Origin: an uncultured Gammaproteobacteria bacterium
Lineage (GTDB): Bacteria > Patescibacteriota > Patescibacteriia > Magasanikbacterales > GWA2-37-8
DNA length: 25,195 nucleotides
Assembly (NCBI GenBank): GCA_964396295.1
Contig: CAYNEQ010000001.1
Span: 1-25,195 of the forward strand
Direction of reading: 5' to 3'
The translations under genes were made by a program, and so were the position numbers. This document shows, piece by piece, positions 1-25,195 of the stretch. The first letter of the stretch is position 1. The number at the start of each line of letters is the position of its first letter. The notes below the pieces were generated by a model, which saw only the letters and a list, made by a program, of their open reading frames with translations, made no database searches and was not told the origin of the DNA.

Positions 1-1581
1 GCAGGCGTTATAGAAATTATTAAATGCTTGCGCCAGATCAAAACAATAACGCGTAATTACCGAAGGGTTATATTCAATAAGCGCCTGCTGCGCCATTACC
101 GAATATTTGGCCAGCGCCAAGAGCAATTGCTTTTCTTCTGGTTGTTTTAATAACTCAGATTGATTCTTCGTATTTATCTTTTCAGCTTTCGATTTTTTGA
201 AGATGCTATGTATTCTCGCTACAACATATAGAATGTATGGCCCGGTAAACCCTTCAAAGGAAGCTGCTTCTTTGGCATCAAAGACAATGTTTTTTGCGGC
301 CTCGTGTTTTTGCATATCAAATTTGAGCGCAGCCATGGCCAAAATTTTTGTATTGGCAACAATTTTTTTCTCACTCCAGTCGGGATGTCGCTGCTGTGTT
401 TCGGATTTTAAAATAGCAAACACGTCATTATACAAATCTTCGTATAAAATTACATTTCCTAAACGCGAACTCATTTTTCCTTCTTTGAGATTCACTAGTC
501 CATAACCAATATGCGTCAATTTTTTACGGAACCCAACTAACTCTAAAATTTTATATAATTGTTTAAAGTAAAAATTTTGTTCTGTGCCGGTAATAACAAT
601 ACTCTCATCAGCATTACACTTTTTAAACTTTGCCATGGCCAACGGTAAGTCGCTGGTCAAATATAAACCTGCGCCGTTTGATTTGCGCAGCAAAGCAATA
701 TCTAAATTATATTTGCTTAGATCAATAATAATCGCTCCCCCTTCGCCAACTTGTGCAATTTTTTTCTGCAATAACTCATCAACTAATTTTTGCCCTTTGG
801 CCTTCAGATCTTTTTCATAAAAAATGGCTTTGTGCACTACACCTAATGCTTTAAAAATTTTTTCAAACTGATCAATACTCCACTGCCTGGTTTTGATAAA
901 TAATGGCCAGATGGTTTTATCCTGATTTTCAATTTTTGCCTGCACTTCTGCCACCTCAGCGGTAAAGTCTGGATTCTCTTTTAATTTCTGACTAGCCTCG
1001 GCATAAATATCTCCCAACCATTTTTGTTTATTCTCTGGTGGTTTTTCATCTTTATGAAATTTTAACAATCCCCATAAACATTTGGCCACATGATTACCAA
1101 AATCATTAAGGTAATTTACCGGATAAACTGCAAAGCCATTTTTTTCATATAACTTAACCAAAGCATTGCCAATACAAACATTGCGAAAATGACCGATATG
1201 GAATTCTTTATGAGTATTGTTAGACGGATATTCCAACATGACTTTCTTGCCCTTGCCAGAAGTATTCTGGCCGTATTTATTTTTTTTCTTTTGAATCTCG
1301 GCAATTACTAAACCGGCCAACTCTGAAGTTTTAAGATAAAAATTTACATATGGTCCCATTGCTTCAACTCGTTCGACAATTTGTAATTTCAAATTTCTAA
1401 TTTCTAATTTAATCTTGTTTGCCGCTTCCACAGGACTCATCCCCCATTCTTTTGCAATACCAAAACAAGCAAAGGCAAAATCACCCATCTCCGCTTTTGG
1501 CGGAACAGTCAATTCTACATCTCCGGTTACCCTGGCTTTTTGCAACAAGGAATCAATCTCTTTTTTAATTTTTTCTATCAT
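1..1581 (-). CDS. argS: Arginine--tRNA ligase (3'-truncated by window edge)
   Basis: Hand-translated; missing from the ORF track because it has no stop in the window. ATG at 1581 gives MIEKIKKEID..., then PPKAEMGDFAFACF, GPYVNF, class I HIGH motif (KEFHIGHFRN), NYLNDFG, and the C-terminal YNPSVITRYCFDLAQAFNNFYNAC running off position 1. Confidence 0.96.
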   Translation of the reverse strand, partial: MIEKIKKEIDSLLQKARVTGDVELTVPPKAEMGDFAFACFGIAKEWGMSPVEAANKIKLEIRNLKLQIVERVEAMGPYVNFYLKTSELAGLVIAEIQKKKNKYGQNTSGKGKKVMLEYPSNNTHKEFHIGHFRNVCIGNALVKLYEKNGFAVYPVNYLNDFGNHVAKCLWGLLKFHKDEKPPENKQKWLGDIYAEASQKLKENPDFTAEVAEVQAKIENQDKTIWPLFIKTRQWSIDQFEKIFKALGVVHKAIFYEKDLKAKGQKLVDELLQKKIAQVGEGGAIIIDLSKYNLDIALLRKSNGAGLYLTSDLPLAMAKFKKCNADESIVITGTEQNFYFKQLYKILELVGFRKKLTHIGYGLVNLKEGKMSSRLGNVILYEDLYNDVFAILKSETQQRHPDWSEKKIVANTKILAMAALKFDMQKHEAAKNIVFDAKEAASFEGFTGPYILYVVARIHSIFKKSKAEKINTKNQSELLKQPEEKQLLLALAKYSVMAQQALIEYNPSVITRYCFDLAQAFNNFYNAC

Positions 1582-1600
1582 AACTTAACTACTTGTATGT

Positions 1601-1689
1601 GGGGTTTGGGGCGGCAGCTGTTTGACCCGCCGAGGCGGGGAGTTCTGGCGCCCTAACACTTTTTGATACTTTTTGGTGACAAAAAGTAT
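1601..1689. repeat. Palindromic intergenic element (REP/MITE-like) between tyrS and argS
   Basis: Perfect 10-bp IR ATACTTTTTG-gtga-CAAAAAGTAT (1666-1689) and GC hairpin CCCGC-cgag-GCGGG (1626-1639), with imperfect outer arms GTTTGGGGCG/CGCCCTAAC. Single copy in window. Confidence 0.55.
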
Positions 1690-1697
1690 TGGTAGGG

Positions 1698-2882
1698 TTA
1701 TTTTATCTTTACAAAAAACCGACTTCCTTTTTGTACAATATCTCCAGACTTCACCATCTCATCAATTTTCTCCACCTTCTTATCATTAATCTTCACACCA
1801 CCCTGCGCAATCACCTGTCTAGCTTCTGATTTACTTTTACAAATACCGGCCTCTACTAGCACGCTGATAATATCATTAGCGCTTGGCTTTAACTCCGCCA
1901 TATCCTGTGGCTTTGCTTTTTCTTGAAACACTTGCTGGAAATGCGCCTCCGCTTTCTTCGCAGATTTTTCTCCCAAGAAAGTTTTTACTACTTCATACGC
2001 CAGCTTCAGTTTTTGATCGCGGGGATTCTGCATCTCGGATTTAATCTTTTTTATTTCTGCCATTGGTAATGTCGTGCATAACTCAAACCCATTATCTATC
2101 ATACCGTCCGTCCAACTCATCACCTTGCCAAACATATCTTCCGGCGTATCGGAAAATGCCACCATATTTCCCTCGGTCTTGCCCATCTTCTTACCACTGG
2201 AATCCACTAATAATTTTGTAGTCAAGACAAATTTTTCTTTATTCTTCAAATCTTTCATAAGTGTCCGACCGGCCAACATATTAAACGTCTGGTCATTACC
2301 ACCAATTTCACCATCGACATCCATAGCCACACTATCATAACCCTGCATCAACGGATATAAAAATTCATGCAGATAAATTGGCTTTTCTTCTTTAATTCTA
2401 TTTTCAAACATATCCCGCTCCATCATGCGCTGTACCGTAAAATATGAAGACAATTCAACCACATCGGCGAAACTCATCTTTGCTAGCCATTTACTATTAA
2501 ACTTTACCTGTACCGGATTTTTCCCGGAGAAATTAAGCACCGCCGCAGCCTGTTTTTTATAATTCTTACAATTCTCAAGCACTTGTTTACGGGTTAATTT
2601 TTGTCGGGCCGAAGTCTTATCAGTGGGATCACCAATCATGCCGGTAAAATCACCGATAAGCATAATGACCTTATGCCCCAAATCCTGGAACTGGCGAAGT
2701 TTAAGCATGGTAATGCCATGGCCAATATGTAAGGTCGGCGCTGTCGGATCATAGCCAGTATAGAGCGTGAGCTGTTTGCCGGATTTGAGTTGAGCTTCCA
2801 AAAATTCTTTTTTGGGATAAATATTTTCCACACCTCTTTCTAAAAGCTCGGCTATTTTTTGTGGGTCGGTATTAACTGACAT
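1698..2882 (-). CDS. tyrS: Tyrosine--tRNA ligase
   Basis: GYDPTAPTLHIGH, IGDFTGMIGDPT, YPLMQGYD, GGNDQTFN, KMGKT (KMSKS equivalent), and a C-terminal S4-like domain (SKSEARQVIAQGGVKIN). Confidence 0.98.
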   Translation of the reverse strand: MSVNTDPQKIAELLERGVENIYPKKEFLEAQLKSGKQLTLYTGYDPTAPTLHIGHGITMLKLRQFQDLGHKVIMLIGDFTGMIGDPTDKTSARQKLTRKQVLENCKNYKKQAAAVLNFSGKNPVQVKFNSKWLAKMSFADVVELSSYFTVQRMMERDMFENRIKEEKPIYLHEFLYPLMQGYDSVAMDVDGEIGGNDQTFNMLAGRTLMKDLKNKEKFVLTTKLLVDSSGKKMGKTEGNMVAFSDTPEDMFGKVMSWTDGMIDNGFELCTTLPMAEIKKIKSEMQNPRDQKLKLAYEVVKTFLGEKSAKKAEAHFQQVFQEKAKPQDMAELKPSANDIISVLVEAGICKSKSEARQVIAQGGVKINDKKVEKIDEMVKSGDIVQKGSRFFVKIK

Positions 2883-2887
2883 ATGAT

Positions 2888-5800
2888 TTATTTTAAATTC
2901 TCTAATTGCTCTACAAATTTTTCTAATTTACTTTTTGCCTCAGTCAACTTTTCTTTTTCTTTTTCTACAACTGCCTTCGGTGCATTCTGTACAAATTCTT
3001 TATTGGCTAATTTATTTTCCAATCCAGAAAGATATTTTTTAATTTCGGCGATTTCTTTTTCCAATCTTGGTTTTTCTTTGGCTGCATCTATGGCTCCGGC
3101 AAGATCTAAAGAAACTTCAGCGCCAGACTCTACAAATTCTAATTTTTCCAACCGAGCCAAAGCCTTGATTATTTCTTCATTTTCTTTTACTAATCTTTCA
3201 TTCTTACCAACATTAATCTTTGCGATTATCTTTTTGGCTGGCTCTATCTTATATTCGGCACGAAGCGAACGAATATGGGTTACAGGAAACTTGATAACAT
3301 CATAAAAAATATTTAATTCCTTCGCTTTCTTTTCTGAAATTTCAACAAATTCTGGCCATTTTTCAACCATTAAAATTTTATCCTTTCCGTAAATTTCTTC
3401 CCAAATAGATTCTGTAACAAACGGCATAAACGGATGCCATAATTTCAAAATCGTATTTAAGATTAAATTTAATATCTCCGATTTACCGCCTTCAACCTTA
3501 GCTATTTCCAAATACCAGTCCGCTATATTATCCCAAGTAAATTCACGCAAAAAATCACCTACTAAAGAAAAGTTATAATCTTCTATGTTTTCAGTCACAA
3601 ACTTAACTGCCTTATTTAAACGAAATAAAACCCACTCATCTGCTAAAGTTTTTGCTTTCAGTTCTTTAATCTCTACCTTCGGTTCATCAATATTCAGGAG
3701 CATGAACCTGGAAATATTCCATAACTTATTTGTAAAATTGCGGAAGCCGGCAATTTTTTCTTCTGACAACTTCATATCATTGCCCGGTGTATTGCCAAGT
3801 AAGAGTGAAAGCCGCGTGGCATCAGTACCATACTTGGCTATCATATCCAGCGGATTGATAATATTTCCCAAAGACTTACTCATCTTTCTACCCTGCTCAT
3901 CGCGCACCAGTCCATGTAGGTACACGGTTTTAAACGGAACTTCTCCCAACGTATAGGTCGTCATCAAAATCATTCTTGCTACCCAGAAAAATAAAATATC
4001 ATAGCCAGTTTCCATGACAGATGTCGGATGAAATACTGATAAATCAGCAAGTGTTCCGTCGGAAGCAATACTTACTGTCGCCACACCAGCTGGATCCAGT
4101 AGTAATTTTTCGGTGTATAAATCAGCTGTCGTATGGGAACGCATGACGCGTATTGGATCGCCGTGAGAGACGATAAGAATTTTTTTATTTGGATATTTCT
4201 GTAGCGTGTCTTTAAAAAATTCTGTCACGCGAGATTTTAATTCGGTAAAAGATTCAAGGCCATTGGTTCCGTCCCAACCACCCGGAGCCTTACGCATATT
4301 CATATAGTCGCCGACTGGCTTACCGTGCATGTCATTACCACCAACTTCCCGGAGGCGATCGTCGGTTATGATTTCTACACCAAGAGTTTTGGCTACAATC
4401 TCCGCAGTTTCTTGGGTTCTGGTAAAGGGGGATGCAATTATCAGTTCAATGCCAGATGATTTTAGTTTTTTGGCTGCTGCTTCCACTTGTTTTCTTCCTT
4501 TACTGGTCAAAGAAAATTTTCCCTCATTAGTTGTATCTAAGATGGCTTGTATATTATGCTCAGCTTCTCCATGGCGCATCACCGTAAACTCCGTCGTTGG
4601 CCAGCCAAGGGTAGAAAATGTCCAGAGACCGGATGAAAACCAGGTGTCTAAGGTATCTAAATCTTGAAAATAAAATTCTTCAGCCGGTCTGTCAATATAA
4701 CTTTCAGCTGTTGCAACACATTGGGTATCTATAGCACTATAATATTTTAAGTCCTGCCACCCCACTATACCCGACTTAACGAGCTCGTATGCCATACGAA
4801 AAGTAAGGCCACATACACTTCTATCAGAATTTGAAAACCAAACAAATTCGTGTAATTTTTTTTGTCTTTCACCAGTAGTAAGAAATTGTGAAGCTATTTC
4901 ACTAAGTTTATTTTGGATTTGATCGGTAGCGATAATACCGCCTTTATAATATAAAAATGCTGTATGATTTTTTGGGTCTGTAATATTATAGTAACTTGGA
5001 ATCTGATGCCCATACCACAACTGGCGACTTATACACCAATCCCGTAAATTATCTATCCAATGGAAGTAGGTTTTCTCAAATCTATCCGGAACAATCTCTA
5101 TTTTTTTATCACGCACCGCTTCTTGCATTAACTGTTTCAAAGTTTTATTTCCTCTGTCTTTTATTTTCTTACTCACATCCACAAACCACTGTGTCTTAGG
5201 GAGCGGCTCAATAATATCACCAAAGCGATCAGAAGTACCGACATTCTGAGTAATGTCTTCTTCTTTTTCTAACAAATCATTTTCTCGTAAATAATTTACA
5301 AATTTTTCTCGCGCCTCTAATACTGGCAGGCCCGCATAAGCATACATCCCAGCCATGAGCGTCATCTTGCCGTCTTCACCAATCACCTGAATAAGTCCAA
5401 TGTCATTTCCAGCCGCTTTTTGCTTTTGATATATTTCAAAATCAACCGCGCTATGAGCTGGCGTCACGCCCAATGCACCCGTACCAAAATTTGCATCGAC
5501 ACTATCGTCGGCAATGATTTTAATTTTGAGCGGAGCGTCTGTGCCTAAATCAACGGTAAACTCCTTGCCAATATATTTTTTATATCGTTTATCTTTCGGA
5601 TTGACTGCCACGGCCGTATCGCCAAGCTTTGTCTCTGGTCTGGTAGTCGCAATCGTAATCGGAAAATCTTTACTATATTTGAAGTAATATAATTTTGCCG
5701 GACGTTCGACATAGATAATCTCATCATCACTAATAGTGGACTGGCCTTTGACTGACCAGTTGATCACCCGATAGCCGCGATAAATCAAACCGTCTTCGTA

Positions 5801-6310
5801 CATTTTTTTAAATACCGTCCGTACCGCCAAATTTCTTTTTTCATCAAGAGTGTAAGCTTCCCGACTCCAATCAAGCGAAGCCCCCATTTTTTTGCACTGA
5901 TTCACAATGGTATCATGGCTCTCCTGGGCAAATTCTTCCACGCGCTTCAAAAATTCTTCTCGCCCCAGATCATATTTAGTCTTACCTTCTTTTTCTAAGA
6001 TCATTTTTTCTACCTTTGACTGAGTAGCGATAGCCGCATGATCAGTACCTGGCACCCAGAGCGTCTTATCACCCTTCATCCGGTGGTAGCGGACCATTAC
6101 ATCTTCGATAGCTAACATGGCCGCATGACCCATATGCAAGGTGCCTGTCACATTTGGTGGCGGTAGAACAATCGAAAACGGCTCTGCATCTGAGGTGGTC
6201 ACACCTTTTTCAACACAAACATCAGGGTTAAACAACCCTGATTCTTCCCATTTTTTATAGATAGCATCTTCGTACTGTTGCGGTTCGTACACCTTTGGCA
6301 GTTCGCGCAT
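2888..6310 (-). CDS. valS: Valine--tRNA ligase with inserted histidine-phosphatase domain (1140 aa)
   Basis: PPPNVTGTLHMGHA, PGTDHAAIATQ, TTRPET, DWCISRQLWYGHQIP, DTLDTWFSS, TGYDILFFWVARM, KMSKS, RNFTNKLWN, KLWHPFMPFVTE, and the C-terminal coiled coil (FVQNAPKAVVEKEKEKL). Confidence 0.97.
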   Translation of the reverse strand: MRELPKVYEPQQYEDAIYKKWEESGLFNPDVCVEKGVTTSDAEPFSIVLPPPNVTGTLHMGHAAMLAIEDVMVRYHRMKGDKTLWVPGTDHAAIATQSKVEKMILEKEGKTKYDLGREEFLKRVEEFAQESHDTIVNQCKKMGASLDWSREAYTLDEKRNLAVRTVFKKMYEDGLIYRGYRVINWSVKGQSTISDDEIIYVERPAKLYYFKYSKDFPITIATTRPETKLGDTAVAVNPKDKRYKKYIGKEFTVDLGTDAPLKIKIIADDSVDANFGTGALGVTPAHSAVDFEIYQKQKAAGNDIGLIQVIGEDGKMTLMAGMYAYAGLPVLEAREKFVNYLRENDLLEKEEDITQNVGTSDRFGDIIEPLPKTQWFVDVSKKIKDRGNKTLKQLMQEAVRDKKIEIVPDRFEKTYFHWIDNLRDWCISRQLWYGHQIPSYYNITDPKNHTAFLYYKGGIIATDQIQNKLSEIASQFLTTGERQKKLHEFVWFSNSDRSVCGLTFRMAYELVKSGIVGWQDLKYYSAIDTQCVATAESYIDRPAEEFYFQDLDTLDTWFSSGLWTFSTLGWPTTEFTVMRHGEAEHNIQAILDTTNEGKFSLTSKGRKQVEAAAKKLKSSGIELIIASPFTRTQETAEIVAKTLGVEIITDDRLREVGGNDMHGKPVGDYMNMRKAPGGWDGTNGLESFTELKSRVTEFFKDTLQKYPNKKILIVSHGDPIRVMRSHTTADLYTEKLLLDPAGVATVSIASDGTLADLSVFHPTSVMETGYDILFFWVARMILMTTYTLGEVPFKTVYLHGLVRDEQGRKMSKSLGNIINPLDMIAKYGTDATRLSLLLGNTPGNDMKLSEEKIAGFRNFTNKLWNISRFMLLNIDEPKVEIKELKAKTLADEWVLFRLNKAVKFVTENIEDYNFSLVGDFLREFTWDNIADWYLEIAKVEGGKSEILNLILNTILKLWHPFMPFVTESIWEEIYGKDKILMVEKWPEFVEISEKKAKELNIFYDVIKFPVTHIRSLRAEYKIEPAKKIIAKINVGKNERLVKENEEIIKALARLEKLEFVESGAEVSLDLAGAIDAAKEKPRLEKEIAEIKKYLSGLENKLANKEFVQNAPKAVVEKEKEKLTEAKSKLEKFVEQLENLK
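4049..4597 (-). other. Histidine phosphatase superfamily (PGAM/CobC-like) domain, in frame inside ValRS
   Basis: About 183 aa between STLGWP and ADLSVFHPT. Contains MRHGE (RHGE at 4576-4565), SPFTRTQET, DDRLREV, ESFTEL..RV and ILIVSHGD. Confidence 0.9.
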
Positions 6311-6353
6311 AGAATATCAATAATTAGCTAAATAATAACAGAAAACCCTATGA

Positions 6354-6382
6354 TTGACAAATGGTCAATTTTGCATTATACT
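6354..6382 (+). promoter_or_regulatory. sigma70-type promoter for the high-GC orphan ORF
   Basis: TTGACA (6354-6359), 17-nt spacer, TATACT (6377-6382). Confidence 0.75.
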
Positions 6383-6396
6383 CATTTTTTAGGTAC

Positions 6397-6410
6397 AGTA
6401 TAATTATACT
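6397..6410. promoter_or_regulatory. Perfect 14-bp palindrome, candidate operator
   Basis: AGTATAATTATACT is its own reverse complement and lies just downstream of the predicted start site. Confidence 0.4.
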
Positions 6411-6600
6411 TCTTTCGACTATCATCTCTAGTTATAGAGCTGATTGAGAACGTGGTATACGGTCCGTACATACGGGCCAAAGACCCATTTCAAAAGAGCG
6501 TTGTTTAACAAGGTCAAAAGTACCAGCCTGGCTATTAGAAATTTATATGATTTTTGATAGCTTTGCTGGTGCTCAACCAACCGGCAGCAACGGAGGGCAG

Positions 6601-7005
6601 ATGGACTCGACCATGGCTACACCAAGGCGGGAGCTCCGCTCTCGCCGACCCGCACAGATCTTCGCGATCTGCTGCCTCATGGCAGGCGGGTTCGTCATGT
6701 ACCACACCAGGACCACCACCAACGAGTCGGCCGACCCCTTCTGGAAGAAGGTGAAGCTGGTGGCAGCCACCATGCCACACCGCACGCCGACGCGCGCCTA
6801 CTGCGTCGACATTGACGACATGGGTCGCTATGTCGACGAGAATGGCCAACTCGCCGACCGCAACAGTGGCGACGGCGCCTTCGTGGGCTGCTCACCCGCC
6901 TACAAGACGCTGGGTGCTGCTATCGATGCGGCCCGCAAGAGGGACCCTGACTACTACCAGGTGCAGGGCCCGCCCATCATCGGTGAGAACATGGAGCTCC
7001 GCTAG
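6601..7005 (+). CDS. High-GC orphan protein with a single N-proximal TM/signal segment (134 aa; ORF is open from 6547)
   Basis: GGAGGG SD at 6592-6597 precedes ATG 6601. About 64% GC with about 84% G/C-ending codons (hand count). Basic N-terminus RRELRSRR is followed by hydrophobic IFAICCLMAGGFVMY. Confidence 0.8.
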   Translation: MDSTMATPRRELRSRRPAQIFAICCLMAGGFVMYHTRTTTNESADPFWKKVKLVAATMPHRTPTRAYCVDIDDMGRYVDENGQLADRNSGDGAFVGCSPAYKTLGAAIDAARKRDPDYYQVQGPPIIGENMELR

Positions 7006-7030
7006 ACGGAGCCCCTCACAACAACGTTTT

Positions 7031-7065
7031 GACACCCTCGCAACCTCGGGGGTGTCTGCATTTTT
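7031..7065 (+). terminator. Intrinsic terminator-like hairpin
   Basis: GACACCCTCG-caacct-CGGGGGTGTC (10 bp, one G-U pair), followed by tgcaTTTTT. Confidence 0.65.
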
Positions 7066-7082
7066 AAGCGCTTCTTAGATAG

Positions 7083-7111
7083 TTGACAAACCCAATAAAT
7101 ACTGCTATATT
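7083..7111 (+). promoter_or_regulatory. sigma70 promoter with extended -10 for the DHH gene
   Basis: TTGACA (7083-7088), 17 nt, TGc-TATATT (7106-7111). Confidence 0.7.
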
Positions 7112-7156
7112 AGGCAGTTAATTTAAAATTTGCAGGTAAACAGATACAATAGAATC

Positions 7157-8305
7157 ATGGCCTTAAACGAAATCGAACAACTCAATCATCTTCTGGAAAA
7201 TAGCCGGCATATACTACTGGTTATCAATGCCAACCAAACCATAGACTCCATTTGCGGAGCCATGGCTTGGAAAAAATTCCTGGAGAAAAAACACAAACAG
7301 GTTGATGTGGTAGCTGACAATTTTGTCGTGCCAAAAATTTTACGTTTCTTAAAAAATCTCGAAGACATCCAACCGCAAATTTCTCACGTGCAAAAATTCA
7401 TTCTCAAAGTCGATGTTAGCAATGTCAAAATTGATACCTTGAGTTATGACATCAAAGATAATTGGCTGTCTATTTATCTCACTCCCAAACAGGGCATCAT
7501 TACCAAAAATGAATTGCGCACGGCGCAGTCTGGCCTCAAATATGATCTCGTGATTTCTTTAAGCGCCCAAGATTTGGAATCTCTTGGTTCGGTATTTTTA
7601 AACAATTCAGATTTATTTTATAAAGTGCCGGTAATTAATATTGACAATCATCCAGGCAACGAACATTTTGGGCAAATTAATTTTGTGGAGCTGACTGCCA
7701 CTTCTATCTCAGAAATTATTTATAAAACTATAGCGCAAATTTCAGAACCCGACATTGATACTGAAATTGCTACCTTCCTGCTCACCGGCATGATTAGCCA
7801 AACTCAGAGCTTTAAGACCGCTAATGTCAGTCCGGCCACACTTGGCATTGCTAGCAAACTGATTACCTTGGGCGCCGACCGAGAAAAAATTGTCAAAAAT
7901 TTATACCGTACTAAATCTATTGCTTCCTTACGTATCTGGGGCACGGCGCTCACCCATATGGAAAATGATCTAAAGCTTGGGCTTGTCTGGACTACCATTA
8001 CCCGAGAAGATTTTGCCAGAGCCGGAGCGACCGAGGATGAATTGCGAGAACTGACCGATGAATTAATTCAAAATTCACCAGAAGCAAAAATCGTACTCTT
8101 GCTGCATGAAAATACCCAAGGCGAAAATAAGGTACATGGATTGTTGTGCGTTGACCGCCAGCATGATGCCAAGGTATTACTGCAGGGCTACTTACCTGAA
8201 GGCAACAAAAAAACCGCCTCATTTGTAATGGAAGGAAAAAATATTAAACAAGTTGAATTGGAAGTAGTTGAGAAGATTAAAAAAATCTTGATGAGCCTGC
8301 AATAA
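7157..8305 (+). CDS. DHH/DHHA1 (NrnA-like) phosphoesterase family protein with degenerate active site
   Basis: DHH-family layout: TIDSICG, VINIDNHPGNEHFGQINFV, ATSISEII, LLTGMISQTQSF, WGTAL. ATG 7157 preferred over TTG 7130. Confidence 0.8.
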   Translation: MALNEIEQLNHLLENSRHILLVINANQTIDSICGAMAWKKFLEKKHKQVDVVADNFVVPKILRFLKNLEDIQPQISHVQKFILKVDVSNVKIDTLSYDIKDNWLSIYLTPKQGIITKNELRTAQSGLKYDLVISLSAQDLESLGSVFLNNSDLFYKVPVINIDNHPGNEHFGQINFVELTATSISEIIYKTIAQISEPDIDTEIATFLLTGMISQTQSFKTANVSPATLGIASKLITLGADREKIVKNLYRTKSIASLRIWGTALTHMENDLKLGLVWTTITREDFARAGATEDELRELTDELIQNSPEAKIVLLLHENTQGENKVHGLLCVDRQHDAKVLLQGYLPEGNKKTASFVMEGKNIKQVELEVVEKIKKILMSLQ

Positions 8306-8308
8306 TAA

Positions 8309-8348
8309 GACAGGGATTCTTTTTCACCCTAGGCAGATCAGAATGACA
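8309..8348 (+). repeat. Single-arm copy of the REP-like element
   Basis: GACAGGGATTCTT...TCAGAATGACA has the same ends as 16435-16466, with the centre replaced. Lies between convergent genes. Confidence 0.75.
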
Positions 8349-8359
8349 GACCTTTGACC

Positions 8360-9937
8360 CTAAATCAGCGGCTGCCCCGTCATGTCTTCCGGCTGCGGCA
8401 CATCCAAAAGCTTCAAAATAGTAGGCGCCACATCAGCCAAAATACCTACCGGCTGAATCAGACTCAGGTCATCTTCCGGCGCATCGCCAGACAATCCGGC
8501 TTGGCCTAAAAAGTCTTTGCCAATAATAATGAGCGGCACCGGATTAGTCGAGTGTTCTTTATCTATGTCAGCTGTCTGTAAATTTTTCATTTCTTCTACA
8601 TTGCCGTGATCAGCGGTAATAACCATGACGCCATTTTGCGCCAAGGTGTAATCTGCAATATCTCCCAGGCATTTATCCGTAACTTCACAAGCTCGAATAC
8701 CAGCTGAAATATTGCCCGTATGACCTACCATGTCGGGGTTGGCAAAATTAATCACCACAAAATCATACTTGCCGCTACTAATGATTTTTTTCACCTCTTT
8801 GGTAATTTCCGGCGCTGACATTTCTGGCTGCTGGTCATAACTAGCCACCCGCGCGGAAGGAACTAACGCTCTTTCTTCTCCAGGAAACGGATCCTCAACC
8901 GTGCCGTTGAGAAAAAACGTGACGTGCGCATATTTTTCCGTTTCGGCAATATGCATTTGTTTTAGTCCGGCTTTGCTAATTACTTCAGCCAGTGAATTGT
9001 GTACGACAACCGGCGGAAAAGCGATAGCGGCCGGTAAATCTTTGGCATACTCAGTCATGGTCACGACCAACAGATCTTTCAAATACGTGACCGGAAATTT
9101 ATTAAATGAAGGCACGGTCAAAGCTTGAGTAAGTTCTCGCGCCCGATCAGGTCGGAAGTTAAAAAATATCATCGCATCACTGTCTCCAAACGTAGCTAGC
9201 GGCTTCCCATCATTGGTAATGACGGTCGGAATAAATTCTTCATCATAATTCTCTTTTGCATAGGCTTCGTCTATGGCAGCAATGGGATCCTCATTATATC
9301 GATCTGCCTTTCCTTCAACCATAGCTCGGTACGCTTTTTCACATCTATCCCAACGATTGTCTCTGTCCATGGCATAATAACGACCAGATAACGAAGCAAT
9401 TTGACCCACGCCCAGAGCCGACATTTTTTGTTCTAATTCCAAAATAAAATCACGTCCTGAATTATACAGCGCATCTCGGCCATCCAAAATCGCATGAATA
9501 TATACGTTGTCAGTTAGTTTTTTTCTTCGACATAATTCCAAGAGCGCATAGAGGTGCTCATTACTGGAATGCACATTGCCTGAACTAACGAGCCCCACCA
9601 AATGTAATTTTCCACCTGTTTGTGCAACTTTGGTAATTGCAGATAACAAAGCTTCATTTTCATAAAAACTTTCATCCGCTATCGACATATTAATTCTCGG
9701 GCAACTTTGGTAATAGACCCGACCCGCACCAATATTTAAGTGACCGACTTCCGAATTTCCCATCTCACCAAACAACAAGCCCACTTCATTGCCAGAAGCA
9801 TGAATGGTCATGGTGGGATAATTTTTTATAAATTTAGTAAAGTTAGGTGTGCTAGCTCTCGTAATCGCATTACCGTCTGAATCAGGCGCTACTCCCCATC
9901 CATCCATAATTACCAAGACAACTGGTTTATAACTCAT
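8360..9937 (-). CDS. gpmI: 2,3-bisphosphoglycerate-independent phosphoglycerate mutase (copy 1)
   Basis: IMDGWG, GNSEVGH, DGRD, GRYYAMDRD, NFRPDRAR, AETEKYAH, NPDMVGHTG, TADHGN, HSTNPVP. Confidence 0.96.
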   Translation of the reverse strand: MSYKPVVLVIMDGWGVAPDSDGNAITRASTPNFTKFIKNYPTMTIHASGNEVGLLFGEMGNSEVGHLNIGAGRVYYQSCPRINMSIADESFYENEALLSAITKVAQTGGKLHLVGLVSSGNVHSSNEHLYALLELCRRKKLTDNVYIHAILDGRDALYNSGRDFILELEQKMSALGVGQIASLSGRYYAMDRDNRWDRCEKAYRAMVEGKADRYNEDPIAAIDEAYAKENYDEEFIPTVITNDGKPLATFGDSDAMIFFNFRPDRARELTQALTVPSFNKFPVTYLKDLLVVTMTEYAKDLPAAIAFPPVVVHNSLAEVISKAGLKQMHIAETEKYAHVTFFLNGTVEDPFPGEERALVPSARVASYDQQPEMSAPEITKEVKKIISSGKYDFVVINFANPDMVGHTGNISAGIRACEVTDKCLGDIADYTLAQNGVMVITADHGNVEEMKNLQTADIDKEHSTNPVPLIIIGKDFLGQAGLSGDAPEDDLSLIQPVGILADVAPTILKLLDVPQPEDMTGQPLI

Positions 9938-9943
9938 AAGATA

Positions 9944-11494
9944 TTAGATTAAGCTTTTAGCCGTCATTTCGGCTGGCGGCGTTATACCCATCATGGTTAA
10001 AATGGTCGGCGCTACATTCGCCAATTTGCCATTTGGTAGTTTCCGTTTAATTTTTACAAAACTATTTACGATAATACAGGGCACGGGATTGGTGGAATGT
10101 TCCGTATCAGGTTCACCGGTCTCAGGATTAATCATCATTTCAATATTGCCATGATCAGCCGTAATCATAGCTTGCCCATGATTACGCACTACTGATTGTA
10201 TAATCTTGCCAATCGCCTCGTCAACCACAGCCACCGCTTTTTGCCCGGCCGCAAAATCACCGGTATGGCCGACCATGTCCATATTGGCAAAATTCATGGC
10301 AATAAAATCATACGTCCCGGCCTCAAGGGCATTAACCACATAATCAGCCAGTTTATGAGCGCTCATTTCAGGTTTAGTGGCATAATTTTGCACATCCAGC
10401 GAGCTGATTTTTACCCAATTTTCATCACAAAAATGCTGGGCATAGCCGCCATTTAAAAAATAAGTAATATGAGCAAATTTTTCCGACTCGGCAATATATA
10501 ATTGTTTTCTGGGACAGAGGCTTTGCACTAATCCGTACTGCACATCTCGACTAGGAAAAGCAGTCAACACATCCGGTAAATCAGGACCAAAATCAGTTAA
10601 CGCGACAAAACGAATATTTTTCGGATGCTTACTGCGGCTAAAAGCGCCTGGATTCATTTCTTTAAAATTCTTCTGTACAAAAGCCTTAGTAAGTTGACGA
10701 GACCGGTCGCTGCGAAGATTGAAAAAGAAAACGGCGTCATTATCTTTAATGGCCGCGACTGGTTTATTTTTTTCTGTAATTACTGTAGGGGCGATAAACT
10801 CATCCGACTCTTTTTTATTATATGCTTCCCGCAAGGCTTCCTCAGCACTGGTAGCTTTCCGGCCTTTGCCTAATACCAAGGCTTCATAAGCAGCCTTGGT
10901 ACGCTCCCAATTTTTATTTCTGTCCATGGCATAAAAACGCCCCATCACCGTAGCAATCTTTTCTTTACCCTGAAGATGTTTTTGCAGCAGTCTTAGATGT
11001 TTATTTGCTTCATACTCGCCCGAATCCCGACCATCGGTAAATAAATGCAAATAGACCTGGCTGATTTTTTCTCGACGCAATAATTCCAGCAACGCATACA
11101 AATGTTCAGGCAAAGCGTGGGCACTATTATGATTGGACAAGAGCCCCATCAAATGAATAGCAGTTTTATATTTTTTAACGTGGTGAACGGCTTGATGAAA
11201 AGCGTTGTTTTTAAAAAATGATCCATCTGTTATGGATTCGGAAATATATAGCGCATCTTGCTTGACTACCCGACCAGCACCAAGATTGAGGTGCCCAGCC
11301 TCACTATTACCCTCTTGCCCTTTAAAGAGTCCAACACTAGCGCCACTGGCTTCCAACTGACAATTCGGATACTTTTTCAAGTAGGAAAAGTAGTTAGGCG
11401 CGGTTTTGGGAGTCACTGGATTGCCCGGGTCTTTTGGATCGCCAACCCCCCAACCATCGACAATAACAAGTACAGTTGTCTTTTTTTTATACAT
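9944..11494 (-). CDS. gpmI: 2,3-bisphosphoglycerate-independent phosphoglycerate mutase (copy 2)
   Basis: IVDGWG, GNSEAGH, TDGRD, GRFYAMDR, NLRSDRSR, AESEKFAH, NMDMVGHTG, TADHGN, HSTNPVP. Confidence 0.94.
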   Translation of the reverse strand: MYKKKTTVLVIVDGWGVGDPKDPGNPVTPKTAPNYFSYLKKYPNCQLEASGASVGLFKGQEGNSEAGHLNLGAGRVVKQDALYISESITDGSFFKNNAFHQAVHHVKKYKTAIHLMGLLSNHNSAHALPEHLYALLELLRREKISQVYLHLFTDGRDSGEYEANKHLRLLQKHLQGKEKIATVMGRFYAMDRNKNWERTKAAYEALVLGKGRKATSAEEALREAYNKKESDEFIAPTVITEKNKPVAAIKDNDAVFFFNLRSDRSRQLTKAFVQKNFKEMNPGAFSRSKHPKNIRFVALTDFGPDLPDVLTAFPSRDVQYGLVQSLCPRKQLYIAESEKFAHITYFLNGGYAQHFCDENWVKISSLDVQNYATKPEMSAHKLADYVVNALEAGTYDFIAMNFANMDMVGHTGDFAAGQKAVAVVDEAIGKIIQSVVRNHGQAMITADHGNIEMMINPETGEPDTEHSTNPVPCIIVNSFVKIKRKLPNGKLANVAPTILTMMGITPPAEMTAKSLI

Positions 11495-11497
11495 AGA

Positions 11498-12745
11498 TTA
11501 CAAGCCCAATTCTTCTTCTATTTCCATCAAGCGATTATATTTTTCAATACGTTCTGAACGAGACATGGATCCGGTCTTCATAAATTCTGCATTTACAGCT
11601 ACAGCTAAATCAGCGATAAAGGTATCAGCCGTCTCACCACTCCGATGAGAAATAAAAATTTGGTATTTGTGCTGACGAGCCAATTTGATGGCGGCCATGG
11701 TTTCAGATAACGTGCCGATCTGATTAACTTTGATTAAGACCGTATTGGCTACACCCTCGGCAATACCCCGAGAAATTCTTTCCGGATTTGTCACAAATAG
11801 ATCATCACCGACTAAGATAATTTTCTTTCCCAGTTCGCTCGTTAATTTCTTCCAATTTGCCCAATCATCTTCGGCTAGAGCATCCTCAAGAGAAACGATG
11901 GGATATTTTTTTTTCCACCCACTAAACGTATCTATCATCTTACCAGCTGTCCAACCTTGTTTTTTACTCGCAAAATAATAACTGCCATGACGATAGAATT
12001 CCGAAGCAGCGATATCAAGCGCCAAAAAGACATGCTTACCCGGTTCCCAACCGGCCAGCTTGATGGCCTGCATTATCAACTGTAATCCTCGTTCGTTATT
12101 GAGCAACTCAGGAGCAAAACCACCCTCATCTCCCACGCCGGTTGTGTAACCCTTTTGACTCAAGAGCGCTGCTAAACTATGAAAAATTTGGGATCCCATA
12201 CGCACCCGCTCACGCAAGAGCCTATGCTTTGGCATGATCATGAATTCCTGAATCGATAACCCGTTATCGGCGTGACGGCCGCCATTTATAATATTCATGC
12301 CTAGCACCGGCAACCGATAATTTGTTTCTGTTAAATTATAAATCTGACGTATATACTTATACAACGGCACGTTGGCTACCATGGCACCAGCGCGGGCGGC
12401 AGCTAACGATACAGATAGAATGGCATTGGCTCCAAGTTTAGATTTATTTTTGGTCCCATCAAGCGCCAACATTGTTTTATCTATCAGTTCAATATTTTCC
12501 ACTTCCATTCCCACCAGCGCTTTGGCAATCAGTGTATTTACATGCTTGACTGCCTGCAAGACTCCTTTGCCGCCATAGCGCTTACCACCATCACGCAACT
12601 CCAGGGCTTCATGAGCGCCGGTAGAAGCTCCAGACGGGACTTTGGCTACCGCACTGATACCATTAGCTAAGATAATTTTAGTTTCAACCGTCGGGTTTCC
12701 TCGAGAATCAAGTATTTCTCTGGCTTTAATGTCTTTGATTTGCAT
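11498..12745 (-). CDS. eno: Enolase
   Basis: AREILDSRGNPTVE, VPSGASTG, GDEGGF, VGDDLFVTN, SHRSGET, SRSERIEKYN. Start moved to ATG 12745 (MQIKDIK). Confidence 0.98.
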   Translation of the reverse strand: MQIKDIKAREILDSRGNPTVETKIILANGISAVAKVPSGASTGAHEALELRDGGKRYGGKGVLQAVKHVNTLIAKALVGMEVENIELIDKTMLALDGTKNKSKLGANAILSVSLAAARAGAMVANVPLYKYIRQIYNLTETNYRLPVLGMNIINGGRHADNGLSIQEFMIMPKHRLLRERVRMGSQIFHSLAALLSQKGYTTGVGDEGGFAPELLNNERGLQLIMQAIKLAGWEPGKHVFLALDIAASEFYRHGSYYFASKKQGWTAGKMIDTFSGWKKKYPIVSLEDALAEDDWANWKKLTSELGKKIILVGDDLFVTNPERISRGIAEGVANTVLIKVNQIGTLSETMAAIKLARQHKYQIFISHRSGETADTFIADLAVAVNAEFMKTGSMSRSERIEKYNRLMEIEEELGL

Positions 12746-12782
12746 AGACAGATTAATTAAGATTAACCGCTTAACTTCGCTC

Positions 12783-12791
12783 ATTATATCA
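12783..12791 (-). promoter_or_regulatory. Extended -10 promoter upstream of eno
   Basis: Minus-strand TGa-TATAAT directly after the SIMPL terminator. No recognisable -35. Confidence 0.5.
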
Positions 12792-12805
12792 CACCACTTT
12801 CTAAC

Positions 12806-12833
12806 AAAAAAGAGCCTTTTCAGGCTCCTTTTT
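12806..12833 (-). terminator. Intrinsic terminator after SIMPL gene
   Basis: Minus strand GAGCCT-gaaa-AGGCTC followed by TTTTTT. Confidence 0.75.
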
Positions 12834-12844
12834 AGTTTTACGGT

Positions 12845-13699
12845 TTAGGGTAAAATTTCGTAGACAATGGTGACGTTCATATTCACATCTGCACTTCCGG
12901 ATGGTACGGCTTGAGGCGCAATTGAATTCATGGCCCCGCCGCCCATTCCCATAGCCATATCATACTTTGGAGAGTAGTAATCATCAGCCGCTTCACTTTC
13001 ATAATAACTGACCACGCCGCCCAATTTAACATTTAAGGTTCTGGCCAAAGTATCAGCTTTCATTTTGGCATCAGCCAAAGCTTTTTGTTTTGCTTGTAAT
13101 TTTAAATTTTCTGGATCATCAATAGTAAAGCTTAAACCACCGACTTCGTTGGCGCCGTATTTACCGGCCAACCCCAAAATTTCACTGATTTTATTTAAAT
13201 CTCTAATTTTAATGGTCAAACTATTACTCACTCGATACCCCTTTAATTCTTGACCTCTCTCTTGCGTATAATTATATTCCGGATAAATATTGTAATTGCC
13301 TTGCAAATCTTTTTCGGCGACACCAAGTTTCTTAAGCTCAGCATAAACCTGGTCCATAACTTTTTTATTGTCTGCCTGGGCCTTGGCAATGTCTTTGTCA
13401 GTGTTAGAAAAACCAATAGTTGTCTGAGCAATATCGTTATTGCCAGTCACTTTACCAAAACCATTGACGCTAATCGTGCGTTCCATCCGTGGAGCGCGAC
13501 CGATGAAATTATATTGTTGTAAATTATTTCTAATCAATGTACCGAGATAAAAAACGCCATACACCAAGAATATGCCGATGACTGTCCATAAAATCTTACG
13601 GCCAAAATTATGACTGCACATGCCGTCGCATCGTCCGCAACTAGTACTGGTCATTTGCTCCCACTTATTTGGATTATTTGTGCCTGGTGTTAAAGGCAT
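12845..13699 (-). CDS. SIMPL domain (DUF541) membrane-anchored protein
   Basis: N-terminal TM, RTISVNGFGKV, IYPEYNY...GYRVSNSLTIKIRDL, GANEVGGLSFTIDD, and C-terminal VTIVYEI. Strong AAGGAG SD 5 nt before ATG. Confidence 0.9.
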   Translation of the reverse strand: MPLTPGTNNPNKWEQMTSTSCGRCDGMCSHNFGRKILWTVIGIFLVYGVFYLGTLIRNNLQQYNFIGRAPRMERTISVNGFGKVTGNNDIAQTTIGFSNTDKDIAKAQADNKKVMDQVYAELKKLGVAEKDLQGNYNIYPEYNYTQERGQELKGYRVSNSLTIKIRDLNKISEILGLAGKYGANEVGGLSFTIDDPENLKLQAKQKALADAKMKADTLARTLNVKLGGVVSYYESEAADDYYSPKYDMAMGMGGGAMNSIAPQAVPSGSADVNMNVTIVYEILP

Positions 13700-13712
13700 A
13701 TAGTCTCCTTGT

Positions 13713-13739
13713 GGATTAGAGCGCGAAAGCGCTTGATCC
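13713..13739. other. GC-rich hairpin abutting the SIMPL ribosome-binding site
   Basis: GGATTAgAGCGC-gaaa-GCGCTTGATCC. No U-tract on either side. Confidence 0.5.
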
Positions 13740-13768
13740 GATTAAATGAATGTAAATAAATTAATAAA

Positions 13769-14932
13769 TTATTTTAAGGCATCCAGACCGGGCAATTTTT
13801 TTCCGCTCAAATATTCTAGCATAGATCCACCGCCGGTTGAAGGAAGATCGATGTCAGAAAGAACTTTTAAATTTTGTAAAATCGTAATCGTTTCTCCGCC
13901 GCCCGCGACTCCATAGGCATGACGTTTTGATTGGGAAGCTATAACACGCGCAATGCTATAGGTGCTGTACTGATATGGGTGCTGCTCAAAGTACCCCAAG
14001 GCGCCGTTCCAAACAATAGTTTTGGCTTTTTTAATATAGCGAGAAAATAATTTGACTGTTTCCGGTCCGATATCAAACATACCTAAATCTTTTTTCATCT
14101 TTAGCGCCTTTATTGGCATGGCCATAGCCATCTTACCTTTGGCGGTCCCTACCACTACATCTACCGGCAAAATGACTTTCTTTTTCGGCACATAATCCAA
14201 GACTTCTTTTTTGAATTTTTTATTTACCATGGAAACGCCAACTTTATATCCTTTGGCCCACAAATAGGTATTAAAGATGCCGCCGCCCAACAGAATATGA
14301 TCGGCTTTTGATAAAAAGTTTTTTAGTACTCCAATTTTTGTTTCTACTTTAATGCCGCCCAAAACTAGGACGAGCGGCCGCTTCGGTTTTTTCATGACTT
14401 GGGTCAAACCGGTCAGCTCTTCTTCTAATAATAATCCAGCATAGGCAGGCAAATACTTGGCCACACCGGTGACTGACGGAGATTGCCGATGCGCTACTCC
14501 AAACCCATCCAAGACGAAGAGGTCAGCCAAACTTACTAGTTCGTTGGTAAATTTGAGGCTATTATCTCGCTCGCCTTTGGCAAAGCGAATATTTTCTAGC
14601 ATCACTACGGTCCCGACTGGTAATTTTTCTATTTGTTTTTTAGATTTAGCCAAATCTAGCACTGATAGTACTGGCACATTTTTCTGCAAGAACTTACCTA
14701 GCTCCACGGCAACTGGCTTGAGGCTTAAGGCCGCTTCCACTTTTTCTGGCCTTCCTAAGTGACTAACTATTACAACTTTTGCGCCGCGTTCGACTAAAAA
14801 ATTAATCGTACCCAAAGTCTTTTTTATTTTATAATTATCCAAAATTTTCCTACCCTTCATGGAGACATTAAAATCAGCCCGCAGCAATACGGTTTTACCA
14901 AATAATTTCCCCGCGTGCTCAATCGTTTTCAT
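13769..14932 (-). CDS. pgk: Phosphoglycerate kinase
   Basis: LRADFNV, SHLGRP, LENIRF, DGFGVAHR, GGIKV, DIGPET, VWNGALG, GGGET, STGGGSMLEYLSGKKLPG. Confidence 0.97.
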   Translation of the reverse strand: MKTIEHAGKLFGKTVLLRADFNVSMKGRKILDNYKIKKTLGTINFLVERGAKVVIVSHLGRPEKVEAALSLKPVAVELGKFLQKNVPVLSVLDLAKSKKQIEKLPVGTVVMLENIRFAKGERDNSLKFTNELVSLADLFVLDGFGVAHRQSPSVTGVAKYLPAYAGLLLEEELTGLTQVMKKPKRPLVLVLGGIKVETKIGVLKNFLSKADHILLGGGIFNTYLWAKGYKVGVSMVNKKFKKEVLDYVPKKKVILPVDVVVGTAKGKMAMAMPIKALKMKKDLGMFDIGPETVKLFSRYIKKAKTIVWNGALGYFEQHPYQYSTYSIARVIASQSKRHAYGVAGGGETITILQNLKVLSDIDLPSTGGGSMLEYLSGKKLPGLDALK

Positions 14933-14941
14933 TTTATAAAT

Positions 14942-14983
14942 AAAAAAGGAGTATATCTATATAATGCATAGTATACTCCTTTT
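14942..14983 (-). terminator. Long AT-rich hairpin, terminator-like (possibly bidirectional)
   Basis: Perfect 12-bp IR AAAAGGAGTATA (14944-14955) / TATACTCCTTTT (14972-14983) plus inner CTAT/ATAG. T-tracts on both strands. Confidence 0.6.
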
Positions 14984-15018
14984 GTTACATTTAGAGAAGA
15001 AAAAGATTAAATCGAAGC

Positions 15019-15345
15019 CTATATAACATTGTCTTTTGAGGCATCACATGTTATCATTTCATCTTTTTTAATATTTCTGAGAGCAACATCGGCCTTTTTA
15101 ATATGGTCCTGTATAGTATTTGGACGCTTTGAATGATTAACGTATCTTTCTGGTTCTGAATAGAGATAAATTCTACCCCGGTAGGAATGGGTGAACATTT
15201 TTTCTTTTTTAGGCAGACTCTTATATTTCTCGTTTGAGAGAAATTTTAATTTATACTTAATCACTATTTCACCTTTTTTAAAATCACGGCCAGCATATAC
15301 ACCTTTACCTGCTAATTTTCCTTTACCTATAACAACATCATTCAT
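15019..15345 (-). CDS. SET-domain protein (minimal)
   Basis: GKGVYAGRDFKKGE, RYVNHSKRPN, VALRNIKKDEMITCD. The start may be ATG 15345 or TTG 15360, which overlaps the upstream stop. Confidence 0.85.
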   Translation of the reverse strand: MNDVVIGKGKLAGKGVYAGRDFKKGEIVIKYKLKFLSNEKYKSLPKKEKMFTHSYRGRIYLYSEPERYVNHSKRPNTIQDHIKKADVALRNIKKDEMITCDASKDNVI

Positions 15346-15352
15346 AAGGAAA

Positions 15353-16366
15353 TTATTCAACTAAATCATTATATCCTTCTTGATCTGGCCATAAGTACTG
15401 ATTAAACACCCAAGTTGCCACATCGCGTGCCTCGCTAAAGCGCTCCTCATTGGTTGCGGCGCCCAAAATTGCCACCGTAATGGTATGGTTATTATTATCG
15501 GTTAAATTGACAACAAAATTGTACCCGGAATCTTCAATATACCCAGTCTTACCGGCAATATTTTCTACTTTGAATGTATTGGGCACCCAGTTGGTCAAAA
15601 GCCAATTCGTGGTCCAGATTTGTCTGGCTTTGCCGGTTTGGATAGGCCGAATATAATAATCACCCATCTGGACAACGCTATAAATTTTTTCAAATTTAAG
15701 CGCATCAATCAACATCTTGGCTGTATCAAGCACTGTTGCTTCGTTTTTGCTTGATAGTCCGGTCGGTTCATCAAATACCATAGAATCAAAATGCAGATCT
15801 TTGGCTTTTTGGTTCATCAGGGCCACGAATTCCTCAACCGTTTTTCCGGTGCTGCGCACCAAGGCATTAATGGCGGTGTTTGATGAACCAATTAAGCCGG
15901 CATGCCACAAGTCATCTAAGCTAAAAGTTTCCCCTGCCGTCACCAAATGATCGCCGGCCACATCGCTATCTTTAATCGTAGCCACACTATTCCAATTTGG
16001 GGACAGGTCCAACAACACCATCGCTGACATGAGCTTGCTAATACTGGCGAGTGGTCGAAGAGTTGCCTCATTTTTTTTAAATAAGATAGTTTTTGTTTTT
16101 GTATCCAACGCAATCGCCGAAATGGCTGTTAAGGGATTGGGATAAGTGCCATTATTCTTGGCTACCGGTTTAACAGGTCTGCTCTTCGGCAAGTTATCCG
16201 GAGTTACATCTCCCCCAACCTGCACTAGTCGTTTGCCACTGGTGGGAAAATGTAAAAAGTCTAATTTTTTATCTGAAGAAACAAAAACCGAAGAAAAAAA
16301 TAACAACAAGACTCCGGCAAGCATCATGCCAAAGGAAGAAAGAAAATCTTTTAATTTAGGGGACAT
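15353..16366 (-). CDS. Serine-type D-Ala-D-Ala carboxypeptidase/endopeptidase (peptidase S11)
   Basis: N-terminal TM; PBP motifs SxxK (ASISKL), SxN (GSSN) and KTG (AGKTGY). No PBP5 C-terminal domain. Confidence 0.92.
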   Translation of the reverse strand: MSPKLKDFLSSFGMMLAGVLLLFFSSVFVSSDKKLDFLHFPTSGKRLVQVGGDVTPDNLPKSRPVKPVAKNNGTYPNPLTAISAIALDTKTKTILFKKNEATLRPLASISKLMSAMVLLDLSPNWNSVATIKDSDVAGDHLVTAGETFSLDDLWHAGLIGSSNTAINALVRSTGKTVEEFVALMNQKAKDLHFDSMVFDEPTGLSSKNEATVLDTAKMLIDALKFEKIYSVVQMGDYYIRPIQTGKARQIWTTNWLLTNWVPNTFKVENIAGKTGYIEDSGYNFVVNLTDNNNHTITVAILGAATNEERFSEARDVATWVFNQYLWPDQEGYNDLVE

Positions 16367-16384
16367 AATAAAATTGTGTTTTGT

Positions 16385-16466
16385 TTGTCATCCTGAGGGT
16401 ACGCCCGAAGGATCTCTGTCCGTTTAATAGTTGAGACAGGGATTCTTCGCTTCGCTCAGAATGACA
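16385..16466 (-). repeat. ~82-bp REP/BIME-like palindromic element, copy 1
   Basis: TTGTCATCCTGAGGGTACGCCCGAAGGATCTCTGT...GACAGGGATTCTTCGCTTCGCTCAGAATGACA: two inverted arms. Its reverse complement aligns with 17722-17804. Confidence 0.88.
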
Positions 16467-16474
16467 ATTGGGAA

Positions 16475-17014
16475 CTACTCAACGGTGGTGTTAAGATTAG
16501 CAATATATGGATGATTATGCAACTGTGCATAATCCGGCAATTCTTCGAGCGAATTTACCCCCAAATGCCGTAAGTATTCCATGGTCACTTCATAGGTTGG
16601 CAAGAGGCTGACGCTGTCTTCATTTTCTTTGACCAGTCCACGCAACATGAGATTGCGCAAGATGAGACCGCAATTGACCCCTCTGATCTGCTCGAGCTCC
16701 GGCTTGGTAATCGGTCCGCAATACGAAACTACAGTTAACGTTTCCAGCTGCGGCTTGGTGAGCTCGCCGGACACTTCGGCTTTCATAAAATTTTCCGCCT
16801 CTTCTTTATTATCCGGACTGGAAACCATCTGCCACTCATCATTATTTTTTAAAATAACAATCCCAGAATCTTCTTGGTTATATTTTTGCTGCAACCCAGT
16901 GAGATCCTCTAGCAATTCTTCTTGATTCACTTTTAACACAGAAGCCAACTTCTTAATCGCGACCGGCTTAGAAGCAACAAACAATACTGACTCTAATTTT
17001 GATGAGAGTGACAT
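16475..17014 (-). CDS. scpB: Segregation and condensation protein B
   Basis: LESVLFVASKPV, LTKPQLETLTVVSYCGPITKPELEQIRGVNC, L.RGLV, LGVNSLEELP. Confidence 0.95.
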   Translation of the reverse strand: MSLSSKLESVLFVASKPVAIKKLASVLKVNQEELLEDLTGLQQKYNQEDSGIVILKNNDEWQMVSSPDNKEEAENFMKAEVSGELTKPQLETLTVVSYCGPITKPELEQIRGVNCGLILRNLMLRGLVKENEDSVSLLPTYEVTMEYLRHLGVNSLEELPDYAQLHNHPYIANLNTTVE

Positions 17015-17018
17015 ATAA

Positions 17019-17714
17019 CTAATTTCTCATGACTAATAAATCCTCAAATGAATTGACTTGTTTGATACGCACGGATTGTTGTTTCACCAGTTCTAGAATT
17101 GCCAAAAAATTAACAATAACTTCTGTCTTGTTCTGCGCGGATAATAATAACTGCGAAAAATTTAATTGTTTATGATCTTTTAATAAATTCCTAATGGAAT
17201 CTATTTTTTGTTTGACTGATACTGAATGATCTATAGTAACCTTTGGCAGCGGATCGACAGGTTTTAATCTGCGAAGTAGCGCTGTCATGGCCTTATGCAA
17301 ATTATCTTGGCTAACATTGCTCGGCAAGACAAACTCTGTATTTTTTATGGGCGGTTCGATACGACCATATGCAACGTTACCTTCTTCCCATAAACCACTA
17401 ATGATTTTACTCGCATCGACATACTGTTTGTACAATTTAAGTTGATCGGCTAGTGCCGGGCCCGTGTCTTCAGGTTCAGGCATGGCATATTGGAGCAAGC
17501 TGTGAGATTTAAGATGAATGAGCTTGGTGGCTACAACCAAAAAATCAGCAAGTTTTTCCGGACGGTTTGACTCTAGCTTATCAAGATACAAAAAAAACTG
17601 TTCTGTGACTTTGGCGATGGCCACTTCGGTAATATTCAATTCTTCCTTTTCAATCAACTGCAACAACAAATCAAGCGGCCCTTCAAATTTATCTAACTTT
17701 AATTCGGCTGACAT
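17019..17714 (-). CDS. scpA: Segregation and condensation protein A (kleisin)
   Basis: FEGPLDLLLQLIEKEELNITEVAI, ADFLVVATKLIHLKS, VIVNFLAILELVK. Confidence 0.95.
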   Translation of the reverse strand: MSAELKLDKFEGPLDLLLQLIEKEELNITEVAIAKVTEQFFLYLDKLESNRPEKLADFLVVATKLIHLKSHSLLQYAMPEPEDTGPALADQLKLYKQYVDASKIISGLWEEGNVAYGRIEPPIKNTEFVLPSNVSQDNLHKAMTALLRRLKPVDPLPKVTIDHSVSVKQKIDSIRNLLKDHKQLNFSQLLLSAQNKTEVIVNFLAILELVKQQSVRIKQVNSFEDLLVMRN

Positions 17715-17721
17715 AACATCC

Positions 17722-17804
17722 TGTCATTCTGAACAAAGTGAAGAATCTCTGTCTTAATTATTGAACGAACAGAGATCCTTCGGGCGCAACCCTCAGGATG
17801 ACAA
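17722..17804 (+). repeat. ~83-bp REP/BIME-like element, copy 2 (inverted relative to copy 1)
   Basis: TGTCATTCTGAACAAAGTGAAGAATCTCTGT...ACAGAGATCCTTCGGGCGCAACCCTCAGGATGACAA. Nine substitutions and one indel versus the reverse complement of 16385-16466. Confidence 0.88.
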
Positions 17805-17810
17805 TTTAGA

Positions 17811-19202
17811 TTATTTATTTATCTGTATATGCGAATCTCGCAACGCTTGTATGGGCAATTCACTCGGCGCGTCCATAACCGCCGTATGCGCCGAGCCAGT
17901 CATAGGAAATGCTTGCACTTCACGTAAATACGTTTCATTAGTCAAAATCATTATCATTCGTTCTACACCCATACCAATACCTCCATGCGGCGGCGTACCG
18001 TACTTAAAGGCTTCAAGCATATGGCCAACTGACTCTTCAATCTCTTGATCACTATAGCCCATGATTTTATAGGTAGCCCGCAGTACTTCTGGGTCATGAG
18101 CACGAATACTACCGCCACCAGTTTCGTAGCCATTACAGACGAGATCGTATTGAGTAGTCAAAATATTTTCAATGTTTTTTCCTGCTAAATGGTCGGCTAA
18201 AAATTCTGGCTTAGGAGAGGAAAATGGATTGTGGGTAAACGTCCAACCGCCTTCTTCGGTTTTTTCAAAAAACGGAAAATCCACTACCCAGGCATAAGCC
18301 AATACTCCGTTAGCCTTGTCCTCTTCGGTGCGCATATCAAACTTATCAGCGCCATATTTAGCCATTGATTCTTGATACGTCAGCCGAGGAAACGGTTTTT
18401 GCTTAATCGTATACCCCAGAGATTCCACGGTCTGGGTAATCATACCTTCCACCATTTGCATCACATCTTCACGTTCTACAAAACTCATCTCAATATCGAT
18501 TTGGGTATGCTCAAACCCACGATCAGCCCGAGGATCTTCATCACGGAAGCAACGAGCGGTCTGGAAATAGCGCTCAAACCCACTGGCCATCAAGAGCTGT
18601 TTATATTGCTGCGGACTCTGTGGCAAAGCGAAAAATTTACCGGCCTGCAAACGAGACGGCACAATAAAGTCACGCGATCCCTCTGGAGTAGCTTTGGTCA
18701 AATAAGGGGTCTCAATTTCTGCAAAATGATTGGATAATAAATATTGGCGGCAGGCCTGGACATAGGCATTACGCAAGCGAATATTTTTCTGCAACCGCTC
18801 GGAGCGTAAATCGAGATAACGATACTTGAGTCTTAACTCCTCATTGATTCCGCTGGTATCTTTATCAATTTCAAATGGCGGTGTCTCGGCTTTATTAAGC
18901 ACCACTAATTTCTTCATCAAGACTTCCACATTGCCGGTCGGCATATCTGGATTTTTTTGTTTGGCTCCGCGCTCGTTTACCATACCGTGGATTTCTAATA
19001 CCCATTCCGGACGAACATCTTTGAGCAGATCTTGTGACCGCTCATCCAGTTCGCTCGGCACACCGACCACCTGCACAACCCCCTCCCGGTCACGCAAATC
19101 CAAAAAGACAATTTTGCCCATATTGCGCCGGGCATTGACCCAGCCTTTGAGTAATACCTCCTGCCCCACTTTATCTGTTGTTTCGGTTGTGAGAATTCTC
19201 AT
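17811..19202 (-). CDS. aspS: Aspartate--tRNA ligase, bacterial type lacking the GAD insertion domain
   Basis: GWVNARRNMGKIVFLDLRD, RLKYRYLDLR, ALPQSPQQYKQLLM, CFRDEDPRADR, HNPF, GTPPHGGIGMGVER. Only 463 aa. Confidence 0.96.
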   Translation of the reverse strand: MRILTTETTDKVGQEVLLKGWVNARRNMGKIVFLDLRDREGVVQVVGVPSELDERSQDLLKDVRPEWVLEIHGMVNERGAKQKNPDMPTGNVEVLMKKLVVLNKAETPPFEIDKDTSGINEELRLKYRYLDLRSERLQKNIRLRNAYVQACRQYLLSNHFAEIETPYLTKATPEGSRDFIVPSRLQAGKFFALPQSPQQYKQLLMASGFERYFQTARCFRDEDPRADRGFEHTQIDIEMSFVEREDVMQMVEGMITQTVESLGYTIKQKPFPRLTYQESMAKYGADKFDMRTEEDKANGVLAYAWVVDFPFFEKTEEGGWTFTHNPFSSPKPEFLADHLAGKNIENILTTQYDLVCNGYETGGGSIRAHDPEVLRATYKIMGYSDQEIEESVGHMLEAFKYGTPPHGGIGMGVERMIMILTNETYLREVQAFPMTGSAHTAVMDAPSELPIQALRDSHIQINK

Positions 19203-19241
19203 AAATTTATCTATAATTAGCCATTATTTCGCTTTAATATA

Positions 19242-19270
19242 TTGACAAAATTGATTAATTATGGTATGAT
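19242..19270 (+). promoter_or_regulatory. sigma70 promoter with extended -10
   Basis: TTGACA (19242-19247), 17 nt, TGg-TATGAT (19265-19270). Confidence 0.78.
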
Positions 19271-19342
19271 TAGTTTCTATCGATGGAATTATCCCCTCTT
19301 AAAACCAGGGGCTAAAACCTCGATAGCACAAGGAGTACGAAC

Positions 19343-19516
19343 ATGGCTGCACCGCTGATCATCGTCCCGCCCGCTAACCCGGCCTTGCCCCTGCTTCTTC
19401 ACCACAGCAGGGCCGACTCGGAAGTTCCGATCTGGTTGGCCATCCCGATCGTGATTCTCTGTATCGTCATGATCGGTACGCTCATCTGGGGCGTGTGGTC
19501 GCTACGCAAGCTCTGA
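19343..19516 (+). CDS. Small high-GC single-TM protein, 57 aa (below the ORF-track size range)
   Basis: MAAPLIIVPPANPALPLLLHHSRADSEVPIWLAIPIVILCIVMIGTLIWGVWSLRKL*. AAGGAG SD at 19330-19335. About 60% GC; 46 of 57 codons end in G/C. Confidence 0.75.
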   Translation: MAAPLIIVPPANPALPLLLHHSRADSEVPIWLAIPIVILCIVMIGTLIWGVWSLRKL

Positions 19517-19560
19517 CACACAAGAGGCCATCGATAGCTTAATCTCCTTTCCTGTTTCCT

Positions 19561-19600
19561 GGCCGGCCGTGCTCTGCACGCGCCGGCCTTCGCTTTTTTT
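19561..19600 (+). terminator. Intrinsic terminator-like hairpin
   Basis: GGCCGGC-CGTGC-tct-GCACG-c-GCCGGCC, then ttcgcTTTTTTT, ending at the gap stop codon. Confidence 0.65.
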
Positions 19601-19601
19601 A

Positions 19602-20594
19602 TTAAATATACAACTCCGCAATTTCAATCAACCGATTCGCATAGCCAACCTCATTATCATACCAGGCTACCACTTTTACCAAATTTCCACCAATCACATT
19701 GGTCAAACTCAAATCTACAATGGCTGAATGGGTGTTACCCACAAAATCTGAAGAAACTAATTGTTCATTTGTGGTAGTAAGCACTCCCGCAAACCGCTCG
19801 GTCTTGGACGCATCAACCAGCGCTTTATTTATTTCTTCCTTAGTCACATTTTTTTTGAGCAGCACTGTCATATCTGAGACTGACACGGTTGGCACCGGCA
19901 CACGCAAGGCTAAGCCATCAAACAACTGCACTAAACCAGGAATAACTTCGGTCACGGCAATGGCCGCGCCAGTGGTTGTTGGCACAATATTTTCTGCAGC
20001 GGCTCTGGCTCGACGCAAATCTCGGTGCGGACCGTCTTGTAAATTCTGATCTGCGGTATAGCCATGCGCCGTAGTCATCATGGCTTTTTCAATGCCAAAT
20101 TTTTCATTGAGCACGGCCATCACTGGACCTATGCTATTTGTAGTGCAAGAAGCATTATTGATGACGGGCGAAGTTTCTTTTTTACACTTGGCACAATTAA
20201 CGGCGCGAACATAGGTCGGCACACCGCCGCCTTTGGCTGGCGCGCTAATCACAACTTTCTTGGCACCGGCTTTGAGATGCAAACTTGCGCCATCTTTATC
20301 GGTAAATCTACCGGTACATTCGAGCACTATATCTACTTTTAATTTATTCCACGGCAACATGCTTGGATCCTTCTCGGCAAAGACAGGAATTTTTTTGCCT
20401 TTAACAATCAAATTCTTTTCATCATATTCCACCGGCAATTCATATTTGCCATAGGCCGTGTCGTATTTTAACAGATGCGCCAAGGTTTTGGTATCAGTCA
20501 AATCATTAATAGCGACAATTTTTATTTTTTTTGCAAATGCGACTTTGAAGGCTTGTCTGCCTATTCTTCCAAAACCGTTGATAGCAATGTTCAT
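19602..20594 (-). CDS. gap: Glyceraldehyde-3-phosphate dehydrogenase, type I
   Basis: INGFGRIGR, AINDL, NASCTTN, DLRRARAAAENIVPTTTGAA, RVPVPTVS, WYDNEVGY. Confidence 0.98.
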   Translation of the reverse strand: MNIAINGFGRIGRQAFKVAFAKKIKIVAINDLTDTKTLAHLLKYDTAYGKYELPVEYDEKNLIVKGKKIPVFAEKDPSMLPWNKLKVDIVLECTGRFTDKDGASLHLKAGAKKVVISAPAKGGGVPTYVRAVNCAKCKKETSPVINNASCTTNSIGPVMAVLNEKFGIEKAMMTTAHGYTADQNLQDGPHRDLRRARAAAENIVPTTTGAAIAVTEVIPGLVQLFDGLALRVPVPTVSVSDMTVLLKKNVTKEEINKALVDASKTERFAGVLTTTNEQLVSSDFVGNTHSAIVDLSLTNVIGGNLVKVVAWYDNEVGYANRLIEIAELYI

Positions 20595-20624
20595 ATTATT
20601 ATATGAATAAGTTAAAAATAGAAA

Positions 20625-20939
20625 TTAATAACCCATTAAAACAGATACTAAAGTAAGAAGGAAGATAATTGCTAACCAGCTAACCGTATAAAATAACAGG
20701 GTAATCGCATCCTTTTTCTGGTTATCCAAATATAACAAAACCGGTTTACCGAACACCAATATTGCCATAATGCTTGCGGACAGAACTAGCAATGACAATA
20801 TAATAACCGGGGCGAAAAACTCCGGCACCCGCACGAAAGCTGTAGCTAATCCAAAATGAAAAAAGGCGGCTATGCCAACGATGTACAAGAACACAAGAAA
20901 TGCATGGACAAATGATCGTCCTAATAATTTTTTATTCAT
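20625..20939 (-). CDS. Hypothetical 3-TM membrane protein
   Basis: 104 aa with three hydrophobic stretches; co-oriented and closely spaced with its neighbours. Confidence 0.8.
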   Translation of the reverse strand: MNKKLLGRSFVHAFLVFLYIVGIAAFFHFGLATAFVRVPEFFAPVIILSLLVLSASIMAILVFGKPVLLYLDNQKKDAITLLFYTVSWLAIIFLLTLVSVLMGY

Positions 20940-20942
20940 ATA

Positions 20943-21662
20943 TTAGAATAATTTAAATGTTTTCATCATCTCTGCCATTTGATCCCCTGCGCCAGAATAA
21001 TAAAAGGCAAAATCAGAATTTTTTGTTACAAACTCCATCGGATCAGCCGCAACCAACGGATCTTCTCTGAATTTCACATCGACCAAAGTTATATTCACAT
21101 ACCTCTTCGGGTCTTTTTCAGATGTCAATTTTACAGTTTTAAAAATTTTTCTTTCTTTTGGGCCAGAGGTTATTTTTTCAGAGATATTACCCCAACTCTT
21201 TGGAAAGGATAAAGAGAAATTATAATTATTATTTCTATACTCAAAACCATTTAAATTATTTTCAACTGACGAAATCTGGCTGGTGACCCACTCACCTTTT
21301 TTGGTATCAAACTCATAGGTGCCGCTGACCACCCCCTCATTATCATACAATACGATCGTCATCGTCGAAGTTGTCTCTTTAATTTCGTAAGAAAAAGCAT
21401 CTTGTCCTACTCCCGCGACCGATACCCCGCTTTTTGCTTTTACAATTATTATATCAATAGGATGATGATTTTCATCGTAAAGCACCTCAACTGCATAGGG
21501 ACTAGTCGGCGAGACATATTCGGTAACATAGTCTTTGCCGGGTTTCAAATCACTATTATCAAAATACAAAGCAGAGATTAACGCCAGAGCACCCCAGAGC
21601 AAACAAACAACAATTACTACCGATACAATTACATATATAACTATCCCTGCTTTTTTTAACAT
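20943..21662 (-). CDS. Hypothetical membrane-anchored exported protein (C-terminal part PsbP-like, tentative)
   Basis: N-terminal TM; YRNNNYNFSLSFPKSW and a C-terminal MMKTFKLF pattern. Confidence 0.7.
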   Translation of the reverse strand: MLKKAGIVIYVIVSVVIVVCLLWGALALISALYFDNSDLKPGKDYVTEYVSPTSPYAVEVLYDENHHPIDIIIVKAKSGVSVAGVGQDAFSYEIKETTSTMTIVLYDNEGVVSGTYEFDTKKGEWVTSQISSVENNLNGFEYRNNNYNFSLSFPKSWGNISEKITSGPKERKIFKTVKLTSEKDPKRYVNITLVDVKFREDPLVAADPMEFVTKNSDFAFYYSGAGDQMAEMMKTFKLF

Positions 21663-21696
21663 ACATTTCTCATTTATAACCTAAAGTATAACTAGT

Positions 21697-22881
21697 TTAT
21701 ACCACTTTTGCAAACACGCATTTCAAGTATTCTCCTTCAGTAAACGCAGCTAATTCCGGATGATCTATACCATGGGTATAGGTTTCTAAAACCTGCAATG
21801 TTCGTCGCGCTCGACCCGCTGATTCTGACAACATATACCGAAAATCCGATAAGCCGACATGCGCGGAGCAGGAAGCAGAAACAAGCACGCCTTCAGACGG
21901 CAATATTCGCAACGCCGCTTCATTGATCTTTCTGTACCCCATTAGTCCTTCCTTAACCTTATGTCTATCCTTAACAAACGCTGGTGGATCTAAAATAATA
22001 ATATCAAAATTTTTATTCTTAGTTTGTTCGTCATACAAATATTCCTTCACATCACCACAGACAAATTCGCATTTTTTAACATCCAGTTTATTGAGTTTAA
22101 TGTTTTCTACCGCTAATTCTAGCGCGCTTTCCGACGCATCGACACTCACCACATGTTTAGCCCCGGCGCCAAGCGCATAGACACTAAATCCTCCGGAGTA
22201 AGAAAAACAATTTAAGACATTTTTATCGGCTGCATATTTGGTTAAGGCTAATCGCTTATCTCGCTGATCCAGAAAGAAGCCGGTTTTTTGACCGCCCATG
22301 ATATCAACCCAGAATTTAAAGCCATTTTCAGAGATTTTTATTTTCTCCGGGACTTTACCATACAAGAGACCGACCTGTTTCTCAGCACCTTCTATACCCC
22401 GCGTACGCACATCTGACCGTTCATATATACCAGCAGGCTTCACGATTTCTTTTAATGCTTCCACAATTTGTTTTTTCCAAACTTCCATACCGCTGGTATG
22501 AAACTGTAACACCAAATAGTCCGCATATTTATCTACAATCAGTCCCGGCAATAAATCATTTTCACTATGCACCAAACGATACGAATCCGTCTTCTTGTTT
22601 TCAACTAAATCTCTTCTGGTTGCAGAGGCAGCCGCAATTCTTTTTTTAAAAAAATTTTTATCAATTACATCCTGTTCATCCCAACTCCACAAACGTACTG
22701 CAATTTGTGAATAAGAATTAAAATAACCCTGGGCTAAAAAATTTCCCTCTTCATTTGTGAGCACAACCGGATCGCCACTATTAAGCCCTTCAGGGATATG
22801 TTGCAACGCACCGGAAAAAACCCACGGATGTCTGCCTAAAATCGGCCCTACTCGTTGTCGATGTACAATTAATTTGTTCAT
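21697..22881 (-). CDS. rlmI: PUA-domain class I SAM-dependent rRNA m5C methyltransferase (RlmI family)
   Basis: HPWVFSG, DLLPGLIVDKY, GQKTGFFLDQR, VLNCFSYSGGF, LDPPAF, SASCS, GEYLK. Confidence 0.85.
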   Translation of the reverse strand: MNKLIVHRQRVGPILGRHPWVFSGALQHIPEGLNSGDPVVLTNEEGNFLAQGYFNSYSQIAVRLWSWDEQDVIDKNFFKKRIAAASATRRDLVENKKTDSYRLVHSENDLLPGLIVDKYADYLVLQFHTSGMEVWKKQIVEALKEIVKPAGIYERSDVRTRGIEGAEKQVGLLYGKVPEKIKISENGFKFWVDIMGGQKTGFFLDQRDKRLALTKYAADKNVLNCFSYSGGFSVYALGAGAKHVVSVDASESALELAVENIKLNKLDVKKCEFVCGDVKEYLYDEQTKNKNFDIIILDPPAFVKDRHKVKEGLMGYRKINEAALRILPSEGVLVSASCSAHVGLSDFRYMLSESAGRARRTLQVLETYTHGIDHPELAAFTEGEYLKCVFAKVV

Positions 22882-22911
22882 GATAATAATCTAATTAATA
22901 TGGTCAAGTAT

Positions 22912-22948
22912 AACAAAATATGCCCCACCTTTACAAGGCGGGGCATAT
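22912..22948 (-). terminator. Intrinsic terminator of rpsB-tsf
   Basis: 14-bp stem at 22918-22948. The plus-strand A/C mismatch is a G-U pair only on the minus strand, where TTTGTT follows. Confidence 0.8.
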
Positions 22949-22959
22949 ATTTTAGTCTC

Positions 22960-23832
22960 TTATTTCAACTGCGCTTCTACCTCAGCGGCAAAATCAGTCG
23001 CTTCTTTTTCCAGTCCTTCTCCTAATTCAAAGCGTACCATTTTTTCTATTGCGGCACCGCTTCCAATAAGCTGCTGAATAGTTTTTTCTTCATCTTTGAT
23101 AAATGGCTGTTCCAATAAACAAATCTCACTGTAAAATTTATCCAACTTGCCTTTCAAAATATTTGGAATAGCTGCTTCTGGCTTGCCTTGCTGTTTGAGC
23201 TGTTCGGTATAAATTTCTTTTTCTTTCTCAATAGTTTCGGCCGGTACTTCCGTGCGAGCGACATACTTTGGATTACTGGCCGCCGCATGCATAGCAACGT
23301 CAGTTGCCAAGGCATTATCAGTACTATTTTTCAATAAGATCAATACCGAAATCTTGCCGCCCAAATGTGAATAGGCACCAAAGACATCACCACCGGTTTT
23401 TTCTACCACGGCAAAACGACGCAAGGTGATCTTTTCACCAATTTTAGCAGTTAAGTTATTCAAATGATCTTGTAAGGACTGGCCTTCAGCGGTCACACTC
23501 ATTGCAGCCTCTAAATTAGCCGGCTTGGCAGCAAGTAACGCATCAGCAAAATTTACGACCAATTTCTTAAAGTCTTCATTTTGCGCGACAAAGTCTGTTT
23601 CAGAGTTCACTTCTAATACTACCGCAGTGTCCCCTGAGACTTTCACCATGGTTGTACCTTCGGCTGCCACCTTATCAGTGCGCTTAGCAGCTTTCACAAT
23701 ACCTTTTTTACGTAAAATTTCTGTAGCTTTTTCCATGTCCCCTTCGGCTTCATCAAGGGCTTTTTTACAATCCATCATGCCAGCTCCGGTAAGAGACCTG
23801 AGTTTGGCTACGTCAGAAGCTGTAATTGACAT
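22960..23832 (-). CDS. tsf: Elongation factor Ts
   Basis: LRSLTGAGMMDCKKAL, EVNSETDFVA, IGEKITLRR, MHAAASNP, LLEQPFIKD, RFELGEG. Confidence 0.98.
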   Translation of the reverse strand: MSITASDVAKLRSLTGAGMMDCKKALDEAEGDMEKATEILRKKGIVKAAKRTDKVAAEGTTMVKVSGDTAVVLEVNSETDFVAQNEDFKKLVVNFADALLAAKPANLEAAMSVTAEGQSLQDHLNNLTAKIGEKITLRRFAVVEKTGGDVFGAYSHLGGKISVLILLKNSTDNALATDVAMHAAASNPKYVARTEVPAETIEKEKEIYTEQLKQQGKPEAAIPNILKGKLDKFYSEICLLEQPFIKDEEKTIQQLIGSGAAIEKMVRFELGEGLEKEATDFAAEVEAQLK

Positions 23833-23847
23833 ATAGTTTTGAAGTTA

Positions 23848-24642
23848 TTAAATTGATTCTTCTTTTTTGAGAGCTCTTCTTGGAGTCTTTTCTTCCTGAG
23901 CAACAACCTGTTTAGCTGGCTCTTCCTTAGCTCTTTCTTGTTTTTTCTTTTCCCATTCTTTTCTACCTTCGTTCACAGCTTCGGCCACGAGGTTGGCAAT
24001 CATAGTGATTGAATTTACCGCATCGTCGTTAGCTGGGATTGGATAATTAACCTTATTTGGATTGGTATTAGTATCACAGACAGCCACGGTTGGCACTTCT
24101 GTGCGTTCGGTTTCTGCCAAGGCAGTCTTTTCGGTACGCATATCGGCAATATAGACAGCATCCGGCAAACGTTCTAGAGCGGTCAAACCGATAAGATACT
24201 TATCTAACTTTTCCAATTGTTTTTTCATTACCACTTGTTCCTTCTTAGTATACTTCTCAATTTCGCCGGTGGCAAACATTTCTTTCAAACTTTTATATTT
24301 CTTCAAACGACGTATCACTTCTTCAAAGTTGGTAAGAAGTCCACCGATCCAGCGTTCTACCAAATATGGCATTTCGCAAGACAAGGCTGCGGCTTTGACC
24401 GCTTCACGAGCCTGACGTTTTGTGCCCACAAATAAAATATTCTGACCTTTGGCAGCCAGATTTCGTACATACTCGAGCGCAGTAGTAAGTTGAACTTGAG
24501 TTTTTTCAAGATCAATTATATGCACTCCGTTTCTAACACCAAAAATGAATGGTTCCATTTTCGGGTGCCAGCGAGATTTTTGATGGCCGAAGTGAACCCC
24601 AGCCTTCAACATTTCCAACAATGTTGGCATTTTCTTTGACAT
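23848..24642 (-). CDS. rpsB: 30S ribosomal protein S2
   Basis: MLKAGVHFGHQ, RWHPKM, LFVGTKRQA, RWIGGLLTNF, PIPANDDA. Start set at ATG 24642 (AAGGA upstream). Confidence 0.97.
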   Translation of the reverse strand: MSKKMPTLLEMLKAGVHFGHQKSRWHPKMEPFIFGVRNGVHIIDLEKTQVQLTTALEYVRNLAAKGQNILFVGTKRQAREAVKAAALSCEMPYLVERWIGGLLTNFEEVIRRLKKYKSLKEMFATGEIEKYTKKEQVVMKKQLEKLDKYLIGLTALERLPDAVYIADMRTEKTALAETERTEVPTVAVCDTNTNPNKVNYPIPANDDAVNSITMIANLVAEAVNEGRKEWEKKKQERAKEEPAKQVVAQEEKTPRRALKKEESI

Positions 24643-24654
24643 ATTTTCCTTATT

Positions 24655-24715
24655 ATTGCCTCCTAGCCTTGCCCCGGAGTGGTCCAAGGGAGGAAAAATT
24701 TGGCTAGCGAGAGTA
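24655..24715 (-). promoter_or_regulatory. Structured rpsB leader (putative S2 autoregulatory element)
   Basis: Outer helix CTAGCC/GGCTAG and inner hairpin CCTTGGA-ccac-TCCGGGG. rpsB leaders are known S2-binding operators. Confidence 0.5.
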
Positions 24716-24730
24716 AATTAAGATGTGGTG

Positions 24731-24759
24731 AGTATATAGGAGAAATGGGATTTAGTCAA
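24731..24759 (-). promoter_or_regulatory. sigma70 promoter of rpsB-tsf
   Basis: Minus strand TTGACT, 17 nt, TATACT. Confidence 0.75.
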
Positions 24760-24778
24760 GGGCTTTTCCTTATTAATA

Positions 24779-24807
24779 TTGACAAACCAAGATAATAGTG
24801 CTACTAT
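24779..24807 (+). promoter_or_regulatory. sigma70 promoter of rpmE
   Basis: TTGACA, 17 nt, TGc-TACTAT. Confidence 0.72.
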
Positions 24808-24838
24808 ATGAGCACCTTATAAAAATCTCTAAAAATGT

Positions 24839-25138
24839 ATGCAGAAAAACATTCATCCAGAATATCATAATGATACGGAAGTAATTTGTGCTTGTGGCAA
24901 TAAATTCACTACCGGCAGCACCCTCAAAACTATCCGCGTGGAACTATGCAACAAGTGCCATCCTTTTTATACCGGCAAACAAAAATTTGTCGACACTGCT
25001 CGCCGTGTAGAAAAATTCCAAGAAAAAGCAGGCAAACAAACCGCTGCCGCTGCCACTCGTAAAGGTAAAAAAGTAAAGAAAGCTGCCGTCGCTGCCAAAA
25101 AAACCGCCAAGAAAGCTGCTGAAAAAGAAAACGCTTAG
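24839..25138 (+). CDS. rpmE: 50S ribosomal protein L31 (Zn-binding type) with Lys/Ala-rich C-terminal tail
   Basis: [33 protein letters not shown]. Confidence 0.96.
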
Positions 25139-25151
25139 CTGTCACAATCTT

Positions 25152-25192
25152 AAAAAACAGACTATAATACTTTTGATTTAGTCTGTTTTTTT
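25152..25192 (+). terminator. Intrinsic terminator after rpmE
   Basis: 13-bp IR AAAAAACAGACTA / TAGTCTGTTTTTT. Confidence 0.75.
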
Positions 25193-25195
25193 AAT

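Follow-up and report, generated by a model that had tools for sequence, protein, structure and literature searches.

Few enzymes are as conserved as the class Ia aminoacyl-tRNA synthetases. The closest described counterpart of the protein discussed here is the isoleucyl-tRNA synthetase (IleRS) of SR1, which was reported to be interrupted by two phosphoglycerate mutase (PGM) domains and a nudix hydrolase (Kantor et al. 2013, mBio, PMC3812714). That description consists of one sentence, with no analysis of insertion sites, residues, or distribution, and apart from this sentence full-text literature searches yielded no paper on a valyl-tRNA synthetase (ValRS) or IleRS with a histidine phosphatase. 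A second precedent is the NCBIfam family NF040702 (isoleucine--tRNA ligase, N-acetyltransferase domain-containing), which represents a curated class Ia synthetase with a nested small-molecule enzyme.

Here we describe a ValRS encoded in a window (the whole stretch of DNA that was analysed) of 25,195 nucleotides, which comes from a tiny-genome CPR/Patescibacteria bacterium. Like the SR1 protein, it is a CPR class Ia synthetase with a PGM-family (His_Phos_1) domain nested in frame in the catalytic core. The two cases differ in host, which is ValRS rather than IleRS, and in location, because the IleRS inserts that were examined lie mostly in the zinc-knuckle loop after the motif RYWGTPLP.W (hereafter site A), whereas the insert in this ValRS occupies the loop between the host motifs GWP and FHPT (site B). 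The protein resembles NF040702 in its general design, but it carries a His_Phos domain in ValRS rather than a GNAT domain in IleRS and reaches only 148 bits against that family's cut-off of 1999. As far as we can tell, the new elements are the ValRS site-B variant, the evidence for replacement of the nested domain, the refutation of a PGM role from the window itself, and a nested hydrolase in the leucyl-tRNA synthetase (LeuRS) of the same genome.

The synthetase gene and its nested domain

The features of valS that are relevant to the insertion are as follows.

2888..6310, minus strand: valS, 1140 aa, an uninterrupted open reading frame
6125..6136, minus strand: HIGH-type motif HMGH, aa 59-62, intact (motif search)
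4658..4996, minus strand: 113-aa extra segment in the zinc-knuckle loop (site A), aa 439-551, unrelated to the phosphatase; 24 aa in relatives
4598..4606, minus strand: host residues GWP, aa 569-571, abutting the insert on its N-terminal side (motif search and alignment)
4043..4597, minus strand: nested histidine-phosphatase cassette, aa 572-756 (site B; PF00300, loop comparison, and model)
4022..4033, minus strand: host residues FHPT, aa 760-763; the next strand ends at the GYD adenylate-site motif (motif search, alignment, and model)
3872..3886, minus strand: KMSKS motif, aa 809-813, intact (motif search)

The host protein has the characteristics of a bacterial valine--tRNA ligase. It scores above the cut-offs of the NCBIfam equivalog NF004349 (948 bits versus 704) and of TIGR00422 (877.6 bits versus 612), and Pfam recognizes a tRNA-synt_1 core in two halves with the phosphatase match between them, an anticodon-binding domain (Anticodon_1, PF08264), and a C-terminal arm (PF10458), in addition to the HIGH and KMSKS motifs listed above. 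The closest named homologues come from Magasanikbacteria, Moranbacteria, and Patescibacteria, and a genome scan detected no other valS in the 873-kb, 80%-complete source genome. An AlphaFold2 (AF2) model of the full-length protein (pLDDT 78.9, pTM 0.72) has as its best PDB match the ValRS of Thermus thermophilus (1GAX), with a TM score by target of 0.79. Besides the HIGH and KMSKS motifs, an anticodon-binding domain and a C-terminal coiled coil are common to both enzymes, but 1GAX lacks the 185-aa phosphatase of the GWP...FHPT loop as well as the 113-aa zinc-knuckle segment. Neither Rfam nor a tRNA search gave a match in the window.

Between GWP and FHPT the window protein has 188 residues, compared with 7-10 (mostly 8) in 116 close full-length ValRS proteins. 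The initial annotation had described an in-frame insert of about 183 aa in a loop of normally about 10 aa, free of frameshifts and stops, and this description stands: the valS frame is open throughout 2888-6310, and the coordinates then given (4049-4597) fit our own placement at 4043-4597. The same annotation had assigned the insert to the histidine phosphatases, and His_Phos_1 (PF00300) indeed matches aa 577-752 (window 4055-4582) with E=1.6e-33 and 116.5 bits against a cut-off of 21.7, covering positions 3-185 of the 194 in the profile. In a genome-wide scan, this insert (120.8 bits) is the only His_Phos_1 domain of the source genome. Host sequence reads STLGWP at aa 566-571, and the insert begins with TTEF and ends with LADLSV ahead of FHPT. 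Because the loop consensus in close relatives is GWP-N...DL..-FHPT, the domain must have entered directly after GWP, with the old DL..FHPT tail retained.

Third-position GC content (GC3) is 0.36 in the insert and 0.26-0.46 in the rest of valS; a foreign composition of the insert was therefore considered and rejected. Inspection of the flanking DNA for repeats that would mark a mobile element gave only short, chance-quality matches, and a search with a defence-system library gave no meaningful match, the best being one to an unrelated wHTH model at E=0.0011.

Independent sequence data cover the locus. Over the insert and both junctions, the window is matched collinearly and free of gaps by a separately assembled ENA contig of 3048 nt. 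This contig differs from the window at nine positions, all C-to-A, which fall within 66 nt at 3x coverage, and one of these creates a stop codon. The premature stop of a 96%-identical database protein (P0002) goes back to these nine clustered C-to-A differences in a 3x contig that is otherwise identical, and we read it as a sequencing artefact rather than a split gene. In addition, one study of wastewater provides contigs that are 100% identical to the region; those of two runs span both junctions, and those of a third run span the N-side junction. The single-run contigs break within the insert, at a depth of 3-8x, and the runs jointly cover it. Among RNA sequencing runs, none was found to hold the sequence.

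The additional segment at site A is a separate matter. It matches no Pfam family, and a fold search with it likewise found no match (best Z 2.6, Foldseek E of at least 0.45), at an AF2 pLDDT of 81. The idea that it is a decayed phosphatase was rejected on these grounds and because a phmmer search with the phosphatase domain returned a single stretch in protein P0001.

Active site of the nested domain

The codons of the principal active-site residues were located by alignment with PhoE and by conservation among site-B inserts.

4571..4576, minus strand: R579 and H580 codons; in RHG, this Arg binds phosphate and this His is the nucleophile; aligned with R10/H11 of PhoE 1EBB and invariant in 13 of 13 ValRS site-B inserts
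4418..4420, minus strand: codon of R631, second active-site Arg
4346..4348, minus strand: codon of E655, presumed proton donor
4163..4165, minus strand: codon of H716, second active-site His

The motifs RHGE, SPFTRT, LREV, and SHGD, from which phosphatase activity had initially been predicted, are all present, at aa 579, 627, 653, and 715, respectively. Moreover, the catalytic set proves to be complete: R579, H580, N586, R631, E655, and H716 align one for one with the catalytic residues of PhoE (1EBB) and iPSP1/PspA (4IJ5), such that the insert has every catalytic residue of branch 1 of the superfamily. In combination with a profile score above the PF00300 gathering cut-off, the RHG motif, second Arg, acidic residue, and second His place the insert in this branch.

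Among solved structures, the insert is closest in sequence to PhoE of Geobacillus stearothermophilus (1EBB/1H2E) and to the phosphoserine phosphatase iPSP1/PspA of Hydrogenobacter thermophilus (4IJ5), both with E about 1e-9. These enzymes share with the insert a length of about 180-210 aa and the RHG...R...E...H set, but they are independent proteins, whereas the window domain is nested in a synthetase loop. The insert also stays below the equivalog cut-offs of such enzymes (59.9 versus 350 for PspA, 39 versus 277 for PRK13463). In the full-length AF2 model, aa 601-720 form alternating strands and helices with pLDDT values of 73-92, and aa 581-600 and 727-750 fall below 60. The stretches modelled at low confidence are the last 30 residues of the insert and aa 581-600.

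The catalytic residues are conserved among relatives. R579, H580, R631, E655, and H716 are invariant in all 13 ValRS site-B inserts, and N586 is replaced by S in only one of them. Similarly, the catalytic residues are retained in about 99% of 198 copies nested in IleRS. Outside the active site, site-B inserts are only 35-41% identical to the window copy, compared with 59-82% for their hosts, and the nested domain diverges faster than the host core in every site-B case compared. Because the catalytic residues remain invariant despite the fast divergence of the rest, the pattern points to selection on the active site. Judged by these sequence features, the insert looks catalytically active.

Distribution, gain, and probable replacement

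To follow the domain among close relatives, a host-core tree of the 116 full-length ValRS proteins was used, from which the insert columns had been removed. His_Phos is found at site B in 10 of these proteins and at site A in 14, and 14 more carry an unrelated segment of 83-114 aa at site A. The minimum numbers of state changes on the tree are at least 6 for site B, at least 12 for site A, and at least 11 for the mid-size segment, and some of these changes separate hosts that differ by only a few percent. Within the genus, genomes G008 and G009 have the domain at ValRS site B and G015 at site A, and the others have none in ValRS. On a broader scale, 25 of 61 genomes (the source genome and 60 others, each representing a species from its genus, family, or order) are devoid of any His_Phos_1 domain, and these include congeners that are 97-99% complete. 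Because the inserts are patchy among close relatives and absent from whole congener genomes, neither ValRS nor the cell requires the phosphatase, which is optional.

Other class Ia synthetases carry the same family. A domain search restricted to long proteins gave 209 hits, nearly all CPR IleRS with the domain after RYWGTPLP.W (site A), and about 200 CPR IleRS carry His_Phos. The IleRS P0003 has a second copy, located in the loop homologous to site B of the window protein, and thus holds two copies in two loops. In the ValRS P0242, Pfam matches four His_Phos_1 stretches, one of which was located and represents a third site. In total, the family occupies at least three ValRS loops and at least two IleRS loops. 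A shared insertion site across related synthetases had been raised as something to look for; site B is used by other ValRS proteins and one IleRS, and most IleRS inserts are in the zinc-knuckle loop. The accompanying suggestion that such fusions already exist, unexplained, among public CPR sequences was correct; the proteins are deposited under generic names. Nested enzymes of other kinds occur as well. NUDIX or GNAT domains co-occur with His_Phos in some IleRS proteins (one combines GNAT and His_Phos), and the LeuRS of the source genome has a HAD_2 hydrolase domain at aa 399-553.

The history of the cassette in this lineage appears to include an exchange. The host core of the window ValRS is 82% identical to that of P0122 and 81% identical to that of P0125, and it groups with both (support 87). 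The inserts of P0122 and P0125 are 76% identical to each other, but each is only 36-40% identical to the window insert, and in all other site-B pairs insert identity tracks core identity. Consistent with this, the domain tree places the window copy as sister to the remaining ValRS site-B copies taken together (a starred clade in the quick tree, 93/88 in the careful tree), and an AU test rejects its grouping with the inserts of P0122 and P0125 (lnL difference 36.5, p=0.0003). The window cassette is therefore probably not an orthologue of those in its nearest hosts, and the simplest reading is that a divergent allele of the same cassette took the place of an earlier copy. The alternative is a strong rate acceleration on a long branch, and because the window copy does sit on a long branch, part of the AU signal may have this origin.

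Relationship of the phosphatase to its host

We consider the best overall explanation, with a probability of roughly 60%, to be that the insert is an autonomous and active phosphomonoesterase, carried as a swappable cassette on a permissive loop of a functional ValRS. It would be a catalytically competent, compact enzyme of the PhoE/PspA type, forming a self-contained domain within the GWP...FHPT loop, which leads from a helix to a strand in the second half of the ValRS Rossmann fold, and the ValRS itself would remain a working, essential enzyme. The insert would represent one allele of a set of cassettes that occupy permissive surface loops of CPR class Ia synthetases (ValRS and IleRS, with HAD as the equivalent in this LeuRS) and that are frequently gained, lost, and replaced. 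Most likely, the phosphatase would act independently of aminoacylation on a small phosphorylated molecule, while being carried by a constitutively expressed synthetase of a class I synthetase gene cluster that also encodes free-standing relatives.

Those relatives and the neighborhood of valS are also relevant to the possibility that phosphatase and synthetase work together. Two genes follow valS on the same strand.

1698..2882, minus strand: tyrS, beginning 5 nt past the valS stop (tRNA-synt_1b and S4)
1..1581, minus strand: argS, which runs off the window; valS, tyrS, and argS thus stand as three class I synthetase genes in tandem (profile match)

With phmmer, run exhaustively against 1.84 billion representatives, 12,360 hits were obtained, and the best 150 were classified. 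These comprise 87 IleRS, 6 ValRS, and 57 proteins that are not aminoacyl-tRNA synthetases (aaRS), and no other host protein occurs among the 150. Most of the 57 are free-standing, with lengths of about 160-260 aa (49 are up to 260 aa), and a few have tandem domains. Seven free-standing relatives were looked up, and six proved informative (the contig of the seventh is too short). Four of these six adjoin or lie near class I aaRS genes: two (P0255 and P0258) are directly downstream of argS and tail-to-tail with ileS, one (P0263) follows argS with a 59-aa ORF between them and is itself followed by a NUDIX gene, and one (P0313) is upstream of an aaRS gene that could be assigned to class Ia but not to a type. 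The remaining two (P0267 and P0287), from more distant clades, are found among unrelated genes. Free-standing His_Phos genes from the same genus, family, and order are likewise not beside aaRS genes, and their similarity to the domain is weak (21-38 bits).

Perhaps the phosphatase is a working partner of the synthetase that acts on 3'-phosphorylated or 3'-pyrophosphorylated tRNA CCA ends, on a phospho-synthetase, on nucleotide by-products, or on phosphorylated poisons, which would set it alongside the NUDIX, GNAT, and HAD domains of sister synthetases. Several observations fit such a role, including the restriction of every fused member among the best 150 representatives to IleRS or ValRS, the location of four of six informative free-standing relatives by class I aaRS genes, the valS-tyrS-argS tandem, the NUDIX and GNAT domains alongside His_Phos in some IleRS, the HAD_2 domain of this LeuRS, and the conserved active site. 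The strict host range and the position of free-standing relatives by argS and ileS could be read as readily in favor of a real tie to tRNA charging as of an autonomous cassette. We nonetheless regard it as unlikely, if possible, because the insert is dispensable, because its distribution over at least three ValRS and two IleRS sites leaves no fixed geometry, and because the more distant free-standing clades are not linked to aaRS genes. We also know of no histidine-phosphatase enzyme that heals RNA ends.

The topology of the model adds to these reservations. In its secondary structure, the insert enters a few residues ahead of strand 763-768, whose C-terminal end is G769-Y770-D771, and the first strand of the insert (574-578) carries RHG at its far end. 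The insert would thus leave the sheet at the edge opposite the adenylate pocket that GYD lines. With the insert at the N-terminal strand end, GYD at the C-terminal end, and RHG at the far end, the phosphatase and adenylate pockets should point apart, and the predicted fold topology would speak against coupling to the charging site. The initial annotation had proposed that the phosphatase is tethered to the site of tRNA charging, and this proposal is correspondingly weakened, both by this entry from the opposite face, as deduced from topology, and by the multiple insertion loops, the close relatives without the insert, and the congener genomes without His_Phos_1. The healing of tRNA 3' ends and the processing of phospho-amino acids, which the same annotation put forward, are conjectures.

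A broader version of this idea is more doubtful still. The nested phosphatase, the NUDIX, GNAT, and HAD domains, and the free genes by argS and ileS could conceivably form a synthetase-associated repair or detoxification layer in CPR, which might free tRNA CCA ends that are damaged or modified by toxins of a 3'-phosphate or 3'-pyrophosphate, or might break down phosphorylated poisons at the synthetase that they target.

It is improbable, though by a smaller measure than the explanations that follow, that the insert is an inactive passenger or structural module whose fold is kept or decaying and whose phosphatase chemistry is irrelevant. The much faster evolution of the insert relative to its host, its frequent gain and loss, and the two stretches of low model confidence in the window copy would all be expected of a passenger. 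Furthermore, degenerate copies in other ValRS proteins read VAHGES, LVHSTT, or FVHATT, and because six of 18 ValRS site-A/C copies are without some of the catalytic residues, the domain can evidently persist without activity. For the window copy, however, the retention of R579, H580, R631, E655, and H716 in all 13 site-B inserts despite about 60% divergence elsewhere speaks against this reading, as do the open frame and the host-like GC3 of the insert.

The remaining features of interest bear on whether the insert could be the organism's cofactor-dependent phosphoglycerate mutase (dPGM), fused to ValRS.

8360..11494, minus strand: two tandem cofactor-independent phosphoglycerate mutase (iPGM) genes, 8360-9937 and 9944-11494 (profile matches)

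We consider this very improbable. It is true that dPGM_arch is the best NCBIfam match of the insert outside the aaRS families and that the insert is the only His_Phos_1 domain in the source genome. However, the scores for dPGM_arch (101.6 bits versus a cut-off of 225) and GpmB (58.1 versus 261) are both far too low, the closest solved structures are the phosphatases PspA, PhoE, and TIGAR rather than mutases, and many relatives are without any His_Phos_1 domain. In addition, the iPGM genes are situated about 2 kb from valS, with enolase and PGK beside them in the window. Because two iPGM genes, enolase, and PGK are present, a PGM role of the insert is unnecessary. We therefore rejected the possibility that the insert fills a gap in glycolysis, and the PGM-like activity that had been offered as one option for the domain is not supported.

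Finally, an assembly chimera or an intein is scarcely credible, because, despite the low depth and the single-run contigs that end inside the insert, the ENA contig and contigs from different runs cross the junctions, a dozen other ValRS proteins, from other samples, show these same junctions, and, as initially noted, there is no intein signature (no Hint or intein Pfam match, and no splice-junction residues).

The observations have implications beyond this one gene. The class Ia synthetase core serves here as a platform on which whole additional enzymes dock and are swapped over short evolutionary times. Because the NCBI label of several such proteins is only "class I tRNA ligase family protein", caution is advisable in marker-gene phylogenies and in annotation. 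Should the phosphatase be a mere passenger, it would offer a clear example from nature of how an essential enzyme tolerates inserted domains and the turnover of cassettes, which would be useful for protein engineering. If instead it works with the synthetase, it would reveal a new step in the upkeep of tRNA charging in minimal-genome organisms.

Enzymes nested in other class Ia synthetases

The phosphatase cassette of valS is not the only nested enzyme in this genome, as the following gene on another contig carries one as well:

G000:C34:3210-6317 (locus L015), minus strand, leucyl-tRNA synthetase (LeuRS) of 1036 aa with a nested HAD_2 hydrolase domain

The HAD_2 match (PF13419, aa 399-553, E=2.3e-9) retains an FDFDG motif and is located directly past the editing domain. 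LeuRS is a second class Ia synthetase of the genome with a phosphatase-type enzyme nested within it. The isoleucyl-tRNA synthetase (IleRS) on contig C38 lacks an insert both at the zinc-knuckle loop (site A) and at the GWP...FHPT loop that houses the valS cassette (site B).

Multiple and degenerate copies are found among public metagenome proteins and other ValRS. ValRS P0242 (1161 aa) has four stretches matched by His_Phos_1 in Pfam, and the stretch that was located begins directly past the editing domain, which represents a third insertion site. IleRS P0003 carries two phosphatase copies, each in a different loop. Furthermore, catalytic residues are missing from the site-A phosphatase of ValRS P0176, P0193, P0199, P0180, P0229, and P0235, where RHG is replaced by AHG, VHS, or VHA and E or H is lost while the frame remains intact. 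These copies look like pseudo-phosphatase modules.

Gene neighborhood of the window

Three class I synthetase genes are arranged in tandem on the minus strand (window 1-6310), with valS followed by:

1698-2882, minus strand, tyrS, starting 5 nt past the valS stop
1-1581, minus strand, argS, running off the window

Some free-standing relatives of the phosphatase, on other CPR contigs, lie directly downstream of argS and abut ileS. Elsewhere in the window is a glycolytic group:

8360-9937, minus strand, cofactor-independent phosphoglycerate mutase, 525 aa
9944-11494, minus strand, its tandem paralogue, 516 aa
11498-12784, enolase, adjoining the mutase pair
13769-14932, PGK, in the same neighborhood

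A mutase pair is unusual where the genome is <1 Mb. A SIMPL/DUF541 gene is also present in this neighborhood.

Further features of the valS sequence

L010, a separately assembled ENA contig with 3x coverage, has the same sequence as the window over 3 kb, except for nine mismatches within 66 nt (L010 2417-2482, window 4027-4092). All nine are C-to-A on the coding strand, and one creates a stop. This cluster looks like a sequencing-damage artefact that would lie behind the truncated database protein P0002.

The gene also carries a second extra segment:

4658-4996, minus strand, 113 aa (aa 439-551) in the zinc-knuckle loop, which is 24 aa in relatives

The segment has a loose counterpart in approximately 12 related ValRS, a GC3 of 0.20, and an AT content above that of the rest of the gene. 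No Pfam family matches it. AF2 models it as a small alpha/beta module (pLDDT 81), for which fold comparison returned nothing convincing (top Z 2.6, Foldseek E>=0.45). The segment cannot be recognised as a phosphatase remnant.

Finally, the editing-domain motif of valS reads GTGALGVTPAHSAVD (aa 276-290, window about 5438-5485), and the usual form of this ValRS motif has Lys and Asp. Because G276, G278, A279, G281, T283, A285, H286, S287, and D290 do not vary across the 50 aligned relatives, the alignment indicates that the atypical motif is a trait of the lineage rather than a peculiarity of this single gene.

Follow-up and report, generated by a model that had tools for sequence, protein, structure and literature searches.

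An accessory cassette for an orphan 57-residue membrane peptide in the gap-aspS spacer of a Patescibacteria genome, with a possible 3'-UTR mask of its Shine-Dalgarno sequence

In a genome of the Patescibacteria (873 kb assembled, 41% GC, 80% complete), the 399-nt spacer between aspS and gap carries on its plus strand a full expression unit that is antisense to both genes, and this raises the question of what the unit encodes, where it came from and how its mRNA might be controlled. The unit was studied within a window of 25,195 nt, by which we mean the whole stretch of DNA analysed. The explanation that we favour, with a probability of about one half, is that of a self-contained accessory cassette for an orphan 57-residue single-pass membrane peptide, which lies in opposite orientation in a variable gap-aspS slot, was most likely acquired horizontally and belongs to a genome-wide set of GC3-rich, moron-like genes bearing a Shine-Dalgarno (SD) sequence. 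This is a prediction for a single genome, made from sequence. The cassette itself is a genuine accessory gene, specific to this strain, that encodes a small membrane peptide; its horizontal origin is most likely, judged from composition alone, and no donor was found for the cassette. The coordinates of the features are collected in Table 1.

Table 1. Features of the gap-aspS locus and examples of GC3-rich genes of the same genome
Feature	Position	Strand	Remarks
aspS	17811-19202	-	Divergent from the cassette promoter; 6-23 nt 3' of gap in six congeners
Predicted sigma-70-type promoter	19242-19270	+	TTGACA, 17-nt spacer, TG-extended TATGAT; 11/12 matches
Predicted 5'-terminal hairpin	19277-19326	+	Outer stem 19277-19286 x 19318-19326 with one bulge; inner stem CCCCU/AGGGG
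5'-end motif CTATCGATGG	19277-19286	+	Read directly
CCCCT	19293-19297	+	Read directly
AGGGG	19307-19311	+	Read directly
CCTCGATAG	19318-19326	+	Read directly
SD, AAGGAG	19330-19335	+	7 nt before ATG
ORF, 57 codons	19343-19516	+	ATG 19343, TGA 19514-19516
Distal partner of the 5' end, CCATCGATAG	19528-19537	+	Perfect 10-bp 5'-3' helix; duplex -14.1 kcal/mol
Pyrimidine-rich anti-SD tract	19544-19560	+	CTCCTT at 19544-19549
Predicted intrinsic terminator	19561-19600	+	12-bp GC stem and U7; hairpin -24.5 kcal/mol
gap (GAPDH)	19602-20594	-	Converges on the cassette, all of which would be covered by antisense RNA on read-through
Another GC3-rich gene in the window	6354-7066		
GC3-rich example	C11:2205-2831		
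GC3-rich example	C14:1778-2392		
GC3-rich example	C55:1494-2081		
GC3-rich example	C66:2052-2687		
GC3-rich example	C88:2125-3075		
GC3-rich example	C102:2477-2929		

Direct reading of the sequence located every motif listed in an earlier note on this DNA, and the predicted promoter, SD, ORF and terminator bear out its description of a stand-alone transcription unit for a peptide of less than 60 aa with one transmembrane (TM) segment. Because the promoter matches 11/12 positions, the predicted start at 19277 is reasonable; the C at this position is an unusual initiating base, and a start at A19279 would leave a 5'-3' helix of only 8 bp. The leader is 66 nt long, and the 3' UTR has 44 nt, rich in pyrimidines, before the terminator, where the anti-SD tract contains two more TTCCT repeats that could serve as back-up anti-SDs. 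The earlier note had also remarked that the terminator hairpin lacks a U-tract on the gap strand, and in fact the hairpin follows the gap stop codon there and runs into AGGAAACAGG. On the promoter side, the congener G007 shares the 48 nt adjoining aspS, TTGACAAAA among them. The cassette sequence was identical in an independent ENA assembly and was also present in Logan contigs of two studies (identical in wastewater, and as a 151-nt piece in an activated-sludge run); all other copies found were 100% identical, with no polymorphism. We rejected an assembly chimera or contamination, as the junctions with gap were present in independent assemblies.

The peptide consists of a head of 25 aa rich in proline at the N-terminus, a single TM helix and RKL at the C-terminus, with a strong hydrophobic segment at residues ~28-54 (Kyte-Doolittle 19-residue maximum of 2.84), so that the size and the single TM segment proposed previously hold, while the proposed basic C-terminus reduces to R-K-L. 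The ORF had GC1/2/3 values of 0.58/0.44/0.81 versus 0.50/0.36/0.39 for the genes of the genome (GC3 standard deviation of 0.056), a GC content of 0.61 versus 0.41 for the genome, and a CAI of 0.61 versus 0.76 +/- 0.03 for genome genes. It thus displays a coding-type periodicity with foreign codon usage, a GC3 periodicity that does not tell which strand is coding, and a 57-codon open frame is not rare per se in DNA of 61% GC. No relative of the peptide was found in ~15 billion proteins, and it retrieved no homologue but itself in a word-indexed search of 5.8 billion clusters or with full HMMER against 1.84 billion representatives; six-frame searches of 100 genomes from the same family and DNA-pattern scans of contigs from metagenomes and genomes likewise gave no other. 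The homologues with covarying UTRs that had been suggested as a check were absent from the protein, six-frame and DNA-pattern searches. A weak match in contig C61 of the closest congener was rejected, since it comes from another reading frame within a methyltransferase-like gene. The Pfam search (E up to 10) yielded only spurious matches and NCBIfam none, so that no toxin family was recognized, and the look-alikes in the ESM Atlas were only generic single-TM fungal peptides (up to 0.80). The cassette is single-copy in the genome, did not match phage or plasmid DNA and contained no tRNA or tmRNA according to ARAGORN.

To place the cassette in its genomic context, we compared the slot among related genomes. 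The genes gap and aspS were neighbours in 14/15 same-genus genomes; in six species they are separated by only 6-23 nt, which implies one operon, and in the eight other congeners the spacer measures 296-1002 nt and holds unrelated inserts. Altogether, the cassette-bearing genome (G000) and these eight congeners present at least seven unrelated inserts (loci L011-L025, from the 15 genomes formed by G000 and the 14/15 congeners), which include same-strand genes of native composition, one of them a DUF5674 gene, as well as opposite-strand, promoter-bearing units with small ORFs. In G015, the closest congener (aspS 94% identical), and in G007, the insert likewise runs on the opposite strand, from a TTGACA promoter through a small ORF for a hydrophobic product (29 and 88 aa, respectively) to a terminator, and apart from the 48 nt next to the promoter its sequence does not resemble the G000 cassette. 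In G015, the stretch preceding the start codon of the 29-aa ORF is predicted to pair with the 3' UTR of that unit; in G007, no such pairing is predicted. A homology between the G000 and G015 peptides was considered and rejected (BLASTP E = 0.74). This variety of inserts points to the gap-aspS junction as a hot spot of cassette exchange. In that small orphan genes replace one another at a fixed chromosomal position, the locus resembles integron cassette arrays and CALINs, but it differs from them in being a single unit with its own promoter and with no attC-like site. Phage morons and similar autonomous units of promoter, gene and terminator with an atypical composition are comparable in that the cassette is a self-contained expression unit of a composition unlike that of the host genome, inserted between conserved genes with an occupancy that varies among relatives; unlike phage morons, it resides in a bacterial chromosome with no phage context, is GC-rich instead of AT-rich, and bears an SD in a host whose own genes do without one.

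The recurrence of opposite-strand units at this site in three species, with unrelated ORFs, could also mean that what functions is the RNA, or transcription as such, and that the ORF is incidental to an excludon-like element that sets how much gap transcription enters aspS. Excludons and other cis-antisense arrangements have been described in Listeria, and the cassette is comparable to them as an opposite-strand unit located where read-through is needed to reach the next gene; such a placement would make the expression of gap-aspS and that of the cassette mutually antagonistic. The cassette faces gap head-on, its strong promoter firing into what is a contiguous operon in six congeners, and the predicted RNA is strongly structured (z = -4.6). 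Nevertheless, this explanation is highly improbable in our view: the ORF starts with ATG behind a canonical, ideally spaced SD, shows the three-base GC periodicity given above and encodes a clean TM helix. Moreover, no Rfam family matched the RNA even at E <=10: Rfam 15 gave no match at the gathering cutoff and only two with E up to 10, in the AT-rich promoter and 5' leader (19191-19308, E ~6.6). The overlap also differs from that of excludons, as it is deduced only from a terminator that has no U-tract on one strand.

The genome contained at least 21 discrete GC3-rich ORFs (GC3 of 0.73-1.0; 57-316 aa), 15 of them with a TTGAC[AT]-16/18-TAnnnT promoter within 260 nt upstream. Most GC3-rich ORFs share one layout, with a TTGACA promoter and a long leader carrying a strong SD in front and a GC-rich 3' UTR and a terminator behind, and several encode lipoproteins or single-TM proteins. 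Pfam returned no match for the ten GC3-rich ORFs scanned. The class is not all orphan: a DUF3228 protein outside those ten has 1872 homologues, and the protein of another GC3-rich cassette has 111, the named ones being from Patescibacteria. The homologues of the larger cassette genes form GC-rich islands in other Patescibacteria genomes, for example an ORF of 0.72 GC between flanks of 0.41. The DUF3228 (PF11539) gene at C55:1494-2081 has a GC3 of 1.00, and its homologues in four other Patescibacteria genomes (L051-L054) have a GC3 of 0.89-0.98 with flanks of 0.41-0.58 GC, so that the extreme GC3 is either carried along by the gene family from host to host or kept up within it. A published survey has reported that gene transfer is frequent among Patescibacteria (PMC12455944).

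The class also stands apart in its translation signals. Native genes carried AGGAG or GGAGG in only 0.9% of 434 long ORFs, and the four-base SD core occurred in 5.3% of them versus 6.7% in shuffled upstream regions. At the same time, the 16S rRNA of the congeners G010 and G011 (L135 and L136) ends in the canonical CACCTCCTTT, so the anti-SD is kept; strong SDs are carried only by the GC-rich cassettes. The gap-aspS unit displays each of the moron-like class features tested, namely its own promoter and terminator, high GC and GC3, a variable slot and a strong SD.

We then considered whether the complementarities within the cassette could be due to chance. The 10-mer of the 5' end has two occurrences in the 873-kb genome, both in the cassette, in inverted orientation and 251 nt apart. 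Its presence in a shuffled 3' UTR had P = 1.5e-5, and the longest complement between the 5' UTR and the 3' region had p = 0.003 against shuffles; the 10-nt complement of the 5' end in the 3' UTR is thus clearly non-random. By comparison, the anti-SD CTCCTT arose in shuffled 3' UTRs with P = 0.037 and is only marginally non-random. These pairings between UTRs were judged by a perfect-complement test, and RNAduplex z-scores were set aside as uninformative because of long internal loops. Among cassettes, a complement of at least 10 nt between the 5' and 3' UTRs of the same unit was found in 4/15 versus 4/210 mismatched pairs, and all four own complements begin 12-31 nt after the stop codon. Three cassettes for proteins of 151-208 aa (C11:2205-2831, C14:7913-8368 and C55:1494-2081) have a perfect leader/3' complement of 10-13 nt, each with p <=0.007. 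Since cassettes for proteins of ordinary size have it too, this complementarity is not toxin-specific here.

These data bear on a plainer explanation, namely that the cassette is an ordinary gene for a small membrane protein, the complementarities of which have no switching role: the 5' hairpin would stabilize the mRNA, or the motifs with an ATCGAT core would act on DNA as operators or recombination scars. Hairpins at the 5' terminus are common mRNA stabilizers. The 5'-end motif is near-palindromic (CTATCGATAG would be a perfect palindrome) and occurs in three copies, one at the transcription start and another 41 bp downstream, and the 5'-3' complement was not conserved in the four homologous DUF3228 cassettes of other genomes. 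Against this, both downstream copies are reverse complements that include the non-palindromic flanks, an orientation that RNA pairing needs but a symmetric DNA site would not; the 10-mer has no copy in the rest of the genome, which rules out an operator or recombination site of a recurrent kind; and own complements are in excess among the cassettes and keep their distance from the stop codon, as described above. We consider an ordinary gene with idle complementarities quite unlikely.

The fold predicted for the 324-nt RNA has -120.9 kcal/mol. In agreement with the earlier note, the 5' end can pair in two ways that exclude each other: the local hairpin (-17.9 kcal/mol by itself) has a pair probability of ~0.9 in the ensemble of the full-length RNA and the 10-bp 5'-3' helix one of ~0.09, and forcing the latter costs 1.6 kcal/mol. 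The proposed pairing of the SD with the 3'-UTR anti-SD was also recovered: in the full-length RNA, the SD had an unpaired probability of 0.11 and was predicted to pair with CUCCUU at 19544-49 at ~0.68, and when the 3' UTR was removed in silico, in line with the suggested comparison of full-length and 3'-trimmed RNA, it became 0.86-0.96 unpaired. The arrangement of the two states had to be revised. The local 5' helix had been thought to occlude the SD, which in the predicted folds is masked instead by the 3' CUCCUU tract, and the 5'-3' helix had been thought to leave the SD free, but the forced 5'-3' state leaves it partly paired. It stands that the two long-range helices cross; they need not be strict alternatives, however, as their coexistence in a pseudoknot, which is outside the model of the folding program, is possible. 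With a cut at 19540-43, the 5'-3' helix becomes the minimum-energy state and the SD is about half free.

The tract that would mask the SD resembles the ribosomal partner of the SD. The 16S rRNA is absent from the host assembly and that of congeners was used instead: CTCCTTTC (19544-51) equals the 3' tail of the 16S rRNA in two of them, and the computed SD:anti-SD duplex (-7.5 kcal/mol) is about as strong as that of the SD with the 16S tail (-7.8 kcal/mol). In a folding of 11 GC-rich cassettes, the share of SD pairing that falls in the 3' UTR was 0.85 here and <=0.02 in the ten others. Mutating the anti-SD in silico raised the SD accessibility only to 0.35. The masking lay at the 6.5th percentile of shuffled 3' UTRs, and 45% of these still masked the SD, a weak statistic because the tract is pyrimidine-rich; the latter figure counts in favour of an ordinary gene. 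On the basis of these models, a translational mask of the SD by the 3' UTR is plausible. In equilibrium folds of nascent lengths, the unpaired probability of the SD was 0.3-0.94 for most lengths and fell transiently to 0.10, so that nothing would prevent co-transcriptional translation, and no metastable protection of the nascent RNA was predicted.

The mechanism that we propose for the accessory cassette is as follows. The strong promoter would give an RNA of ~324 nt, with the predicted start and end. After transcription of the 3' UTR, the pyrimidine tract in it, a mimic of the 16S rRNA tail, would pair with the SD, and the 5' end would be held either locally, in its hairpin, or by the 3' UTR, in a clamp of 10 bp. 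Since the SD would be masked by the 3' tract and the 5' end engaged in a hairpin or clamp, the finished mRNA is proposed to be poorly translated, and the product would come mainly from nascent or 3'-shortened transcripts. Transcription continuing past gap towards aspS would contribute antisense RNA as well as transcriptional interference.

Such a scheme recalls type I toxin mRNAs of the hok and aapA1 type, in which 3' fold-back silences and 3' trimming activates (PMC5416894), and in which metastable hairpins protect the nascent RNA (PMC5416894, PMC6733600). As in hok/sok of plasmid R1 and aapA1/IsoA1 of Helicobacter pylori, the product is a small hydrophobic peptide, the mRNA is predicted to be masked through a long-distance 5'-3' interaction that involves the SD, 3' shortening frees the SD in silico, and the 5' end has local and distal alternative partners. 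Unlike them, the cassette has no dedicated antisense antitoxin gene and no predicted metastable hairpins in the nascent RNA, and its mask is a pyrimidine tract of the 3' UTR between the stop codon and the terminator; there is no sequence relationship, and the cassette is single-copy.

A genuine type I toxin-antitoxin-like module would then be one in which the peptide damages membranes, 3' fold-back silences the full-length mRNA until 3' trimming activates it, and an antitoxin RNA derives from gap read-through or from an unrecognised antisense promoter, the duplex being degraded by RNase III. The mechanism is known (PMC5416894), and a small hydrophobic peptide with a strong promoter and a strong SD, in a genome otherwise devoid of SDs, would suit it, as would the two alternative partners of the 5' end, with the perfect 10-bp 5'-3' helix, and the predicted 3'-UTR-dependent masking that is unique among the 11 cassettes. 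The sister genome G015, with an unrelated 29-aa hydrophobic ORF at the same site whose start region pairs with its own 3' UTR, is consistent with it too. Genes for RNase III and PNPase are present in the genome; for RNB (RNase II/R), the search of this 80%-complete assembly gave none. Moreover, the promoter scan disclosed no convincing promoter of aspS itself, which, together with the terminator that has no U-tract on the gap strand, makes antisense read-through across the cassette plausible.

The antisense strand offers less in the way of a dedicated antitoxin promoter, as no minus-strand site reached 9/12 inside the cassette and the weak sites detected matched only 8/12 (19316-19288) and 9/12 (19683-19653), the best of them in the WYDNE codons of gap. 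These conserved GAPDH codons (19653-19683, minus strand) read TGGTATGATAAT, which resembles an extended -10 element and is preceded by TTGGTA (9/12), and RNA could start from this site through the gap stop codon, antisense into the cassette; the resemblance is probably a by-product of the protein motif. Other features also speak against a type I module: nascent transcripts are predicted to leave the SD accessible (0.5-0.94), no Pfam or NCBIfam toxin family was matched, the unit is single-copy, the TM helix lies in the C-terminal half after a proline-rich head of 25 aa with only two basic residues behind it, the masking statistic is weak, and 5'-3' complementarity also exists in cassettes for proteins of 150-210 aa. 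Membership of the type I class thus fails on the features that can be tested here (antitoxin gene, toxin family match and predicted protection of nascent RNA), and we regard a genuine module as possible, though rather unlikely, while the analogy is reasonable for the way in which the mRNA may work. A bolder version, that this is the first type I-like toxin module of the Patescibacteria, its mRNA locked by a 3' UTR mimicking 16S rRNA, its antitoxin being the read-through of the essential gap-aspS operon around it and its release occurring only on the collapse of housekeeping transcription, is very unlikely.

For the accessory cassette that we favour, the mask, if it works, would represent a compact case of translation control by mimicry of the rRNA tail, and in an organism whose own genes make no use of SDs, it would turn the SD-bearing accessory genes into a separately controllable class. 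Should the peptide be toxic, the logic of type I toxins would reach the ultra-small, host-dependent Patescibacteria, for which our literature search turned up no type I toxin-antitoxin system. The locus also illustrates the exchange of small envelope-directed genes in these reduced genomes, at fixed positions between housekeeping genes.

Some further observations concern other loci. Two more small single-TM ORFs were noted in the genome, one of 63 aa (C18:11372-11563) with a GGAGG SD and a strongly basic C-terminus, located at a contig end so that its 3' UTR is missing, and one of 75 aa (C13:10908-11135) with a TTGACA-17-TAAACT promoter upstream. In addition, a leader of ~120 nt is conserved upstream of a protein family of ~300 aa that is confined to the Patescibacteria (L044:2398-2540, minus strand; L045:1702-1845, 2860-3003 and 4000-4143; L046:2860-3003). 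The changes seen in its two hairpins look compensatory, the block GGGAA..GAACCC..ACCAA..GGAG before the ATG is invariant, and the leader is a candidate for an undescribed cis-regulatory RNA. At L045, the genes of this family follow one another in tandem, every gene having a promoter and a terminator of its own.
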